Virus record (IMG/VR): IMGVR_UViG_3300043786_000977
Span: 62,001 to 126,000 of that record
Reading direction: 5' to 3' (one strand)
DNA length: 64,000 bases
The translations under genes and the position numbers were made by a program. Positions 1 to 64,000 of this stretch are shown in pieces. Within the stretch, counting starts at the first letter, position 1, and every line of letters starts with the position of its first letter. Under the pieces are notes generated by a model. The model was not told the origin of the DNA. It made no database searches and saw nothing but the letters and a program-made list of their open reading frames with translations.

Positions 1-4
1 GACG

Positions 5-895
5 ATGATCAGCGGCGGCATGAACCTCACAGACGCTTATCCCGGAACCAGTCCAGAGATGTTGTGGCACAACGTCAGATTTGAAACTAATTTCATATAT
101 GTCGTTACCAATGTTACTTATGGAGTTAAACTCGATACAGCCTCTTACAATTCTTGGCTAGAAGCATCGTTGCCGTCTGAGCGTGGAGTTTGGACCACCG
201 ACGGTAAGATGGTGCTGACTGATTACGGTTCAGGGTCGTTTGGTAATGCCACGAATATGTTCCGTGGTGTCGGCACAACGGGAGCAGTGACCAGCGTATC
301 TGCGGACACCAACAAGTACCTGAGGGGTGATGGTAACTGGATAGCAGTTCCGATGGGTCCTGCTGGAACTAACGGAGTTAATGGAACTAACGGCTCTAAC
401 GGTGTGGCCTTCGTGACTATTTCCAATGTGGTAACACTCGCCTCCGGCTCTTCTGCTTATGTGAGCAACGTGGTGGTCGGAACCACGAACCGCCTGACGT
501 TCGGCATCCCTGCCGGTAGGGATGGTGTAATTACTAACAGCGGGTACATGGCCATCACCAACTGGCCGACCGCTGCTGGCATCACCAACATCATCACCTT
601 GGTTCCCGGGTACACCATCTATAACTTAACCGTTACAAATCAACCAACGGTGATTAATTTTGCTTTTTCTAATTCACCAATAGCGAGTCAGGCAGTCAAC
701 TTCGAGTTGGTCTTGAAGCAGACAACCACCAACACGTATATCTATTTACCAGGAACGAATCGGGTGTATTACTTCTCGACCCCCACCACCAACGCAACGG
801 TAGCAAACCAAAGGCATTACTCAAGCTGGCGTGTGTGGATGGAAGGCTCAACCACAAATATCTTCTGCAACCAATGGCTGACGAGGAACCCATGA
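5..895 (+). CDS. Fibre/adhesin-like protein, Thr/Asn-rich, probably 5'-truncated
   Basis: KYLRGDGNW tail-fibre-type motif, short G-X-Y run (GPAGTNGVNGTNGSNG), LTFGIPAG motif typical of collagen-like phage fibres; frame open upstream of 5. Confidence 0.65.
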   Translation: MISGGMNLTDAYPGTSPEMLWHNVRFETNFIYVVTNVTYGVKLDTASYNSWLEASLPSERGVWTTDGKMVLTDYGSGSFGNATNMFRGVGTTGAVTSVSADTNKYLRGDGNWIAVPMGPAGTNGVNGTNGSNGVAFVTISNVVTLASGSSAYVSNVVVGTTNRLTFGIPAGRDGVITNSGYMAITNWPTAAGITNIITLVPGYTIYNLTVTNQPTVINFAFSNSPIASQAVNFELVLKQTTTNTYIYLPGTNRVYYFSTPTTNATVANQRHYSSWRVWMEGSTTNIFCNQWLTRNP

Positions 896-2433
896 TAAAG
901 AAATTCATAGCTCTGGCTTGTTTAACTGCATCTTCGGTGATGGCTGGTTTGCCGTTTAGTCTCGATCCGTTTGGACGGTTGGGCACTTCGGCTTATGTCG
1001 GTGCTACTGGTGGAAGTATCTCGTATAGTTATACAAATGGCACTTACTACAAGATTCACACTTTCACAAGCTCTGGAACTCTGACAGTTACTTCGGGCGG
1101 AACTGTTGATGCTTTGGTCGTGGCCGGCGGTGGAGGTAGTGGGGAAAACGGTGGAGGTGGAGGTGGTGCTGGAGGTTTGGTCTATACTACTACAAATGTC
1201 GTGATGCAGAACTACACCGTAACTGTTGGAGCAGGAGGATTGGTAAACCAGAATGGTAATCAATCTGCATTTGCTTCAATTGCTGCTATTGGCGGTGGTA
1301 GGGGTGGTGGTTTGAATGGTTATGGTGTTAGTGGCGGATCAGGCGGTGGTGGCGGTTCAGCTTACCAGAACACAAATAATTTTATTGGAGGATCAGGATC
1401 GCAAGGAAGCAGTGGCGGAAATGGCAGAATGGGACAATCATCTGCGTCTCAAATCGCAGGTGGAGGCGGAGGAGGTTTCAACAGCGCTGGACTAACACCA
1501 ACAACTGCTCAAGGTGGAAGAGGAGGAGATGGGACAAACTATGTTATAAGTGGTGCCAATGTTTATTATGCGGGTGGTGGTGGTGGTGGTTCTGGCACTG
1601 CAGTTGGAACTGCGGGAGTGGGCGGAGGAGGAACTGGCGGAGGAGGACTGACTAAACCAACTGCAGGCGTGAATGGTACAGGTGGTGGAGCCGGAGGTGG
1701 TGGTAATCCATGGGTAGCTGGAACCAACGGCGGCTCCGGCATAGTCATCGTAAGGTATCCACTTTCAACTCCATCGTATGTGTTCCCATCCGAAATCTCA
1801 GGACTAACTCTATGGCTAGACTCGGCGGATGCAACGACATTAACCACTTCTGGAATTAATGTGACTGAGTGGCGTGACAAATCGGCTACGGCGGCTATCT
1901 TCTCACCCGTAGCGCCTTATTACCCGACCAAGGACGCAAACTTGATCAACAACATAAGTCCGATACTTTTTTACACGGACAATGCGCACCAGATAAAATT
2001 AACCAGTTCTAAAAGCACTACTGTTCAGACAGTTTTCTTAGTGGCTCGTATTGTGGTTCCTTCCACGTTCATAATGTGTGCATTCGGCACACCCAGTGAT
2101 TTTGGCATCCGCACACAAAATTCGAATGAGTGGCGTTTCGCATCCGTGGATATGAACGACTTCGCTTATCCAAACGGCACTTGTTTTGTTAACGGAACAG
2201 CAACGCCGGTAATACCATCTCAATATGCGGCACACATACTTATGATGAGTTCACCGGCAGTGCGTACTATGACACCGGTGGTTGGAAACTATTTTAGAAC
2301 CTATTGGGACGGTCGGCAGTTCGAAGGTAACATTGCAGAAGTTATTGGCTACTCAGGAATACTGTCCACCGCAGATAGGCAAAAAGTTGAGGCGTATCTA
2401 GGCGCGAAATGGGGAATAGCAGTCACTCCTTAA
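892..2433 (+). CDS. Glycine-rich fibre protein with C-terminal LamG/ConA-like domain and N-terminal signal peptide
   Basis: ATGA overlap with upstream stop; MIKKFIALACLTASSVMA; HTFTSSGT...GGSGIVIVRY glycine-rich domain; LWLDSAD...WRDKS...GNIAEVIGY...VEAYLGAKWG domain. Confidence 0.75.
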   Translation: MIKKFIALACLTASSVMAGLPFSLDPFGRLGTSAYVGATGGSISYSYTNGTYYKIHTFTSSGTLTVTSGGTVDALVVAGGGGSGENGGGGGGAGGLVYTTTNVVMQNYTVTVGAGGLVNQNGNQSAFASIAAIGGGRGGGLNGYGVSGGSGGGGGSAYQNTNNFIGGSGSQGSSGGNGRMGQSSASQIAGGGGGGFNSAGLTPTTAQGGRGGDGTNYVISGANVYYAGGGGGGSGTAVGTAGVGGGGTGGGGLTKPTAGVNGTGGGAGGGGNPWVAGTNGGSGIVIVRYPLSTPSYVFPSEISGLTLWLDSADATTLTTSGINVTEWRDKSATAAIFSPVAPYYPTKDANLINNISPILFYTDNAHQIKLTSSKSTTVQTVFLVARIVVPSTFIMCAFGTPSDFGIRTQNSNEWRFASVDMNDFAYPNGTCFVNGTATPVIPSQYAAHILMMSSPAVRTMTPVVGNYFRTYWDGRQFEGNIAEVIGYSGILSTADRQKVEAYLGAKWGIAVTP

Positions 2434-2442
2434 AGGAATTTC

Positions 2443-2473
2443 TTGCTTGCGTTGAAGAATAAAATGGTATAAT
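2443..2473 (+). promoter_or_regulatory. sigma70-type promoter with extended -10
   Basis: TGgTATAAT at 2465-2473; TTGCTT/TTGCGT upstream at non-ideal spacing. Confidence 0.6.
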
Positions 2474-2550
2474 GTAATTATCACAAATCGGGTCAGGCTT
2501 ATTGAGGCAAAGTCTGATTCTAGTTCAAAATGCCTCAGAGGAGTATCAGT

Positions 2551-3555
2551 ATGAAGAAGCTCATGTTGACGTTGGCGATTCTTGTTTCACTCGTTACTGG
2601 ATTGGCTTCTGCTGATCCGGCATCTCGCATTGCAGCCTTTCAAAAGGCGACAGGCGGGACTAACCTCTTGGCGATCCCGTTCGGTGGTACGCCTGGTGCT
2701 ACCACTAACGTACTCAAGGAGTTGGCTGCGGCTGGCTTCACCGATGACGCAGTCATCGCAGCAAGCACACTAACACCCACACATGGTGCAAGCATTACCT
2801 GGGCGCTCAAGGCAGACAAGGCGGACGTGATGACCCTGGAGTTCTGCGACAAATTCTTGGCTCATTGCGAGAACACACCCGTTGCCGGTGTTATACTCGC
2901 AGATCAATTAAAGGGGTTCGTCCCGTTTGACCAGCGCCCGAAGTTCAAGTCCCTATATGAGAAGGGTATAGTAAGGCTACTGTCCTATAATAGCCCGCTA
3001 GTCTATTCGCAGCCTATCAGAGTGAAGCTGCTGACCGAAAAGGCGATTGAGTTCCAAAGCGTAGACTCATTGTTTGGTAACGTTGGCAATATCAACACCC
3101 TGAAGTCCGCAACAATCGAAGAACTGATCGTTCTGCGCCTGGCTCCTGAACTCCGCACTTCCGACGAAGCCCCTCTCATCCTGGAGAAGGCAACGGCTGG
3201 AGCTAAGAAAAAGTTGCGTGCCGAAGGCCGGTCGTTTGTCAGCTATACCACAATCGTGGGCGGCGTCACGAACGTGGTCAACCCCTTGACTGCCAAGCTC
3301 GCTCCCGTGGTCGAGGCACTGAACGCTCCGTTGATGGCCGGGCTCGAAGATGCGCTGGATGCCTGCGGCATTAGAGTTGCAGGCCTGCACGGTCATCGTG
3401 CCGCTATGCAGGCTCTGTCGGACGGATGGACGATTGCCATCTTGGACGGTGAGGTTGCACCTGCCCACCAGGCTCCTTACCTCGCCGCATTGAAGGTGTC
3501 ACTTGGCATTGTCGAATACAATTCGATGATCGCACAGTATAACGGGGAGAAGTAA
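2551..3555 (+). CDS. Secreted hypothetical protein
   Basis: RBS GAGGAG; signal peptide MKKLMLTLAILVSLVTGLASA. Confidence 0.7.
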   Translation: MKKLMLTLAILVSLVTGLASADPASRIAAFQKATGGTNLLAIPFGGTPGATTNVLKELAAAGFTDDAVIAASTLTPTHGASITWALKADKADVMTLEFCDKFLAHCENTPVAGVILADQLKGFVPFDQRPKFKSLYEKGIVRLLSYNSPLVYSQPIRVKLLTEKAIEFQSVDSLFGNVGNINTLKSATIEELIVLRLAPELRTSDEAPLILEKATAGAKKKLRAEGRSFVSYTTIVGGVTNVVNPLTAKLAPVVEALNAPLMAGLEDALDACGIRVAGLHGHRAAMQALSDGWTIAILDGEVAPAHQAPYLAALKVSLGIVEYNSMIAQYNGEK

Positions 3556-3556
3556 C

Positions 3557-4507
3557 ATGAAGAGAGTAACCTTACTGGCGACGGTCGGGTTGCTACTCGT
3601 TACCGCTGCTCGGTCTGATATTCCCCTGGCAGAGCCGGTTTTTATGCCGGACTGCCAGGCTCTCATCAAGATAGAGCCGCTAGGAGTTCCGAGTTGTGAT
3701 CCCCTGCTGACCTATCTATACGCACCTCAATTTCAGGCGATGACAGCAGCACCTCAAAAGGCGTCGGTGGTGTTCCTGCCGCCTGTCTATGCTGCTATGG
3801 GCAAGGCCCCAAGTATAGCGGCAACACTGCCCGTTTATGTGGCAATGGGTGCTGGTGTGTTGGCACAGTCGGTTGCTCCAGAGTATGCTTCTATGTCGGC
3901 GGCGAATAAGGCAGTTGCTGATGCCCCTGTTTACGGTGTAGCTAATACTGGAAGCAAAGCTGTAGCTGATGCTCCTGTTTATGCCTCTGCTTCAACCGGA
4001 AGTAAGGCTGTAGCTGATGCACCTGTTTATACCTCTGCGTCAGCAGGCGGTAAAGCTGTAGCTGATGCTCCTGTTTATGCCTCTGCTTCAACCGGAAGTA
4101 AGGCTGTAGCTGATGCTCCTGTTTACGGTGCAGCTAATACCGGAAGTAAGGCAGTTGCTGATGCCCCTGTTTATGCCAAAGCTAATACCGGCATTCGGAC
4201 TATAGCTGATGCTCCTGTTTATACTAGAGCCAAAGCAGTGTCTGCTTATAAGTTCGGCCAAACCTACGCAGCTATCGGAAGCGGTTCATGGGGAGTAAAT
4301 TCAACTCAACTCCACCCGCTAATGTCCGCTGACGGCGTTGATTACATTAACGATGTCGTCAAACCGACTGGACTGGCGAGGGAGTTCTACCTAAACGCAA
4401 AGAAAGCAAAGGCGGCAGGTGATACTGCAGGAGTGCTACGCTGGACTTCTCTCTATATGCGAGAGCTCGACAGCCAATCAACACGCAGCAACATGCGAAG
4501 GGAGTAG
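3557..4507 (+). CDS. Secreted protein with 16-aa KAVADAPVY repeats
   Basis: Signal peptide MKRVTLLATVGLLLVTAARS; about 7 tandem 16-aa units. Confidence 0.75.
   Translation: MKRVTLLATVGLLLVTAARSDIPLAEPVFMPDCQALIKIEPLGVPSCDPLLTYLYAPQFQAMTAAPQKASVVFLPPVYAAMGKAPSIAATLPVYVAMGAGVLAQSVAPEYASMSAANKAVADAPVYGVANTGSKAVADAPVYASASTGSKAVADAPVYTSASAGGKAVADAPVYASASTGSKAVADAPVYGAANTGSKAVADAPVYAKANTGIRTIADAPVYTRAKAVSAYKFGQTYAAIGSGSWGVNSTQLHPLMSADGVDYINDVVKPTGLAREFYLNAKKAKAAGDTAGVLRWTSLYMRELDSQSTRSNMRRE
3908..4243 (+). repeat. 48-bp coding tandem repeat, about 7 units
   Basis: Recurrent gctgatgcNcctgtttaY core every 48 bp. Confidence 0.9.
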
Positions 4508-4677
4508 TGATGGGCCCGCAAATCAATGTCGTACTGGGTACCACGCACAAGTAGGGATGTCTTGGATTTCGCACGTGAAGAGACCGCGTAGCCCAAGCCT
4601 TAATTATCCCCGTTTTCGCGGTATAACTAATGGTATAGGTGTGATCGTTGCTATCCTAGAAACGACCACATTTTAAC

Positions 4678-6507
4678 CTATACCTGGAGTGCTGACAGAA
4701 CGTCTGCTGGATCGATCTCAACGATAGCCGGCGCACCACCAGATACCATACCACCGCCAAAGGCTGCTGTAGGAATCAGGTCCACCATGGTCGAGTTGAT
4801 TAACCGCATGGCGAGGATACAGGCATAGTCTAAGGCCATACAGAAGTCATCCGGCCGGTTGGGATTACGCATGAAGACACGGTGGGTCAATCCACCGACT
4901 TCAGACACTTCTTCGTACGGCGACAACAAGTCATCCGTGTATATCTTGAACTCGCTTTGGGGTGGGAAAAAGATACGACCGTACTTGATGGCCAGGAACA
5001 GGACCTCGAGCGCTGTTGTTTTATCTACTGTCCATCGGTGCTGACCCAGGGTGGGGCTGTATGAAAATAGCCGGTTCTGACGGACGTACATGATCTGAAC
5101 GACGACGATGCCGAAACGTTGTTCAAGCATTACGTTCTTGTCGAAGCCCATCCCGTAGTCCGCGGCCATCATAGCGCACTTGTAGAACTTGTGTGCCTTG
5201 GCGATTTCAGTAAGTGTTTCGTCAGGGTTAAACCCGATGAAGCGCCGCGCCCATAGGACGTCGACCTTTCCATCACCGCGTACCCCCACGATCGTATGCA
5301 CTGTGAAGGATTGTTGCTCGGCACCGCCCCAGTCAACACCGCTCACGGTAACGACGTAGCGTTTAAGCTGTTCTTGTAGTGTCCCGATAGACGGGAGTGT
5401 GGACTGTCTGTCGATATCTTTCTGGGTAATGATCCGGGCACCCAAGCTATGCGAAATACCCAGCACTTCCTGCATGATGATTGACAAGGGCAGACGCAAG
5501 ACTTTCCGCACGATTTTCTGCCAGTTGTTCGGGTCTTCAACAATGGCCGGTACTACGATCTGCGGGATGTGGTATCCGCGGAACTCGTTCATCCGGTCAG
5601 GGAACGCAGGTACCCATTCCCCAGCGCGTACATTCAAACGGGCATCACAGTAGACACAGTGGATGCCGTCGGCCTGAATCATCTCCAGGGCCTTACCCTC
5701 TTCCGTCGGAAAGTTCCAGGCGGTACAACTCTCGCAACGCATGGCCCATTCACATTGGGCTGACTGCTGCCAGAGTGATTCGATCGTGTTATCTGCCGTC
5801 TTGGCAGTACCCGTGAAACGACGTACACCCCACTTGGAAGCCGTCAAGGATTCCGAGATAATGGGGATGTTATCAACGAGCTGATCTTGTATCTCGTCAA
5901 AATCGATCCGGTCTGCATAAATACCGCGGGCACGATCTGACGATGTTTTTGCATAGGTGAGCTGGATACCGCTGCCGTGGGCGAACGCCTGGTGGTGCAC
6001 GGATTGAATGATCCGTGAGTCAGATAATACGCCTTCCGCTTCCTTCGATTGAAGCTGGCGTGCAAGTTCGCACGAATTAATAGCTTCATCTAAGTAGAGA
6101 ACCGAATAACGTTGAGTCTGTTGTTGTAACGGAGCTACGTACAACAACTGCAACTGTGGAACAGAAATTAAATCAAGTATCTCCGACCGACTGAGGTTCA
6201 GTGACTTTCCTATCTGCCGGCCACACATGAATATCGTGTCCGGAACATAAACATTATCATACATCGGTCGGAACTGTGGATGGTTGTCCAGTGAATACGG
6301 CTTGCCCCTGAGCTTGAATAGCAGGGGAAGTAACTCGGAACGATGGACCTTACGCGCAGCCTGCGCTACGTCCTCTCGTTCTGAATACGCTCTGATACTA
6401 GCTAAATCAGAGAGGGACAACGATGTTTCAGTTATATCAGCTGTGGCGGCGCTCGCTTGCGTCGACCCATGCTGCTGTGTTAGACTATTCTTCGCAGTTG
6501 AATTCAT
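4678..6507 (-). CDS. terL: Terminase large subunit (GpA-like ATPase plus nuclease)
   Basis: Walker A CGRQIGKS, Walker B IDFDEIQD, FTGT coupling motif, CxxC pairs, nuclease GVDWG and PDDFCMA; start placed at ATG 6507 because a promoter covers the longer ORF start. Confidence 0.9.
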   Translation of the reverse strand: MNSTAKNSLTQQHGSTQASAATADITETSLSLSDLASIRAYSEREDVAQAARKVHRSELLPLLFKLRGKPYSLDNHPQFRPMYDNVYVPDTIFMCGRQIGKSLNLSRSEILDLISVPQLQLLYVAPLQQQTQRYSVLYLDEAINSCELARQLQSKEAEGVLSDSRIIQSVHHQAFAHGSGIQLTYAKTSSDRARGIYADRIDFDEIQDQLVDNIPIISESLTASKWGVRRFTGTAKTADNTIESLWQQSAQCEWAMRCESCTAWNFPTEEGKALEMIQADGIHCVYCDARLNVRAGEWVPAFPDRMNEFRGYHIPQIVVPAIVEDPNNWQKIVRKVLRLPLSIIMQEVLGISHSLGARIITQKDIDRQSTLPSIGTLQEQLKRYVVTVSGVDWGGAEQQSFTVHTIVGVRGDGKVDVLWARRFIGFNPDETLTEIAKAHKFYKCAMMAADYGMGFDKNVMLEQRFGIVVVQIMYVRQNRLFSYSPTLGQHRWTVDKTTALEVLFLAIKYGRIFFPPQSEFKIYTDDLLSPYEEVSEVGGLTHRVFMRNPNRPDDFCMALDYACILAMRLINSTMVDLIPTAAFGGGMVSGGAPAIVEIDPADVLSALQV

Positions 6508-6517
6508 ATCGGAATAC

Positions 6518-6546
6518 ACAATACGAGATTGTGGTGCCGATGTCAA
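6518..6546 (-). promoter_or_regulatory. sigma70 promoter for terminase
   Basis: TTGACA-N17-TATTGT on the minus strand, ending 10 nt before ATG 6507. Confidence 0.75.
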
Positions 6547-6564
6547 CACACAAGCGGAGGATAG

Positions 6565-6738
6565 ATGAAAGCAAGCAAATCGCCGTTGGGTTACCAGCGG
6601 TTAAAGGATATCCGAGAGGTTAGACAGTCGCCACTCAGAGATCAACCCCTGACCGCAACGCCGCGGTACGGGATGAAGACTGTCAAATCACATAGAAGAG
6701 GAGAAACGCGAATGAGTAGGTGGTTACGTTATGTTTGA
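6565..6738 (+). CDS. Small basic hypothetical protein (57 aa), not in ORF track
   Basis: GGAGG 4 nt before ATG; MKASKSPLGYQRLKD... Confidence 0.4.
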   Translation: MKASKSPLGYQRLKDIREVRQSPLRDQPLTATPRYGMKTVKSHRRGETRMSRWLRYV

Positions 6739-6874
6739 CGTGCTCATCTGTTTCGGTTTCGCCTCTCTGATCATGCGCTTTAGTAGAGTGCTGACAAAGG
6801 TGGAAGACAACGTCGACCGCACGAGTCAGTTTATCGAATTAGCGCAAAACGAACTCCGTAACAACAAAGCATAA
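6731..6874 (+). CDS. Small membrane protein (47 aa), not in ORF track
   Basis: MFDVLICFGFASLIMRF hydrophobic N-terminus; AGGTGG RBS. Confidence 0.5.
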   Translation: MFDVLICFGFASLIMRFSRVLTKVEDNVDRTSQFIELAQNELRNNKA

Positions 6875-6884
6875 AGGAGGAACC

Positions 6885-7106
6885 GTGTACTGCTCGATTG
6901 TTCTCTTGTCCATAGCCGGCTGGTATTATATCGGTCGGATAATGGCCCTTAACGACGTTACGGAGGGCCAGGTAGTTGCGTTCCGTGATGTCTGCAAGGA
7001 TGCAGTACAACGGTCCGCGGAGTCGAAAACCCAGCGCACACAGGGGCCAAGTCAACCGACGAAGGTTGATGATGGATTGGAGGCGCCTGATGAGTTGGGT
7101 GTATAA
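6885..7106 (+). CDS. Small membrane protein
   Basis: AGGAGG RBS; N-terminal hydrophobic helix. Confidence 0.65.
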   Translation: MYCSIVLLSIAGWYYIGRIMALNDVTEGQVVAFRDVCKDAVQRSAESKTQRTQGPSQPTKVDDGLEAPDELGV

Positions 7107-7130
7107 TGAGGGATGCGAAGGGAGGCGCCA

Positions 7131-7580
7131 ATGGGCATAGGTGGTACACTCATTGTTGGCGGGACTATACTGATAGCCGCTATGGATGGTGGGTTGTCGA
7201 TGCTAGTGCTTGGTGCAGTTACAGGGGGTAGTGCGTATGTAACAACGCGTAAGCGATTCGCACGTCACCCGCGTTCTGTACTGAAGCAGCAGCGTCAGGT
7301 ATTAGAAGGTAATGTGCGTCAGGCTAAGGCCGATGGTGCTACGCCCGACGAATTGAAAGCGCTTCAGCGCGATGTCAAGGTACAGCTTGATGAATTAGGC
7401 AAAGTTGTAGACCAACAGGATTGGGCTAATAAGGAAATGGCTACCGTCGTTGGTGTTGCCAGTTTCGCGTTCCCGATCCTTGGTTTGATAACTGTGGCTG
7501 CTGTAACCAATGACAAGTGGTTACCACGGCTCAAAGTACCAGAATCTAACGATGACGATGCCTGGCCTAAGCTGGGCTAA
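7131..7580 (+). CDS. Membrane protein with coiled coil
   Basis: GGGAGG RBS; hydrophobic segments at both ends. Confidence 0.65.
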   Translation: MGIGGTLIVGGTILIAAMDGGLSMLVLGAVTGGSAYVTTRKRFARHPRSVLKQQRQVLEGNVRQAKADGATPDELKALQRDVKVQLDELGKVVDQQDWANKEMATVVGVASFAFPILGLITVAAVTNDKWLPRLKVPESNDDDAWPKLG

Positions 7581-7657
7581 ACACTACTCGTGGGTTAAAC
7601 CACGGGTGGGCGAGAGATCCCATTCAGGGCTCTCGTTTACATACGAAAAGGAATACC

Positions 7658-8578
7658 ATGTCTGACGATACAAAAGATGCAGTAGTTGATCCCGATCTCA
7701 TTAACCCTGATCCGTTTTGCCCTGTGCGTTTAACACCGATCCGAAATCGAGGCCGCGTCACGGACAAGTACATGATCGAGTTGCAACGCCCCGAAAGTTC
7801 CGAGTGGGCTGATATCGCCGGCGTACGCGCCGTGCATACCGCGAATTACCGGTTGGTTACCAACCAGCAGGTACACACTATGGCAGCCGGTGTCATGACC
7901 CAGACGGGTCTGACTTTCAAGCCGGTACCCACCTGGGGCAGTGGACATTCCAAGAGCCTGCTCTGGAACGGCCGTCACTACCTGGAACGCTGGTACACGC
8001 CGGATGTCAAGGTTGCCACGCCTCACGGTTCAGAGATCATGTTAGGTCTCGAAGTGCGGAACAGTTACGACGGCGCCTGCAAGGTTGGGCTCGCATTCTT
8101 CGCTATGCACTGTGCGTGCAGTAATCAGTTCTACGGCAACAACATCCTCGGTCAACCGTACAACTTCAGTCACATCGGCCAGTCCGGTGAACTGAACGAC
8201 GACATCGCGGGTGCCCTGAATGAACTGCAAGGCAAGGCCGAAGCCTTCGGACGTATCGTACCCACGATGCGGGCGTTGACCGAAGCCAGGGTCGAATCAC
8301 TCGAGGACTTCCTGGACCTGCGGCGGAAGCTGACGACGACAACGGGACTGGAGTTCCGCGATCGTCAGATCCTGGATGAACTCGATGGTCACGGTGTCAC
8401 CAACAAACTCGGTATCGTTGTCGGCAAAGCGTATGGGTCCCCGGATTCGCTCTGGGCACTCGCCAACGCGTTTACAGCCGTTACGACACATGCAGTGGGT
8501 GGACTCCGCGGTCAGGATCAATCCGGCCGTGCGGTAGATTTCCTCGTCGAAGAAGCCAGAAAGAGAATCGCTGCTTAA
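7658..8578 (+). CDS. DUF932/DUF945-like protein
   Basis: NSYDG, CSN and SLWALANAFT motifs. Confidence 0.7.
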   Translation: MSDDTKDAVVDPDLINPDPFCPVRLTPIRNRGRVTDKYMIELQRPESSEWADIAGVRAVHTANYRLVTNQQVHTMAAGVMTQTGLTFKPVPTWGSGHSKSLLWNGRHYLERWYTPDVKVATPHGSEIMLGLEVRNSYDGACKVGLAFFAMHCACSNQFYGNNILGQPYNFSHIGQSGELNDDIAGALNELQGKAEAFGRIVPTMRALTEARVESLEDFLDLRRKLTTTTGLEFRDRQILDELDGHGVTNKLGIVVGKAYGSPDSLWALANAFTAVTTHAVGGLRGQDQSGRAVDFLVEEARKRIAA

Positions 8579-8586
8579 GCAGCCCG

Positions 8587-8619
8587 GGTACCAAGTCCTC
8601 TGACCGAGGGCTTGGTACC
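8587..8619 (+). terminator. Intergenic stem-loop without U-tract
   Basis: GGTACCAAGTCCTC-TGACC-GAGGGCTTGGTACC. Confidence 0.6.
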
Positions 8620-8667
8620 ACCCCTTAATACTGGATACCAACATCCCTTTAGCTATTGGAGAAATAG

Positions 8668-9309
8668 ATGAGTACCAGTGATAGTGATTGCGCGTTTTAT
8701 CCTGCCCCGTTTCAGGTTGATATTGTCGACACCCTTAACCAAGCTGAGATCCTGGCTAAGTTGGAAGAGTGTGGCCGGACTTGTTATAAGAGCGAAGCCA
8801 AGATGGACTCAAATACTGCAGCACCGTTTATACGCAATATCATCAAGCGGGGACACGAATCGGTACTGGAGCATGTCAGCGTTACGGTACGCATCTGGTG
8901 TGACCGCGGTGTAACCCACGAACTCGTGCGCCACCGTATCGCATCTTATTCACAAGAGTCGACGCGCTATTGCGATTACGGATCTAGCCGTATCGTCTGT
9001 ATTTCGCCGCTTAAACACATGACAGAAGCCCAGTATGTCGTATGGGAGCGGGCTATGGAAGCCGCAGCCCGTGCGTATAAAGAACTACGGGCATTGAATT
9101 GTTCTCCGCAGATTGCCAGAAGCGTTCTACCCAACAGTTTGAAGACCGAAATCGTAACAACGATGAATCTACGAGAGTGGCGTTATGTTCTACGGTTGCG
9201 TTCGAGCACCGCGGCACATCCACAAATGCGAGAGTTGATGCAGGAACTCTTGTCTAAATTCCAACAAAAACTACCTGTAATATTCGAGGATATAAACAAT
9301 GAAAGCTAA
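8668..9309 (+). CDS. thyX: FAD-dependent thymidylate synthase
   Basis: GHESVLEH and HELVRHRIASYSQESTRY (RHRx7S signature). Confidence 0.97.
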   Translation: MSTSDSDCAFYPAPFQVDIVDTLNQAEILAKLEECGRTCYKSEAKMDSNTAAPFIRNIIKRGHESVLEHVSVTVRIWCDRGVTHELVRHRIASYSQESTRYCDYGSSRIVCISPLKHMTEAQYVVWERAMEAAARAYKELRALNCSPQIARSVLPNSLKTEIVTTMNLREWRYVLRLRSSTAAHPQMRELMQELLSKFQQKLPVIFEDINNES

Positions 9310-9622
9310 GATCCGCATTGACATCACGCACACGGCACGGGAAGACCAAGTACCAGAAATGGAGTTTACCCGTACATCCATGTTGTCGTTAGAGTTACCT
9401 TTGGATTCTGCTGCCTTCTTGGAGGCCGTGGAAACACTGACGACCAACAACCTGTCGAACATGATCAACCGCCTGTGTGCCCATGTAACGGCTGACGGTG
9501 CTCGTTATGTGGAAGCTATGAAGAAAGCCGGAATCAAACAACCCGAGTTGCCATTCGAAGAACAGGCTGCATTGCCACCAGGAGAACAGGCGGTACTGCC
9601 GGCAGGAGAACAGGGTGCGTAA
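9299..9622 (+). CDS. Hypothetical protein
   Basis: GAGGA RBS; operon packing. Confidence 0.6.
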   Translation: MKAKIRIDITHTAREDQVPEMEFTRTSMLSLELPLDSAAFLEAVETLTTNNLSNMINRLCAHVTADGARYVEAMKKAGIKQPELPFEEQAALPPGEQAVLPAGEQGA

Positions 9623-10308
9623 TGGCAAACGATACACAGCAATGCCCCGGTTGTAATACCGACTATCCGAAAGAGAACTTCTATTACGATAGACCTGATG
9701 GTCCACGGCGCCAACGTGCGGGGTTCAAGTGCTGGAAGTGTCGAATAGCGGACGAGGTTCGGAGTGAGACATATGACGGGTGGGACTGGGCAAAGGCGTT
9801 ATTGAAATCGACACGTATGAGCCTGTACCATGACGAAGGCAAGAACAAGGACCGTGCCCGGGATCACACCACCAGTCTATCTCCTGCAGATATACGTGCG
9901 CTTATGCAATTCCAGCACGGTCGTTGTGCCTTAACATCGCACATACGCTTAGTCTATCCCGAACGTGAGGGTAGTCTGCCTAAGAATATGACCTTTGCCT
10001 GCTGGGCTAAGACCATACCGGAAGATCAACAACAGTGTACACCAGTACTGGTACGTGCCGTGAAGGCCCAGGAGTGGATGGCAGGTAACATCATGTTGAT
10101 CGCACGTGTCTACTACCCATTATATGAGTTCTATGACACCTTGGCTGATATAGGGTACGCGTTCAATCGTACGCCTGCATTGCAGGTACCCACACTACAA
10201 ACCGTAAACGAAATCAAACATCAGATTATGATGCGAATGGAGCATGTCTGGAATGAAGAAACTAAAAGGCGTATCGAAGCGTACAGCACGGCAGCCGCGG
10301 TGTCCTAA
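9622..10308 (+). CDS. Zn-finger protein with degenerate HNH-like region
   Basis: CPGC...CWKC and FQHGRCALT. Confidence 0.5.
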   Translation: MANDTQQCPGCNTDYPKENFYYDRPDGPRRQRAGFKCWKCRIADEVRSETYDGWDWAKALLKSTRMSLYHDEGKNKDRARDHTTSLSPADIRALMQFQHGRCALTSHIRLVYPEREGSLPKNMTFACWAKTIPEDQQQCTPVLVRAVKAQEWMAGNIMLIARVYYPLYEFYDTLADIGYAFNRTPALQVPTLQTVNEIKHQIMMRMEHVWNEETKRRIEAYSTAAAVS

Positions 10309-10513
10309 CCCGGCTTGTAAGAGTACGTCGATTGGGCAGCTTGACCGGATACCCGGCGTGGCTTTGATAGATACCGTTGAACCAGACGGGACGATCAACT
10401 GGGCCGGTGCGACCATAGTGTTGTGGGACGACCAGAAACCTGCGTCGGATCCGGCAGAGTGGGCTTGTGCTAAGTGTGGAAAACAAGGTCCGAGAACTTT
10501 ATTCCTGCCATGA
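10244..10513 (+). CDS. Small Zn-ribbon protein
   Basis: CPNPAC...CAKC; ATGA overlap with next gene. Confidence 0.5.
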   Translation: MSGMKKLKGVSKRTARQPRCPNPACKSTSIGQLDRIPGVALIDTVEPDGTINWAGATIVLWDDQKPASDPAEWACAKCGKQGPRTLFLP

Positions 10514-11010
10514 AACATCATGCCTACCTCTTCGTAGACGGCTCGTCGTCACGCGGTGATGATATAGGCGCCTGGGCCGCGGTGGCCGTAACCGCGAACG
10601 CCCGGCGCCTGCTCTACGGGATTGATTTCCCGACAACGATCAGTCGCTGTGAACTGCGGCCGATCATCGAAGGTATACGCTGGATCAAGGCAAACTGGGC
10701 GAAGGGTTCTGGTTACCGCGTCTGCGTTTGTTCTGACAGTGAGTACACGGTCAAGACCTTGTGCGGTATTTATCCACGTACCAAGAACACAGAGTTATGG
10801 GCTGCCTTGGACGAGGCCATCAAGGGAATGGTCGTTTCGTATATCTGGCGTGAACGCAATACGCAACCGTACATGACCTTGTGCGATGGTATCTGCGGAG
10901 CCTTGCGGCGCCGACAAATCGATCACATGAAAACGGTCGCCGCGGATCCCCGGGCACCGGAGGCAGATATGCCCGTATACGAGTTACCCGATCTGGAGAG
11001 TCACGAATGA
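10510..11010 (+). CDS. rnhA: Ribonuclease HI-like protein
   Basis: FVDGSS, RCEL, SDSEY, NTELW motifs. Confidence 0.85.
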   Translation: MKHHAYLFVDGSSSRGDDIGAWAAVAVTANARRLLYGIDFPTTISRCELRPIIEGIRWIKANWAKGSGYRVCVCSDSEYTVKTLCGIYPRTKNTELWAALDEAIKGMVVSYIWRERNTQPYMTLCDGICGALRRRQIDHMKTVAADPRAPEADMPVYELPDLESHE

Positions 11011-11315
11011 AAAAAGAAAAATGTCCCCCACACGAGATTGAACGTGTGCTGGTGTTGTCCACGGGGCACATATCAGAAGCAGACAGTAAACTGTTGGATG
11101 CAGGCACCATACCGTGTACCCGTTACGAGTATGGGTACCTGATTTATGTCGGTGAGCGCAAGGACTTACAGGAGGCGCGTGAACAACTCATCCCAACCGG
11201 TATAAGTGCAGCACTCTATTATCTGCTCCTGTTGACCGTGGATAAGAAATGCACCTGGTTGAAACTCGACCGTGATGGTCCTGTCCGGACTGACTTGCCT
11301 TTGTTTAATTGGTGA
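11007..11315 (+). CDS. DUF5983-like protein
   Basis: LSTGHI...YGY...LDRDG...LPLFNW. Confidence 0.65.
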   Translation: MKKEKCPPHEIERVLVLSTGHISEADSKLLDAGTIPCTRYEYGYLIYVGERKDLQEAREQLIPTGISAALYYLLLLTVDKKCTWLKLDRDGPVRTDLPLFNW

Positions 11316-11431
11316 CTATGGATTGTATAGTCTGCTTCTTGAGGGACCAGATTGTGGAAGACGGTAAAGGGGGCTATTGCCCTCTGTTCCGATCAAAAGA
11401 CGGAGTTACATGTATCGCAGGAGTGCACCAA

Positions 11432-11617
11432 ATGAAAGAGACCGTATATCAAAAAGCACGAGAGTTAGCCAAACGGCGGCCTGATCTTAAGGCGCAAATC
11501 AAGGACATCGTCGAAGAGATGAACGACGAGATCGCGGACGGTGGATCAGAGACACATGAGGCTGAACTCGCCTTGAGTGATCTGAATCAATTAGAACAAC
11601 CACCAGCAACTACGTAG
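11432..11617 (+). CDS. Small acidic helical protein
   Basis: AGGAG RBS before ATG 11432. Confidence 0.55.
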   Translation: MKETVYQKARELAKRRPDLKAQIKDIVEEMNDEIADGGSETHEAELALSDLNQLEQPPATT

Positions 11618-11641
11618 TACAAACAAGAAACAAGGAACGAA

Positions 11642-12754
11642 ATGCACCCAGTTATAATACTTCACTCAGCGGACCTACATCTAGGGTATCGCCAATACGG
11701 TTACGCCTTACGGGAAGGTGACTTCTACAAGGCCGCGCAACAGGTGTTCGAGAAAGCGGTCGAGTATGATGTCGACGCGATCTTGTTTGCCGGCGACACG
11801 TTCGACTCTACCAAGCCATCGGCGACAGCCGTGTGGATCATGCAGGAGTTGGTAAGCTTCGTTCGTAGCCGTGGTATCCGTGTGCTCGGGATTGATGGCA
11901 ACCACGACGCGTCGGATAGCAACTGGCTTCGTATATGCGGCATCGAACCGTTAAACGATGTTGTCGCAGTCGTCAAGAGCCGGAAAGCTGTCAACGACGT
12001 GACTGCCCTCGAACTGCGTATCGGCGGTATCAACAATACCCGGCCCACTCAGTTCTATCAGCAAGTCGCGAACTATCAGACCAAAGGGCCTATACATATC
12101 CTTGCCGTGCACCAGGCGTTAGCTGAACTCACGGATTTCCCGGTGCAGGACTACACGGCACTCCAGATGGCATCCGCGCTGAAGCCGTTGGGTGTAAAAT
12201 ACGTCGCCTTGGGTGATATCCACGTATATCGGGAGACTGTTATCGGCGGCGTTCGGTTCGCATATCCTGGATCTACGGAGGTAAACGCGGTCGACGAACC
12301 AAAGGATAAAACTGCATCCCTGATCACATACGATGGTGAACAGATTTCAACGGCTATGATTCCGTTGAAGACACGTCCGTTTATCACATGCTCACTTGAG
12401 AATGATGCCGATGTTGATCGCATCGTGGCTCAGACGACGGTGAAAGCCGGTGACGATACGCCGTTTGTCGTCGGATGGTATAAGGCTGACAAGCGTGATA
12501 TCGCAAAGCGGGTCGAGGATATACTGAGGATGTCAAATGTAATGTACCGGATTACACCGTATGCTGGCGAACAGAACACGTTGCAGGCCACAGCCACTTA
12601 CGAACGGCGCGGCGCCTTGCTACAACTCAACGAAGCGGTCTCTGCATTCTTTGAGGAAAAGACAGACGAATCTGAACTGGTCTTCCAGTTTCTTGGGGCT
12701 CCCGACGATGTACGTAACACAGCACAACGATATGCAAAGAGCAAAGGACTATAA
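11642..12754 (+). CDS. sbcD: Mre11/SbcD-like nuclease
   Basis: DLH, AGD, GNHD, GDIH, YPGS motifs. Confidence 0.93.
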   Translation: MHPVIILHSADLHLGYRQYGYALREGDFYKAAQQVFEKAVEYDVDAILFAGDTFDSTKPSATAVWIMQELVSFVRSRGIRVLGIDGNHDASDSNWLRICGIEPLNDVVAVVKSRKAVNDVTALELRIGGINNTRPTQFYQQVANYQTKGPIHILAVHQALAELTDFPVQDYTALQMASALKPLGVKYVALGDIHVYRETVIGGVRFAYPGSTEVNAVDEPKDKTASLITYDGEQISTAMIPLKTRPFITCSLENDADVDRIVAQTTVKAGDDTPFVVGWYKADKRDIAKRVEDILRMSNVMYRITPYAGEQNTLQATATYERRGALLQLNEAVSAFFEEKTDESELVFQFLGAPDDVRNTAQRYAKSKGL

Positions 12755-12756
12755 AC

Positions 12757-13206
12757 ATGAAAACGGCCACAATGTACGTAGCCGGTGATGGTACTCGGTT
12801 CGATACTAAAGCCCAGTGCCTTGCGTATGAGAAGCTGCTGGGTGCGATCGACGCAGCCTTCCGCGATTGTCCGCAACGTCCCGAAGACCCGCACTGTAAC
12901 TTCGCAAACGGGGGCGGGTACCTTCAGTGGACACAAGGACAACGCATACGATGTGAACGGGCGCTGCGTAAACTAATGGTTAAGCAGGTACCTAAATCCA
13001 TCGGTAACGCAATGACCATTAGTCTGGGTATGCTCTGCCGCGTGGCAGACGATAGCGGGTCGCCATTGTATAGTGCGTTGTTACGCCTCTTTCACCAGGA
13101 TGAGAAGTTGCGTGAATGGGGTCAGGGTTACTACGCCATGAATCCATTCGCAGGTAAACAACAGGAATACAAGGAAGAACCAGAACCAAAGAGGAAACAG
13201 GTATGA
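12757..13206 (+). CDS. Hypothetical protein
   Basis: YVAGDGTRF...CLAYE N-terminus common in phage proteins. Confidence 0.6.
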   Translation: MKTATMYVAGDGTRFDTKAQCLAYEKLLGAIDAAFRDCPQRPEDPHCNFANGGGYLQWTQGQRIRCERALRKLMVKQVPKSIGNAMTISLGMLCRVADDSGSPLYSALLRLFHQDEKLREWGQGYYAMNPFAGKQQEYKEEPEPKRKQV

Positions 13207-13496
13207 GTTTAACCCCTGAACTTAAACATCAACTCTACGCGTTGCGGCGCGAAGATATTGAGGAGGCGTGGGATATCCTGCGCAAAGCGACCGTCAAGTT
13301 ATCACAAGCAGCGACATTGAGTTTCCAGCGAGGACAGAAAGTCCTGTGGGATTCACGGCGTAAGGGTGAAACCGTGCACGGAATTGTCAAGAAAGTCAAT
13401 CAACGTACCGTTACGGTTGAGGTACAACCCGGCGGTGCAGTGTGGCGTGTATCCGCAGATATGTTACGGTTGGATGAAGGAAAGGAAAAAGGATGA
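13203..13496 (+). CDS. SH3-like barrel protein
   Basis: GQKV...GIVKKVNQRTVTV...WRVSADML. Confidence 0.6.
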   Translation: MSLTPELKHQLYALRREDIEEAWDILRKATVKLSQAATLSFQRGQKVLWDSRRKGETVHGIVKKVNQRTVTVEVQPGGAVWRVSADMLRLDEGKEKG

Positions 13497-14056
13497 AACG
13501 AGAATTATTTCAAGATCTCATGAAGGTACACAAGACACTTACCGGCGTTAAAGCAGTAACGTGGAAACAAGGTCAGATCGGTGTAAACCTGTGGTCCTTG
13601 CTCGGTAACGTAATGCTTCAACACGCGACCAAGGCGGAGATTGCTGAGATGGTCGAAGCGGGTATTCTGTCCTCACGTGAGGCTAAACAACGCCCGTCTG
13701 CGGTTGCGCAGCCCCGTAAAGTGAAAAGCGTGCGTGTACCCGCAGGCACGAAGTTACCGCCCGACGCGTTCGTGTGCGTGCTGGGTCCGTACGGGACTGA
13801 GGTAGCAGCGAAGAGTGACGTAGAGCAGTTCAAACACCCGCAGGTGTTTCTGTATCGTTCGGCCATCTTCCCCAACCCGACGAATTTCCGGGTAAACGCT
13901 TCTGTACTGGAGGCAGTCGTCGTGAAGAACGCAGGTTCTAATCTGTTGTATCCGTTTGGAATCCGTTTAACAATCAAGGTAACGGGTGCAGTAGACCGTG
14001 TGCAGTCCTGGATTACGGAATTCAAGAACCGAACTCGCATGCTTACCATGCTGTAA
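13493..14056 (+). CDS. Hypothetical protein
   Basis: ATGA-coupled ORF. Confidence 0.6.
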   Translation: MKRELFQDLMKVHKTLTGVKAVTWKQGQIGVNLWSLLGNVMLQHATKAEIAEMVEAGILSSREAKQRPSAVAQPRKVKSVRVPAGTKLPPDAFVCVLGPYGTEVAAKSDVEQFKHPQVFLYRSAIFPNPTNFRVNASVLEAVVVKNAGSNLLYPFGIRLTIKVTGAVDRVQSWITEFKNRTRMLTML

Positions 14057-14095
14057 TTGATCACGTCATAACAGTAGATAAAGGAACACTGGAAG

Positions 14096-16279
14096 ATGAT
14101 ACTCAAAAGATTGAAACTCAGGAACTATCGTCAACACGCGGACCTCGACATCAAACTCGAAGGGACGATAATAGCGGTAGTCGGATCCAACGGTTCAGGT
14201 AAAAGTAACCTGCTTGGAGCTATTCAGTATGCATTTACTGGAGAGCAAACCGGATTCAAGAAAGCCGAACTCTTACGTTGGGGTACCAGCGAGGGTGAGG
14301 TAGTCGTCGAATTCGACCACAATGGCACTGTTGGTGAGATCAGCAGGTCCATTCATAGCTCCAGTGCATATCTGCGCTACGGAACCGAAACGTTTCGTGG
14401 TTCCGCAGCTGTGACAGATGCGCTACGTCTGCATCTCGACCTGGATAAGGATCTGATGAAGCAGGCGGTATTCGTACGCCAAGCAGAGATCGATGCAATC
14501 CTATTCACGGATCCTCGGGCACGTGAACTGGCTTTCCAGCGGTTAATGGGTATAGGCGATGCGAACAAGATCCACAAGGTCTTGGGTGACGTCATAGCCG
14601 AGATGGGTGATCCGACTAACTATGACGAGCAAATCACGGACGGTAAACGGCGCTATACCGAGATGCATGCACGGCTTCAAGGGCTGCAGGCAGAGGTACA
14701 GGCGATGACAGCCAAACGGTCAGAGATACCCGGTCTGGATGTCATCAAGGCGCAGATTACACGATTCGCAGTACACGCTGATGCTGTGTTGAAGTTTACA
14801 CAGGCTCGTCAACAGTTAACGGTGCAGGATCAGGCCGTAGCAGCAACGAAACTGCAGTTGGATGCCTTACCGCCTATCACGGGAGATATCGCGACGTATG
14901 ACCATCAGATTGCTGCGTTACAGCAGCGGTGGGCGGCGGCATTACGGTATCAGGAAGCACACGCAGCCTGGCAGAAGGCTGGTGAGGCCGTACTGGCACT
15001 GGGGACTCAACCCGTGGCACCGGAACAACTGCAGCAGGCCAAGGCTGCATATGATCAGGTAACCGCAGAAATCAACAGAATCCTGGGTAGGCATAAGCTA
15101 CACAAGGATCTGTTGACTGCGTTGGGTGCAGCACAGGCGTGTGCCGAGTGTCCAGTCTGCGGCAGTCCAATTACCGACATCAAACAACTACAGAACCGCC
15201 TAACAACGATCCTGCAAACGATTGAAGGTGAAGGTAAGACGTTACGGGATACACAACAACAGGCGGGAACGACAAAGGCACAGATGGAGCGGGCGGACGC
15301 TACGTTCCAGCAACAGTATGCCCAGCTGAGTGGGCAGCTCGCACAGGCAACGCAGTATCTGCAGCGGCAGACGGTTACAACCGATGACATGCAGGCATTA
15401 CAGGCGGAGCTCGCAAGACTGACAGCAGCTCGTCAGGCACTGATCAATCTGATCACTACACGCACCTCTGCTGAGACCGCCTATCAACAGCGTATGCTCG
15501 CATGTAAGGATTACGAGCAACGGTTACGCAGTGCTTACGAGAACGCGACGACCGTCGGTGTCACAGAACAAATGTTGGCTGAGGATGCTCAGACAGTCGT
15601 TCAGGGACTACGTACAGCGAGTGCTTCGTGGGAACAAGCGCAATCAGTACTTCAGGGGCTGGATACAGATTTGGCACGTTTAGATGGTACGGTAAAAGAG
15701 TTATCCGGAACATTGGCCACACTCGATAAGACCATCGCTGGTCTTGAATACAAACGGTCGACACAGCAAGTTCATCGCGATGTTGTGGCAACAATGACCC
15801 GAGTCCGGGATTGGTTCCATTACGGTAACGGCCCACATACTCTGTCATCCAGTGTATTGGGCGCAATGAACCAGGACGTGAATAAGTTCCTGGGACAGTT
15901 TACGGCACCGTTTACGGTAGAACCGTCCAGTGACTCTCTGGGTTTCCGTTGTCACTTCACGGATGGCCGTATGCTGCCTCCTGATGGTGCCCCGGATGCC
16001 ACTATGCTGTCCGGCGGTCAGAAGATACAGTTAGCAATTGCATTCCGCTTTGCGGCTTATTGTATGTTTGCGTCGAAACTGGGCTTGCTCAGTCTTGACG
16101 AACCCACAGTGTATCTGGATTCTAATAACGTGGGTCGGTTTTGTGATCTGCTTCAACAGATCAAGCGCGTCGCGCAAGGTATGAACCTACAGGTGCTTAT
16201 TGCCACGCATGAACGTGGTGTAATACCATTCGTAGATACAGTGATTGATCTATCAAACAACGATACAGTTAACAAGTAA
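14096..16279 (+). CDS. sbcC: Rad50/SbcC ATPase
   Basis: GSNGSGKS, coiled coil with CPVC zinc hook, LSGG, LSLDEPT, ATH. Confidence 0.95.
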   Translation: MILKRLKLRNYRQHADLDIKLEGTIIAVVGSNGSGKSNLLGAIQYAFTGEQTGFKKAELLRWGTSEGEVVVEFDHNGTVGEISRSIHSSSAYLRYGTETFRGSAAVTDALRLHLDLDKDLMKQAVFVRQAEIDAILFTDPRARELAFQRLMGIGDANKIHKVLGDVIAEMGDPTNYDEQITDGKRRYTEMHARLQGLQAEVQAMTAKRSEIPGLDVIKAQITRFAVHADAVLKFTQARQQLTVQDQAVAATKLQLDALPPITGDIATYDHQIAALQQRWAAALRYQEAHAAWQKAGEAVLALGTQPVAPEQLQQAKAAYDQVTAEINRILGRHKLHKDLLTALGAAQACAECPVCGSPITDIKQLQNRLTTILQTIEGEGKTLRDTQQQAGTTKAQMERADATFQQQYAQLSGQLAQATQYLQRQTVTTDDMQALQAELARLTAARQALINLITTRTSAETAYQQRMLACKDYEQRLRSAYENATTVGVTEQMLAEDAQTVVQGLRTASASWEQAQSVLQGLDTDLARLDGTVKELSGTLATLDKTIAGLEYKRSTQQVHRDVVATMTRVRDWFHYGNGPHTLSSSVLGAMNQDVNKFLGQFTAPFTVEPSSDSLGFRCHFTDGRMLPPDGAPDATMLSGGQKIQLAIAFRFAAYCMFASKLGLLSLDEPTVYLDSNNVGRFCDLLQQIKRVAQGMNLQVLIATHERGVIPFVDTVIDLSNNDTVNK

Positions 16280-16295
16280 CGAGGACAAATAAACA

Positions 16296-18185
16296 ATGAG
16301 TAATCCAATCACAGAAGCACTCGCAAAATTTGCGGAGGCAATCAAGGCTCTAAAAGACGTTGGTATAATCACCAGCGCCGATCAGATAAGTGTACAACCG
16401 CAGGATGCGCCGGTTGCGCCACAATCTGAGGCAGCAGTAGAAGCAGCGGTTGACGCGGCGTCGGCAGCAGTCGAAACGGCGCCGGTAACTACGGCAACAC
16501 CCGTCGTACCCAAGCGCGGTTCGGGGGGTCGTTTCCTGAAGCGTGGTGAAAGCACGGCCGTGGAATCAACGGCAGCTACGGCGGCGCCCGTCGTGCCCCA
16601 ACGGGGCGCGGGTGGCCGTTTCCTGAAGCGTGATGGCAGCCAGGGAACAAGTAAGAAGATCGCAAAGGCCATTGCGAAGGCAGTATCTAAGCGTGTTATC
16701 GCGCCGGGCCTTGTCGACGACTTCGTCGCTTGGTTCTTCAAGACTCCGCAGGAGGGTCTGTACAACGTCAAGTGTGGTCAATACGAGTGTCGCTTGGGTG
16801 ATGTCGCACAGAAGACAGCACATACGCTTATCTTCCACTCGTCAGCCGCGACCGACACCTGGAATGGAACCATCCGCATCAAGAGTAAGGTCACGCCCAA
16901 GGACGCGAATAACATCATCGGTATCCGTCCGATCGACAGCAAGATCGGGGTATTCAACGCCAGTCGTCTGTTGTACGGGAATCACAATGCTGCACAATTA
17001 CGGCCGCAAGCCGCGGCCGAGAAGGCTGGTGCAGTTCCGATCCCGTTCCAGAATGTGGTTGCACGTTCGGGCGGCGCGGGTCTGGATCTATCCAAACTGG
17101 AGATCGTGGAATGGCGTGGTACGGAACGTCTGATCATTCCGCCTGTGGCGCGGGGACGTCAGTGGGTTGGTGACTTCTATGTCATCCAGCGGCACTTTGC
17201 CGGAGCCATGGTTGTCCGGGTTGAGGATAAGTACTTCCTCTTCGACGCTGACCGGGAGGAACTGAATAACTTCGGATTCAACCCGTTCTTCACACAGTTG
17301 CCTGGGCCGGCCAGTACGGTGGCTGAGGCATACGAACTGTTGATGCCCGAAAGCGTCAAGCAGGCACTGAAGGAAGGTCGCGATGTTAAACGGCAGGGCG
17401 AGTTCTTCTTTATTCCGTTGACTCATAACGAGATCATGGCTTACGTGGTAGGCGATACCGTGGATCCTGTATCCGATCACAAGACCGTCTATTCATTCAT
17501 GGACGTGGAACGGCGGCTTAACGACGTGGGTGCAGCACACTTCAACTGGTTGCAGCACGGGCGCCTGTGTGAAGTCAATGACTTCATCGAACGGTGTAAT
17601 GAACACACAGCTGGTTCGTTACCGGAAACTCCGGTTGATTCGACCCCGATGTTGCTGCCTCCCCTTGCGGATTTGTTTAAGCCGCTGACAGAACAACTGG
17701 CTCAACGGGTTGGTACGCCACTGGCTCAGGGTATGTTGGGTGATGTCGACCTGCTCGATAAGTTGGCTGTAGCGGACCGGGCAAAACGTAAAAACAACCC
17801 GTACTTCAGAGCTATGATGAGCACAATAAGCAGTCCGACATATACACATCTGTCGTTTGTTGCTTCAGACCTGGAGCGTGAGTGCCGCATAACTACCGAA
17901 CGGACGGATACTACGACTATCACACCAGTCGGTATCTACGCTCAACGGTTTGGCATTATGTTCAATATACGTATCGGTGAAACACCGAGTGCGAATGATT
18001 GGCGTCAGCGGCAGCATCGCGCCACCGCGGTGATGCAATCCAAGTACACCAAGGGTGACGTATTGGCAATCGGTGCCGTGGTGCACGAAGGACGTGAACA
18101 TGCGCCTTTGTACCTTCCGTGTTGGCACCGCATCGTATCTAATACGGCAACTAACAATTGGAGTGTGAGTGGCGACGTTGACTGA
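16296..18185 (+). CDS. Large hypothetical protein with duplicated RGxGGRFLKR motif
   Basis: Low-complexity N-terminus; KRQGEFFFIP and H...EH motifs. Confidence 0.7.
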   Translation: MSNPITEALAKFAEAIKALKDVGIITSADQISVQPQDAPVAPQSEAAVEAAVDAASAAVETAPVTTATPVVPKRGSGGRFLKRGESTAVESTAATAAPVVPQRGAGGRFLKRDGSQGTSKKIAKAIAKAVSKRVIAPGLVDDFVAWFFKTPQEGLYNVKCGQYECRLGDVAQKTAHTLIFHSSAATDTWNGTIRIKSKVTPKDANNIIGIRPIDSKIGVFNASRLLYGNHNAAQLRPQAAAEKAGAVPIPFQNVVARSGGAGLDLSKLEIVEWRGTERLIIPPVARGRQWVGDFYVIQRHFAGAMVVRVEDKYFLFDADREELNNFGFNPFFTQLPGPASTVAEAYELLMPESVKQALKEGRDVKRQGEFFFIPLTHNEIMAYVVGDTVDPVSDHKTVYSFMDVERRLNDVGAAHFNWLQHGRLCEVNDFIERCNEHTAGSLPETPVDSTPMLLPPLADLFKPLTEQLAQRVGTPLAQGMLGDVDLLDKLAVADRAKRKNNPYFRAMMSTISSPTYTHLSFVASDLERECRITTERTDTTTITPVGIYAQRFGIMFNIRIGETPSANDWRQRQHRATAVMQSKYTKGDVLAIGAVVHEGREHAPLYLPCWHRIVSNTATNNWSVSGDVD

Positions 18186-18237
18186 AGTCATTGGAATTCA
18201 AGTAGTTACAACAGTTAAATAATATTGATATTTACTG

Positions 18238-18289
18238 TTGACCTTCAACCAAATCCCTCCTATAGTAGTATAACAACACTATAGGAGGG
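18238..18289 (+). promoter_or_regulatory. Promoter embedded in an RBS-sequestering hairpin
   Basis: TTGACC-N17-TATAGT; perfect 12-bp inverted repeat CCCTCCTATAGT/ACTATAGGAGGG. Confidence 0.8.
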
Positions 18290-18292
18290 GTT

Positions 18293-19111
18293 ATGGTTAA
18301 ATGTTGTTTTCGTTGTAAGTTACAAAAACCAGTTGATGCGTTTTATAGAAATGCGCTGTCGAAAGACGGATATACGTATTTATGCAAAACCTGTTGGGAT
18401 TCACGAGCTACAACACGTAGACGGGCACGCGGAATCAAACCTGCTGTTGTCGCGACGACTACCACACAACGCCGCTGTATTAAATGTAAAACATGGAAAG
18501 TATTTACTGAATTTGAACGAGATAATTCGGATCCACGAGGTATACAACATGTTTGCCGTATATGTTCTCACTTAGCACGTATTCGTAAAGCACGCGCATG
18601 TGGGGTACACCCCGTACCTGTTATTCGAGACGGCAATGAAAAACGCTGTTCACAGTGTAAAAAGTGGTACAACCTAATAACTGGTTTCTACAAAGCATCC
18701 CGTGAACCTGATGGACGTGCTGGTGTTTGTAGATCGTGTATACGTGAAATAAACCGTAGACCTGATGCACGTTTAGCAAATAGATTGCGAACACGGATGC
18801 GTAGCGCATTAAAAAACGGCGCAAAGGCGTTTCATACGTTTGAACTTATCGGCTGTACAATAGAACAACTTAAACAACAGTTTGAACTACAGTTCAAACC
18901 AGGCATGTCATGGAAGAATCATAGCCGTAACGGTTGGCATATTGGTCACATCCGTGATTGTTGTTCGTTCGATCTCACTGACCCTGAACAACAGCGTCAG
19001 TGTTTTCATTACACCAACCTTGAGCCTCAGTGGGCCGGGGATAACTTAAGTAAACCAAGAGATAAAAAAGGAAACAACTATGGACATCAAAGCAGTAATC
19101 AAAGACGGTAA
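18293..19111 (+). CDS. Free-standing HNH-like homing endonuclease with three Zn-finger repeats
   Basis: Three CxxC-K...F...CxxC units; WHIGHIR...CFHYTNLEPQW...N..K; lower GC than flanks. Confidence 0.8.
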   Translation: MVKCCFRCKLQKPVDAFYRNALSKDGYTYLCKTCWDSRATTRRRARGIKPAVVATTTTQRRCIKCKTWKVFTEFERDNSDPRGIQHVCRICSHLARIRKARACGVHPVPVIRDGNEKRCSQCKKWYNLITGFYKASREPDGRAGVCRSCIREINRRPDARLANRLRTRMRSALKNGAKAFHTFELIGCTIEQLKQQFELQFKPGMSWKNHSRNGWHIGHIRDCCSFDLTDPEQQRQCFHYTNLEPQWAGDNLSKPRDKKGNNYGHQSSNQRR

Positions 19112-19265
19112 CATGATCATTACGTTACCGCTGAATGAAACAGCGAAGCCTTCGGCGTCCGGCAAGACGCTCGTGGTCGCCAGTACGCACGGCAACGTGA
19201 CTACGGAACTGGAAGTCAATGGTAAACCGGTAGTCCTTGGCGTTAACGCCTATATCAAGAGGTAA
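19080..19265 (+). CDS. Small phage protein
   Basis: SASGKTLVVASTHGN motif. Confidence 0.7.
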   Translation: MDIKAVIKDGNMIITLPLNETAKPSASGKTLVVASTHGNVTTELEVNGKPVVLGVNAYIKR

Positions 19266-19267
19266 TT

Positions 19268-20197
19268 ATGTCACATTTCACAGTCATGGTAATCGGGCCG
19301 AATCACGAAGCACAGTTGGCACCGTATCACGAATTCGAGTGTACAGGTCTGGACGATCAGTATATCCAGGATGTTGATGAGACTGCAGAGGTCCAGAAGC
19401 GTATCGACGAAGAGGGTCTCGCCAAGGGCTTGGAATACTACGGTCTGGAGGACCGCACGGTGACTGACATGTCGGAAGTCGACACGTCAGAGAAACACAA
19501 GTTCCGATATGCCGTGGTGAAGGACGGTAAACTGATCAAAGCCGGCAAGCGGACGAACCCGAACGCCAAATGGGATTGGTACGAGACGGGCGGGCGCTGG
19601 ACTGGTTTCTTCAGGTTGAAAGCTGGTGCCATTGGTACTTTGGGCACTCCGGGCTTATTCACGGAGGTTTGTCCGGGCACGAATAAGGCAGATGTTGTGC
19701 GTAAGGGCGATGTTGACTGGGATGGTATGCGTGATGCGACAGGACGACGTGCCGGTGAGTATTACGATAAGGTACGGAACGCCATAGCGGAAGTACTTGG
19801 CTCTGCTGATTTCAGTGCACATAAGACGTGGGAAGAAGTCTTAGGTGATCCGGATAAGCTCGGCGCCGGTGATGCTGATAAGGCCCGGACAACGTACGGC
19901 GAACAGCCCACGGTCGCGGCTTCACGGAAGTTGAAGGATCCGGAGTTGGGGTGGATCAGGGACCTAGACGGGATTCTGCGTGACACGCGTGAACAGTATG
20001 TACAGGCTGCCCGTAACGCGGCTGGTGTATCGTTTGCGATCGTCAAAGATGGTCAATGGTACCAGCGGGGTGATATGGGCTGGTGGGGTTCGGTGAGCAA
20101 CGCGAAAGACAACGATCGGTGGTACACTGAGTGTGCTGCATTGTTGGATGGTTTGCCTGATGACACAATACTGACGATAGTGGATTGTCATATCTGA
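19268..20197 (+). CDS. Phage hypothetical protein
   Basis: MSHFTVMV...NPNAKWDWY..GGRW...VDCHI pattern. Confidence 0.75.
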   Translation: MSHFTVMVIGPNHEAQLAPYHEFECTGLDDQYIQDVDETAEVQKRIDEEGLAKGLEYYGLEDRTVTDMSEVDTSEKHKFRYAVVKDGKLIKAGKRTNPNAKWDWYETGGRWTGFFRLKAGAIGTLGTPGLFTEVCPGTNKADVVRKGDVDWDGMRDATGRRAGEYYDKVRNAIAEVLGSADFSAHKTWEEVLGDPDKLGAGDADKARTTYGEQPTVAASRKLKDPELGWIRDLDGILRDTREQYVQAARNAAGVSFAIVKDGQWYQRGDMGWWGSVSNAKDNDRWYTECAALLDGLPDDTILTIVDCHI

Positions 20198-20204
20198 ACG
20201 AACA

Positions 20205-20237
20205 CCGGAGGTCACGATACGCTGTCGTGATCTCCGG
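20205..20237 (+). terminator. Intergenic stem-loop
   Basis: CCGGAGGTCACGATA-CGC-TGTCGTGATCTCCGG. Confidence 0.55.
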
Positions 20238-20256
20238 GCTATCAAAGGAGTAACAC

Positions 20257-20982
20257 ATGTGGAAACCTATCCGTGCGGCCCGAGGTATCGTAATCGTGGC
20301 AGACACGACATCAAGTTGGTTAATTCCATGGTTCTACGGTTGTTTCCGTAAACATAATGCGTACCCGGTGCATCTGTTACCTCTAGGTTTACCCGAGTCT
20401 GAGTTACGAGATATCAAGCAACTGGGTATTGAGATCAGCACAGAACAACCCATTCTTAAAGGATGGTGGGCGAAACCCCAAGCTATTATGGGTGCTGGAT
20501 TCGAACGTGCTGTGTGGTTAGACTTGGATTGTGAAGTCAAGGGTAGTATTGATTTCTTATTCGAACTGCCAACAATGTATCTAGGTATGCATATTGATCA
20601 CCCGGCATGGGGTCATTTCAATCGGTGTGACGGGTACCTGCAACCAGACGAAGTGATCTACAACAGTGGCGTCATCGCTGTAGCTTACGGCCAGCATGCT
20701 ATACCGCTATGGCATGATGCTTGTGCCTCGTTGTTCGCACCCGGCGATCAGTCAACATTCACGCGGCGCTACGGGCAATATAACCTGGGCGATCAGGAAG
20801 TGTTGTCACGCGTTATTCGTGCACACAAGGTACCTGTCTACGAGATCACGACCCGCTATAACAACATACGCTTAGAGCCCCAGAATCCGGATGCCGTGAT
20901 CGTACACCATACAGGTCCCGGTAAAGAACAGATACGGAAACAGATACTGAAACAGCACGATAACCGCCAAGTCGTATTATAA
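20257..20982 (+). CDS. GT-A fold glycosyltransferase (GT8-like)
   Basis: WWAKP, WLDLD (DxD), YNSGV, GDQEVL, IVHHTG. Confidence 0.8.
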   Translation: MWKPIRAARGIVIVADTTSSWLIPWFYGCFRKHNAYPVHLLPLGLPESELRDIKQLGIEISTEQPILKGWWAKPQAIMGAGFERAVWLDLDCEVKGSIDFLFELPTMYLGMHIDHPAWGHFNRCDGYLQPDEVIYNSGVIAVAYGQHAIPLWHDACASLFAPGDQSTFTRRYGQYNLGDQEVLSRVIRAHKVPVYEITTRYNNIRLEPQNPDAVIVHHTGPGKEQIRKQILKQHDNRQVVL

Positions 20983-20990
20983 TAAACCGC

Positions 20991-21019
20991 TTGCGTTTGT
21001 TCGGTCGATCGGATATAGT
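20991..21019 (+). promoter_or_regulatory. sigma70 promoter for the RAMP-helicase-replication operon
   Basis: TTGCGT-N17-TATAGT. Confidence 0.7.
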
Positions 21020-21068
21020 CGAGATCATTATCTGAACCGGACACGAACCGGACATCGAAAGGGGTAAT

Positions 21069-21530
21069 ATGAAAGACGCAAAGTTCACGCTTGAATTCAC
21101 GAGTCATGTATTGGCAAACGGGACCGGGCCTAAAGGCGAACCAGACCACTTCCAACGTGACGGGCAAAACCAGTTGATATTCCAGCAGAGTTGGTTTCAT
21201 TCAGCATTCACACGGGCAATCGAGATCGCTCGTATTCGCGGTGTAAAGGCCAGTGACATCCAGGTCGATCTCACGTTTACTGCACCTACGCAGATCTATA
21301 AGCGCAGGTATGGTGAGAGCAAGTATCGGACGCATGAAGCGATCATGCCAGGTACCCGTGTTGTGTTCTGTGCGTTAGTTGCAGACCAAGTGACGGACCA
21401 GATATTGAAAACGTTGCTTGAACGCATGGGCAAGTTTATCGGATTATCTCCGTATGGCTATCGCCTCGGTTATGGCAAATTCAGTGTAGCAGATGTTACA
21501 GTTGCACCCAGTGACGCAGCAATACAGTGA
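21069..21530 (+). CDS. Stand-alone RAMP (Cas7/Csm3-like single RRM) protein
   Basis: FTLEFTSHVLANG, FQRD..NQLIFQQSWFHSAF, HEAIMPGTRVVF, terminal G-loop IGLSPYGYRLGYGKFSV. Confidence 0.65.
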   Translation: MKDAKFTLEFTSHVLANGTGPKGEPDHFQRDGQNQLIFQQSWFHSAFTRAIEIARIRGVKASDIQVDLTFTAPTQIYKRRYGESKYRTHEAIMPGTRVVFCALVADQVTDQILKTLLERMGKFIGLSPYGYRLGYGKFSVADVTVAPSDAAIQ

Positions 21531-21596
21531 CACAGTGTAGTTACTGTTGTCGCTAACCCCGGGCAGGGTTGGTGATAATAATCGCAAGAAGGACAC

Positions 21597-23144
21597 ATGC
21601 AAGAGACCATCATTCGATGGGGCGACGGCTACGTTCATGTAGAGCCGGCGTTCCCTGACACGCTTTTAAAGAAGTTGAAGTATTGGCGCCGCTCCCTTGA
21701 ATGGAGCGAAGAACAGATGCGCCGTATTGCGTTAGGTCAGTTCGAAGAGCTGTACAACATCCGTACCTGGATTGATCCACAGACGCAACAGTACTGTCAA
21801 CAGTTGACTACCCTCCCGGGGTTCGTACACCGCATCAAGGAAACGCTCAAGGAGGCCGGCTGGACGTATACAGTCATCGACGAGCGTACACCCATGCCAG
21901 AACCTGATTTGCATAAGGCCTTTGCAGGGCTCTACGATCATCAACTCGAGTGTGCCTACGTCGCACTCAAATCCGGCGGGGGGATCATCGCCTGTCCTAC
22001 AGGTTGGGGTAAGACCCATATCATGAAGGCAATCGTGAACGCGTATACGTCTGAGGCCCTAAAGCTGCGGGGTACCCCACTGACGGTAGTATCTGCGCCC
22101 GATAAAGATATCGCAGCCAAGGATTACCGTGATCTGAAAGCCATGCTTCCGAATCGGGAAGTCGGTTTGGTCATGACTGGGTATTCAAATTTCTCCGACG
22201 ATGTCCAGGTTATCACGCTGGATAGTCTACACCGTATCAACGCCGACGAGGTCGGTGTACTCATTGTAGACGAGGTACACGCTGCAGCCTCGGATAAACG
22301 CGCTGATTCAATCGTGGCTATGCGTCGGGCAGTCCGGTGGGGCGTGAGTGCCACACCTACAGGACGCTTCGACGGGCGTGACCTGGTAACCGAGGGCTTG
22401 TTTGGTCCCGTGGTTTATACCCGGACATATGGCGACGGCGTGAAGGACGGCGCTCTGGTACCTATTACGGTATACTGGGTCAAGTGCCCGGAGCCGGCGA
22501 TCGGGATGCCGAAGTTCGAGGCTTATTCGACGCGTGTAGGCCGGTACCGTAATGGTGTATGGCGTAACAAGAATCGCAACGCCTTCATCGGTGAGATTAT
22601 GCGACGGATTCCAGACTCGATGCAGACGCTCTGCATTATGCAGTACTTGGACCAGATGGACGCAATCTATCCACTCTGCGGTACGGGGACCACGACGGTT
22701 CACGCAGTCACAGATCCAGTAGAGATCGCGAAGTTCAAGAATCTGATAAGTATCACACCGCCGGAACGCAGGGAGATCTATCGTAAGATGGAGGCTGCGG
22801 AAATCAAACGTATCCTGAGTACGTACGTATACAAACAAGGTGTCAATTTCCCACATTTGGCCGTTGTAATTAACGCGGGTGGCGGCGGTAGTGATATCGT
22901 TGCCAAGCAGATCCCAGGGCGTGAAAGCCGTAAGACTGCAACCAAGGAACGTTCGTACCTCGTTGATTTCTGGCACCCTTGGGATAAGGTGAAGAACGAC
23001 AAGGAACGATGGGTAGCGGGACCGATTCATGCAGACGACCAATCACGGGAAAAAGCTTATAATCATCTGGGGTTTGAACAAGTATGGGTAGAGGACTTAA
23101 ACGGATTGCCGTTTCTCGAACAACCGAGGACATCAGTCGAATAA
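21597..23144 (+). CDS. Superfamily 2 DNA helicase (UvsW/XPB-like)
   Basis: PTGWGKT, DEVH, SATP, GVNFP, QIPGR. Confidence 0.92.
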   Translation: MQETIIRWGDGYVHVEPAFPDTLLKKLKYWRRSLEWSEEQMRRIALGQFEELYNIRTWIDPQTQQYCQQLTTLPGFVHRIKETLKEAGWTYTVIDERTPMPEPDLHKAFAGLYDHQLECAYVALKSGGGIIACPTGWGKTHIMKAIVNAYTSEALKLRGTPLTVVSAPDKDIAAKDYRDLKAMLPNREVGLVMTGYSNFSDDVQVITLDSLHRINADEVGVLIVDEVHAAASDKRADSIVAMRRAVRWGVSATPTGRFDGRDLVTEGLFGPVVYTRTYGDGVKDGALVPITVYWVKCPEPAIGMPKFEAYSTRVGRYRNGVWRNKNRNAFIGEIMRRIPDSMQTLCIMQYLDQMDAIYPLCGTGTTTVHAVTDPVEIAKFKNLISITPPERREIYRKMEAAEIKRILSTYVYKQGVNFPHLAVVINAGGGGSDIVAKQIPGRESRKTATKERSYLVDFWHPWDKVKNDKERWVAGPIHADDQSREKAYNHLGFEQVWVEDLNGLPFLEQPRTSVE

Positions 23145-23728
23145 ATGTCACCGCCATGGCGCTCTGGGACACGTACTACGCGTACATGCACGAGCGCCAT
23201 GGCCGTCCCATGCCGCCGCATCAGTATGCAGGGGATACAGTGAATTGGCATAAGACATTCTGGCCCACGGCAGAACTGTGTTATGACAAACAGTGGGATC
23301 CCCAGGACTACGTAACGAACGTACTCGAACGCTTAACGATAAACCGTATCTACATCAAGCCGGCGTGTTTGCGTGATCACGAACGCCAGGATCAGTACCA
23401 GAAACAACTGATCAAGACGACAGTTGATTACGACATTGATACCGAATGGCATAGTCTGATCGAGGAACTACTTACCTATATGGCAGATGGTTCAAGCGAA
23501 AACAGTGTGCTGCTTAGTCCGATGACACCGTTTCCGGCTTGGTTTAGATTGGCATATCCCGAACGCTTAGACGAACAGTTATTCGGATTGTATGGACCAG
23601 CTGGACGTAAAGAATTTGCAGCCAATAGGCGGCTGCGTGATTTCGTACGAAAAGAATCATCAAAGACGTTTGCACAGCTTGAAGAACGCTGGGGCCGTTT
23701 CGGTGATTTGGAGGTATTAGTTCAATGA
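23084..23728 (+). CDS. Hypothetical protein in replication operon (start uncertain)
   Basis: Fills the gap between two helicases; ATGA overlap downstream. Confidence 0.6.
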   Translation: MGRGLKRIAVSRTTEDISRINVTAMALWDTYYAYMHERHGRPMPPHQYAGDTVNWHKTFWPTAELCYDKQWDPQDYVTNVLERLTINRIYIKPACLRDHERQDQYQKQLIKTTVDYDIDTEWHSLIEELLTYMADGSSENSVLLSPMTPFPAWFRLAYPERLDEQLFGLYGPAGRKEFAANRRLRDFVRKESSKTFAQLEERWGRFGDLEVLVQ

Positions 23729-25191
23729 TCTCACCTTATACACGCGACTTTCAGATACAGTTGTTGATTAACCTACTTCGGGACAAGAAGTTCTTCGAAG
23801 AGACCGTAGGTCGGTTACATCTAAGTGATTTCGATTTGCCGCCCTGCCGACTCATATTCGAGATCGCCAGGACGTATTTCCTAAAGCACCGAGAGTTACC
23901 GCCGTTCCGTGTGATCGAGTTGGAACTCATACAGACGCTTCAATATCCGTCACTGGAGTACGAGACTGTATTGCAGGAAGCGGAACACGAATCCCTAGCG
24001 GGCATCATGAGTATGTTCGCACGTAGCGCACCTTCCGACCTGGCGGTACCGTACTACCGTGAGAAACTGCACGGGTTCATGAGCCACATGCGGTTAGCTG
24101 CAGCCAAGGGCCTCGGATTGACGGCAGAGCAGGAGTTGGCGGAAAGCGTCCGTATCCATAGCGAGGTGTCCAAGGTAGGGCGTAATAGAGTGATCCTCGT
24201 GAACGCGACATCACGGCCGCCAGACATGTCAGCAGTGCTTGGCGGACGTATCGGTATAGGACTCAACAAGGTCGACAAGTTGATCAACTACGGGTTGACA
24301 TCGGGTCAGACAGGTATGGTCGTAGCATGTACGGGTATCGGTAAGACCAACACAGGGCTAAACATGTGCGTGGCCGCGGCGCTGAAGAACACGCGCTCGT
24401 TGTTCATGACACTCGAAAATACAGTGGATATGATTCATAATCGTATCTTCGGTATGTTTGCCCATATTGAAGCCCAACACCTGATTCAACGGTCGTTACT
24501 GGATAAGAACTCGGCATGGCGGCTTGACTTCGTAAGCGGCGATGCTTTCAGGTACCACAACTATATCACCATCGCGGACTGCACACAACGCCCGCATGGG
24601 GTGGATGACATAAAGGACATAATAAGCGTCTGGTTGGAAGACCAGATAGAACGGCTTGGACACAAGGAAGAAGAGTGTCGTCTGATTAATGTTGACTGGA
24701 TCGAGAAAATAGTCGATGCTGGTATCGTAGGGATACATAAGAACATGAGCACGGCAGACCGTATTAAGCATCGGATGGAAGCCCTTGCGGAAATCAATCG
24801 CAGTTTCAAGAAGATACTGTGGACTTCAACACAAGGAACACGAGCCGCACAGAATCATGAGATCATCGTACGCGGTGACATTGCAAATAGTATTCACGTG
24901 ATGGATCCGTTGGATCTGTGTATCGGATTGGCCCCGTCAGTAATCGCAACAGATACACGGGACGACGATGACGTAACGAATCCTGTTTGTGACCGGCGCT
25001 TGAACGTATCGCTGCTCAAGACACGAGAATCGGCAGCAACAGGTAGACATAGACAGGTTTATCAAGGAAAGACATTGCGGCTATGGGATGACGAGAGTCA
25101 ATTTACAGCCGCCACACAATTAGCTGACCAGTGCAACATGGACGGACTTCTGAAACTAATGGCACCACAATCAGTGACACCCGGTAAATAG
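23725..25191 (+). CDS. Replicative DnaB-like (SF4) helicase
   Basis: ACTGIGKT, MTLEN, INVDW, WTSTQ, LLKTRE. Confidence 0.85.
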   Translation: MISPYTRDFQIQLLINLLRDKKFFEETVGRLHLSDFDLPPCRLIFEIARTYFLKHRELPPFRVIELELIQTLQYPSLEYETVLQEAEHESLAGIMSMFARSAPSDLAVPYYREKLHGFMSHMRLAAAKGLGLTAEQELAESVRIHSEVSKVGRNRVILVNATSRPPDMSAVLGGRIGIGLNKVDKLINYGLTSGQTGMVVACTGIGKTNTGLNMCVAAALKNTRSLFMTLENTVDMIHNRIFGMFAHIEAQHLIQRSLLDKNSAWRLDFVSGDAFRYHNYITIADCTQRPHGVDDIKDIISVWLEDQIERLGHKEEECRLINVDWIEKIVDAGIVGIHKNMSTADRIKHRMEALAEINRSFKKILWTSTQGTRAAQNHEIIVRGDIANSIHVMDPLDLCIGLAPSVIATDTRDDDDVTNPVCDRRLNVSLLKTRESAATGRHRQVYQGKTLRLWDDESQFTAATQLADQCNMDGLLKLMAPQSVTPGK

Positions 25192-25203
25192 GACACAGTT
25201 ACA

Positions 25204-26190
25204 ATGTATAATCCGGTGCAATTGGAGGCATTCCTCCTGCAACGGTTCGGAACAGTTAGAAGAGGTCACGGTAAAAAAGGCCTGGAACTAATAACCAAAT
25301 GCCCGGTTTGCGGTAAGCGTAAGCTATCCGTGAACCCGAACACTGGCCTTTATCAGTGTTGGCGTGGTTGTGTTTCAGGACACGTGGATAAACTTCTTGG
25401 CGACATCCGAGCCATGAAACTCACGACATTCGCGCCTAAGCCCGTATCTGTGGCAAGGGACGTCGACAGTCCGGGGGAACTGATCCCCCTGACGACACTC
25501 GATGACGATCATCAGGCTTCTGTCTACCTACAGCAACGCGGCTTCAATGTCCGCATGCTGGAGGACCACTACGGCTTCCGGTATTGCCGGCAAGGTAAGA
25601 AGTATGCCAACGGGTTATTCGACACAACCAACACGATCATCATTCCTGTCTACAAGGGTGGGACTCTGATTGGTTGGCAGTCACGTCTGCTCTATAATCC
25701 AGACGGGCTCGACGATCGGGCCTGTGAGGGATTGGGGTTCATCAAGGATGAAGATGGGGACTGGGTCAAGCCGCCTAAGTACTTCACAATGCCGGGACTG
25801 GACAAAGGTAAAATACTCTGGAACTACGACTGGGCGCGTCAATCTGACATTGTAGTGGTATGCGAAGGTGTCTTTGACGCCGTCGCCGTCGGACGTTGCG
25901 CTGTAGCTTGTTTCGGTAAGGGGCTTACCGACAACCAAGTAAACATGCTTAAGGAGTACTGGGATCTCGTTGTACTCCTGCTTGACCCAGGTGACGCAGA
26001 CAAACAGATGGCGCTATTGGATCAGTCGTCACTGATGAATAACGCGTTACCTGTGCACCTAGAAGGGTACAAGGATGCGGGCGAAGCGCCACAGGCAGAA
26101 ATCTGGCGACAGATCGATCAGGCAATTGCGGATCACCCGATCCTCGCAGCAAATAAACGGACCCTTGATACCTATCGTTTTGTGGTGTAA
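25204..26190 (+). CDS. DNA primase (Zn finger plus TOPRIM)
   Basis: CPVC...CWRGC, CEGVFDA, LDPGD, YKDAGE. Confidence 0.9.
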   Translation: MYNPVQLEAFLLQRFGTVRRGHGKKGLELITKCPVCGKRKLSVNPNTGLYQCWRGCVSGHVDKLLGDIRAMKLTTFAPKPVSVARDVDSPGELIPLTTLDDDHQASVYLQQRGFNVRMLEDHYGFRYCRQGKKYANGLFDTTNTIIIPVYKGGTLIGWQSRLLYNPDGLDDRACEGLGFIKDEDGDWVKPPKYFTMPGLDKGKILWNYDWARQSDIVVVCEGVFDAVAVGRCAVACFGKGLTDNQVNMLKEYWDLVVLLLDPGDADKQMALLDQSSLMNNALPVHLEGYKDAGEAPQAEIWRQIDQAIADHPILAANKRTLDTYRFVV

Positions 26191-26192
26191 TA

Positions 26193-26507
26193 ATGAAGTC
26201 TTTATTAGCATATAAACTGTTGCGTGTGCGCAAGGATTCATCATTGGGTCCGTTGTTCATCAATTGTCGCCAGCGTATTGAACCTGGCAAATGGTTAAAA
26301 GCGGAAGCCCATCGCCGGAAGGGTTATGCCTTCCGGCCGGGCTGGCACTGTACAGCGAAACCGTACGCCCCGCACTTGTCCACGAAAGGACGGGCGTGGT
26401 TTGCGGTACTCGTACGTGATTACGTGACCTACACTCGGCCTGCGGCACAAGGCGGTCAATGGATACTTGCGCAAAAAATGTGCGTATTACGCCTAGGTGT
26501 GCAATGA
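26193..26507 (+). CDS. Phage hypothetical protein
   Basis: AYKL...PLFIN...RPGWHC...QGGQW pattern. Confidence 0.65.
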   Translation: MKSLLAYKLLRVRKDSSLGPLFINCRQRIEPGKWLKAEAHRRKGYAFRPGWHCTAKPYAPHLSTKGRAWFAVLVRDYVTYTRPAAQGGQWILAQKMCVLRLGVQ

Positions 26508-29272
26508 CGAAGAAAGAAAAAGTAGAGGAACCGTCACCCTATCCGATATGGATGGATGAGACGGCACGGACTGTTGAAGGTAAAATATGGCTACGGGGAC
26601 GTGGACCCTTGCCGGCACCTTTCATGTTCGTCGGTGAACGGCCTCTGGAAAAAGAGGTCAAGGCAAAGCGGGTGTTTCACGGCGCCACCGGTGAATTACT
26701 TAATACACGGCTCGTGATGAATGGTTTCGATACTGCGTCTTGCTATCTGACAAACGCAGTCAAGTACCCGATCCCCCGAAACAAGAACGCGGCGGCCAAG
26801 GACTTGAAGGTGTGTCACGCGATGCTCGAAGAAGAAATCAAGCGCTGTAATCCGAAGGTGATCGTATGCCTAGGATCAGCTGCCCTGCGTGCAGTCGTGG
26901 GCCGTGATATGAACATATCCTCGATTCGAGGGGAGTTAGTACGTGATCCGGTGCGCAATGTAGACATACTTGCGATGCATAATCCGGCATACGTGTTACA
27001 CAATCCGGAAGTCATGGCTGCGTTCGATCGGGATATCTGTGAACTCGTAAGGTATCAGCGCGGCGAACAACCGATGCTGGACCCTGCCGACTGGGTCGAA
27101 ATCCGGACCGTGGCCTGGCTACGTGAATTCGTAGCCAGCGTCTTTGCGGAACAGGCGAATCCTGTTCTCGTAATAGACATGGAATGGAACGGTAAGACAT
27201 GGATGGATCCCGATCGGTATATTCGGACTATCCAGATCTGTCATAAACCGGGTCAAGCTGTGATTGTAGTCATGCGTGGCGAAAACGGTGTACCGGCAAT
27301 GGACGATGAACCGGAAGCCTGGAGAATTCTTAAGACGTTACTTGAGGATCCCCGGGTGGGTATCATCGGACATAATGCAATCGCGGATGGTCACTGGCTA
27401 CTCGGACAGAACATAGATATCCGACCACGTGTGATATGGGACACGATGCTCGCTGAGTTCCTGCTGCATGAGACAGGACCGTGGGGTCTGGAGGAGGTGA
27501 CACTACGGTACACAAATCACCGGCGCTACTCCCTAAACCTGGAGATGTGGGTAAATGAGCATAAGACTGAATGTAAACATGGTTACGGCCCCGTGCCCGA
27601 GAGCTTGTTGTTTCCATACGGGGCTATCGACGTAATAGGTCCACGGCAAATTGCTGAGAAGCAGTATCCGTTGGTCGCTGCCGAGTTTATGCAGCCCCGT
27701 GGATTACGCGGACAATATCCGAGCCTGTGGCAAACCACGTTGCGGACACAGGAACTGTTGTATGAGCTCGAACGTAACGGGATGGCCATAGATACGGAAC
27801 GTCTGGAGCAGCTCATCGTCGCATATCAACGTGTGCGTGCACAGTTACTGGGTGTTGTTACAACCGAGGCTGCTGCAGCTGGTTTCATTGAATTCAGTCC
27901 GACGTCCGTACAAGACGTTCAGAAGATGTTGTTTCAAGTTCTGAAACTCCCGCCTGTTAAAACAACCGAAGGGCGTGCCTGGGTTGATGACGTGGGTAAC
28001 CAGGGTTTGGATAATCCAACGGAATCGACACCGTCAACGGATAAGACAACACTTGAGATCCTGGAAGACGAACATGCCCTGGTACACCACCTACTGCAGT
28101 TTCGTCGAATTGATCAGAGTTGCAAGACATGGTTACGGCATCCTAAAGAGGGTGAAGATGAAGTCTCCAAGGGCGGAGGAATAGGTGCCAAGATCTGGGC
28201 AGATGGCAGGATTCATGCACGGTTTTCGCAACTAGCAGAAACCGGTCGTTTTCGTACAGCACAGCCCAATGTGCAGAACTGGCCCAAGAAGGCAGAAGGA
28301 TATATGGAAGAGATCTTCGGGAAGGACAATATGCCTCCCGGGATCCGGACTATTATCGTTCCTGCCCCTGGTTATGTTCTGATGGAAGGAGACTTCGTAC
28401 AGGCTGAGTTGTTCGTACTAGCTGCGCTTTCGGGCGATCAGAATATGATGTCGGCGTTAACGACACCGGGGCGCGACTTACACGACGTTACGGCGATAAC
28501 CGCATTCAAATTGAAGGTATACGATCCGCAAGGTAATGAGGTACCGGAATCCGTACTAATTGATCTTGCTAAGAAGAATCTACCAAAAGGATCCGAGAGT
28601 AAGGAGTTCAAGAGTTTCGTAAAGACACTACGTTACGTTGATCTGAGAGGCAAGGTGATGACACGTGACGAATTTAAAGAGACGATACGGGTGTCCGCAA
28701 AAAACGTGAATTTCGGGATTCCTTACGGACGCGGCGCGTTGGATATCGCTCGACAGGTCAAGGCCGAGACGGGCAGTAAGCAGACGATACAAGAACTCGA
28801 AACAGACTTGAGTGAGATTGTGCGTGTATGGAAAGAAGAAACATACGCGACAGCCTGGGCATACATGCGACGGTGTGCACAGTCTGTATACGATCCTGGG
28901 TATATCAAAAATCCCTGGGGTCGTTATCGCCGTTTCCCTCGAGCACGAAATGACGAAGAACGTGCTGACGTGGAGCGTCAGGCACAGAATTTCCCGATTC
29001 AATCCACAGTTGCGGACACGGCGATGATCGCCATGGACCTGATTGCGCGATATAGGGAAGCGAACGGATTACATTTCCGTATTGTGAACCAAATTCACGA
29101 TGCGGTAATGATCGAAACACCAATTGACGAAATCGACCAGTGCAAACTTATGTACGGTGATACAATGGGCGCTATCGACATTCCAGTAGGACCACCATTC
29201 AACATACTACGATTAGGCGTTGACATGAAAATACTAACTCGCTGGGGTGAAGAAGCCAAATCAAAAGACTAG
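26504..29272 (+). CDS. polA: Family A DNA polymerase with N-terminal uracil-DNA-glycosylase-like domain and 3'-5' exonuclease
   Basis: VGERP/TNAVK/HNPAY UDG-like domain; DME, GHN..AD, YGAID exonuclease; TGR, DFVQAE, KNVNFGIPYG, IHDA polymerase motifs. Confidence 0.95.
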   Translation: MTKKEKVEEPSPYPIWMDETARTVEGKIWLRGRGPLPAPFMFVGERPLEKEVKAKRVFHGATGELLNTRLVMNGFDTASCYLTNAVKYPIPRNKNAAAKDLKVCHAMLEEEIKRCNPKVIVCLGSAALRAVVGRDMNISSIRGELVRDPVRNVDILAMHNPAYVLHNPEVMAAFDRDICELVRYQRGEQPMLDPADWVEIRTVAWLREFVASVFAEQANPVLVIDMEWNGKTWMDPDRYIRTIQICHKPGQAVIVVMRGENGVPAMDDEPEAWRILKTLLEDPRVGIIGHNAIADGHWLLGQNIDIRPRVIWDTMLAEFLLHETGPWGLEEVTLRYTNHRRYSLNLEMWVNEHKTECKHGYGPVPESLLFPYGAIDVIGPRQIAEKQYPLVAAEFMQPRGLRGQYPSLWQTTLRTQELLYELERNGMAIDTERLEQLIVAYQRVRAQLLGVVTTEAAAAGFIEFSPTSVQDVQKMLFQVLKLPPVKTTEGRAWVDDVGNQGLDNPTESTPSTDKTTLEILEDEHALVHHLLQFRRIDQSCKTWLRHPKEGEDEVSKGGGIGAKIWADGRIHARFSQLAETGRFRTAQPNVQNWPKKAEGYMEEIFGKDNMPPGIRTIIVPAPGYVLMEGDFVQAELFVLAALSGDQNMMSALTTPGRDLHDVTAITAFKLKVYDPQGNEVPESVLIDLAKKNLPKGSESKEFKSFVKTLRYVDLRGKVMTRDEFKETIRVSAKNVNFGIPYGRGALDIARQVKAETGSKQTIQELETDLSEIVRVWKEETYATAWAYMRRCAQSVYDPGYIKNPWGRYRRFPRARNDEERADVERQAQNFPIQSTVADTAMIAMDLIARYREANGLHFRIVNQIHDAVMIETPIDEIDQCKLMYGDTMGAIDIPVGPPFNILRLGVDMKILTRWGEEAKSKD

Positions 29273-29281
29273 AGGTTCATT

Positions 29282-30703
29282 ATGGGATTCAATGATCAAG
29301 CAAAAGTATTAACAGGTGCTCGTGGAGCACGGAAGTTCATCTTCAAAGATGGCGTCCGCTACAAGCACATGACGGGGCAGCAGCCGATCGTATTTCGACT
29401 GATGCCTTCGTTCAACCCGCAAGACGCGAACCCGGCAACATCATATCTGCCGTGTCTCGATCCTGCGGGTAACTTGACGGAGTGGGGCGCGCTTCTCAAG
29501 ATCGTCCGTTTCGTCGGCCACGGTAAGGGTGGATCCGGTTCACGCCAGGATCTGCTGTCGCTCAAGACATTCGAGACAGACGGCCATCCGCGGTGGTGTC
29601 CGTTGGATGCGTTGTATTCGACGATCGTTGCTGATCCGAATACCTGGGGTTATCTGATCGATGACGGTGACCGCAAGGATAAGAACCGTCCACGTGCATC
29701 ATATAACCGGGCGGCAAATCACCTGATTTGCAACGTTCTGGATATCAACGGTACTCAGTTGGGTGTACAGTTGGGCGTGTTCACGCAAGGCGCATCGAAT
29801 AAGTTGATCGACCGTAAGGATGGCCTCGTCTATCAGCCGAACGCAGCGCCGAACGCGGAAGAGGTGGCGAAACAGAACTATATGTGGGCGTACGCGAATG
29901 GCGATATGACCTGCCCGAACTATGCCCCGGTACTCGTTGTCGAGAAGGGGGATGATAAGGGTGAGTTCTCTGCATATAAGATCTCGATCGCACAGGACCA
30001 GTCACGGCGTATTATCCGTCGTCAGGTCGATCAGACACTTATGGCGCAACGGTATAACCTGTCGACGTACAGTATTCCCGAACAGTCGTTCCTGAATGTC
30101 CCGTCAGAGGAAGATCTGGTGCAGTCACTGATCCAGTTGTTGAACGGACGTTCACCGCTCGGATATCACGAACACGCTCTGCTCAAGATCGCGTTCCCGA
30201 ACTTCCAGATTCCTGAACCGCCGTCTGCACCAGGTGCAATGCATTCAGTTCAGTCTGGATTCGCACCAGCGCCTGCCATGGCTCCCGGGATGATCCCAGG
30301 AGCGGTTCCAGGTTACGGCGTGCCTCCTGCAGCCCCCGTGCCGGGACCGCAGTACCCCTCAGCCCCCGTGCCAGGACCGCAGTACCCCTCAGCCCCCGCG
30401 CCGGGACCGCAGTACTCCTCGGCCCCCGTCGTGGGCGGTGGATTCCCTGGACCACAGGCAGTCCCGCAAGCAGCCCCTGTCCCCGGTGGATTCCCGGGAG
30501 CACAGGTAGCTCCGCCTGCGGCTCAGGCGGCGGGGCCTGTCGTGGGTCAACAGGTACAGGGTGTGATGGCTAATGCCCAACAGGCTGAGCCTGCAGCACA
30601 GCCTGCAAGCAATGTCGTGGCTCCAGGTGATCCCCTGGCGCCTGGCTTTGCACAAGGTGACTTCCTGGCACGTATCCGTGCAGGACAGGCACCGGGTAAG
30701 TAA
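29282..30703 (+). CDS. Probable single-stranded DNA-binding protein with Pro/Ala/Gln-rich tail
   Basis: Lies between polymerase and recombinase; FRLMP, CPL, ICNV pattern as in gp32-like SSBs; low-complexity tail. Confidence 0.6.
   Translation: MGFNDQAKVLTGARGARKFIFKDGVRYKHMTGQQPIVFRLMPSFNPQDANPATSYLPCLDPAGNLTEWGALLKIVRFVGHGKGGSGSRQDLLSLKTFETDGHPRWCPLDALYSTIVADPNTWGYLIDDGDRKDKNRPRASYNRAANHLICNVLDINGTQLGVQLGVFTQGASNKLIDRKDGLVYQPNAAPNAEEVAKQNYMWAYANGDMTCPNYAPVLVVEKGDDKGEFSAYKISIAQDQSRRIIRRQVDQTLMAQRYNLSTYSIPEQSFLNVPSEEDLVQSLIQLLNGRSPLGYHEHALLKIAFPNFQIPEPPSAPGAMHSVQSGFAPAPAMAPGMIPGAVPGYGVPPAAPVPGPQYPSAPVPGPQYPSAPAPGPQYSSAPVVGGGFPGPQAVPQAAPVPGGFPGAQVAPPAAQAAGPVVGQQVQGVMANAQQAEPAAQPASNVVAPGDPLAPGFAQGDFLARIRAGQAPGK
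30331..30429 (+). repeat. 30-bp coding tandem repeat x3 (APVPGPQYPS)
   Basis: agcccccgtgccgggaccgcagtacccctc and two variants. Confidence 0.9.
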
Positions 30704-30728
30704 CGACAGCTTGTCGTTATTGACGTGT

Positions 30729-30754
30729 ACCCCTGGGGCTCCGGCCCCAGGGGT
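30729..30754 (+). terminator. GC-rich stem-loop
   Basis: ACCCCTGGGGC-TCCG-GCCCCAGGGGT. Confidence 0.6.
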
Positions 30755-30783
30755 CTTATACTAATAGTCGTGAGGAGATAATT

Positions 30784-32088
30784 ATGGCACCCCGTGGTAA
30801 GAAAGAATTAGCGCCGTCGGCGCCGCTGAGCAAGCAGGCACAGTTATTGCAACGCCTGCAAGAGAATAACATGTCCGTATCTACTGCCTCTCGTGTCATG
30901 AATAACTGGCGGTACATCGATTTCATGAATCCAAGTGCACAACTGCCGACAATCTCATTGGAGTGGCTGTTCGGTGCTCGTGGCCTGTTGGCCGGCCGTA
31001 TTATGCAATTGCGTGCCAAGTTTAGTAAGGGTAAATCGTCATTCATGTATCTGCAGTACGGTGCTGCACAACTGATGTCGAAGGCCTTCTGTCTGCACAT
31101 TGAGACTGAAGGTGCAGGTGCCCCTGCAGATTACATCGCCTCTATGGGTTGTAATCCGAATGATCTGATGGTTGCAGAGATACCATCTTTGGAAGATTGC
31201 CTGTCAAAGGTCGACGAAGTCGTATGCCAAATCCGCGGCGGGTTTGGCGGTGGTGTCAGCGCTGAAGGCCGGGCAACCAAGACCAAGTTTACGGATCCTA
31301 TCGATCCGAATAACGAATCGCCGATCGTCATCGGGATTGACTCGTTAAGTTCGTTGGGTATGGAATCAGGCGTAGACGTAGATATCGCTGATATCAGTTC
31401 GTCGGCACAACTGTCATACCATACACGGAAACTGCGAGAGTACTTCCGTAATCGTGTCGGCCGATTCCGGGACACACAGACCTTGCTCATGTTGACATCG
31501 CACGAGACGGCGAAGATTGAGATGGGCGGTAAGAAGGGCTTCGGTGCATCAGCGGGCGGCGACAAATCATCGTTGGCGCAGGAGGCCGTCGGTATTCATG
31601 CCACTTATGGTGTGGACCTGAACTCGACACCCTACTGGGATAAGAGCATCGGAAAGCAAATCGGTGACATCGTTAAGATGCGTACCTTCAAGAATAAACT
31701 GTCTCCCCGCTTCCGTGACTTGGATCTGTACCTGGTGTGGAATGCCGGTTTCGATCTGATCCGCACGGACGTTGAGTTCTTGATGAACCATAGTGCGTCG
31801 CCATTTGCCCCGCAGGAAGGCAAGGACAAGCAACTGTATGCTCACGCCCACGGTATCACATGTAAACCGTTGAGCGATAAGCCGTTCAAGACACAGGAGG
31901 ATTTCTTGAGGGCCTTGTACGGGAACACGGATTACGTCATGAGCCTGCGTGAACAATTGCGTATTCGTGGTTGTGGCTTTGCGTTCGAAACCAGGTATCA
32001 GGAGCAACTCGAGGCGCAAGAGGCACAAGAGGTAAAGGGCCAAGCAGTGGTGGACGAACTGGCAGATGCCGGTGAAGGACCGGCATAG
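30784..32088 (+). CDS. RecA/UvsX-like recombinase
   Basis: GLLAGRI..L.AKFSKGKSS, IETE, IGIDSL, KNKLSP. Confidence 0.85.
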   Translation: MAPRGKKELAPSAPLSKQAQLLQRLQENNMSVSTASRVMNNWRYIDFMNPSAQLPTISLEWLFGARGLLAGRIMQLRAKFSKGKSSFMYLQYGAAQLMSKAFCLHIETEGAGAPADYIASMGCNPNDLMVAEIPSLEDCLSKVDEVVCQIRGGFGGGVSAEGRATKTKFTDPIDPNNESPIVIGIDSLSSLGMESGVDVDIADISSSAQLSYHTRKLREYFRNRVGRFRDTQTLLMLTSHETAKIEMGGKKGFGASAGGDKSSLAQEAVGIHATYGVDLNSTPYWDKSIGKQIGDIVKMRTFKNKLSPRFRDLDLYLVWNAGFDLIRTDVEFLMNHSASPFAPQEGKDKQLYAHAHGITCKPLSDKPFKTQEDFLRALYGNTDYVMSLREQLRIRGCGFAFETRYQEQLEAQEAQEVKGQAVVDELADAGEGPA

Positions 32089-32089
32089 C

Positions 32090-32650
32090 ATGGGTTGGCA
32101 AGAAGCTAAGAAGCGATATGACCTGGGCGAAACAGCGGCTAGTCAGAAAGTTGAGGATCTTGTTGCACGACGCGTCATACGTGGTATGGGTGGTGTCGAA
32201 CGCCAACTGCCACAGTTTGAACGTAGTTACGGATTCTACAGCCCTGATTCGGCCCTGTGGCCCCGGACATTCGCGGTCCTGCAAGCTGCGCATCCCTGTT
32301 CGTGGTTGTTCGGAACTGCGGGCGGGAGCGTGGCCTTGTGGGAACCACAAGTGATTGAAGTAGACGCCCATCATAAGGCGATCATGGAGTATGCTGAGAG
32401 TTTTACAGCGCTGACAAAGCCACCGTATCCAGTGTTCTTCACACGAGTGAAGGACACACAGATATCACTAGTGTACTACCTTGTTAGACATGACTTAGCA
32501 GACGCACATAGTGCGCATGTGACGGCCCCGTGGCTAGTACCGCCGGTACAGTTCCTAGCATCCATCGAACCGTGGTGGCTGGCTGTGCAGGAGACCGAAC
32601 ACTTCATCAAACAGTTCGGTACATACAAACTACTGAGAGAACAAGAATGA
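32090..32650 (+). CDS. Hypothetical protein
   Basis: Operon-packed ORF. Confidence 0.55.
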   Translation: MGWQEAKKRYDLGETAASQKVEDLVARRVIRGMGGVERQLPQFERSYGFYSPDSALWPRTFAVLQAAHPCSWLFGTAGGSVALWEPQVIEVDAHHKAIMEYAESFTALTKPPYPVFFTRVKDTQISLVYYLVRHDLADAHSAHVTAPWLVPPVQFLASIEPWWLAVQETEHFIKQFGTYKLLREQE

Positions 32651-33012
32651 GTCTACCCTGTTTAACGCTGTGGTATCTCGGAAAACCTTATGCGTACGAA
32701 GCAAAGCACCTTACCGACAACGTTTGGCGGCCGACCTGGAATCCCGTACTGCGGTTACCCGTGTGTGAAATGCTGTCAAAGACTGCGCCGGAATTAGCCG
32801 CGGAACTCGTACAGATGAGTCACGACGAAACGTGGATTCAACGTTATAAACGTCCGATGCGTTTGGGTGACCGGTTTGCCGTTGATGGTGTAAACTGGAT
32901 TTTCACTCCTACACGTGACACTACTGTATTGGCTGCAGCCGGGCTGTCAACACTTAAACTCGGCCATAAGTTTACCGATACGACGATTACACAATTACCA
33001 GGACCCACTTAA
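32647..33012 (+). CDS. Hypothetical protein
   Basis: ATGA-coupled ORF. Confidence 0.55.
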   Translation: MSLPCLTLWYLGKPYAYEAKHLTDNVWRPTWNPVLRLPVCEMLSKTAPELAAELVQMSHDETWIQRYKRPMRLGDRFAVDGVNWIFTPTRDTTVLAAAGLSTLKLGHKFTDTTITQLPGPT

Positions 33013-33013
33013 C

Positions 33014-33838
33014 ATGTCACTGCCACTAATAACTACCGAACAATTTGCAACCGTCTACATGACCACAAGGCTGAATGATGCGCGGCTCACCGACATGCCG
33101 CCACTGCACGTGACGGAAATACCCAGTGAGATGCGTCGCCTTTACAAGGACGAAGGAACTGCGATGACTGCCCGTTGGTGGGACGTATATCGCGATGTGG
33201 TTCAACTATCGTTTCACTACAGGGGTGAGTATCATCATTTCCTGCTTTGTGAAGAACATACAAGCACGTCAGAATCACTGCTGAAATCACACGTCCACAT
33301 CTACGACGACGAGGAAGCGTTAATCAAGGGAGCATTCGAATTCCTACGCGAATTCTTTGGTCCTGCGACTGCTAGCGGTGCACCGCTCTACACGCGTCTG
33401 CTGATAGGTTGGCGTATGCACATCGAAGTTTGGCCGGTGCTCGTTAATCGTGCGATCAAGTATCGGATTCCGTTATACAGAGAGATGTTGACCGACCCCG
33501 ATAGTAAGTGGCCTACGATTAGACATCTTGGTGATGTAGCTTCCTTATATCTACAGGGCGGCGGCGGATTACGTAGATTACCGGGACTACCTGACCTACT
33601 GAGGTTCTGGGGATTTTGGGGCGAGGATGAACACATTCCTTTACCCGAAGACCTCGAAACTGCGGTATGTACGGATCCCTACGGTGTGGTTAAACACGTC
33701 GAAAAGTACCTGACAGCCATGCACGATGTCATGTGCGTTTACTATCAACAGAACACAGATACACAAGTTGATACACCATTCAACGCAGGAATGGCGGTTC
33801 CAGCGATATTACCGTATGGTCCGCCACCGATAGGATAG
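33014..33838 (+). CDS. Probably inactive DnaQ/PolB-type exonuclease-fold protein
   Basis: DEEALIKGAFEF...LIGW....WPVLVNRAIKY...HLGD resembles the Exo II region but lacks the acidic residues. Confidence 0.45.
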   Translation: MSLPLITTEQFATVYMTTRLNDARLTDMPPLHVTEIPSEMRRLYKDEGTAMTARWWDVYRDVVQLSFHYRGEYHHFLLCEEHTSTSESLLKSHVHIYDDEEALIKGAFEFLREFFGPATASGAPLYTRLLIGWRMHIEVWPVLVNRAIKYRIPLYREMLTDPDSKWPTIRHLGDVASLYLQGGGGLRRLPGLPDLLRFWGFWGEDEHIPLPEDLETAVCTDPYGVVKHVEKYLTAMHDVMCVYYQQNTDTQVDTPFNAGMAVPAILPYGPPPIG

Positions 33839-33847
33839 GAATTAGTT

Positions 33848-34042
33848 ATGGCCGAACATGATGATCCAGCAAATAACTCAGTACCGCAACGTAGTCCGGA
33901 AGAACTACGCATGGCCTTGCAGGAATGCACCAAGCGCCAGATCGCCCTCAAGGACCTCAAGAAGGCGACAGCAAAGGATTACGCGGATCAGATCAAAGAA
34001 ATCGATCACGAGATCGCAGACATACTGGCACAACTGGGTTGA
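33848..34042 (+). CDS. Small coiled-coil protein
   Basis: AGGA RBS; heptad pattern. Confidence 0.65.
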   Translation: MAEHDDPANNSVPQRSPEELRMALQECTKRQIALKDLKKATAKDYADQIKEIDHEIADILAQLG

Positions 34043-34049
34043 TGGAGAA

Positions 34050-34075
34050 GGGGAGCGGGAGCGATCCTGCTCCCC
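34050..34075 (+). terminator. Stem-loop with GNRA loop
   Basis: GGGGAGCGGGA-GCGA-TCCTGCTCCCC. Confidence 0.6.
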
Positions 34076-34084
34076 AAACTTACT

Positions 34085-34420
34085 ATGCAAATCTGGTATA
34101 GATGTTCAAGTCGACAAATTACACCCGTAGCCGTAGCCCGCTTTACGCTTTATAATGTCTGGTTGGCTGATATGCCGGCACGCGCAAGCATGCACTCCCG
34201 TAGTTCAAGCTACGAGAGTTACTGTCCAACCTTCGAGGAGGCGCAGCAGGTTATACTCACTGAATTAGACGCGACGATTGCGTATAACCACCGTAAGATC
34301 AGGTGTCTGCAAGAGGACTGTGCACGCGCAGAACAGCGCCGTGAACAAATAAGAGCCATGACAGCACCTGTTTATAATCCTCCGATACCACTACCACAAG
34401 ATTTAAGCAAGTTGGTTTAA
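34085..34420 (+). CDS. Hypothetical protein
   Basis: ORF fills gap. Confidence 0.5.
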   Translation: MQIWYRCSSRQITPVAVARFTLYNVWLADMPARASMHSRSSSYESYCPTFEEAQQVILTELDATIAYNHRKIRCLQEDCARAEQRREQIRAMTAPVYNPPIPLPQDLSKLV

Positions 34421-34421
34421 T

Positions 34422-34865
34422 ATGGCAGACTTCGACACGTTGAATGATTCAGGGGAACGACGTACATTTGCTAGTGGTGCACAGCGGGATCGCGGTAAAG
34501 ACAAAACCAGACCCGACCTAGTATCACCGTTTTTTCTCCAACGCCTGGGCTGGCACATGATGTTGGGCGCACGTAAATATTCCGCGAATAATTGGGCTAA
34601 GGGCATGCCCAATAGTGAGTTCTGGGCCTCACTTAATCGACACGTTGCGCAGGCTGCTGTAGGTGATACATCCGAAGATCACCTATCTGCTATTGCCTTC
34701 AACGTCATGGGTATTATCCACAATCAAGAGATGAAAAAACTGGGTTTGCTGAAACCTGAGTTTGACGACTGGCCCGTAAACTGGGGCGAGTTAACGGGTA
34801 TGGGTCCACGTGTGGCGCCTGAACCCCCAATCACACGCGCTGTCGATCCTAAACCCGGAGTTTGA
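34422..34865 (+). CDS. dATP/dGTP diphosphohydrolase-like protein (DUF5664)
   Basis: FASGAQRD..K.RPDL, GARKYSANNWAKG, SLNRH, EDHL..IAFN. Confidence 0.85.
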   Translation: MADFDTLNDSGERRTFASGAQRDRGKDKTRPDLVSPFFLQRLGWHMMLGARKYSANNWAKGMPNSEFWASLNRHVAQAAVGDTSEDHLSAIAFNVMGIIHNQEMKKLGLLKPEFDDWPVNWGELTGMGPRVAPEPPITRAVDPKPGV

Positions 34866-34866
34866 G

Positions 34867-35556
34867 ATGCAAACGGATACAGCGACACAACATCTCGACA
34901 GCATTCGGCCGGTAGAGGTCGAGCGGTATTCCAGGTACCTGGTTAACATCGCGCCAAAAACGCACAAGGATCTCTTCCAGCGTTGGCTCTTTGCCTATGC
35001 CAGTGTCCACACGACCTGGACATTGAACTGTAAATTGTACCGGTTATTGGCGCCTATGACCTGGTTGGGTGACACGAATCAATTGAAGGACTTGATCATC
35101 AAATCGGGTGCAGGATTACACAACAACCGCACCCGGTATATCATGCAGTTCTCCGATTGGTTCTGGGCACATCCCGATTGGTTTTGGCGTTCGACGCATG
35201 AGAACTGGACCCAGTATCGTGACCGTATAATGGATGCGGCTCTGGGTATCGGACGGGCTAAGTCCAGTTTCGTTGTCGAGATGACCTACCCAGTACCTGC
35301 GGAGGTTATCTGTACAGACACGCATATCATGCAACTGTACGGTATGACACCCAAGGATATAGCAAGCGGGAAGATAAACGATAAGACAGAAGCAGCAATG
35401 GAAACCCACTGGGTCGCTGCTTGTCGGGAACGTAAACTACCGCCCGTGATTAGCCGTTGGGTTTATTGGGACCGTAAGCAAGGCTACAGTGACAGTCGTT
35501 ACTGGTCATTCGTATTCGAGCAGGAAAACTATCACGAAACGCTTAACATCAAATAA
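34867..35556 (+). CDS. HhH-GPD DNA glycosylase-fold protein
   Basis: GLHNNR, LGIGRAKSSF, VICTDTH. Confidence 0.75.
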   Translation: MQTDTATQHLDSIRPVEVERYSRYLVNIAPKTHKDLFQRWLFAYASVHTTWTLNCKLYRLLAPMTWLGDTNQLKDLIIKSGAGLHNNRTRYIMQFSDWFWAHPDWFWRSTHENWTQYRDRIMDAALGIGRAKSSFVVEMTYPVPAEVICTDTHIMQLYGMTPKDIASGKINDKTEAAMETHWVAACRERKLPPVISRWVYWDRKQGYSDSRYWSFVFEQENYHETLNIK

Positions 35557-35564
35557 GGCTGATA

Positions 35565-35996
35565 ATGGCAACTGATTGGAGTAAACTACCCGTATTACGG
35601 AATGACAAACTGTTGTTCCAGGACACGTCCATGGCTCCTCTGCCCGGTGGCATTGTTCCATGTCTGTTATGCTGTAAGCCTTTCCTCATGGGTTTCTTCA
35701 TCGGAACTCCCGATCAACTGTGTCCTGAATGCGAGAAGCTATACAAGGACACCGCGAAGGTGATCTGCGTACGATGCCGACCGCCTGTGACAATCTGTCG
35801 CCTGATACCCAAGATACTGGACAACGGATTCTATATCCGTCCCAAGTCCGTGTTGCATTCGGATTGTTGCAATGTATGCAAACCTGGACTTACGGCATCG
35901 TCAATATTGGAGATTGAAGAATGGGAACGGAAACGTCGACCGGGCAAGCTGATACTACCAGTTGGGAAATCTGCCTCAACGAAACAGAGCACATAA
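35565..35996 (+). CDS. Cys-rich Zn-binding protein
   Basis: Four CxxC pairs. Confidence 0.65.
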   Translation: MATDWSKLPVLRNDKLLFQDTSMAPLPGGIVPCLLCCKPFLMGFFIGTPDQLCPECEKLYKDTAKVICVRCRPPVTICRLIPKILDNGFYIRPKSVLHSDCCNVCKPGLTASSILEIEEWERKRRPGKLILPVGKSASTKQST

Positions 35997-36835
35997 AACT
36001 GATTGGTAGCATCGAGACTGTACTGGATAAGTTGGGCCTCGAGTTACCCAACAAAGGGAAGACCAACTACGGATCTGAAATCACGGCACTCGCCGGAGCA
36101 CTGAACCGCTTCGGGCATAATGTCGGGCTGTGGACAGCAGAGTATGGTAACGGGCAGGAGATACTGCAGAAACACTTGACGTTTACGCTCATGGTACCCG
36201 GCGGTAGAGCGAGCCGTGTGCGTGACGCAGTAAACCTAATGAGTCAACGCAATGTCCTGCCGGTACTTCCCGGGCAGCCCGTACAGTCGTTGTTGTTAAG
36301 ACAGATCATTGCGCCGTTGGTACGTTTTCCCAATCAAAAGGCGGAACGTGTTGTTACTGCGCTTCGAGGTTGGGACTCTTACATAGTTCCGGTCGTGTGT
36401 AAGCATATAGCTTTACCGGCTAACCAACTACGTAAGATCGTGATGGAAAGTGTGGTCGGCTTTGGCGAAAAAGCTGCATCACATTTCATGCGCAATACAG
36501 GATTGATGAGAGGATGGTCGGCACTCCCCATCATTGACACGCATATTCATAAAGCGTTGGAGGTCTATCAACTTCCACATAAAGGGTACCCGGACGCCGA
36601 GTGCTCTTTCACAGCGTTGGCGACAAAGACGGGTATTCCCCCGTTGCTGCTCGATGCCGTGTTGTGGTGTGCTTATGCCAAGAACTGGGACGTTACACAC
36701 TCTGACTTCGATAACTTCGGATACACAACAGTAATCAATAAACAAGAACAAGGACACAGTAATGAAAGAAATCATGGATCTCGTAGCACAAATTCACAGG
36801 ACACTCGCAGCCAAGGGGCTGGTAGCCACACCTGA
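35921..36835 (+). CDS. N-glycosylase/DNA lyase (Ogg2-like HhH) protein
   Basis: RFPNQKA, GFGEKAASHFMRNTG, IIDTHI, LDAVLW. Confidence 0.85.
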   Translation: MGTETSTGQADTTSWEICLNETEHIKLIGSIETVLDKLGLELPNKGKTNYGSEITALAGALNRFGHNVGLWTAEYGNGQEILQKHLTFTLMVPGGRASRVRDAVNLMSQRNVLPVLPGQPVQSLLLRQIIAPLVRFPNQKAERVVTALRGWDSYIVPVVCKHIALPANQLRKIVMESVVGFGEKAASHFMRNTGLMRGWSALPIIDTHIHKALEVYQLPHKGYPDAECSFTALATKTGIPPLLLDAVLWCAYAKNWDVTHSDFDNFGYTTVINKQEQGHSNERNHGSRSTNSQDTRSQGAGSHT

Positions 36836-38099
36836 TACACAGGAACCGGCTGCCGTTCCCTTGACCAACCAGACACTCGACACGCCACCGTACGGGATAG
36901 CAGAGTACGTGTCGTGCATTACACCTGCAGAGCAGCTGTCCAACGTAACAGTTGTAGCAGCGCTTCCGCCTAAGGTTGAAGTTTTAGGGATTGCGGCGGG
37001 CAACATAGCCGGGATTAACCTGGCCAAGATCGAGGAACTGGCGTCGACAGCTACTCCCGATCCGGAATCACAGCAAGAGCTCGTGTCAAGTGTGACTCAG
37101 GCACACGTGACGGCGTTCGCCACGTGGTTCATAAATCTCCTCTGCGGGTTGAGTAAAAATCAGGCAACCCTGGAACTCACAAAGCGCGGGTATTGCACGG
37201 ATGATGAGGCGATAGCGTTCTTGGCAAACCTTAAGCCGCCTGTCCTCCCGCAGACTGAATTCGAGCATAGGATAACAGCTGAATTCAATCAGATGGTAAC
37301 GTGGGTGAACGCTGATATGGAAGCTGAAGCCATCAGGGCAGGCAACCAAGACAGCTTCGCACACAAAGCGCTTGCACAATGGCGCATTACACGTACCCAG
37401 GGCCGGCAACTGTATAAGGCGCTACGTGCGACCCTGTCTGCTGCCAAACGCTGGCCACAGCCGGTGGGCGGTACGTTTGCCCAGCAGGCGGAGGCCATGG
37501 CTGATGCCAAGATTGAACAGCACCAGGATCCCGCAAAGGGTCAGGCACAGAAGCAACTGAAGATGGACAGCGCAGCCAATCAGCACGGTTCCTGGGTACA
37601 GATCGCACGCCGTACGGGACGTGACCTGGCACAGAACGGGCCTATCAGCGTGGACGATATCACAGAAGCCATGAGCCGCCAGTATAAGGTGGCCCCGGGC
37701 GAAGGTGATAAGGCGCACAACTGGAAGGGCAGCATCTTCACGACATCCGAATGGGTGGCCGTGGGTCAGATCGCCTCCCGACTCCCAGAAGCGCACGGGC
37801 GCCCGGTCACACTATGGGCGTTGAAGACATGGCTGGAAGCGAACACGTTAAACGGACGCGGGGATGCCACGTCTGCGTTTAATATGGTCAAGATCTACAA
37901 CGATTTCAAACGGGCGCATCCCGGTATGGCCCTGGAACGCTGTAATTGGTACATCGGTGAGGAACGGCTGGCAACAGATATCCGGGACTCGATTGTAAGT
38001 GGGAGCAATAAGCTCTACGGTATCCCGGTCGCATTTATGCCGGGCGCTGTCGGCGCGGCACTGCTTCCGCCAGATTATGCAGCGCAACGCAAGGTCTAA
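36762..38099 (+). CDS. Hypothetical protein with winged-helix-like region
   Basis: ISVDDI...WKGSIF...SR.PEAHGRPVTLW. Confidence 0.6.
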   Translation: MKEIMDLVAQIHRTLAAKGLVATPDTQEPAAVPLTNQTLDTPPYGIAEYVSCITPAEQLSNVTVVAALPPKVEVLGIAAGNIAGINLAKIEELASTATPDPESQQELVSSVTQAHVTAFATWFINLLCGLSKNQATLELTKRGYCTDDEAIAFLANLKPPVLPQTEFEHRITAEFNQMVTWVNADMEAEAIRAGNQDSFAHKALAQWRITRTQGRQLYKALRATLSAAKRWPQPVGGTFAQQAEAMADAKIEQHQDPAKGQAQKQLKMDSAANQHGSWVQIARRTGRDLAQNGPISVDDITEAMSRQYKVAPGEGDKAHNWKGSIFTTSEWVAVGQIASRLPEAHGRPVTLWALKTWLEANTLNGRGDATSAFNMVKIYNDFKRAHPGMALERCNWYIGEERLATDIRDSIVSGSNKLYGIPVAFMPGAVGAALLPPDYAAQRKV

Positions 38100-38126
38100 T
38101 ACCAACAATCAACAGGAGAACACACA

Positions 38127-38237
38127 ATGGCGAAGTGCACAAAGTGTGGCAAAGGTGGTCGTGGACGTCCCGCAAAGGACGGTCTCTGCAAGAAGTGCCG
38201 TAAGGCTGCAGAGAAGGCCGCCGGCGCCATGAAGTAA
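38127..38237 (+). CDS. 36-aa Zn-knuckle/AT-hook microprotein, not in ORF track
   Basis: AGGAG RBS; MAKCTKCGKGGRGRPAKDGLCKKCRKAAEKAAGAMK; downstream hairpin. Confidence 0.7.
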   Translation: MAKCTKCGKGGRGRPAKDGLCKKCRKAAEKAAGAMK

Positions 38238-38246
38238 CGCGTCGAA

Positions 38247-38271
38247 GGGTACGGCTTGTGAGGCCGTACCC
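38247..38271 (+). terminator. Stem-loop
   Basis: GGGTACGGCT-TGTGA-GGCCGTACCC. Confidence 0.6.
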
Positions 38272-38297
38272 CTCACTTAACAAATACAAGATGTGAT

Positions 38298-39041
38298 ATG
38301 GCCCTACGAAAAACCACAGCAGAGTTTATTGCAGATGCTATTGCTAAACACGCAAAGAGGTATAACTACTCACGTGTAGTCTATGTGAACAACAGAACAC
38401 CAGTCGAGATATGCGACACAGTTTGCGGTACTTGGTTCTGGCAAACACCACAAAATCACTTAACAGGTTTGGGATGTCCACACTGCGCCCGTTATGAACG
38501 CAAGACAACAGCAGCGTTTATCACAGAGGCTATTGCTGTACATAGTGTTGAACCGGGACGTTATGTCTACTCACGGGTAGTTTATAAGCGGGCCAAGATA
38601 CCAGTCGAGATATTCGACACAGTTTGTGGTAATTGGTTCTGGCAAACACCACAAAATCACTTAAGTGGGCATGGATGTCCGCACTGCAGTCGTAGTGTTT
38701 CTATGGCGGCTAAGATATGGTTAACCAGTATGGGATTACCTGATGATACGCGACACAGAGAAGTAACGGTTGCGGGTCGTTACAAGGTAGATGGTTACGA
38801 TCCTGAACATAAGATCGTATATGAGTTTTTAGGGGCTCTGTGGCATGGGCATCCGTCGGTTCCCCACAGACATCCAAATAAACGCACGCATGCTGAAAAT
38901 TGGTCGGCGACTGAACAACGTCTATTGGCTATTCGTGATGCGTTACCCGACTGGGAAATACGTTACGTCTGGGGCTTCGGTGCGGTGCGTAAAGGTGCCG
39001 TCAGCCCTATACACGTTTTTGACGGTAAACTGAAAGCATAA
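38298..39041 (+). CDS. Free-standing endonuclease with two DUF723-like repeats and a PD-(D/E)xK-like domain
   Basis: Two KTTAxFI...Y.YSRVVY...HL.G.GCPHC repeats; VDGYD...YEF.G..WHG. Confidence 0.8.
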   Translation: MALRKTTAEFIADAIAKHAKRYNYSRVVYVNNRTPVEICDTVCGTWFWQTPQNHLTGLGCPHCARYERKTTAAFITEAIAVHSVEPGRYVYSRVVYKRAKIPVEIFDTVCGNWFWQTPQNHLSGHGCPHCSRSVSMAAKIWLTSMGLPDDTRHREVTVAGRYKVDGYDPEHKIVYEFLGALWHGHPSVPHRHPNKRTHAENWSATEQRLLAIRDALPDWEIRYVWGFGAVRKGAVSPIHVFDGKLKA

Positions 39042-39051
39042 GGAACAAAAC

Positions 39052-40176
39052 ATGAACAAGACATTTCCAACACTCTACAAACTCACAGGCACAGGCGAGG
39101 TCCAGGAATGGACGATCATCGTTGAAGGCAACAAGATCTTCACCCGGTTCGGCCGGCACGGTGGCAAGATCCAGGAGTCCGCTCCTGACGTGATTACTGA
39201 AGGTAAGAACACAGGCAAGAAGCACGCCCGTGACCCCGAGATGCAGGCTGCGTCCGAGGCACAGTCCAAATGGGAGAAGAATCTCAAGAAGGGGTACGTT
39301 GACTCAATCGAAGCTGCCAAGGCAGGTGCCGTCAGTGACCTGGTAGAAGGTGGCGTATGGCCCATGCTGGCGAAGGTTTACAGTAAGGCGGGTAGCAAAA
39401 TAAAGTGGCCCGCGGCGTGTCAACCGAAACTAGATGGCCATCGCTGTATCGCAATCGTGGACGCAAAGGGTAAGTGTACCTTGTGGTCACGTACGCGTAA
39501 ACCGATAAACAGCCTACCGCACATCGTACGTGCAATCGAAGCGACCGGCGTACGTAACGTCACGTTGGACGGTGAGGCCTATAATGCCGATTACCACGAT
39601 CGGTTTCAAGAGTTGTCGCACTTCATCCGGCAGTCTGAGCCTATTGAAGGTTGTGAGGCGGTGAAGTATCACATTTATGACACAGCAGCATCCGAAAACT
39701 TCGCGTTCAGGACGGCCTGGTTGGCCCAGTGGTTACCAAAAGATACGGACGTACTGGTGCGCGTGGAGACTATACTCGTAGCGAACGAGGATGAACTCAT
39801 GGCCGCGTTCGCACATTATCGCTCCCAAAAGTACGAAGGGTGCATGGTACGTAATCTCGGCGGTTTGTACGAGGGGCATCCTACGCACAGGAGCAACGAC
39901 CTTCAAAAAGTCAAAGCGTTTCAAGATGACGATTGGCCGATTGTCGGTGTTGTAGCGGGGCGCGGCAAACTAGCCGACTGCGGTATATTCGTATGCGAGA
40001 CGAAGAGTGGTAAACGTTTTGAGGCAAAGATGATCGGAGAACTCACTGAACTCAAGCAGTATCTGAAGCACCCGGAGCAGTTTATTGGGAAACTGCTGAC
40101 GGTGCAGTATCAGGGATTGACCGACGACGGGTTGCCCCGGTTCCCTGTTGCGTTACGTATTCGCGAAGATCTATAG
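39052..40176 (+). CDS. lig: ATP-dependent DNA ligase with WGR-like N-terminal domain
   Basis: QPKLDGHRC, LDGE, YEGCMVR, KVK, PRFP. Confidence 0.95.
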   Translation: MNKTFPTLYKLTGTGEVQEWTIIVEGNKIFTRFGRHGGKIQESAPDVITEGKNTGKKHARDPEMQAASEAQSKWEKNLKKGYVDSIEAAKAGAVSDLVEGGVWPMLAKVYSKAGSKIKWPAACQPKLDGHRCIAIVDAKGKCTLWSRTRKPINSLPHIVRAIEATGVRNVTLDGEAYNADYHDRFQELSHFIRQSEPIEGCEAVKYHIYDTAASENFAFRTAWLAQWLPKDTDVLVRVETILVANEDELMAAFAHYRSQKYEGCMVRNLGGLYEGHPTHRSNDLQKVKAFQDDDWPIVGVVAGRGKLADCGIFVCETKSGKRFEAKMIGELTELKQYLKHPEQFIGKLLTVQYQGLTDDGLPRFPVALRIREDL

Positions 40177-40699
40177 TACCACGGGTACGCAGGTATGCGG
40201 CCGCCTTTTCGAGTAGCTCCGGACTATCTTGTAAGTGACCCATACCTGTGTTACACGTACCGCAGAGTAGTCCTCGTATTTTTCCTGTTTTATGGTCGTG
40301 ATCTACAGCAAGAGGACGTTTACGTGGTTTTCGTCCACATATAAGACACCGATTATGTTGTAAGGCACATAAAACAGCGTAACCGCCTTCGGGTAGGCTG
40401 AAAAAACGTTCTGTACGTAACTGTAGTACACGTTGCTTATTTTGCTGATACCACAGCCGCGCCTGCTCTCTGTGTCTATCCTTATTAGCTTCAGCCCACT
40501 TTCGTTTATACGCTTTGATGCGTTCAGCGTGTTTCAGGTACGTGCGTTGCGCGTGTGTCTTTGTTAGTTCTGGGTGCGCTTTACGCCATTCTTGTTGATA
40601 CGTCCGCATCCCATCGGGGTCAGCGGCGCGTCTACGGCGCATGTAGTCACGACGTTCAATACGTTTAGACTCAGCTGTTTGCCTGGTATGTGTTTTCAT
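40082..40699 (-). CDS. Endonuclease VII-like (HNH) free-standing endonuclease
   Basis: CLICG...VDHDHKTGKIRGLLCGTCN; 3' end overlaps the ligase convergently. Confidence 0.88.
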   Translation of the reverse strand: MKTHTRQTAESKRIERRDYMRRRRAADPDGMRTYQQEWRKAHPELTKTHAQRTYLKHAERIKAYKRKWAEANKDRHREQARLWYQQNKQRVLQLRTERFFSLPEGGYAVLCALQHNRCLICGRKPRKRPLAVDHDHKTGKIRGLLCGTCNTGMGHLQDSPELLEKAAAYLRTRGTIDLREYVTQQGTGATRRRSIPDTAPSAVSQ

Positions 40700-40736
40700 A
40701 TCATCAACTATAGTAGCTTTGATGATATGAAGTCAA
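40695..40736 (-). promoter_or_regulatory. Promoter with start-codon-sequestering hairpin, leaderless
   Basis: TTGACT-N18-TATAGT-N7-ATG; perfect 13-bp inverted repeat TTCATATCATCAA/TTGATGATATGAA. Confidence 0.75.
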
Positions 40737-40763
40737 TACGAAAATCACGTAAGGAGGTATCTA

Positions 40764-40925
40764 ATGCCGCAAAGAAAGAAGATTGTGTTACCGCCCACTG
40801 ACATGACGCATGTCACGTGCGGGAAGTCTATTGGACAGTGCCCTGCCTGTAACCTGATGCTTATGCGTCAGGACGCAGGTAAGGTGTGTCCGCGTTGCGA
40901 ACAAAAACTGACGAAAGGAGCATGA
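40764..40925 (+). CDS. 53-aa Zn-ribbon protein, not in ORF track
   Basis: AAGGAGGT RBS; CPAC...CPRC. Confidence 0.65.
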   Translation: MPQRKKIVLPPTDMTHVTCGKSIGQCPACNLMLMRQDAGKVCPRCEQKLTKGA

Positions 40926-40926
40926 T

Positions 40927-41520
40927 ATGGGACAGTATTTCATACCAGTCAATCTGGACAAGAAAGAATATATCGACCCGCATACATTGGGTACGGGGTT
41001 GAAGTTGTGGGAACAACTGGCTAATTGGCCGGGTACCGGTGCAGCGTTAGTCGTGTTGTGCGCCGCAGAACGCGGAGCGCGTGGCGGCGGTGACTTTGAC
41101 ATGGAAGATAACTGGCACGGACCTGAACGTCAGTTTCCCCGTGACAATATGCAACCGGGCCCGATGCCCGAAACATATCAGACAATCGCGCAACGTACTA
41201 TCGGACGATGGGCGGGTGACCGCATTGCCATCGTAGGCGACTACGCAGTGGATAGCGATCTGGCTGCAGAACACAAAGCTGCCAGTATCTACAATCGCTG
41301 CATGTCTGACGAAGAGGCTGTTTCGGCTTTGGAGAAGCTGACAACGAAGGTGGCAGGTGTTACCACCAAGGAAGAAGCAGAAGAAATCCAAGCCGAAGTG
41401 CGCGATATTATCACCAATCGCTTCCGTGATATAACCGCGGATGTGTGTGCTGTAATCGGTCACGAGATGCGTGGCGAGTTCACTGGTGGCAGTTGGCGTC
41501 AGTTCAAACAGAAAACGTAA
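40927..41520 (+). CDS. Phage hypothetical protein
   Basis: MGQYF..VNLDKKEY...GLKLWE...GRWAGDRI.IVGDY pattern. Confidence 0.75.
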   Translation: MGQYFIPVNLDKKEYIDPHTLGTGLKLWEQLANWPGTGAALVVLCAAERGARGGGDFDMEDNWHGPERQFPRDNMQPGPMPETYQTIAQRTIGRWAGDRIAIVGDYAVDSDLAAEHKAASIYNRCMSDEEAVSALEKLTTKVAGVTTKEEAEEIQAEVRDIITNRFRDITADVCAVIGHEMRGEFTGGSWRQFKQKT

Positions 41521-41523
41521 CAA

Positions 41524-41982
41524 ATGCAACGACAATCATGGGATGAGTATTTCATGATGCTGGCAACCGACGTAGCGACACGGTCGAAAGATCCGTCCAC
41601 GCACGTCGGCGCCATTATCGTAGGTCCGGATAACGAGATCCGGGCTACCGGGTACAACGGTTTCCCACGCGGGATTCAGGATAGCGATGCGCGATTAGTG
41701 GATCGCCAGAGTCGGCTTGACTTCACTGTACACGCCGAACCGAACGCCATATTCAATGCTGTACGCATAGGCACATCCACCCGTGGGTGTACCCTGTATG
41801 TTGCGGGATTACCCCCGTGTCACGAGTGTGCTAAGGCAATGATACAGGCTGGTATCATCCGCGTAGTATACAAGAGTGACGACGTACCAGAACGATGGGC
41901 TAGTTCCGTCGCACTGGGTGCGTTACTTCTAACTGAAGCGGGAGTGCGGAGGAGTAAACTAGTATGCCAGCCATCACAGTAA
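41524..41982 (+). CDS. dCMP deaminase
   Basis: SKDPSTHVGA, GYNG, HAE, PCHEC. Confidence 0.95.
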   Translation: MQRQSWDEYFMMLATDVATRSKDPSTHVGAIIVGPDNEIRATGYNGFPRGIQDSDARLVDRQSRLDFTVHAEPNAIFNAVRIGTSTRGCTLYVAGLPPCHECAKAMIQAGIIRVVYKSDDVPERWASSVALGALLLTEAGVRRSKLVCQPSQ

Positions 41983-42311
41983 ATTGGACATGGGAAGAAG
42001 CCTTCGATAAGTTTGGTTTCGGTGACGGCGACGGTCTTAATATGACCGATGACGTCGCCTCAGCTATCGCGGGTAGGTTTCCTAATTTAGACGTGACAAC
42101 GGAAACCTGGGGTATCCATAATTACATCATCTTCGCAATCACGGAAAAAAGGAACAAGAAGAGTGTCTACAAACCTTGTCCTGATGAGGGTGCTGAATGG
42201 AGTATCGGTTACGATGAGCCCCGTAAATATCTACCCGACAATATCGTGAGGTTCCTGGACAGAACGTTCCCGGATAAACCTGCGAAGAAAGCGAGGAAGA
42301 AACATGCCTAA
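41964..42311 (+). CDS. Hypothetical protein
   Basis: GAGGAG RBS; WEEAFDKFGFGDGDG. Confidence 0.65.
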   Translation: MPAITVNWTWEEAFDKFGFGDGDGLNMTDDVASAIAGRFPNLDVTTETWGIHNYIIFAITEKRNKKSVYKPCPDEGAEWSIGYDEPRKYLPDNIVRFLDRTFPDKPAKKARKKHA

Positions 42312-42756
42312 CTGGTGTTCGAACAGAGTGGCTGTGGACGGTGATCCTATTCTTATTCGTAGGTTTAAGAAGGCTGTTGCCGGCACCCGTAATGACGAGA
42401 ACAAGCAGTTCAGTTTCAACCACATCACTCCGATACCACGTGAGTACAGAACAATGACCTGCCCGGTATCGGACAAGGATAAGAAGAAGTCTGCTGCGCT
42501 TGCGCAAAAGTACGGCTCCCCTGACTGGTACGACTGGTGTATAAAGAACTGGGGTACCAAGTGGGATCTACCCGTTGACGAGGACGTACTGGAAGACGAG
42601 GAACACGAGAAGACGTTTGGTCGTCTGTGTTATTGTTTTGACACGGCCTGGGGACCGCCCTCACAAATCTGTACCAAGCTGCGCGAAATGTTCCCGGATC
42701 TGACCATCAGTTGGTTCTACGACGAACCGGGTATGGCTGTAGCGGGATACCTATAA
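42304..42756 (+). CDS. DUF1281/YubB ferredoxin-like protein
   Basis: MPNWCSN, WYDW...NWGTKWD, FDTAWGPP, EPG. Confidence 0.85.
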   Translation: MPNWCSNRVAVDGDPILIRRFKKAVAGTRNDENKQFSFNHITPIPREYRTMTCPVSDKDKKKSAALAQKYGSPDWYDWCIKNWGTKWDLPVDEDVLEDEEHEKTFGRLCYCFDTAWGPPSQICTKLREMFPDLTISWFYDEPGMAVAGYL

Positions 42757-42765
42757 GATTGCGTG

Positions 42766-42791
42766 CTACCTGGTCTACAAGGGCCAGGTAG
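42766..42791 (+). terminator. Stem-loop
   Basis: CTACCTGGTCT-ACAA-GGGCCAGGTAG. Confidence 0.55.
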
Positions 42792-42830
42792 TCACACAAC
42801 AACATAAATACAACAGTGTAAAGGAAAACC

Positions 42831-43229
42831 ATGCTAACAAAACAAGAACTCGAAATAGGCTTGAACCAGTTCACAGGTACCACGGCTTATCACAGGATCA
42901 GTCCGCTCTTTCAGAATATCGTAATGACAGACGGGGTGAACTGGCTCTGCAAAGAGGCACGTTGTTATTGGCTGGCGGAAGCCATAGCTTCCCACCAACC
43001 CACGGCAATGAAACATCGGGCACTTAAACAGGCACAGTTCTGGGATCTGTCCCGGGTACCCAGTGGTGCTTCCGCAATGACCCTGACATGTGGTTCCGGC
43101 AGTAAGCGAGCCAAACCCGTGATTACTCAAGAGATTAAGTATACAGATTTCCCGTTGGATACCATTCGCCTGTACTGTATGCCTAACAGCGACGGGCCAC
43201 AAGTGATCCTATTACCATCGGAGTACTGA
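42831..43229 (+). CDS. DUF6876-like protein
   Basis: QFTGT..YH, TDGV, CYWL, QEI.YTDFPL, LLPSEY. Confidence 0.8.
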   Translation: MLTKQELEIGLNQFTGTTAYHRISPLFQNIVMTDGVNWLCKEARCYWLAEAIASHQPTAMKHRALKQAQFWDLSRVPSGASAMTLTCGSGSKRAKPVITQEIKYTDFPLDTIRLYCMPNSDGPQVILLPSEY

Positions 43230-43230
43230 T

Positions 43231-43794
43231 ATGCACAATTTACATCTATGCGTGGTGCGTGCAGCGAGTGCCACGGAAGCAGAAAACGAAGTCGAAAGTT
43301 ACATCGCCGGTTGGGGTGACGAGAATAACTGGCGCACGATCTGTGGCTCGGTATCAGCGAAAGACGAAGTCCATATTACCGGTGATGGTCGGTACCCTCC
43401 GGATGCTGATATGACTATCACCAAAATCAACAAAATGTTCGCAGGCTGGGTAGAACATCCGGAGATCGGGATCATGGGTATCGATTTGGGACCCGCGATC
43501 AAGGAAGCCCTGCAAGCGGTTGTAGACGGCCACGTGTTCGAACAGAAAGAAGCGTTCAAACTCTATACCCTGGAACGGTACATCCATGACTTGTACGAAC
43601 GTGCAGGCAATGGCCTTAACGCACCCGGTACTATTCCCAACGTCTTTGAGCACGAGTACCATAACGGGGACTTCGACGAGTGCGGTGTCACGCACTGCGG
43701 CGATATCAGCGATTCAGAACTTAAAGACAGTGAACCACCAGAACTTAAAGACAGGGGCGACCTGTATGTCGTCTTTGTGGATATGCACTCATGA
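43231..43794 (+). CDS. Hypothetical protein
   Basis: MHNLHL N-terminus, VFVDMHS C-terminus. Confidence 0.65.
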   Translation: MHNLHLCVVRAASATEAENEVESYIAGWGDENNWRTICGSVSAKDEVHITGDGRYPPDADMTITKINKMFAGWVEHPEIGIMGIDLGPAIKEALQAVVDGHVFEQKEAFKLYTLERYIHDLYERAGNGLNAPGTIPNVFEHEYHNGDFDECGVTHCGDISDSELKDSEPPELKDRGDLYVVFVDMHS

Positions 43795-44189
43795 GTGATA
43801 CATTACACGACACGGTGCATCTCTTTGATGTGGTTGAGGGCGATGGCCCTCTAATGGAACTTGATGTCACTGTCACCAGCGAGTTCGGAGAAGGTATTGA
43901 ACTCAAACCCCAAGGTTACGGTGACTACTGCTCTGTCATCGGCAACGGCTGTCCGGTGCTGTTAGAAGTGTGCCAAGGACGGCTACGGTTAGTGGTATGG
44001 GCTGACATTAATCAGGAAGAACCCACGCATTACATCGACCTAGAGGGCGCACGTGAGGATAAACGGTTACCGGAGTGTGTCTGTAGTATCTGTCACATGG
44101 CGTGCAATCCTGTGAAAGCACATCTGCATCAGGGTGAATACATCGGCGATGAGTGTTGCTGGGACGATCGGCTGAAAGCAAGTGAGTAG
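43791..44189 (+). CDS. Hypothetical protein
   Basis: LVVWADINQEEPTH.IDLEGARE plus Cys-rich tail. Confidence 0.65.
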   Translation: MSDTLHDTVHLFDVVEGDGPLMELDVTVTSEFGEGIELKPQGYGDYCSVIGNGCPVLLEVCQGRLRLVVWADINQEEPTHYIDLEGAREDKRLPECVCSICHMACNPVKAHLHQGEYIGDECCWDDRLKASE

Positions 44190-44198
44190 GAGGTATCT

Positions 44199-44492
44199 AT
44201 GGGTTGGGGATTGACGATCAATAACGTTTACCTCAGTCGTGTGACAACAAAGGAATTACCTGAACTTGTCGACGAGTGTAAACGGATGGCACTGGACGCA
44301 CGCAAACGGTTACTAACGTTGGCTGCATCCACACCACATACCGTGGACGACGGTGATGGTAACAAGATCGAGTGGCATGAATATGTTATCGGTGAAACCG
44401 ATCGTATCCTGGACCAGCTCGAAGAGGACATAATCAAAGGATACCTGGCTAAATTAGCACAGGACAATCCTGAAAACGTGACGGGGGATTAA
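44199..44492 (+). CDS. Hypothetical protein
   Basis: AGGAGG RBS. Confidence 0.65.
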   Translation: MGWGLTINNVYLSRVTTKELPELVDECKRMALDARKRLLTLAASTPHTVDDGDGNKIEWHEYVIGETDRILDQLEEDIIKGYLAKLAQDNPENVTGD

Positions 44493-44493
44493 C

Positions 44494-44943
44494 ATGGGCG
44501 CTGATATGATTGGGTACCTGGCAAAAGGACCCTATAAGATAACGAAGGCACAGAAAAAGGCCGCAGCCCGCGCATTACTAAGTCTGGCACGGACCTGGTT
44601 ACTGGATAACAAGTATGAGTGTCATAACTGCGGTGCTGTCGAGGACGATGTTAAAGGAGCCCTGACAGACCACAGTGATTGTCAGAATTGCGGTCTGCAT
44701 TATCCCGTATACCTACAGGCTATCACGTGTCTGACTCATGCGGAAAAGAAGGTGGACGAGTGGTGTGATAATTGGCCACCGACTTGGCGTGACTGCGCAC
44801 GGCGTACTGATCCGGACGATAAGAAACAGGTTCTGGTGTTTGCAGGTGATATGTCATGGGGCGATTCACCTGACGGTGGCGGTTACAAATACCTCGATGA
44901 GTTCTTGAATAGCGGTATCATTGATAAGTTAGGCATACGATGA
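44494..44943 (+). CDS. Zn-ribbon hypothetical protein
   Basis: CHNC...CQNC; GDMSWGDSP. Confidence 0.65.
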   Translation: MGADMIGYLAKGPYKITKAQKKAAARALLSLARTWLLDNKYECHNCGAVEDDVKGALTDHSDCQNCGLHYPVYLQAITCLTHAEKKVDEWCDNWPPTWRDCARRTDPDDKKQVLVFAGDMSWGDSPDGGGYKYLDEFLNSGIIDKLGIR

Positions 44944-45143
44944 AACGACTCAAAAGTGTCGAGACCGAGCAGTATGCGCTTGAAGTTGTTGAATGCGATT
45001 GCGGTTTTCATCTCGGTGTGGATGCCTCATATCTTGACCAGGTAGGTGATGTTGTCATAGCCTGCCCGAGTTGTAGCGCACAAATTGACACAACAAAAGT
45101 ATTCACGGAAGACTTTCCGGGTGCCACAAGAAAGGCAACATGA
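44940..45143 (+). CDS. Small Zn-ribbon protein
   Basis: CDCG...CPSC; ATGA overlaps at both ends. Confidence 0.6.
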   Translation: MKRLKSVETEQYALEVVECDCGFHLGVDASYLDQVGDVVIACPSCSAQIDTTKVFTEDFPGATRKAT

Positions 45144-45622
45144 AGATATATCTTGCACGACCGATAAGTGGATGTACGGCTGACGAGGTGTTCACGTACT
45201 ATGATAACCTGTCTAAGCAGTTACGCACGGCCGGATTCACTGTATTCCATCCAATGTACGGTAAGGATCAACTGCGTACCGACGTCAGGTTCAAGGCTGC
45301 TGACTATCGGCATCCGGCGTCCACCAACCATGCGATCATCGAACGCGACCGTTGGATGGTGACGCAGGCTGATGTAGTCTATGCCAATTTGATGCATGCA
45401 ACCTGTGTGTCCATCGGTACAGTGATGGAACTGGCCTGGGCACATCAGTTGGGTAGACATACTGTGTTGGCTATGAATACAAGTAATATACACGCCCATG
45501 CCTTCGTTAACGAGGCCGCGGATGTGATATGGCCGACCCACGAAGAAGCAGTCGATTACCTATATACGTTAGTACCGCCTGCAATATCTACAGGATGCTG
45601 TGGTCATGGCAACGATCACTGA
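45140..45622 (+). CDS. Nucleoside 2-deoxyribosyltransferase-like protein
   Basis: KIYLA.PI, ERD...V..AD, SIGTVMELAWA. Confidence 0.88.
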   Translation: MKIYLARPISGCTADEVFTYYDNLSKQLRTAGFTVFHPMYGKDQLRTDVRFKAADYRHPASTNHAIIERDRWMVTQADVVYANLMHATCVSIGTVMELAWAHQLGRHTVLAMNTSNIHAHAFVNEAADVIWPTHEEAVDYLYTLVPPAISTGCCGHGNDH

Positions 45623-47186
45623 TATCCTGAGTGACTGGCCCGAAGCCCGGGCACAGGAAGTAATGGAGAAGCGCCGGCTGGCAGCAACCACCGGCGCAGG
45701 CTCCATCTGTATTCCACAAAATAAACCGTATCCGTCGTACTACCCCTACCAACACGCTGATTATCCGCACAGGAAACAGATCGGTAATTTGGCGCTAGAT
45801 CCGTGGCCGCGCATACTGGCACAGAAGCCAGAGGATTTGATCCCCGTGGATCCGTTCACGCCCAGTCAGTATCGTGAGAACGGTTTGCAGATATGGGACG
45901 CCGCCGTCGGTATTCCTACGTCGATTATCCGTCCAAGTAAAGTCATAAAGACAAGGATGGTAGCGGCGCAGCGCAATACCAATACGGCATGGAAGGAACA
46001 GATCATACCCGCGTTGAGCCGTGTCGGCCCGTTGGGTCCAGACAGAGAATTCCTTCGTCCATCTGGACCGTTTATCATCGATCTGATGTACCACCCGATG
46101 GGTTGGCGTATACTGGTAGGCGCACACGCTCTGGCTCACCGTGTTGCTGAAATGAAGAAACAACAGTGGAAGGTAAACCAGCAGCACATAGGACCCACGA
46201 ACTACCACTTCCGGCGTTTCGTCACACACCTTACTGTGTGTTGGTTCTATGGCTTGCCTATGGATGTGTGGTGTCTAGACGAGGGACTGAAAGGTACCTC
46301 AGATATTCGGCAGTACGGAATAGAGATAAAGTCCTCCAGTTATTTCCGGACACCTATCTTACGCGTACCGCCGTTGAGCGGCGAATCGCCGCGGCCGGAT
46401 GATGTCATTGCCTTCTTGAACACGAGCGTGTTTCTGGAACCCCATCCCCACGGATTCACAACTGGATCCAATAAATGGTTCGAGGTGAATAGGTGGTCCT
46501 GCAGTCCTACGATGATAGTTATATCAGGGTGGGAATTGATTGACGTCGTGGCCCATCAAGTGTTATGCTCGTCTGATCCGGATAATCCCAGCGAAACACC
46601 TTGTTACGGTATGAACCCGCTGGATCTGCAGTCACCCGATACGTTCGGCGCATACCTAGCTTATGCCGTTAAGCATCGTGGTATGCCTATGGTTGACAAT
46701 AAGCGGTATTGGTTGGTTGAAGACTGGTTGACGAGTGCCGACTTTAATAATGCTGTTAACGAGGCACCACCGCTTCCGTGCAAGGCCTGCTTGCAGATGA
46801 ACATGCGCGCCGATGGTGCGCCTCATCGACCACAGAGCCGTTATCCTGATGACTGGGATAAGAAGAAGGCACAACATGCGCTAAAGAAATACCGCTACAA
46901 CGCTGATGAGCTGGAATGGGTGGAATGGGAGACCCAGTTGGATACGGTGGGTTCAATCATTGAACGGGCCACGATTGCATATGAAACCCGTATCTATGGA
47001 CACACTGATGCAATCCGGCGCCGGAGACTACAACAGGTCAATTACCGCAAACGCGTGATACGATTGAAGCAGATACAAACCATAGCCAAGAAGATAAATA
47101 AAGCACGCCGCAATTCACAGCCCGACACTGCCAGGAAACTGGAAGCTGAACAGACTGCATTACTGCGTGCATTTAGCGGAGGCTGA
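45606..47186 (+). CDS. Hypothetical protein with possible PD-(D/E)xK domain
   Basis: GTSDIRQYGIEIKSS...ISGW. Confidence 0.55.
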   Translation: MATITDILSDWPEARAQEVMEKRRLAATTGAGSICIPQNKPYPSYYPYQHADYPHRKQIGNLALDPWPRILAQKPEDLIPVDPFTPSQYRENGLQIWDAAVGIPTSIIRPSKVIKTRMVAAQRNTNTAWKEQIIPALSRVGPLGPDREFLRPSGPFIIDLMYHPMGWRILVGAHALAHRVAEMKKQQWKVNQQHIGPTNYHFRRFVTHLTVCWFYGLPMDVWCLDEGLKGTSDIRQYGIEIKSSSYFRTPILRVPPLSGESPRPDDVIAFLNTSVFLEPHPHGFTTGSNKWFEVNRWSCSPTMIVISGWELIDVVAHQVLCSSDPDNPSETPCYGMNPLDLQSPDTFGAYLAYAVKHRGMPMVDNKRYWLVEDWLTSADFNNAVNEAPPLPCKACLQMNMRADGAPHRPQSRYPDDWDKKKAQHALKKYRYNADELEWVEWETQLDTVGSIIERATIAYETRIYGHTDAIRRRRLQQVNYRKRVIRLKQIQTIAKKINKARRNSQPDTARKLEAEQTALLRAFSGG

Positions 47187-47187
47187 A

Positions 47188-47688
47188 GTGCCGAAATATA
47201 TCATTGCTATCGATCCTGGAAACATGAACACTGCGTTAGTTGTATACGACTGCGTGACAAAACGTCCGATATTTGCGCAAAAAGCATCCAATGCGGACAT
47301 ACTGAACATACTGCACAGCAAGGTAACACGCTACGACGATAGTCAAGTATGTATCGAAATGGTCGCATCCTACGGCATGCCAGTGGGACGCACAGTCTTC
47401 GATACATGTGTCTGGATCGGTCGATACCTTCAACATATGGTGCCACAGCGTATAGCACGGCTTATCGTCCGTAAGGATGTCAAGATGCATATATGCGGCT
47501 CCACACGCGCCACTGATGCAAACATCCGGCAGGCGTTGATTGACCGTTATGGTAATACGGCGGCTGTGGCCGTGGGTACCAAGAAAGATCCAGGCCCCTT
47601 GTACAAATTGGGTAATGATGAACGGGCTGCTTTGGCACTCGCTATCACTGCAGCCGAGACAACAAGCGAATACAAAACGGGAGAATGA
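47188..47688 (+). CDS. RuvC-like Holliday junction resolvase
   Basis: IAIDPG, CIE, VKMH.CG..RA, DERAALALA. Confidence 0.85.
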   Translation: MPKYIIAIDPGNMNTALVVYDCVTKRPIFAQKASNADILNILHSKVTRYDDSQVCIEMVASYGMPVGRTVFDTCVWIGRYLQHMVPQRIARLIVRKDVKMHICGSTRATDANIRQALIDRYGNTAAVAVGTKKDPGPLYKLGNDERAALALAITAAETTSEYKTGE

Positions 47689-47689
47689 G

Positions 47690-48451
47690 ATGCGTACAAC
47701 ACTGTTAGACCACGTGACTCAGGCGTGTCTCCATACTAAGGCACGCTTGCCCGCAAGTCGTGCCCTGTTCGATATTATCGAAGGGACCTCACCGAAGTGT
47801 CACCAGTGGGCGACATGGACACGCCCGCTCGATTACACACCGTTACCTGCACACGCGATCGTATGGCCGGATCCTGTGTTCTGTCTGGAGAGTCTGCATT
47901 CGGTCGTCCCTGATCCGTATGGACTCACGCTCGACGTGGGACATACAGGTCTTGGTTTTGATATATGGTTCAGATCACTGGCGTGGTCTATGCCGGGCTT
48001 GCTCGTCTGCCAGCGCAGTCTAGCCAGCTTCGACGTTATCCCGCTTGTCTTGAATACACCCAAACTTAATCTGTGCGTACCCGAGGTACATCTGCAGTAC
48101 GCGTATGAATCAGGTACGGGTTGGACATGGGGCAAGGTAGAAGGTGTCGGTATCAACACGACTATGCACGATTTCATGTTGGGTCTCATGCAACCGCGTG
48201 AACAACGTGATGTTACGCAGAACGTGAATGACCTCGCCCTTGCGATTGGTCAGTACCTGGGTGCTTACGCACAGTGGATCCGGCAGCCGGGACACTGGCA
48301 AGTGGTACCAAGTAAGGCGCCTCGTGTGAAAGAAAAGAATGGAGTCGTCAAGAAGGTATACTCGTATGGTTCGGCAGGATACAAAACGTTTATCCCAGAT
48401 AGGAAGGAATCCAATGCTTGCAATTCAGCTTGTAATGCCCAGCGAAGGTGA
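47690..48451 (+). CDS. Hypothetical protein
   Basis: GGGAG RBS. Confidence 0.55.
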   Translation: MRTTLLDHVTQACLHTKARLPASRALFDIIEGTSPKCHQWATWTRPLDYTPLPAHAIVWPDPVFCLESLHSVVPDPYGLTLDVGHTGLGFDIWFRSLAWSMPGLLVCQRSLASFDVIPLVLNTPKLNLCVPEVHLQYAYESGTGWTWGKVEGVGINTTMHDFMLGLMQPREQRDVTQNVNDLALAIGQYLGAYAQWIRQPGHWQVVPSKAPRVKEKNGVVKKVYSYGSAGYKTFIPDRKESNACNSACNAQRR

Positions 48452-48674
48452 TATGGCTCTGTTGAGTCAGGACGGTGGAACGATCTTGCTTCAACCGATC
48501 TTTTATGGTAATGAGTGTGCCGGTCCCCACCTAAGGGTGGTGGATGTAACGGTGAAGGACGGTAAACCTACCACTGAAATCACCATAAAGGAGCGGTTCA
48601 GATTACGGATTAAGCCTGACGGAAAACTGGAACTAAAACGCGGACTCACCGCAGAAACCGGGGCACAACCGTGA
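48414..48674 (+). CDS. Hypothetical protein
   Basis: AAGGA RBS. Confidence 0.55.
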   Translation: MLAIQLVMPSEGDMALLSQDGGTILLQPIFYGNECAGPHLRVVDVTVKDGKPTTEITIKERFRLRIKPDGKLELKRGLTAETGAQP

Positions 48675-48979
48675 GTCTGCCAACAATCCAAGAGCTCGGA
48701 CTCGTATCGCTACAGGTACAAGGTACAAAGGAACGTGTACGTGATAAATCAACTTGGGCAGAGTGTGATATTCAACCAGCATCGACTGGATTGCAGATCT
48801 TTCCTCGTAAGTCGTTTGAGGATAGTCAACAATGGGATCCTCAAACACTTGACCTTGTAAAGGAAATATGCGGTAGAGCAACCGATCTGGGCTATGATGC
48901 CTGGATGTGTAACAACGATCCGATCAATGGCGGATTTATTCAGGAGAAAAAAGATGAAGATGAACGTACGGCTAAATAA
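48671..48979 (+). CDS. Hypothetical protein
   Basis: GTGA-coupled ORF. Confidence 0.55.
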   Translation: MSLPTIQELGLVSLQVQGTKERVRDKSTWAECDIQPASTGLQIFPRKSFEDSQQWDPQTLDLVKEICGRATDLGYDAWMCNNDPINGGFIQEKKDEDERTAK

Positions 48980-49409
48980 TATGCCTCCGGGTGATATCAG
49001 AGAAACGCCACACGAACTCGCTGTAATGGCGCAGACGGTGGCGACCAAGTTAGCTGAACTGATGCGAATCCACGGTATACGGGTACTGGAAGCACGCGTC
49101 ACTCAAATAGGTTCACGCAGTATCTTGCGTAAATCATATAGTGGTATGGTTACTGAACCGCCACAGGCGTATGTTGATATACGTGATGCCACAGTGGCCA
49201 CATTGACTGACTATATGTCGCTCTTTGGCATTACCATGATCGAACTCGTGCCCTCTGATGATGATGTTAAGGTAATCAAAGCCACGTGGGATAACGTTCA
49301 GGAACAGGCCGAGCTGGCGCGTCAGACAAGTACTGCCGCGGCAAAGACTGCTCCTACAGTTGATCCAACCATGACGCCCGTCACACCCCCGGTACGCGCA
49401 CCTGTATGA
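48954..49409 (+). CDS. Hypothetical protein
   Basis: AGGAG RBS. Confidence 0.55.
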   Translation: MKMNVRLNNMPPGDIRETPHELAVMAQTVATKLAELMRIHGIRVLEARVTQIGSRSILRKSYSGMVTEPPQAYVDIRDATVATLTDYMSLFGITMIELVPSDDDVKVIKATWDNVQEQAELARQTSTAAAKTAPTVDPTMTPVTPPVRAPV

Positions 49410-49738
49410 CGCCACAATGGTCAGAATACCAACGAACACAGGTGGGTAAGATTTACGACACTCTTGCCCGCCTGTTGCCCGTAGAAGGGCGTGATTACAC
49501 AATCACGTTTACGTTCGCGGAGTCCGGTGCACCCCATATAGTAATGCATGGTATCACCCCCTTTGGTAAGTTGTGGACAGACCACTGCATGACGACGATG
49601 CGTGCCACACTCGGAACTAAGGATCGTGCTAAAGCGGTTGAACCTGCATCGCCTGGAGAAGTAGACCGCCCCACAATAGTGTTCGCTCCGCCACCCATGA
49701 TACCGTCGGCAGGTCCATTACCACATATGGTGCTTTGA
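49406..49738 (+). CDS. Hypothetical protein
   Basis: ATGA-coupled ORF. Confidence 0.55.
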   Translation: MTPQWSEYQRTQVGKIYDTLARLLPVEGRDYTITFTFAESGAPHIVMHGITPFGKLWTDHCMTTMRATLGTKDRAKAVEPASPGEVDRPTIVFAPPPMIPSAGPLPHMVL

Positions 49739-49779
49739 ACATCTGATACGAATAATCGCTACTAAACAAAAAGGATCAC

Positions 49780-50403
49780 ATGAGTGACACACCTGAACAA
49801 ATCCCTGAAATCCCGACGTCCGGACCAGAAGCTGCACCGAAACCCATTCGTTTGGAGAGTGCCGCTGTGATTGAGTGGCTTGATGCCGAAGGTAAACCAA
49901 CCAACGCGGAGCGTTGTCTGCGCAGTACTGCGGAGTTGTTACGCTTCCTCGTTGAGAAGATTAATACCGGCATCGACCTGAAGACGCAGGTACGTATTAC
50001 GGTCCCGACAGTAGGGGACAAAGACGCGGACGGCCAAACAACGTGCCTACACGTGGCCGAAGGTCCGCTGGAAGAAGTCATGCAACGCCTGCAGGACAGC
50101 ACGCTTACACCGCCGTTGGCCTTGTTTGACCTACAGCGCCGCGTCGAGTTCATGGCCGGACATAGTGCGTTGAAGGGTATCATCATCACGGCTATATTCG
50201 GCGACAGTGAAGTTGGTGGTTTCGGCTATATCTCGACGTTGTCCACTGTGACTGCTGCAGATATCACTGCACTGGGTGATGCTGCTACCAACCAGGCAAC
50301 GCTATTCAAGGATCAGATGAAGAAGCGCGATCCGGAACTTAAGTTCGCCACTGACGAAGAAAAGAATCCGATTATCCTACCTCCGCGTTTTCGTAGGGGA
50401 TAA
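49780..50403 (+). CDS. Hypothetical protein
   Basis: AAGGA RBS. Confidence 0.6.
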   Translation: MSDTPEQIPEIPTSGPEAAPKPIRLESAAVIEWLDAEGKPTNAERCLRSTAELLRFLVEKINTGIDLKTQVRITVPTVGDKDADGQTTCLHVAEGPLEEVMQRLQDSTLTPPLALFDLQRRVEFMAGHSALKGIIITAIFGDSEVGGFGYISTLSTVTAADITALGDAATNQATLFKDQMKKRDPELKFATDEEKNPIILPPRFRRG

Positions 50404-50408
50404 TTACG

Positions 50409-50801
50409 ATGAAATACATGGTGGCTGCGATCCCAGACCAACGGGGTCTCGTAGAGGCGCGGTACAAACTGGCGGGTGCCGGGGAGCCGGTAATACCGTG
50501 GTTCCCCGCACCACCCCGCAACGTATTCTTGTCCCTGGTAAGTTGGAACTTTGCCGACTACGCCAGGGTAACAGAGAGTACATTCAACCTGGATAAGTTC
50601 GTGGGGGACCTGGCTGCACAGTACCCGGGTCTCCCACGCTGTTTGCACGAACGTTATGTTCTGGAGACCGCCACAGTTGCGGGACAACTACCTGTCGGGA
50701 CGTTGGTCCGAACTATTGTTGAACTCAATACAACTTATATACAAGTCCATAATACAACGACCATATTCACGTTGTGGACACAACAGCCTATAAAAGGGTA
50801 G
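50409..50801 (+). CDS. Hypothetical protein
   Basis: Operon-packed ORF. Confidence 0.55.
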   Translation: MKYMVAAIPDQRGLVEARYKLAGAGEPVIPWFPAPPRNVFLSLVSWNFADYARVTESTFNLDKFVGDLAAQYPGLPRCLHERYVLETATVAGQLPVGTLVRTIVELNTTYIQVHNTTTIFTLWTQQPIKG

Positions 50802-50805
50802 ACAG

Positions 50806-51234
50806 ATGAGTATCGAAACTAAGACCATTCACAATGACGAATTACGCGTGCTGACAGACCTCCTGACAATACTGACGCCAGAGACAACGGACATGGATCC
50901 CCTCAAGTTGACCGTGCTATTACGCCGCGCCGAGGTGTTCCTTGCTGACTGGCGCACGCACCTGCGCACGGAGGCCAACAGCGCCTATGTTCAGTTGCAG
51001 GGCTCTAAGCCCGATCAACGGACATGGCCGATCGAGGACTTGGCGCTCCTGACAAACTATACGCCGGCCGGTAGTTGGTCTTATCCTCCTGACATCGTTA
51101 AACTGATAGGCGAGGTTAAGGCCAAGCAAGAACTCGCCAAGCAGCAGAAGACAGCCACGATGGTGGCGGCGCCCCGTCCCGATCCGACACAAGTGGCGCT
51201 ATTCGCAATCAGTCTCAAGGACACACCCGCATGA
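50806..51234 (+). CDS. Hypothetical protein
   Basis: Operon-packed ORF. Confidence 0.55.
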   Translation: MSIETKTIHNDELRVLTDLLTILTPETTDMDPLKLTVLLRRAEVFLADWRTHLRTEANSAYVQLQGSKPDQRTWPIEDLALLTNYTPAGSWSYPPDIVKLIGEVKAKQELAKQQKTATMVAAPRPDPTQVALFAISLKDTPA

Positions 51235-52256
51235 GTGACCGACGCCGACTTATGGATATGCCAAGGGACCATTTGATTCATGTGGTCCCCCAGCTTCGTA
51301 TTTCCGGCGTCCTGTCTATGCTATGTGACTCAGTACAGGTGCTCACGGGGTATCGGCATACGCTGGTACACGCGACACCTGTTACTGCGCCCCTGGACGA
51401 AATCATAACACTCTTGCAGTTCTATGGTTTCGACGTACTGCAGACAGACACGATCACACCTGCACAGATTAACGAGTTACAAGGATCGGGCATGATCGTT
51501 TACGGGACACAGGGTGCTAATATGACAGGGTTGGGCCGTATGTTGCCGTCGATCTACTACGCCTACGGAAACTACGACCCTAAGATAGAGCCTGACATTG
51601 TGGTACCTTGTTCACCGTATGCAGCACGTGTTGCGTATGATGGGACACCGTTAAAGTTAGATGAACGGGATGCTATTATGCCGTTCGTGGATAGTCGCGG
51701 ATATCGACAGATGGCTGGAGCTCCGGCTTTGTTTACAGTTGGGATATTTTCGAGCAACGAACACGAAAAGTATCCGTACAACCTTGTACGCACACTAGTC
51801 AAGCGCTGGCCGGACAACATGCGTCTGCTGGTGACCACGCCGCCCATTGTAGATCCTGAGCTAAAGGCAGATCTGACACGGCTCGGTTCCCGTGTTGTCC
51901 TCTGTTCACCGCGGCCTATTGGTGCGTTACTGTACACCGTACAGATCGACGTGCTGATCCACGCTACTGCGCCCGGTTACCACGATCCTTATGGGCGTAC
52001 TGCTGTGGAGGCATTAGCTCTAGGTAAAGCTGTGTTATGTGAACGTCGCGGACACTTGAGTGAGGTGTTGACCGATAAAATTAACACAGTGATGTACGAT
52101 ACGCCTGATGAAGCGTTAGAACTTGTTAAGTGGTTGCATGCTCACGACAGTGCGCGTACACAACTCGCCGCTAGTGGTCAGATGTGGGCGTCGTGGCAGG
52201 ATCTAAGCACGGCGACACTAAAACTACAACGCACATTAAGATATATCGGTGCATGA
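51231..52256 (+). CDS. GT-B fold glycosyltransferase (GT4-like)
   Basis: DVLIH......DPYGRTAVEALALGKAVL....G.LSE. Confidence 0.8.
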   Translation: MSDRRRLMDMPRDHLIHVVPQLRISGVLSMLCDSVQVLTGYRHTLVHATPVTAPLDEIITLLQFYGFDVLQTDTITPAQINELQGSGMIVYGTQGANMTGLGRMLPSIYYAYGNYDPKIEPDIVVPCSPYAARVAYDGTPLKLDERDAIMPFVDSRGYRQMAGAPALFTVGIFSSNEHEKYPYNLVRTLVKRWPDNMRLLVTTPPIVDPELKADLTRLGSRVVLCSPRPIGALLYTVQIDVLIHATAPGYHDPYGRTAVEALALGKAVLCERRGHLSEVLTDKINTVMYDTPDEALELVKWLHAHDSARTQLAASGQMWASWQDLSTATLKLQRTLRYIGA

Positions 52257-52268
52257 ATATATGCACAC

Positions 52269-53258
52269 ATGAAGTATTGGATACGCCGGTTACGCACGAT
52301 ACCAATCTTACCGTCGGTATGCCTGGATGGATCATATTCCATCACTTATACCGACATAGATGGCAGAAAGTCCAATAGAGTTATGCAGTTATTGAAACCA
52401 TCGTCGGATCGTAAGACACGTTCTTATGATAGTCAGAAGAACACGTTCGGGTTGTTGCCTGGACCAGAAGGTACATGTCCTGGAGCGACTGCAGCCGCAA
52501 AGGGTTGTTGGTTCAAGGCGCCGGGACGCAAAACGAGTACATGTTATGTCGATAACATAATGCGGCTCTACAAAGGTGTATACGGTATTCTGGAGTACAA
52601 TACACGTGTACTACGCGAAGCCGCAGCATCAGCGACACCGATTCAGAGCATGGTAGAAATACTCGATGCCGAATTCACACGATTCAAAGATGCAGAGACG
52701 AAGCATCAAGCCAAAACAGCTGAACCACTGAGTCTGAACTACAGACTTCATTGGGCTGGCGACATATTCAATACGGATTATGCTCAGGCCTTGCATCAGG
52801 CAATGGTCAAGCATCCAGAGATCCACTTTTGGAACTATACGAGATCCTTTTTCGCAGTTCCATACATAATCAACACACCCAACCTGATCCAATATCTTTC
52901 CCTAGATCCAGTGAACATTACAGAAGGGCTCATCACATATACCGATTGTAACGGCCCGAACAACCCACGATTGCAGCTGTGTTACATGGGACGCGATGAG
53001 CCCTCTGACACAGCACCATTGAAACACTTACCCTATGACAACTTTGAACAAATGCGACAACACACTTTCGAGATACTTACGGCGCGTAATGACGTGCGTA
53101 AAATGCTTGGTCAATCTGTTAAGCAGATTAACTGGCTGGCACAACTGCGTTTCAGCGCGTGTCCAGTCGATATTGGTAAAATCAAACTGGAAAACGGTTG
53201 TGTCAACTGTAAGCGTTGCACCACCGCAGGTACGGAACCCGTGTGGTTTGCGTCATGA
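52269..53258 (+). CDS. Gp88-like (radical-SAM-related) protein
   Basis: FGL.PG..GTCPGA...C...CY, YRLHWAGDIF, WNYTRS, CP...C..CKRC. Confidence 0.7.
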   Translation: MKYWIRRLRTIPILPSVCLDGSYSITYTDIDGRKSNRVMQLLKPSSDRKTRSYDSQKNTFGLLPGPEGTCPGATAAAKGCWFKAPGRKTSTCYVDNIMRLYKGVYGILEYNTRVLREAAASATPIQSMVEILDAEFTRFKDAETKHQAKTAEPLSLNYRLHWAGDIFNTDYAQALHQAMVKHPEIHFWNYTRSFFAVPYIINTPNLIQYLSLDPVNITEGLITYTDCNGPNNPRLQLCYMGRDEPSDTAPLKHLPYDNFEQMRQHTFEILTARNDVRKMLGQSVKQINWLAQLRFSACPVDIGKIKLENGCVNCKRCTTAGTEPVWFAS

Positions 53259-53542
53259 GAGTTACACCTCGTTCAGCCGTTGTACATGTACTTGACATGC
53301 TCATCCTGGCCAAACGGCCTTGTACAGCGGTTGAACTTGGTAGACTTAGCCGGCGCCTCGCACGTCGTATTAATACAACTGAACGACAGCAGCGAGCACT
53401 TGATCGGCGGTGTCTCACGCGACCCTTGCGGTTATTACGTGAACATGGTCTAATAGAACGTCTACCAAATCCGCCGCCCTATGTCTATGTCCCCACAGAT
53501 TATGGGCGTAAGTGGTTAATCGATAAGAGGCATTTACCGTGA
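53255..53542 (+). CDS. Winged-helix protein
   Basis: LRLLREHGLIER...YVYVPTDYG. Confidence 0.6.
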   Translation: MRVTPRSAVVHVLDMLILAKRPCTAVELGRLSRRLARRINTTERQQRALDRRCLTRPLRLLREHGLIERLPNPPPYVYVPTDYGRKWLIDKRHLP

Positions 53543-54408
53543 TCCTTATTCATTACAGCCAAAATGGCATGAAGCGAACTGCAGACTTGACCGATCTATA
53601 CAGCGGTCAAACGGCCATGCTTGTCGGCGGCGCACCGTCCTTAAAAACACAGGCACTCAACCTGTTGGCACAGCGCGGCGTCCTCACGATGGCCATGAAC
53701 AATGCCGGTATGCACTTTCAGTCTAGTTTATGGTGTGGCGTAGATAGACCCGAATGTTACGAACCCCAACTGATGTTGGATCCACGTATCATTAAGTTCG
53801 GTAATATAGCGCACGCTGAGACGCAACTGAATGCCAGCTACGGTAATCGTAAATTCAGACAGATGCCTAATATGTACTTCTACCTGCTCGAAGAGCGTGT
53901 TCCTTGGGCCGAATTACTATCGGTCAGACGCGCAATTCCCTGGTATAACAACACGCTATTCACATCCATTTGTATCTTGTATCATTTGGGTGTAAGACGT
54001 ATAATATTAGCCGGTTCTGATTTCTCAAGCGGTTATGCACATAACACGATTCTGACATCACTGGAGCAGAAGTGGAATGCTGATCTGTACAATAGTCAAG
54101 TACATGAATTACGTAGATTCAAGCCCATATTCGATAAAGCGGGTCTTGAATTCTTTGACTGTTCCGTCAATAGTCGTGTCGCACAAGTGTACAAGAAAAT
54201 TACAATGGAAGAGGCTGTGGAGTTATGCCTCAGTAGTTTTCCGCAGGTACGCCTGGATTCAACCCAGTTACCTCATTGCTCAAAGTTTGCTAATACAACG
54301 ATTCAGGACCAGATTGCAAAGTGGCCCGGCTACAAACTCGTTCAAGGCGAGACTGAGCCAGTACCGCAACCGAACATAACGAATGAAGAACGACGAACTG
54401 TCGTGTAA
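53539..54408 (+). CDS. Glycosyltransferase-like protein (Maf/DUF115-like fold)
   Basis: VGGAPSL, AMNN, GVD, LGVRRIILAGSDF. Confidence 0.65.
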   Translation: MILIHYSQNGMKRTADLTDLYSGQTAMLVGGAPSLKTQALNLLAQRGVLTMAMNNAGMHFQSSLWCGVDRPECYEPQLMLDPRIIKFGNIAHAETQLNASYGNRKFRQMPNMYFYLLEERVPWAELLSVRRAIPWYNNTLFTSICILYHLGVRRIILAGSDFSSGYAHNTILTSLEQKWNADLYNSQVHELRRFKPIFDKAGLEFFDCSVNSRVAQVYKKITMEEAVELCLSSFPQVRLDSTQLPHCSKFANTTIQDQIAKWPGYKLVQGETEPVPQPNITNEERRTVV

Positions 54409-54422
54409 GGTAGGAGAATATA

Positions 54423-55004
54423 ATGCTAGAACCAAAACACATTGTGAAACTGCAATTGGATCACGTACGACTTGCTGTACATCAGACAATGCCGCAGCCG
54501 AGGTACGTGAACAAACCGTTGATCGGGCAGTTTACTACGTTGAGTGATACAATATTGACGAGTTTGCTTCAGATTGATCCTGAGGCATTCCGCCAGCAGT
54601 TGGAGTTAGCGCGTCAGTATGGCACCACTTATCTGACTGAGGATTCAGAGAAGCGTCCGATAGGGATTACGGCTACGACGTCACTGATAAAATCAGGTAC
54701 TGTAATAACGAAGAGTTTGATAGTGCCTCAGGACTTTCTTAAGTTCGATCGTCGTCTATCTGATCACCTGATCGTAGGCGTATTTGTACGGGGCCATGTA
54801 GATCAAGCAAGTGGCTTGTTGGCCTACGACGATTCAGTAGAGGTTGCAGGTTGGGCAACTTCGAGAGATATTCAACACATGCAGGCCATTGCACCGCCAC
54901 CGACATTCCAATCGAAGTTGCGCGTGCTAACGGTACCGTGTACAGCGTTACGCCCGATCAATACGCTACTACAACGGTTAATGACCGATAATCTAGTAGT
55001 TTAA
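54423..55004 (+). CDS. Hypothetical protein
   Basis: AGGAG RBS; VEVAGW...LRPI. Confidence 0.6.
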   Translation: MLEPKHIVKLQLDHVRLAVHQTMPQPRYVNKPLIGQFTTLSDTILTSLLQIDPEAFRQQLELARQYGTTYLTEDSEKRPIGITATTSLIKSGTVITKSLIVPQDFLKFDRRLSDHLIVGVFVRGHVDQASGLLAYDDSVEVAGWATSRDIQHMQAIAPPPTFQSKLRVLTVPCTALRPINTLLQRLMTDNLVV

Positions 55005-55016
55005 CCTGGGGGTAAT

Positions 55017-55904
55017 ATGAAACTTGTTGAATATAACTTCAACTGTGCATCACGGTCCGATGAATTCACTTTCTACGTACTTGGCGACGTACATGTTGGC
55101 GCGTCCAACTGTGCCGAGGATAAGTTACAGCGGATCGTAACACGGATCAAGAACGAGCCTAACGCCTATTGGTTTGGCGGCGGCGATATGTGTGATGCCG
55201 TAATCCTGGGCGATGCTAAACGGTTTGATCCGTCAACATTACCTGACTGGTTACTGAAGGGGCGTGACCCGCAGGAGGTTAGGCATAATCTCACGGACAT
55301 TCTGGACGCACAGAAGCGTAGATTATTCAAATTCCTGGCGCCTATCAAAGATAAGTGTTTAGGTCTGATAGAAGGCAACCACGAATACACGATCATGAAG
55401 CACCACAACCGTGACTTCATGCAAGAACTGTGTAAACACTTCAATGTGATAAACCTGACAGACTGTGCGTTTATGCGATTCAAGTTTAAGCGCACGACCG
55501 GTTGTAATGCGGTAGCCGTTGTCCGTGCCTTCATAAGTCACGGGCACGGTGGTGGGCGGACGTCTGGGGCAGAACCCAATAACCTGTACAGGTTGGCAGC
55601 CGACAAGGAATGCGAGATCATCCTGAAAGGGCACTCCCATTCATTCTGTATCCACCCGCCGATTCCCATGCTGTCAATACCTGCACGCGGTGACCTTCCG
55701 GCCAATCCGATAGTATACGACAAACACGCAGCCAATTGGGGCAGCTACGTCTACACGTATCAGACCGGACCATCCACGTATGCAAGCAGGGCAAACTACC
55801 CAGTGCGCCCGATGTATACGTGTCAGGTAAAAGTAAAGCCACATCATATGACAAGCCAGAAGACGTTACAACCTCAGATTGAAATGAATGCCATACGACT
55901 ATGA
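55017..55904 (+). CDS. Calcineurin-like metallophosphoesterase
   Basis: GDVH, GGD..D, GNHE, HG, GHSH. Confidence 0.9.
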   Translation: MKLVEYNFNCASRSDEFTFYVLGDVHVGASNCAEDKLQRIVTRIKNEPNAYWFGGGDMCDAVILGDAKRFDPSTLPDWLLKGRDPQEVRHNLTDILDAQKRRLFKFLAPIKDKCLGLIEGNHEYTIMKHHNRDFMQELCKHFNVINLTDCAFMRFKFKRTTGCNAVAVVRAFISHGHGGGRTSGAEPNNLYRLAADKECEIILKGHSHSFCIHPPIPMLSIPARGDLPANPIVYDKHAANWGSYVYTYQTGPSTYASRANYPVRPMYTCQVKVKPHHMTSQKTLQPQIEMNAIRL

Positions 55905-56251
55905 GACCTAAACTTAGTACGATAACTAAGCGATCTACACCACACAAGATGCCACGCAGTCGGACAAAAAAGCCGGCGACTAATGAGCGCCTTGTGCTGG
56001 TGTATGCGGGGTTAAGTACCGCTTTCCGTGTGTGTGAATTCAATAACTGGGCCACGATGGCTCAGTTCATAGCACGTAATAAGCTTACCAAGGATGAGTT
56101 CATGGTACTTCAGGGTACCATTGTCAGTGTGACCGCAGCATACAGAGATAGACTAAACCACCCGGTCGATCTGATCGACGTGGACGTACTGGAGGATATG
56201 AATGCAGAAACCAAAGTGGCCGACCCGGAAGCGTCGCCAGGCGATGATTGA
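55901..56251 (+). CDS. Hypothetical protein
   Basis: Overlap-coupled ORF. Confidence 0.5.
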   Translation: MRPKLSTITKRSTPHKMPRSRTKKPATNERLVLVYAGLSTAFRVCEFNNWATMAQFIARNKLTKDEFMVLQGTIVSVTAAYRDRLNHPVDLIDVDVLEDMNAETKVADPEASPGDD

Positions 56252-56525
56252 TGCTGTGGAGGCATGGGCACAAGACAACGACACTACAGTAATGCTTATC
56301 GGTACTGATGATGATAATGTTGACTACGCTCCTGCGATAATCGGTGTCACACACGAACCCCGTATGGCAGTCGTGTACAGCATGTCCAAGTTGATTGCCT
56401 GCTTTATGCACGTAAATAAATGGTCGCACGAGACCGCGACGGAGTGGGTAGATTTCAACGTAGTCCGTTCTCTACCTTACTACGGCAACAACGGACCGAT
56501 ATTAGTGGAGGATCTGGATGTCTGA
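56244..56525 (+). CDS. Phage hypothetical protein
   Basis: AIIGV...VYS...EA.EW.DFN....PY.G..GP pattern. Confidence 0.7.
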   Translation: MIDAVEAWAQDNDTTVMLIGTDDDNVDYAPAIIGVTHEPRMAVVYSMSKLIACFMHVNKWSHETATEWVDFNVVRSLPYYGNNGPILVEDLDV

Positions 56526-57300
56526 TAACGAGTCACCACCTAACCATATCGCAGAAGCCGTTGCGAGGCTAATGCAAACACACGTAGCACTAACCAATGC
56601 CATAATAGGCACGGCAAACTGTTTGGCAGGTGGCCTGTTACAATTGCGCGCCCACGAACGTGGGATCGAAGGGCACGATGACATCGTTGTCATTATCAAA
56701 GATGAGTTGATGGCAACAGTGAAGACCATATATTCAGATGCCCTCGACTGCCTGACCAGTGGTGTGACGTCTAAAGATACGCAGGTCTTACAGGCGCAGT
56801 ACACGGCTATGTGTGCCGTACCTATACGGGACCGCCTGGTAGCAGTGGTTACCAGGTATAAACCTGCCTTCAAGAAATCTAAGGCTGTACCGGCGATTAT
56901 GGATGCGTACTTATATAATCTGGCACAGTCATTAGATTCAGATATCAAAGCTATCATGACCTTGTTCGCGGTGTCGCTCTACGCATCTGAAGTAGGTGCA
57001 ATCGAAAACGCAAAAGATTCACTACCCGAGATCGTGAAACAGAGCATTAATGACGGTATGCCGTATATCGAAGGCGAGATTGATAAGGTATTTGACCTGG
57101 TATCACCTGAGTTGGATGCCATTGCTCAACTCGAGCACCAGATGTTTGAACAACTCGTAGGCGACGGTATCTCCGAGTCAGATGCCTTGGTAACGATTCA
57201 TAAACAGACAGGCGATCGGGTACGCGCACTCTTGTTTGAAAACGGGGCGCCTGACAACGACGAGAGTGCCGGGACCATCAACATCAACGATACGGAATAA
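56518..57300 (+). CDS. Helical hypothetical protein
   Basis: GGAGG RBS. Confidence 0.6.
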   Translation: MSDNESPPNHIAEAVARLMQTHVALTNAIIGTANCLAGGLLQLRAHERGIEGHDDIVVIIKDELMATVKTIYSDALDCLTSGVTSKDTQVLQAQYTAMCAVPIRDRLVAVVTRYKPAFKKSKAVPAIMDAYLYNLAQSLDSDIKAIMTLFAVSLYASEVGAIENAKDSLPEIVKQSINDGMPYIEGEIDKVFDLVSPELDAIAQLEHQMFEQLVGDGISESDALVTIHKQTGDRVRALLFENGAPDNDESAGTININDTE

Positions 57301-57312
57301 CAGCAACAACGG

Positions 57313-57420
57313 CGCAGTGACATCGCGGGACAAAACAAGCACAAGTTCGACGTAACAGCGTGCAGGGGATTGGCGTCTCGATAACGATATCACTGCGACA
57401 TCCGAAAAACCCAATCCCCT
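57313..57420 (+). ncRNA. Candidate pseudoknotted RNA
   Basis: 57313-25/57385-97 (12 of 13 bp), 57326-31/57375-80, crossing 10-bp helix 57364-73/57411-20. Confidence 0.55.
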
Positions 57421-57427
57421 TCTATTT

Positions 57428-57458
57428 AAGGTCCTGGCAGTGATCCTGTCAGGACCTT
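57428..57458 (+). terminator. Stem-loop
   Basis: AAGGTCCTGGCAG-TGATC-CTGTCAGGACCTT followed by CTTACTTT. Confidence 0.65.
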
Positions 57459-57476
57459 CTTACTTTGGGAGACATT

Positions 57477-57650
57477 ATGGCTATCAAAGTCAAAAAATTG
57501 AGAAAGTGGCTGGATTCACTTAACGGAAAAAAAGTAGCTATCAACGAAGATGGATCATGTCTTGTTGAGCTCAACACCAATGATGCACAAACAGACGCTT
57601 ATCTGGAAGTAGGCGGTATTCCAGATACCGAGGAGGATGAAGATGCCTAA
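57477..57650 (+). CDS. Small hypothetical protein
   Basis: GGGAG RBS. Confidence 0.55.
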   Translation: MAIKVKKLRKWLDSLNGKKVAINEDGSCLVELNTNDAQTDAYLEVGGIPDTEEDEDA

Positions 57651-57897
57651 GATTCATATAGGTTACGTTATTGTATGTCGTGGTTACCCACCTGACAGTA
57701 ATCCCTACAAGGGTAGTTCTGCAGGTCTGTCATTGTTAGGGCAAGAACGTCGGCTAGCTTTGCGCGGGTTTATGAATGGGGATGCAACAGAAGATTATAC
57801 ATTCTGGTATGCCCCCTGTCACGGTGGTGCGCGCTTATGTACCCGGGATGAAGTTAACTGGGATGCGAGCGATCTTAAATTAAAAGACAAGGAATAA
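57643..57897 (+). CDS. Hypothetical protein
   Basis: GAGGAGG RBS. Confidence 0.55.
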   Translation: MPKIHIGYVIVCRGYPPDSNPYKGSSAGLSLLGQERRLALRGFMNGDATEDYTFWYAPCHGGARLCTRDEVNWDASDLKLKDKE

Positions 57898-57911
57898 GGG
57901 AGAAACTAAAC

Positions 57912-58277
57912 ATGCGAAAAGCGTGTCTTGAATGTGTGTACAAACACTTAGGTGATGCAGCCATATGGGAGATCGAATATCACCTAGGGTATCCGGGATT
58001 CAAACTCTACATCGTCGGAAGTCTGAATCACGCCTCACACGAGGCATATGCAGCGAATAAGGAACTAGCATGGTTACTACGTGAACATCGCATTAACTGG
58101 TGGGCGGACCCTAACAACTACCGTGTACCCTACGAGGCCTTAGCTGCGTATGTGGCCATCTGCCTACAGGTACCTGAAGGTGACGCCATGCCGGGACTAC
58201 CCGAGGACTGTGTTGCTGGAATAGCACCTACTATGAGCGGCCGGATTGTCTATAGTATGGACACACGTCCTGACTAA
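57912..58277 (+). CDS. Hypothetical protein with N-terminal CxxC...H motif
   Basis: MRKACLECVYKHL; GGGAG RBS. Confidence 0.65.
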   Translation: MRKACLECVYKHLGDAAIWEIEYHLGYPGFKLYIVGSLNHASHEAYAANKELAWLLREHRINWWADPNNYRVPYEALAAYVAICLQVPEGDAMPGLPEDCVAGIAPTMSGRIVYSMDTRPD

Positions 58278-58420
58278 ATAATGACACCCTACACGTTATA
58301 ACAAATGTGTCGGGATTGGTTTACTTTCTGTCGCGGTAAGGAGCCGTGACGTAGAAGTAGATCATACCCGGTGTAAATTGTATTTAGCGTCTAGAGGGCG
58401 CTACAAAGGAGAACGGCAGT

Positions 58421-59467
58421 ATGGCAAGTATAATGAATGAAGCATTGTCGGAAGCTCTCCAAATCGCTGCGGCTGAAGGTCGGAAACTCCGCCTCCCGCC
58501 AGCAGTCAAGGTGGTCGAACGCCCACCAGAAGAAGATCACCGCCTGGTCCTCGCCATGGTGCGCACGCACCGCAAGGCCCACTTACGCGGCCAGATGACC
58601 ATCAGTGCCCGGGAACGGGTATCAGGTGACATTATCCTCGGGCCGTACAGCAATCGGCGGGAGACCCCGACGGAAGAGGGGCTGGACCTGCTTATGCAGG
58701 CGCACCGCTGGGTACTCAATCCCATTCACATGGGTGACGGTAACCGGCGCCCCCTGTACACGATTGTCGGGCCGCCAACCATCACTTTGATGCATCGTAT
58801 CGAGACGCATTGCGATGAGACCGGCTGCGGGAACACGGACCGGGAGTGGAAAGACATCGTCATCATGCGTTCGAGGGATGAGTCAAATCCTCATGAACGT
58901 GTCAATGGCTGGTCACCTGACCTGTATACGCCCTGCAAAAAGTGTGGAAGGCCCGTAAGCCAGCGGAAACTGTGGTGCACGGCGATTCGTAGCCGGCCGG
59001 ACAGTCAGGACGATCCCGTCGTTTTAGAGAAGGATGCGGCGGCCGTCACACGCACATTCCTGGAAGCCTGGAAGCAAGGGCCTCCAGCAGATGGTCAGCC
59101 CACCCTAGGCCTACCTCGGATCTGGGCTGTGTATCGTAAGGACGATGTGCCTGATCAGAGCTGGCAACCATCGGACGCACGGGCGGCCGCTTTGGTTGAG
59201 AAGGCTGCCACGTTCCAGAAGAAGATCGAAAACGGTGGCGTGGTGTCGTATCAGTCATACCCACTCGGTATACTGCCGTATGCTGTCGCCAAACAGTTCC
59301 ATCAAGCGCCCGAGCCTCAATCGAAAGAGATTCGGGAGTGGTGGCTGGAAAACGATACGGCAAGCATCGGATGGGTTCGGCGCTCTGACCTCTTCCCGAA
59401 CGAGAACATGGGATGGCGCCGGCGTCTCTGGCACGACAACAGACAGACGACCGAACTGTTAGTCTGA
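58421..59467 (+). CDS. Hypothetical protein with Zn ribbon
   Basis: AAGGAG RBS; CDETGC...CKKC. Confidence 0.65.
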   Translation: MASIMNEALSEALQIAAAEGRKLRLPPAVKVVERPPEEDHRLVLAMVRTHRKAHLRGQMTISARERVSGDIILGPYSNRRETPTEEGLDLLMQAHRWVLNPIHMGDGNRRPLYTIVGPPTITLMHRIETHCDETGCGNTDREWKDIVIMRSRDESNPHERVNGWSPDLYTPCKKCGRPVSQRKLWCTAIRSRPDSQDDPVVLEKDAAAVTRTFLEAWKQGPPADGQPTLGLPRIWAVYRKDDVPDQSWQPSDARAAALVEKAATFQKKIENGGVVSYQSYPLGILPYAVAKQFHQAPEPQSKEIREWWLENDTASIGWVRRSDLFPNENMGWRRRLWHDNRQTTELLV

Positions 59468-59477
59468 CACCAGCAGC

Positions 59478-59723
59478 GTGGTGTAAAAAAATAGCGTTTG
59501 CACTATTTCACCTTCACTAGGACGGTGGTGTAAAAAATTAGTGCAAACGCTATTTCACCTAGACCATGCCCGTGGTATAGGTAAAATAGGTACATGAGGT
59601 AGTACGGGCTGTCTCAGTATGCTGAAAAGACTAGAAGTGTGGTGTTAAAAATTAGTCATAGGTACGGGTGCTGTAGTCGTAATAGGCTGTGGTTACAACG
59701 ATTTATACTAATTTTCAACACTA
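59478..59723. repeat. Direct/inverted repeat cluster (possible origin or operator region)
   Basis: 35-bp units at 59478 and 59525; third partial copy at 59639; inverted copy at 59707. Confidence 0.8.
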
Positions 59724-59752
59724 ACACCATGGTCATAGTGTGCTTGAGCTAA

Positions 59753-60067
59753 GTGACTACCGAGGTGGATTCTGTGAGTAGACCTAAGAAAACGAAAGTG
59801 ATAGGATTTGGTAGATTCCTTAAGGACAAACGTATTCACTGTGGTATGTCACAATACGCTATAGCAGCATCTTTGGGTGTTACTGTACGTAGTGTAAGAT
59901 ACTGGGAATACGACAGTAAGGTACCTTCTGTAGAACATAGACAACGTCTAGAAGAGTTTCTACAGTTTACCTTACCTGACTCTATTCAAGCTACTAGGTT
60001 ACTACGTGGCTTGCCTGTACAATCTCAACCCTTTTTCACAGACCTAAACCAGGAGGAAGACGGATGA
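59753..60067 (+). CDS. XRE-family HTH regulator
   Basis: FG.FLKDKR...GMSQ..IA..LGVT..SV..WE....VP. Confidence 0.85.
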   Translation: MTTEVDSVSRPKKTKVIGFGRFLKDKRIHCGMSQYAIAASLGVTVRSVRYWEYDSKVPSVEHRQRLEEFLQFTLPDSIQATRLLRGLPVQSQPFFTDLNQEEDG

Positions 60068-60858
60068 GTATGCTGCCTAAAGTTGAATGTCCCGAGTGTC
60101 ACGGACTGTTCGATCCCAGGGGTCTCGGACCTCACATGAAGAAGCACGGCATCACTGCCAGTGTCACTGTAACACGAGCCGGCTGGTCGGATGATCAGCT
60201 GAACAGTATCGCAACTGAATTCGTGTTGCTGCGTATGGATCAACCGTTGGCTGACGCCCACGAGTTGTTACAGACGGCCGTGAACAAAGCACTACCTCCG
60301 GCAGAGGTACGGCCGGTGCGTATGACGTCTGGGTTGATCGACGCGGTCACTAAGGCGTGGCAGACGCTTAACGATAACACGGTCGAGGTACCGATTGTCG
60401 TCGAGCGCCAGGTACCGCCCCCGCCCTTCAACTACCGAGTCGAGTTGAGCAAGATTCCCTTTGAGGATTTGCTGCAGGTGTTTGGGGCCCGCATGGGCGC
60501 CATCATCGATCACATGGGTACGTCGAGAGCGGTCATCGAATCTTATGCGAAACCGAAGGTTGTTGAACCGACGCGGCCACGCAAGCCGCGGGTTGCGATC
60601 ATCGGTTTGTTGTCTGATCAACAACAGGCTATCAGCGCGTCTGCTGAGGCTGGCGATTTCGATCTGCGCTTCATCAACAAGGAGCGTGCCAACCAGTCTA
60701 TCAATTCGGCCGTAGATTGGATTGTCGTGCAGAAACACACTGCACACGGATGGTGGAACAGCGCCCGCGACAAGATCGGAGCTGACCGCGTACTATTCGC
60801 GGCCGGCGGTATCTCGTCGGTGTTGGAGTGTCTGCGTAATGTGAAGAGCCGTGCATAA
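60064..60858 (+). CDS. Protein with N-terminal C2H2 finger and C-terminal DUF2325-like domain
   Basis: CPEC......GLGPHMKKH; VAIIGLL...AH...GGISS. Confidence 0.65.
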   Translation: MSMLPKVECPECHGLFDPRGLGPHMKKHGITASVTVTRAGWSDDQLNSIATEFVLLRMDQPLADAHELLQTAVNKALPPAEVRPVRMTSGLIDAVTKAWQTLNDNTVEVPIVVERQVPPPPFNYRVELSKIPFEDLLQVFGARMGAIIDHMGTSRAVIESYAKPKVVEPTRPRKPRVAIIGLLSDQQQAISASAEAGDFDLRFINKERANQSINSAVDWIVVQKHTAHGWWNSARDKIGADRVLFAAGGISSVLECLRNVKSRA

Positions 60859-60864
60859 AACGAC

Positions 60865-60893
60865 TTGTGCCCCAGCAGCGCATGTCGTATAGT
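60865..60893 (+). promoter_or_regulatory. sigma70 promoter of the tRNA/ncRNA operon
   Basis: TTGTGC-N17-TATAGT, 12 nt before the tRNA. Confidence 0.65.
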
Positions 60894-60905
60894 CAACTAA
60901 TTCAG

Positions 60906-60981
60906 AGTCGGGTAACTCAGCTGGGAGAGTGCCAGGTCTACACCCTGGATGTCGCAGGTTCAATCCCTGTCCCGACTACCA
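60906..60981 (+). tRNA. tRNA-Val(TAC), with C at position 33
   Basis: Acceptor AGTCGGG/CCCGACT, A73, encoded CCA; anticodon arm CCAGG-TCTACAC-CCTGG; T-arm GCAGG-TTCAATC-CCTGT. Confidence 0.9.
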
Positions 60982-60983
60982 TT

Positions 60984-61177
60984 TTTGAAGTCAAGGCTAG
61001 TGCAGTAGCCGGTAAGGAAAGGTAATGCCACAAGGCAAATTCCTCAGCAGGTGGTCGTCATACCCAGTCAACAACCGCAAGGTTTCCAAGACTGCATTTT
61101 CTTGGTAGTTGGCGGATTGCCGGTAGTGCTAAGAGCGACCTGGTTGTATGGGTGGGGAATCCATACTTGATTTCAAA
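60984..61177 (+). ncRNA. Candidate ~195-nt multi-branched RNA with kissing loops
   Basis: 12-bp closing stem, at least six internal helices, complementary loops GTGCAG/CTGCAT. Confidence 0.7.
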
Positions 61178-61184
61178 TTTCTAT

Positions 61185-61269
61185 TGCGGGGTGTCGAGAA
61201 GTTGGTATCTCAGCAGGCTCATAACCTGCCGCGTAAGCCTCGTGGGTTCAAGTCCCACCCCCGCAACCA
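61185..61269 (+). tRNA. tRNA-Met(CAT), initiator-like but atypical
   Basis: TGCGGGG/CCCCGCA-A-CCA; GCAGG-CTCATAA-CCTGC; GTGGG-TTCAAGT-CCCAC; 12-nt variable region. Confidence 0.88.
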
Positions 61270-61276
61270 TCTTACT

Positions 61277-61359
61277 TGGGCGGTAAATTACAGGTAAGTG
61301 TTCAACGCCCGGATACACATGACCCCGGGTACAGATAGAACACTATATCTGGCCGCCCA
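61277..61359 (+). ncRNA. Candidate rod-shaped RNA
   Basis: Four nested helices: TGGGCGGT/GCCGCCCA, CAGGTA/TATCTG, AGTGTTC/GAACACT, CCCGG/CCGGG. Confidence 0.45.
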
Positions 61360-61385
61360 TCTATTTTTACAACAAGGAGAGTCTG

Positions 61386-61715
61386 ATGGCGACATATCGT
61401 TACGTTGCGCGTTCGAGTTATGGTAATCGGTGGGAAGGCCAGCTAACTGCACGTAGTTCCGAATCTGTTGCAGCTGCATTAACCACTGCAGGTTGGATCC
61501 CACTTTCAATCGTTATGGTGTCACGCACTAACGCGCCCGACGTACCTAGTACACTGACAGTTACGCCTCCTACATCCTCCACTGATGCACGCGTCCGTCC
61601 ACAGCGCCCGACCAGTGGTGGTTGGTCAACTGAACAACCTACCTGGTTTGATAAACTGTGTGCGCGCTTGCGCCACATATTCCTGGTCGATAAGTCTAAC
61701 AAGCAACTCATGTGA
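61386..61715 (+). CDS. Small protein with PilC/GspF N-terminal-like domain
   Basis: MATYRYVARSSYGNRWEGQLTARSSESVAAALTTAGWIPLSI; AAGGAG RBS. Confidence 0.7.
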   Translation: MATYRYVARSSYGNRWEGQLTARSSESVAAALTTAGWIPLSIVMVSRTNAPDVPSTLTVTPPTSSTDARVRPQRPTSGGWSTEQPTWFDKLCARLRHIFLVDKSNKQLM

Positions 61716-61724
61716 AAGGTTAGT

Positions 61725-62012
61725 ATGTCTGCAGAGGCGATAGCGAACAGTATACTTGCTGGTAGATTTACGGATCAACTGGCCGCCGTTGAGGCCGTGT
61801 TGATGTATTTCTACAACGTAGACCCTGTAGCTCAGATCAAAGGGTTATTCGACAATCCTGCACCGTCGTATATCGCCCAGTGGTCCCATCTCTACCGACA
61901 GGGTTTGACTGAGTGGTGGGGTCATCTTGACGTGGAACACAAACGTGCCTACGTCAGCGCGGCCCTAGATCGTTATGGTGCAGAAGCATACAAGCGCATA
62001 GGTGTTGCATGA
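61725..62012 (+). CDS. Hypothetical protein
   Basis: AAGGT RBS; ATGA overlap downstream. Confidence 0.6.
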   Translation: MSAEAIANSILAGRFTDQLAAVEAVLMYFYNVDPVAQIKGLFDNPAPSYIAQWSHLYRQGLTEWWGHLDVEHKRAYVSAALDRYGAEAYKRIGVA

Positions 62013-63058
62013 AGTTCTTATTTTCTGGGGCTAAAGAGCTACTCACGTCGGCCGTTGTGCCAGAAGACGTATTCGGTCCCGCCCTTGATGAAGTTGAGAG
62101 TGCTTACCGTGCACTAGCAATGGTCACACATCCGGATAAGCACAAAGGCTCTGCCAAGGCCGCGGATGCGTTCCAACTCCTACAGACTTGGAAAGCCAAA
62201 GCTGATACCAAGATAGCCAACGGTACCTACGGAGATCGTAACGCTCAAGCCGCGGTCACGATCACACACGGAAAGCACACCTACGTGGTGACTAACCGTA
62301 TCGACTCGGGTGACCTCGCTGAAGTGTACGGCGGCGTGGATGCTGCGAAGAAGCCCATCATCATCAAGGTTGTGCGTTCGCCTGCCAATAATGACCTGCT
62401 TGTCAATGAGGCCAAGGTGCTGGAGGACATTCATGAACAGGCTGAAACTGCCGAGTCTGTGCTTCTGGTGCATTTGCCTAAACTGGTATCCGCGTTCCAA
62501 CTCGTTGAGGGTGCGGCACGCCGTCAGGTGAATATCTTCGAGGTGATTCCGGACACCTGTACGCTGGCGGATGTCATCAAGGCCTATCCTGAGGGTATCG
62601 ATCCCCGTGACGTGGCGTGGATGTTCAACCGTATTCTAGGCGGTTTGGTCCTGACACACAAATGTGGCTACGTGCACGGCGCACTGACACCAGACCATAT
62701 ACTGATCGTACCCGAGACGCATAACGGTATACTGATCGATTGGAGCTACTCGGTGCCGGTCGGCGAGAAGATCAAGGCCATATCACCAAAGTGGAAAGGT
62801 TACTATCCTGCTGAAGTACTGACGGGACATCCGTCAACCTTTGGTGTGGATCTGTACATGGCGGCACGTTGTGCCTCTGCGCTACTCGGTACACAACCGC
62901 GTCCGCGCTTGTTAGCTGGTTTTCTACGTGCGTGTTTGTTGGGTCCGCGGCATAGACCGCAGAACGCCCACGAGACGTTCGTAGAATTCAGAGAGTTGTT
63001 GGCTACCCTGTTTGGTAAGCCGACGTTTCGTAGGTTCACATTATCAACAACAAAGTAG
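62009..63058 (+). CDS. J-domain plus protein-kinase-like (pseudokinase) fusion
   Basis: YRALA...HPDK...AFQ.L J-domain; GDLAEVY, IIKV, NE, HGALTPDHI, IDWS kinase fold. Confidence 0.85.
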   Translation: MKFLFSGAKELLTSAVVPEDVFGPALDEVESAYRALAMVTHPDKHKGSAKAADAFQLLQTWKAKADTKIANGTYGDRNAQAAVTITHGKHTYVVTNRIDSGDLAEVYGGVDAAKKPIIIKVVRSPANNDLLVNEAKVLEDIHEQAETAESVLLVHLPKLVSAFQLVEGAARRQVNIFEVIPDTCTLADVIKAYPEGIDPRDVAWMFNRILGGLVLTHKCGYVHGALTPDHILIVPETHNGILIDWSYSVPVGEKIKAISPKWKGYYPAEVLTGHPSTFGVDLYMAARCASALLGTQPRPRLLAGFLRACLLGPRHRPQNAHETFVEFRELLATLFGKPTFRRFTLSTTK

Positions 63059-63063
63059 GGAGA

Positions 63064-63297
63064 ATGACTATGGGCGCTGCAGCACATGACGATTCCGCAG
63101 AAGTGAAGAATGTTGCGATTCCGGTGCCTCTGGCACCACAACCGGCGGAGACCCCCGTGGCTCCGGTTCCCTCCTGTGGGTCAGTGGCATGTCAGTGTCG
63201 TCCGCAGGACATGACCATCAAGGATGTGCTCACCGAGATACGTGAGCGCCTGATGTCCATTATCAGTGACATCAACGACGAGTTGGCGGCACTGTAA
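63064..63297 (+). CDS. Small hypothetical protein
   Basis: GGGAG RBS. Confidence 0.55.
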   Translation: MTMGAAAHDDSAEVKNVAIPVPLAPQPAETPVAPVPSCGSVACQCRPQDMTIKDVLTEIRERLMSIISDINDELAAL

Positions 63298-63324
63298 CAA
63301 TCACAACGAATACGGAGGACTACT

Positions 63325-64000
63325 ATGGGTGGTGGATCTTATAGCGACGCAGCCTATACGGCACGTTCAGTGCATCACGCGAAGACGGGCACGAGTTTCT
63401 TCAAGCACGACGCCGACATACGATCGGGCCATGTCGCCGCCACGGTGCACGCATCTCTGGATCCCGCGGGTCTGAATAAGGCCGGCGTGAAGATCCGGGA
63501 GAGCCGTGATAGCGACGAACATCCGAACAGTCGGGCCGTCGCCGTCATTTTTGACGAGACCGGCAGTATGAGTGAGGTACCGGGTGTCTTCAAGGACGCC
63601 TTGCCTAAACTCATGGCGTTGCTCGTGAAGAAGGGTTATCTGGCAGATCCACATGTTCTGTTGGGTGCCGTCGGCGATGCCTATTCCGACCGTGTGCCCC
63701 TACAGATCGGCCAGTTCGAGTCGGGTAACGAGATGGACGAGGCGTTGGCCAACATCTACCTGGAGGGTAACGGCGGTGGTCAGCAGCACGAGTCGTACGC
63801 GTTGGCGATGTACTTCATGGCCAAGTATACGGCGATGGACTGCCTGGAGAAGCGCGGACAGAAGGGCTACTTGTTCATGTCGGGTGATGAACTGCCCTAC
63901 GGTCTGGGTGTATACCGAAACCTTCCTGCCGTCGAGAAAGCCCAGGTGAAGCGCCTCATTGGAGACGATATCCAGGGTGATCTGACGTTCGACGAGGTTT
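63325..64000 (+). CDS. von Willebrand factor A domain protein, 3'-truncated, not in ORF track
   Basis: GGAGG RBS; MGGGSYS...RESRDSDEHP...FDETGSM (MIDAS-like), GQFE, EGNGGG..HESY, GDE; frame open to the window end. Confidence 0.88.
   Translation, partial: MGGGSYSDAAYTARSVHHAKTGTSFFKHDADIRSGHVAATVHASLDPAGLNKAGVKIRESRDSDEHPNSRAVAVIFDETGSMSEVPGVFKDALPKLMALLVKKGYLADPHVLLGAVGDAYSDRVPLQIGQFESGNEMDEALANIYLEGNGGGQQHESYALAMYFMAKYTAMDCLEKRGQKGYLFMSGDELPYGLGVYRNLPAVEKAQVKRLIGDDIQGDLTFDEV

What the first reader, a model, noticed from the sequence alone, without database searches (positions are those of the whole stretch)
59478..59559. Direct repeat whose 8-bp core is flipped between copies
Seen: unit 1 GTGGTGTAAAAAAATAG-CGTTTGCA-CTATTTCACC and unit 2 GTGGTGTAAAAAATTAG-TGCAAACG-CTATTTCACC, period 47. 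The arms are in direct orientation, but the cores are exact reverse complements, each flanked by short inverted arms. This also creates a perfect 17-bp inverted repeat between the units. Known: inverted arms around an asymmetric 8-bp spacer is the loxP/FRT layout, and flip-flop loops are typical of hairpin-based replication. Inference: recombination or resolution sites, a bidirectional origin element, or a fossil micro-inversion. No recombinase is seen in the window.
Basis: partly seen in the sequence, partly recalled or inferred. Interest (0 to 1): 0.6.

Follow-up and report, generated by a model that had tools for sequence, protein, structure and literature searches.

The report
Phage operator array with flipped linker
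The flipped-core repeat is real and conserved, but it most likely belongs to the control region of a repressor-type gene in an uncultured freshwater jumbo phage, and the flip looks like an old, fixed replication slip rather than a recombination or hairpin-replication site.

Summary
In detail: two 35-bp units lie 47 bp apart, their 8-bp cores are exact reverse complements, and together they make a 17-bp perfect inverted repeat. That repeat is the longest local one in the 209-kb phage genome.

It is not an assembly artefact. Four independent assemblies are identical there, and two diverged lineages keep both units and both core orientations. The flip is therefore old and fixed, not an active switch.

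The units sit in a 306-bp AT-rich spacer directly upstream of the genome's only Cro/CI-type (XRE) helix-turn-helix gene. The left arm of each unit is the right half of an 18-bp dyad site, ACACYA-N6-TRGTGT. Five of the ten such sites in the genome lie in this spacer, and the site recurs in the same spacer of every relative found.

A better parse is a row of ~40-bp composite palindromes, CTAWTT..ACACYA-N6-TRGTGT..AAWTAG.

The complete genome has no tyrosine or serine recombinase and no protelomerase.

- **Best reading:** an operator/promoter array for the regulator, with the linker flipped by template-switch spacer inversion.
- **Rivals not excluded:** a replication origin, or an RNA hairpin.

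Ordinary in kind and modest in interest.

The parts
59478..59512 (+).
   Evidence: Only one column varies among the three lineages (59491 A/T).
59525..59559 (+).
   Evidence: L016 has one transition in the linker (59547 A>G). L026 keeps the linker unchanged.
59495..59502 (.). Core/linker 1 (CGTTTGCA), between composite palindromes E1 and E2
   Evidence: Not enriched in the spacers of distant relatives.
59542..59549 (.). Core/linker 2 (TGCAAACG), between composite palindromes E2 and E3
59489..59555 (.). Long inverted repeat: 20-nt arms 59489-59508 and 59536-59555 with 27 nt between; the perfect run is 17 bp
   Evidence: longest perfect local inverted repeat in the genome. RNA fold -34.4 kcal/mol, z = -5.6. 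The arms are conserved and the loop is variable.
59467..59484 (.). O1: 18-bp dyad site ACACCA-N6-TGGTGT (0 mismatches); it overlaps the stop codon of the upstream gene
59514..59531 (.). O2: TCACTA-N6-TGGTGT. It is GCACCA..TGGTGT in L016 and ATACTA..TAGTGT in L026.
59561..59578 (.). O3: AGACCA-N6-TGGTAT, the centre of the third 47-bp unit
   Evidence: inverted repeat I2
59628..59645 (.). O4: AGACTA-N6-TGGTGT, followed by TAAAAATTAG
59724..59741 (.). O5: ACACCA-N6-TAGTGT, about 40 bp before the regulator's start codon
   Evidence: inverted repeats I3, I5, I8
59503..59541 (.). E2: 39-bp composite palindrome CTATTT-N5-O2-N4-AATTAG
   Evidence: CTAWTT-N27/28-AAWTAG occurs only here and at E3 in the whole genome.
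59550..59589 (.). E3: 40-bp composite palindrome CTATTT-CACCT-O3-AGGTA-AAATAG. The outer 11 nt are perfectly symmetric in L016 and L026.
   Evidence: (inverted repeat I2)
59642..59721 (.). Inverted repeat GTGTTAAAAATTAGT / ACTAATTTTCAACAC bracketing a 50-nt stretch that holds a conserved TATACT (59704-59709)
   Evidence: (inverted repeat I4)
59774..60067 (+). Cro/CI-type (XRE, HTH_3) regulator gene, 97 aa. GTG start after GAGGTGGA (59762-59769). It is the only HTH_3 gene in the genome.
   Evidence: (public gene calls give 97 aa)
58421..59467 (+). Upstream gene, 348 aa, no known family. It is syntenic with the spacer and the regulator in all relatives.
60064..60858 (+). Downstream gene, 264 aa. 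Its start overlaps the regulator's stop. The N-terminus has a C-x2-C-x11-H-x3-H motif. Function unknown.

Best explanation
The repeat is part of the cis-regulatory region (operators, probably with promoters) of the single Cro/CI-type helix-turn-helix regulator of an uncultured freshwater jumbo phage.

The working units are 18-bp dyad sites, ACACYA-N6-TRGTGT (O1-O5). Most are embedded in ~40-bp composite palindromes with outer arms CTAWTT / AAWTAG. Three of these palindromes abut at a 47-bp period.

Inferred, not shown: dimers of the regulator bind these sites and control transcription into its own operon, and perhaps read-through from the upstream operon.

Unit 2 arose as a tandem copy of unit 1. 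Its linker was then turned in place by an interstrand template switch between the 6-bp inverted arms AAATAG/CTATTT (IR-spacer or loop inversion).

A symmetric dimer reading AAWTAG-N8-CTATTT cannot tell the two orientations apart, so the flip would be functionally silent and could become fixed. A by-product is a 17-20-bp inverted repeat that would fold as a hairpin in any transcript that crosses it.
For: **Link to the regulator**
- The array lies in the 306-bp spacer directly upstream of the only HTH_3 gene in the 209-kb genome.
- A profile of that gene's orthologs matches the P22 C2, 434 and phage immunity repressors.

**Clustering of the sites**
- 5 of the 10 genome hits to ACACCA-N6-TGGTGT at 2 mismatches or fewer fall in this spacer. 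Shuffled genomes give 5-13 hits in all.
- 7 of the 75 AAWTAG/CTAWTT hexamers in the genome fall here. The composite geometry occurs only here.

**Conservation in relatives**
- The order 348-aa gene, spacer, regulator gene is kept in all relatives.
- Every relative's spacer carries the same dyad site, perfect in L016, L018 (two copies), L024 (two copies) and L029. This holds although the regulators are only 30-38% identical to the window's.
- The spacer is 91.5% identical to L016 without indels, against 76-80% for the genes upstream of it.
The N6 spacers inside the dyads vary at 13 of 30 (p = 0.001), as expected for uncontacted operator centres.
- The composite palindrome keeps 38-40 bp in L018 and L029, while the linkers range from 8 to about 70 nt.
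- The core motif is not enriched in distant relatives, so the core behaves as a linker.

**Promoter hints**
- Promoter-like hexamers bracket O1 and O3.

**Age and origin of the flip**
- The flip is fixed in three lineages and four assemblies.
- IR-spacer and loop inversion by template switching is documented, including 7-8-nt loops in bacteria (PMC8604942; PMC8794818).
Against: - No binding, promoter or transcript data exist. No RNA run holds the region.
- The promoter-like matches are weak: 2 found against 0.8 expected. One -10-like hexamer is lost in L016 and L026.
- The 47-bp period is 4.5 helical turns, an awkward phase for cooperative binding between neighbouring sites.
- The most conserved letters are the A-tract/TAG arms and the linkers, not the O2/O3 half-sites. 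A second factor or an RNA role may therefore be involved.
- No relative with an un-flipped unit 2 was found, so the direction and mechanism of the inversion are inferred.
- Dyad conservation with variable centres fits hairpins as well as protein sites.
Confidence: 0.55

Rival explanations
1. Replication origin, or a transcription-activated origin sharing the regulator's promoter region. The repeated dyad sites would act as iterons for an unrecognised initiator, next to AT-rich DNA that unwinds easily.
For: - The element is unique in the genome.
- The spacer has the lowest G+C (0.41) of the 22 long gaps.
- It holds the longest local inverted repeat in the genome.
- It has five dyad-symmetric repeats with A-tracts, which recalls the four dyad iterons of ori-lambda (own knowledge).
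- Both neighbouring proteins are of unknown function and carry conserved Cys/His motifs.
Against: - No initiator family was recognised in the flanking genes.
- The recognisable replication genes (SbcC-like, helicases, DnaB-like, PolA, UvsX-like) lie 27-45 kb away, at window 14-32 kb.
- Cumulative GC skew rises monotonically with no switch. This is weak evidence in a genome whose genes nearly all face one way.
- The adjacent gene is a Cro/CI-type regulator, which already accounts for the sites.
Confidence: 0.2
2. RNA-level element. The 20-bp helix formed by the two units in the plus-strand transcript would act as a terminator without a U-tract, a 3'-end stabiliser of the upstream operon, or an attenuator that competes with the E3 hairpin for CUAUUU (59550-59555). 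On this reading the flip was selected because it creates that helix.
For: - The folding is strong (-34.4 kcal/mol, z = -5.6).
- The arms are conserved (3 of 40 columns vary) and the loop is variable (9 of 27).
- The single change in a core (59547 A>G in L016) keeps a U-G pair on the plus strand.
- L017, L018 and L025 each have a stable hairpin of unrelated sequence at the matching place just after the upstream gene. In L017 it sits between the same AATTAG and CTATTT.
Against: - No terminator-like site was found and there is no U-tract.
- There is no Rfam match.
- There is no compensatory double change in the helix. The W position of AAWTAG varies freely and gives T-T mismatches.
- Any DNA palindrome gives a good fold z-score.
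- No transcript data exist.
Confidence: 0.15
3. Site-specific recombination or resolution sites of the loxP/FRT or protelomerase kind, or an active invertible or flip-flop element.
For: Short inverted arms flank an asymmetric 8-bp spacer, and the two spacers are in opposite orientation.
Against: - The arms abutting the spacer are only 6 bp.
- The sites are 47 bp apart, too close for synapsis by known recombinases (own knowledge).
- The genome, rated 100% complete by CheckV, has no Phage_integrase, Resolvase or ResT/TelK match, while the controls matched.
- The orientation is identical in four assemblies and two diverged lineages.
- A scan of 241 million metagenome records for the arms with any 8-bp core returned only the known forms.
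Confidence: 0.03

Closest known systems
Operator arrays of Cro/CI-type phage repressors (lambda OR1-3/OL1-3, P22 and 434 operators)
   Same: - Several 14-18-bp dyad sites are clustered in the spacer next to a Cro/C1-type HTH gene.
- The centres of the sites are variable.
- The sites overlap promoter-like hexamers.
- If the two kinds of palindrome here (inner dyads and AAWTAG-N8-CTATTT) are both counted, site centres are 23-24 bp apart, as in lambda OR (own knowledge).
   Different: - No integrase and no sign of lysogeny in a 209-kb phage.
- The sites are embedded in ~40-bp composite palindromes with conserved A-tract/TAG outer arms.
- Three units abut at a 47-bp period.
- There is no divergent repressor/cro gene pair.
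- Binding has not been tested.
Inverted-repeat spacer (hairpin loop) inversion by interstrand template switching (PMC8604942, PMC8794818); the same footprint is known as small inversions in plastid spacers (PMC2903610, title and abstract only)
   Same: The sequence between short inverted arms is replaced by its exact reverse complement while the arms stay put. Loops of 7-8 nt are documented in bacterial rRNA.
   Different: The evidence here comes from comparing two paralogous tandem copies, not orthologs. The arms are short (6 bp perfect). No un-flipped ancestor was found.
loxP / FRT recombination targets
   Same: An asymmetric 8-bp spacer lies between inverted arms.
   Different: The arms are 6 bp, not 13 bp. 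There is no recombinase in the genome. The sites are 47 bp apart. No recombination products were seen.
ori-lambda-type iteron origins
   Same: Repeated dyad-symmetric sites with A-tracts in an AT-rich, unique stretch.
   Different: The element is not inside or beside a recognisable initiator gene. The spacing is irregular beyond the first three units. There is no replication evidence.

Membership tests
Cro/CI (XRE)-type repressor operator array | A Cro/C1-type HTH regulator gene lies adjacent | tested here: met
   HTH_3, E = 3e-8, above the cut-off. It is the only such gene in the genome. The ortholog profile hits the P22 C2, 434 and immunity repressors.
Cro/CI (XRE)-type repressor operator array | Several copies of one dyad-symmetric 14-18-bp site are clustered there and rare elsewhere | tested here: met
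   5 of the 10 genome hits lie within 306 bp.
Cro/CI (XRE)-type repressor operator array | The site travels with orthologous regulators in relatives | tested here: met
   The same dyad is found in the homologous spacer of L016, L017, L018, L023, L024, L025 and L029. The regulators are orthologous.
Cro/CI (XRE)-type repressor operator array | The regulator binds the sites as a dimer and changes transcription | not testable with these tools
   No DNA-protein tool was available. The homodimer job gave no verdict and counts neither way.
Cro/CI (XRE)-type repressor operator array | The sites overlap a promoter | tested here: inconclusive
   Two sigma-70-like matches bracket O1 and O3, against 0.8 expected. 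The host and its promoter consensus are unknown.
loxP/FRT-type tyrosine-recombinase target | 11-13-bp inverted arms abut a 6-8-bp asymmetric spacer | tested here: not met
   Only AAATAG/CTATTT (6 bp) abut the core. GGTG..CACC pairs only across a 5-nt bulge.
loxP/FRT-type tyrosine-recombinase target | A cognate recombinase is encoded | tested here: not met
   No Phage_integrase or Resolvase match in the complete genome, while the controls matched.
loxP/FRT-type tyrosine-recombinase target | Both orientations or recombination products occur in populations | tested here: not met
   The orientation is the same in all assemblies and lineages, and no joints were seen. Only contigs could be laid, not raw reads.
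Protelomerase / hairpin-telomere flip-flop | A protelomerase gene and a terminal position, with two orientations in the population | tested here: not met
   No ResT/TelK match. The element is internal, at 121.5 kb of 208.9 kb, and monomorphic.
Iteron-type replication origin | Regularly spaced repeats beside an AT-rich unwinding stretch | tested here: inconclusive
   Three units at 47 bp plus two more sites. The spacer has G+C 0.41, the lowest of the long gaps.
Iteron-type replication origin | An adjacent initiator gene, or a strand-skew switch | tested here: not met
   The neighbouring genes match no initiator family. The skew is monotonic, which is weak evidence in a co-oriented genome.
Template-switch IR-spacer inversion | The spacer is an exact reverse complement while the flanking inverted arms are kept | tested here: met
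   CGTTTGCA against TGCAAACG between AAWTAG and CTATTT in both units.
Template-switch IR-spacer inversion | The un-inverted ancestral state is seen in an outgroup | tested here: inconclusive
   L016 and L026 already have the flip. More distant relatives have unrelated linkers.
Intrinsic terminator / known RNA family | A GC-rich stem followed by a U-tract, or an Rfam match | tested here: not met
   0 terminator-like sites. There are no Rfam matches near gathering scores.

The most novel reading that the evidence does not exclude
The flip was selected, not neutral. The two units would form a conserved 20-bp long-range helix, in RNA or as extruded DNA, that encloses operator O2 and competes with the E3 hairpin. 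That would give a structural switch coupling read-through from the upstream operon (or origin firing) to occupancy by the regulator. It would be a cis-acting device in which protein sites and nucleic-acid structure share the same letters, in a jumbo-phage lineage with no cultured member.
Probability: 0.12. Interest if true: 0.6.

Novelty: new member of a known kind. Interest (0 to 1): 0.27.

Why it matters
The analysis gives a defined set of candidate operators (ACACYA-N6-TRGTGT) and a candidate regulator. They belong to a lineage of freshwater jumbo phages that has no match in the phage DNA collection and no recognisable relative in the viral-contig scans. This is a ready starting point for binding and reporter experiments.

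It is also a clean natural example of an 8-bp inverted-repeat spacer inversion preserved between two tandem paralogous copies. It shows how such a mutation can create the longest hairpin-forming repeat in a genome in a single step. It does not point to a new recombination or replication mechanism.

Tried and rejected
**Searches for relatives**
- DNA searches of the phage collection, near and distant modes, gave no match.
- The left-arm 17-mer in viral contigs gave 15 single hits in unrelated contigs, about what chance would give; my rough estimate, not computed.
- The full unit with a free core gave 0 hits in viral contigs.
- Protein-guided scans of viral contigs with the flanking genes, and with a family profile, found no relative.

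**Flanking proteins**
- ESM Atlas look-alikes of both flanking proteins gave nothing usable.
- The AlphaFold model of the 264-aa protein had pLDDT 48, so it was not searched.
- The profile of the 348-aa family against PDB sequences gave 0 hits.

**Binding test**
- The homodimer job for the regulator gave no verdict. It is evidence neither way.

**Transcription machinery and motifs**
- No T7-type RNA polymerase and no sigma-70 region 2 were found. The control genomes did not match the T7-type polymerase family either, so that blank is uninformative.
- 8-mer enrichment over all spacers showed no recurrent promoter-like motif.

**Ideas dropped**
- The core as a conserved motif: 1 hit in the spacers of distant relatives against 1.15 expected, so the resemblance to L024 (AGCGTTTGC) is taken as chance.
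- Covariation at the Y/R position of the dyads: the combinations match what independent variation would give, so it does not separate a hairpin from a protein site (hand count).
- By eye, DnaA-box, IHF, parS and Bacteroidota-promoter readings of the arms all fitted poorly.
- A pac/cos site: the terminase gene is 53 kb away and nothing supports it.

**Reads**
- Only Logan contigs were available. There were no raw reads and no RNA runs.

Full report
**1. Observation**

- Unit 1 is 59478-59512: GTGGTGTAAAAAAATAG-CGTTTGCA-CTATTTCACC.
- Unit 2 is 59525-59559: GTGGTGTAAAAAATTAG-TGCAAACG-CTATTTCACC.
- The period is 47, and the 8-bp cores are exact reverse complements.

The repeat finder reports the 47-nt direct repeat and an inverted repeat with 20-nt arms, 59489-59508 and 59536-59555, of which 19 pairs are complementary. 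The perfect run is 17 bp.

A scan of the whole genome shows this is the longest perfect local inverted repeat in 208,908 bp. Only seven have arms of 12 bp or more.

The 17-nt left arm occurs three times, all in this spacer, against 0.21 expected, and nowhere else in the genome.

**2. Not an artefact, not a live switch**

The window is bases 62001-126000 of a single 208,908-bp contig. It has a 127-bp exact end overlap and is rated a complete virus record. It comes from freshwater lake metagenomes.

The whole spacer is letter-for-letter identical in four other assemblies:
- two independent ENA assemblies, L021 and L022;
- a JGI contig, L027;
- a Logan contig from a 2016 run of another study, X3.

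No joints or alternative orientations appeared. Only contigs could be laid, however, so rare variants cannot be ruled out.

Two diverged lineages keep both units with the same two core orientations. These are L016 and L026/L028, whose upstream proteins are 72% and 81% identical to the window's. The only changes in the repeat region among the three lineages are 59491 A/T, 59538 T/A and 59547 A>G. The flip is therefore old and fixed.

**3. Context**

Nearly all genes face the plus strand, and GC skew is positive throughout with no switch.

The repeat lies in a 306-bp spacer, 59468-59773. Its G+C is 0.41, the lowest of the 22 long gaps. Its neighbours are:
- upstream, a 348-aa gene of unknown family (58421-59467);
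- downstream, a 97-aa Cro/CI-type HTH_3 gene (59774-60067) with a GTG start after GAGGTGGA. Public gene calls agree on this start.

Family scans support the regulator assignment. It is the only HTH_3 match in the genome. A profile of its orthologs hits the P22 C2, 434 and phage immunity repressors.

The next gene (60064-60858, 264 aa) overlaps the regulator's stop codon and begins with a C-x2-C-x11-H-x3-H motif. Its function stayed open.

The recognisable replication genes lie at window 14-32 kb and the large terminase at 4678-6549 on the minus strand.

**4. Anatomy**

GTGGTGT is the right half of an 18-bp dyad, ACACCA-N6-TGGTGT. At 2 mismatches or fewer the genome has ten such sites, and five of them are in this spacer:
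- O1 at 59467
- O2 at 59514
- O3 at 59561
- O4 at 59628
- O5 at 59724

Shuffled genomes give 5-13 sites in total. O1-O3 show that there are three tandem 47-bp units, not two.

The hexamers AAWTAG and CTAWTT are also concentrated here: 7 of the 75 in the genome. The arrangement CTAWTT-N27/28-AAWTAG occurs only twice in the genome, at 59503-59541 and 59550-59589.

The better parse is therefore a row of ~40-bp composite palindromes, E = CTAWTT-N4/5-ACACYA-N6-TRGTGT-N4/5-AAWTAG.

A further pair, 59642-59656 and 59707-59721, brackets 50 nt that hold a conserved TATACT.

**5. Relatives**

A word search with the 348-aa protein found ten relatives. Their contigs all show the same order: 348-aa gene, spacer, HTH gene. 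The regulators are orthologous at 30-38% identity.

Every homologous spacer carries ACACYA-N6-TRGTGT. It is perfect in L016, L018 (two copies), L024 (two copies) and L029.

The composite palindrome keeps 38-40 bp in L018 and L029, while the linkers vary from 8 to about 70 nt. L017 has AATTAG, a 44-nt hairpin of unrelated sequence, then CTATTT at the matching place.

The core motif itself is not enriched in distant relatives: 1 hit against 1.15 expected.

The spacer is 91.5% identical to L016 with no indels. For comparison:
- the two genes upstream are 76-80% identical;
- the regulator gene is 95% identical;
- the gene after it is 86% identical.

Among the three lineages 59 of 306 columns vary:
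- the outer hexamers vary at 3 of 42;
- the N6 centres of the dyads vary at 13 of 30 (p = 0.001, more variable).

**6. How it most likely works**

Shown:
- a unique, conserved array of dyad sites sits next to the genome's only Cro/CI-type regulator;
- the site travels with the orthologous regulator across lineages;
- the flanks are conserved and the centres are free.

Inferred:
- dimers of the regulator bind O1-O5;
- O5, and perhaps O4, overlap the promoter of the regulator's own operon;
- O1-O3 sit between promoter-like hexamers and may gate read-through or tandem promoters.

The direct similarity of the two units includes the asymmetric inner spacers, AAAA on the left and CACCT on the right. 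This argues for a tandem duplication followed by inversion of the linker alone, rather than an inverted duplication.

Such IR-spacer or loop inversions by interstrand template switching are documented, including 7-8-nt loops in bacterial rRNA (PMC8604942; PMC8794818).

For a symmetric reader of AAWTAG-N8-CTATTT, the two orientations are the same site. That would make the flip silent. This last point is inference.

**7. Rivals**

- **Replication origin.** It remains possible because the element is unique, AT-rich, repeat-dense and holds the longest inverted repeat. It lacks any recognised initiator and any skew signal, and the regulator already accounts for the sites.
- **RNA hairpin.** This could be a terminator without a U-tract, a stabiliser or an attenuator. 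In its favour are strong folding, the conserved-arm and variable-loop pattern, one U-G-compatible change, and hairpins of unrelated sequence at the same place in L017, L018 and L025. Against it, there is no compensatory double change, no terminator-like site, no Rfam match and no RNA data.
- **Recombination, resolution or flip-flop.** This is rejected. The arms are 6 bp, the spacing is 47 bp, the complete genome has no integrase, resolvase or protelomerase, and every assembly is monomorphic.

**8. Verdict**

The element is a new member of a known kind: a phage repressor-type control region. It carries a neat but ordinary mutational footprint. Interest is modest, at 0.27.

The most novel reading still open is a selected structural switch formed by the two units (probability about 0.12).

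Noticed in passing
G000 ends (outside the window): first and last 127 bases: The ends overlap exactly for 127 bp. IMG/VR classes this as direct terminal repeats. It looks like the k-mer overlap of a circularly closed assembly rather than true phage ends. The physical ends of the genome are therefore unknown.
   Followed up: partly
window 14096-16279 (+), and genome-wide: The phage encodes an SbcC-like subunit of a palindrome-specific nuclease. The genome has only 7 perfect local inverted repeats with arms of 12 bp or more. The studied repeat is the outlier that survives.
   Followed up: partly
window 62009-63058 (+): A protein with a DnaJ domain followed by a protein-kinase domain. It is about 37% identical over 97% of its length to the Ser/Thr kinases of the Bxz1/Catera-like (cluster C, own knowledge) mycobacteriophages. 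This may hint at an actinobacterial host, which was not tested.
   Followed up: partly
window 60064-60858 (+): A 264-aa protein translationally coupled to the regulator. Its N-terminus has a C-x2-C-x11-H-x3-H (zinc-finger-like) motif, and the C-terminal third is predicted to alternate strands and helices. Only close homologs exist and the model confidence was too low to use.
   Followed up: partly
window 59443-59770, runs X5, X6, X7: All three low-depth runs have contigs on both flanks but none across the spacer. This could be chance at 2-3x depth, a record filter, or poor sequencing through the AT-rich hairpin. The tool warns that a hole proves nothing.
   Followed up: no
L017:6123-6320: In a relative, the homologous spacer holds a 40-nt inverted repeat (95% complementary) with 118 nt between the arms. 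It encloses two TTGACA motifs. Nested palindromes are a shared trait of this spacer family; L023 and L024 show them too.
   Followed up: partly
window 59753 vs 59774: The mechanical ORF list starts the regulator at GTG 59753 (104 aa). The GTG at 59774 follows a GAGGTGGA ribosome-binding site, and public gene calls use it (97 aa).
   Followed up: yes
window 58421-59467 (+) and relatives P0002-P0011: The 348-aa upstream protein family has four invariant cysteines (C131, C136, C172, C175) and many invariant Trp, Arg and Pro residues. It matches no Pfam, PHROG or PDB sequence.
   Followed up: partly

What the first reader, a model, noticed from the sequence alone, without database searches (positions are those of the whole stretch)
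61386..61715. Phage mimic of the PilC/GspF N-terminus: candidate pilus or T2SS inhibitor
Seen: the first ~42 aa follow the pattern M.xY.Y.A....G....G...A.S...V...L...G..P..I that begins PilC/GspF platform proteins. A Pro/Thr linker and a short amphipathic helix follow, with no T2SSF domains or transmembrane segments. Known: the PilC N-terminal cytoplasmic region engages the PilB ATPase, and several phages block type IV pili to prevent superinfection. Inference: a dominant-negative decoy that titrates PilB/GspE, which would hint at a pilus receptor.
Basis: partly seen in the sequence, partly recalled or inferred. Interest (0 to 1): 0.7.

Follow-up and report, generated by a model that had tools for sequence, protein, structure and literature searches.

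The report
Phage copy of pilus-platform N-domain
A 209-kb freshwater phage encodes a 109-residue protein whose first 45 residues are a true stand-alone copy of the small N-terminal domain of bacterial PilC/GspF pilus and secretion platform proteins; this probably lets it meddle with the host's pilus machine, but its binding partner is unknown.

Summary
ORF 61386-61715 (+) is preceded by AAGGAG and encodes 109 aa.

- **N-domain:** residues 1-45 are a homologue of the PilC/GspF N-domain (Pfam PF28597, T2SSF_N). An HMM I built from 40 cellular N-domains, chosen only by their core domain, scores it 21.6 bits (E 2e-6), in register from Met1. The next-best phage ORF scores 3.7 bits and the best shuffle 11.2 bits.
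- **Fold:** AlphaFold gives a ββαβ fold at pLDDT ~96. The best Foldseek hits are GspF/PilC N-termini (EpsF, 0.6 Å).
- **Rest of the protein:** a disordered Pro/Thr/Ser linker, then a conserved cationic amphipathic helix (87-104) unrelated to T2SSF.
- **Rarity:** the phage has no T2SSF core. In 200 bacterial genomes the domain was found only fused to a ~400-aa platform protein.

Published work models ATPase contacts through Cyto1/Cyto2, not this domain. The N-domain is dispensable and has no known partner. Complex prediction with a PilB-like ATPase gave no verdict. The host is unknown (weak actinobacterial hints).

Best reading: a membrane-proximal mimic of the platform's N-domain that perturbs a type IV filament machine. 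No such phage protein is described in the papers and collections I searched.

The parts
61374..61379 (+). Shine-Dalgarno sequence AAGGAG, six bases before the ATG
   Evidence: Read directly from the sequence
61386..61715 (+). ORF of 109 aa (stop included): stand-alone T2SSF_N protein
   Evidence: DNA is identical in contigs from four other samples. The phage is present in ~20 lake-water runs from 2016-2024.
61386..61520 (+). Residues 1-45: T2SSF N-domain (PF28597), ββαβ (E2-9, E15-22, H25-35, E38-45)
   Evidence: Pfam tag; own HMM 21.6 bits, E 2.2e-6; shuffles reach at most 11.2 bits; AF2 pLDDT ~96; Foldseek top hits are GspF/PilC N-termini
61521..61643 (+). Residues 46-86: disordered Pro/Thr/Ser-rich linker, variable in length and sequence between lineages
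   Evidence: pLDDT ~52; 52% P+T+S; indels relative to P0002 and the X15 variant
61644..61697 (+). Residues 87-104: conserved cationic amphipathic helix with hydrophobic face W87 F88 L91 C92 L95 I98 F99 and net charge +2; unrelated to T2SSF
   Evidence: AF2 helix at pLDDT 71-78. No similarity to a full-length T2SSF HMM. The last 30 residues are identical in P0002. In the conserved C-terminal part (codons 66-104, which includes this helix), 6 codons change synonymously against 1 non-synonymous change in the X15 variant.
61725..62012 (+). Downstream 95-aa ORF, 9 bases after the stop. No family assigned. It overlaps the start of the kinase gene, so it is probably co-transcribed.
   Evidence: The same spacing is seen on the P0002 contig.
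62009..63058 (+). DnaJ-domain plus Ser/Thr-kinase-like protein (phrog_3043), in the same gene string
61185..61269 (+). tRNA-Met (CAT), immediately upstream. tRNA-Val (TAC) lies at 60906-60981.

Best explanation
The gene encodes a stand-alone copy of the N-domain of a bacterial type IV filament platform protein (PilC/GspF family). It was presumably captured from the 5' end of a host platform gene. A flexible linker joins it to a cationic amphipathic helix.

Shown: the homology, the fold and the architecture. The domain is otherwise found only at the head of ~400-aa platform proteins. The protein is conserved in at least three phage lineages.

Inferred: the helix holds the protein at the cytoplasmic face of the membrane or on a partner protein. 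This recreates the native arrangement of N-domain, flexible tether and membrane anchor without the platform core. The free N-domain then competes with the platform's own N-domain for its still unidentified partner at the base of the machine. That would lower or re-tune pilus (or pseudopilus) assembly during infection. Plausible pay-offs are superinfection exclusion, or keeping progeny from adsorbing to infected cells.
For: - Homology and register.
- Fold.
- No platform core, ATPase, pilin signal or PilZ anywhere in the phage.
- In 79 Verrucomicrobiota and 121 Actinomycetota genomes, almost every listed N-domain match heads a ~400-450 aa frame. The short frames I inspected are contig ends or frameshifts; a few others were not inspected.
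- Selection: the fold-defining residues are invariant in three lineages, and the C-terminal part shows 6 codons with synonymous change against 1 non-synonymous change.
- The PulF N-domain contributes measurably to pilus assembly and secretion, and a pilG N-domain defect is suppressed by loss of PilT, so the domain has a real accessory role to interfere with (PMC10790770).
- Phages are known to disable type IV pili with small proteins such as Aqs1, Tip, Zip and PfsE (PMC11656802, PMC13436744, PMC8764522).
Against: - No binding partner is known for the cellular N-domain, and deleting it only reduces function, so a pure decoy might have a mild effect.
- The phage helix α1 has no Lys or Arg. Cellular N-domains average 3.6 there, and in PulF simulations such basic residues contact anionic lipids. 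The mimic is therefore imperfect on one surface.
- The exposed β2 face varies between lineages, which is not what a surface binding a conserved target would show. The interface could instead lie on the invariant β1 strand.
- Complex prediction gave no verdict.
- The host is unknown and no RNA data are available.
- One low-coverage variant contig carries a frame-breaking 8-nt deletion in the linker.
Confidence: 0.4

Rival explanations
1. One reading: the N-domain titrates the extension ATPase PilB/GspE as a dominant-negative decoy.
For: Older two-hybrid and pull-down work maps ATPase binding to the 'N-terminal cytoplasmic' part of PilC/GspF, which contains this domain (my recollection of Takhar 2013 and Bischof 2016, both cited in PMC11656802). 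Known phage inhibitors Aqs1 and Tip do target PilB.
Against: The AlphaFold PulE6:PulF3 model was built without the N-domain and contacts the ATPase through Cyto1/Cyto2. The N-domain is dispensable and sits peripherally. Complex prediction with a PilB-like ATPase scored 0.00, which counts as no verdict.
Confidence: 0.15
2. The conserved C-terminal amphipathic helix is the effector, for example docking on a hydrophobic patch of a machine component or on the membrane. The N-domain serves only to target or stabilise it.
For: The C-terminal 30 residues are identical between P0001 and P0002. They are far more constrained than the N-domain: 6 codons with synonymous change against 1 non-synonymous, compared with 11 against 10 (plus N49Y) in the N-domain. 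Aqs1 binds a hydrophobic patch on the PilB N2 domain (PMC13436744).
Against: The helix has no detectable similarity to anything. Its high conservation could partly reflect recent exchange of the downstream module between lineages.
Confidence: 0.2
3. The ββαβ module has been re-used for a non-pilus target, for example binding RNA polymerase as T7 Gp2 and the ε subunit (YkzG) do, or another host enzyme as the UDG inhibitor p56 does.
For: Weak fold matches to T7 Gp2, YkzG/ε, SPβ YorX and p56. The PulF paper notes the same structural neighbours. The gene lies among regulators and a kinase rather than structural genes.
Against: Those matches are much weaker (E 0.15-0.5, 11-21% identity) than the matches to GspF/PilC N-termini (E ~1e-3, up to 31% identity, 0.6 Å). 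Sequence homology points to T2SSF_N.
Confidence: 0.15
4. It is a functionless or decaying remnant of a captured host gene fragment.
For: The family is tiny: one homologue among 5.8 billion proteins and none in the viral collections. One variant contig has a frame-breaking deletion.
Against: The gene has a strong ribosome-binding site and precise domain boundaries. Fold residues are retained in three lineages. Purifying selection acts on the C-terminal part. The DNA is unchanged across lakes from 2016 to 2024.
Confidence: 0.1

Closest known systems
N-domain of GspF/PilC platform proteins (Pfam PF28597 T2SSF_N; PulF residues 1-54)
   Same: Homologous sequence in exact register from Met1. Same ββαβ fold. 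Followed by a flexible linker. The near-invariant positions M1, Y6, G13, G18 and L32 are kept.
   Different: It is not attached to Cyto1/Cyto2 or to transmembrane segments. Helix α1 lacks the usual Arg and Lys. It carries an unrelated C-terminal amphipathic helix. It is encoded by a phage.
PfsE of Pf filamentous phages (30-aa inner-membrane protein that binds PilC and blocks pilus extension)
   Same: A small phage protein aimed at the platform level of the type IV pilus machine; membrane-associated (PMC8764522).
   Different: PfsE is not derived from a pilus component and inserts into the membrane. The present protein is a copy of part of the platform itself, and its activity is untested.
Aqs1 (DMS3) and Tip (D3112), phage inhibitors of the PilB ATPase
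   Same: Small phage proteins that disable type IV filament machines, giving superinfection exclusion (PMC13436744, PMC11656802).
   Different: They are helical proteins with no homology to pilus parts and bind the PilB N2 domain. The present protein matched no PHROG family, and no ATPase binding is shown.
T7 Gp2 / RNA polymerase ε (YkzG) / SPβ YorX
   Same: Small ββαβ proteins, some phage-encoded, that act by binding a host machine.
   Different: Only weak structural resemblance (11-15% identity) and no sequence relationship. The sequence signal here is to T2SSF_N.

Membership tests
T2SSF_N domain (Pfam PF28597) | Significant match to the family profile | tested here: met
   Precomputed PF28597 hit, unmarked (E<=1e-5), for P0001 and P0002. 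The model is absent from my local Pfam copy, so I rebuilt a profile from 40 independent N-domains: 21.6 bits, E 2.2e-6. Shuffles reach at most 11.2 bits.
T2SSF_N domain (Pfam PF28597) | ββαβ fold of ~45-55 residues at the extreme N-terminus, followed by a flexible loop | tested here: met
   AF2 gives E2-9, E15-22, H25-35, E38-45 at pLDDT ~96, then a disordered stretch at 46-86. Foldseek gives EpsF 1-45 at rmsd 0.6 Å and XpsF at 31% identity. The fold matches the one described in PMC10790770.
T2SSF platform protein (GspF/PilC/TadB-C) | Two T2SSF (PF00482) cytoplasmic helical domains | tested here: not met
   No PF00482 in the ORF or anywhere in the phage genome. A full-length T2SSF HMM aligns only to residues 1-50.
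T2SSF platform protein (GspF/PilC/TadB-C) | Three transmembrane segments | tested here: not met
   There is no clear transmembrane segment. The only hydrophobic stretch is residues 28-46 (Kyte-Doolittle mean 1.71), inside the folded domain.
Phage-encoded type IV pilus inhibitors (Aqs1, Tip, Zip, PfsE) | Sequence relationship to a described inhibitor family | tested here: not met
   No PHROG family at E<=1. No tblastn match in 50,697 phage records at E<=10.
Phage-encoded type IV pilus inhibitors (Aqs1, Tip, Zip, PfsE) | Binds a machine component and reduces piliation or pilus-phage infection | not testable with these tools
   This needs expression and interaction assays. The one complex prediction gave no verdict.
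Gp2/ε-type RNA-polymerase binders | ββαβ fold with a conserved exposed Arg on the sheet that contacts RNA polymerase | tested here: inconclusive
   Fold resemblance is weak (E 0.2-0.5). Arg5 and Arg9 on β1 are invariant in the three phage variants, but no equivalence to the Gp2 Arg was established.

The most novel reading that the evidence does not exclude
A phage has detached the orphan N-domain of the pilus/secretion platform protein and uses it, tethered by its own amphipathic helix, as a self-mimic that competes for the domain's natural partner. This would be the first anti-pilus or anti-secretion protein derived from a component of the machine itself. It would also be a natural probe for the still unknown function and partner of the PilC/GspF N-domain.
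Probability: 0.3. Interest if true: 0.75.

Novelty: new variant of a known kind. Interest (0 to 1): 0.55.

Why it matters
The first ~50 residues of PilC/GspF are conserved across bacteria. Their deletion lowers pilus assembly and secretion, yet no partner or mechanism is known (PMC10790770). A phage protein consisting of just this domain plus a tether is a natural experiment. If it perturbs the machine, pulling it down should identify what the N-domain binds. It would also add a new principle, mimicry by a piece of the machine, to the known phage anti-pilus proteins that bind PilB, PilZ or PilC. If the host is a freshwater actinobacterium, it would point to pilus or competence biology in an abundant and poorly tractable group.

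Tried and rejected
- **Local Pfam and PHROGs:** no hit for the ORF, because the local Pfam copy lacks PF28597.
- **BLASTP against E. coli K-12 GspF:** nothing found; the domain is too short and diverged for a pairwise search.
- **phmmer of residues 1-55 against PDB sequences:** only spurious hits, including a designed β-barrel and Fab chains.
- **Foldseek against the PDB:** nothing below E 0.039, because no T2SSF N-domain has a solved structure.
- **Exhaustive HMMER over 1.84 billion representatives:** only the protein itself, plus one hit (P0003) through the low-complexity linker, which I discounted.
- **GspF region search:** returned only E. coli-like variants, useless for a diverse profile.
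- **Viral contigs (two scans), the phage collection (tblastn) and the metagenome scan:** no further stand-alone relatives. The one metagenome hit is a cellular full-length platform gene.
- **Complex prediction** with the PilB-like ATPase next to the Smithella-MAG platform gene (L010): score 0.00, no verdict, so no evidence either way.
- **ESM Atlas:** lists many short PF28597-only clusters. I do not treat these as stand-alone genes, because in assembled genomes the short frames I inspected are contig ends or frameshifts.
- **T2SS versus T4P:** the closest cellular proteins fall below both the GspF and the PilC equivalog cut-offs.
- **Donor or host lineage from N-domain identity:** actinobacterial N-domains average 31% and the others 25%, which is not decisive.
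- **RNA runs:** none was listed.

Full report
**What is there.** ORF 61386-61715 on the + strand encodes 109 residues. AAGGAG sits six bases before the ATG. The gene follows tRNA-Val and tRNA-Met and heads a tight string of + strand genes. These are a 95-aa ORF starting 9 bases after its stop, a DnaJ-plus-kinase-like gene that overlaps that ORF, a 77-aa ORF, and a phrog_2971 protein.

The window is bases 62001-126000 of a 208,908-bp virus record with direct terminal repeats and 52% G+C. The record encodes a tail sheath and a baseplate wedge, so it is a large myovirus. Contigs from four other samples carry DNA identical to this region. About 20 lake-water metagenome runs from 2016 to 2024 hold the sequence. 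This is a real and persistent freshwater phage.

**Is the resemblance real?** Yes, on four independent lines.

- *Pfam.* The precomputed annotation of this protein and of its only homologue (P0002, 117 aa, 62% identity by BLASTP) is PF28597, 'T2SSF_N'. The hit is unmarked, which means E<=1e-5. The same tag accompanies PF00482 in genuine GspF proteins. My local Pfam copy lacks this model, which is why my own scan was empty.
- *NCBIfam.* There are weak but perfectly registered hits. XpsF gives E 6.7e-4 with residues 1-51 on profile positions 1-51. GspF TIGR02120 aligns residues 4-48 on 1-44.
- *An independent profile.* I collected T2SSF proteins by their core domain only (PF00482 or TIGR02120) from Desulfobacterota, Verrucomicrobiota, Omnitrophota and Bacillota genomes, plus E. 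coli GspF. I cut out their first 58 residues, which gave 40 distinct sequences, and built an HMM. The phage ORF scores 21.6 bits, E 2.2e-6, aligned 1-47 to 1-47. P0002 scores 14.5 bits. The next-best of the 271 phage ORFs scores 3.7 bits. Among the shuffles of the ORF's N-terminus that HMMER scored (17,246 of 20,000 generated), the maximum is 11.2 bits. The alignment is gapless over residues 1-45 and keeps the near-invariant M1, Y6, G13, G18 and L32.
- *Close cellular matches.* A pattern scan of bacterial genomes found eight loci with 38-51% identity to residues 1 to about 40. All eight are the first residues of 400-408 aa T2SSF proteins.

**Structure.** AlphaFold2 was given an alignment of the phage protein, P0002 and 34 cellular N-domains. 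It returned β2-9, β15-22, α25-35 and β38-45 at pLDDT ~96. Residues 46-86 are disordered (pLDDT ~52), and a helix spans 87-104 (pLDDT 71-78). This is the ββαβ fold described for the PulF N-domain (PMC10790770).

Foldseek against Swiss-Prot models puts GspF/PilC N-termini in the ten best places. V. cholerae EpsF residues 1-45 superpose at 0.6 Å, and XpsF is 31% identical at E 1e-3. RNA polymerase ε and SPβ YorX follow at E 0.2-0.3 and 15% identity. No T2SSF N-domain has a solved structure. The PDB gives only weak neighbours: eL20, p56, T7 Gp2 and YkzG.

**What it is not.** A full-length T2SSF HMM aligns only to residues 1-50, and the C-terminal part scores below zero. The whole phage genome has no PF00482 core, no T2SSE ATPase, no pilin N-methylation signal and no PilZ. 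It is therefore not a platform protein and not part of a phage-borne pilus system.

**How unusual is the architecture?** In 79 Verrucomicrobiota genomes, almost all of the 150 listed N-domain matches (21 more were not listed) lie at the head of open frames of about 400-450 aa. The short frames I inspected are a frameshifted platform gene, a contig end and a truncated gene.

In 121 Actinomycetota genomes, 86 have a match, nearly always one per genome and again in ~400-420 aa frames. The one 129-aa frame is cut by a contig end, and a few other shorter frames were not inspected. That count of 86 of 121 includes three unpublished genomes (G235, G282, G322). Without them it is 83 of 118, and none of the loci I analysed comes from them.

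The ESM Atlas lists many short PF28597-only clusters. Given the genome result, these are most simply fragments truncated in metagenome assemblies. Beyond P0002, no relative of the phage protein was found among 5.8 billion clustered proteins, 1.84 billion representatives, 50,697 phage records, the viral contig collection or the metagenome scan.

**Differences from the cellular domain.** Helix α1 of cellular N-domains is basic (A-R-x-x-L-R-x-x-G), with a mean of 3.6 Lys or Arg and a minimum of 1. The phage helix (SESVAAALTTAG) has none. This makes residues 28-46 borderline hydrophobic (Kyte-Doolittle mean 1.71). In PulF simulations the basic residues of the N-domain contact anionic lipids. The phage copy has lost that feature.

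The phage protein instead carries a C-terminal helix with a contiguous aromatic and aliphatic face (W87 F88 L91 C92 L95 I98 F99) and a net charge of +2. A helix like that could bind the membrane surface or a hydrophobic patch on a partner.

**Selection.** P0001 and P0002 share the N-domain scaffold and are identical over the last 30 residues, while the linker differs in sequence and length. Laying public contigs on the gene revealed the P0002 lineage in run X9 and a third variant in run X15.

| Region (X15 vs window) | Codons with synonymous change | Non-synonymous changes | Other |
|---|---|---|---|
| N-domain, codons 1-48 | 11 | 10 | N49Y just beyond |
| C-terminal part, codons 66-104 | 6 | 1 (S81T) | one codon deleted |

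The N-domain replacements fall at positions 12, 15, 17, 19, 21, 23, 26, 31, 34 and 38. These are alternate positions of β2 plus helix positions, while every fold-defining residue is kept. So both parts are translated and constrained. The C-terminal helix is the most constrained part, and one exposed face of the N-domain evolves quickly.

A caveat applies to the X15 contig, which has a word depth of 4.7. It also carries an 8-nt deletion in the linker that would place a stop after residue 48, and a 1-nt insertion near the end. Whether this is a decaying copy or an assembly error cannot be told from one contig.

**Mechanism.** PMC10790770 shows that residues 1-54 of PulF are a separate, mobile N-domain.

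- Deleting the domain leaves the protein stable and oligomeric. Function is significantly reduced but not abolished.
- The authors cite the same non-essential role in P. aeruginosa PilC and N. meningitidis PilG. A pilG N-domain defect is suppressed by removing PilT.
- No co-evolution links the domain to the rest of PulF.
- The PulE6:PulF3 model was built without the N-domain and contacts the ATPase N2 domain through Cyto1 and Cyto2.
- The authors state that the domain's partners remain to be identified.

A V. cholerae model likewise puts the ATPases against the PilC core. 'Titrates PilB/GspE' is therefore one possibility among several, not a consequence of known biology.

I ran the suggested complex prediction. 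I used the MshEN-T2SSE ATPase encoded directly upstream of a Smithella-MAG platform gene whose N-domain is about 40% identical to the phage's. The score was 0.00 and the tool returned no verdict. This is no evidence either way.

My best reading is that the protein recreates the native geometry of N-domain, flexible tether and membrane-proximal anchor, and competes for whatever the platform's N-domain binds. This rests on the architecture, the selection pattern and the precedent of phage anti-pilus proteins (Aqs1, Tip, Zip, PfsE). I give it about 0.4.

The rivals are:

- the C-helix is the real effector (0.2);
- the specific ATPase-decoy version (0.15);
- a re-used fold aimed at a non-pilus target such as RNA polymerase (0.15);
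- a decaying remnant (0.1).

**Host and target machine.** The closest cellular platform proteins fall below both the GspF and the PilC equivalog cut-offs, so T2SS and T4P cannot be told apart by sequence. Host hints conflict.

- The kinase and its neighbour form a cassette shared with Cluster C mycobacteriophages at 37-43% identity. The neighbour also matches Rhizobium and Vibrio phages.
- The named cellular relatives of the phage's adenylosuccinate synthetase are almost all Actinomycetota, at 41-44% identity.
- The tail sheath resembles those of ~185-kb Salmonella and Vibrio phages at 28-30% identity.
- Actinobacterial N-domains are only marginally closer to the phage's (31% against 25% mean identity).

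If the host is an actinobacterium, which has no outer membrane and therefore no T2SS (general knowledge), the target would be its single N-domain-bearing platform protein. That would mean a type IV or competence pilus. Nothing here speaks to the phage's receptor.

**Novelty.** Phage proteins that disable type IV pili are known. A phage-encoded copy of a piece of the platform itself was not found in any collection or in the literature searches. I rate it a new variant of a known kind, with moderate interest. Its main value is as a natural handle on the unexplained N-domain of PilC/GspF.

Noticed in passing
window 62009-63058 and 63325-64353: A DnaJ-domain plus Ser/Thr-kinase-like protein (phrog_3043) and a phrog_2971 protein lie two genes apart here. 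In Cluster C mycobacteriophages (for example Dietrick, 148945-149976 and 150045-150710) the same two genes lie side by side, at 37-43% identity. The phrog_2971 protein also matches Rhizobium and Vibrio phages. This looks like a conserved two-gene cassette of unknown role shared across very different phages.
   Followed up: partly
genome 126426-127691 (just beyond the window end; L063:426-1688): The phage encodes an adenylosuccinate synthetase (PF00709). Its named cellular relatives (41-44% identity) are almost all Actinomycetota, including Nocardia and Actinomadura. Closer unnamed relatives (50-56%) sit on other large metagenomic contigs. This is a weak host hint.
   Followed up: partly
window 61532-61539 and after 61698, seen in run X15: One low-depth contig of a ~90%-identical relative has an 8-nt deletion in the linker (stop after residue 48) and a 1-nt insertion near the 3' end. 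The C-terminal coding part remains conserved in the original frame. It is either a recently broken copy or an assembly error.
   Followed up: partly
window 60982-61178, seen in run X9: A contig of the P0002-like lineage joins 60982 to 61178, skipping 195 bases between the tRNA-Val and tRNA-Met genes. The inter-tRNA spacer therefore varies between lineages.
   Followed up: no
window 59753-60858: An HTH_3 (XRE-type) regulator of 104 aa is followed, with overlapping stop and start codons, by a 264-aa protein that opens with a weak C2H2-like zinc-finger motif. Both lie just upstream of the tRNAs and look like a regulatory module.
   Followed up: no
window 61469-61523 (residues 28-46): The α1-β3 part of the phage N-domain is unusually hydrophobic for this domain family (Kyte-Doolittle mean 1.71 over 19 residues) because all basic residues of the helix are replaced. 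The X15 variant has an Asp in the middle, which argues against a membrane-spanning segment.
   Followed up: partly
L068 (G174:C17:1000-3200): A Verrucomicrobiota platform gene is split into two frames, covering HMM positions 1-146 and 145-404. It is either a frameshifted pseudogene or a sequencing error.
   Followed up: no
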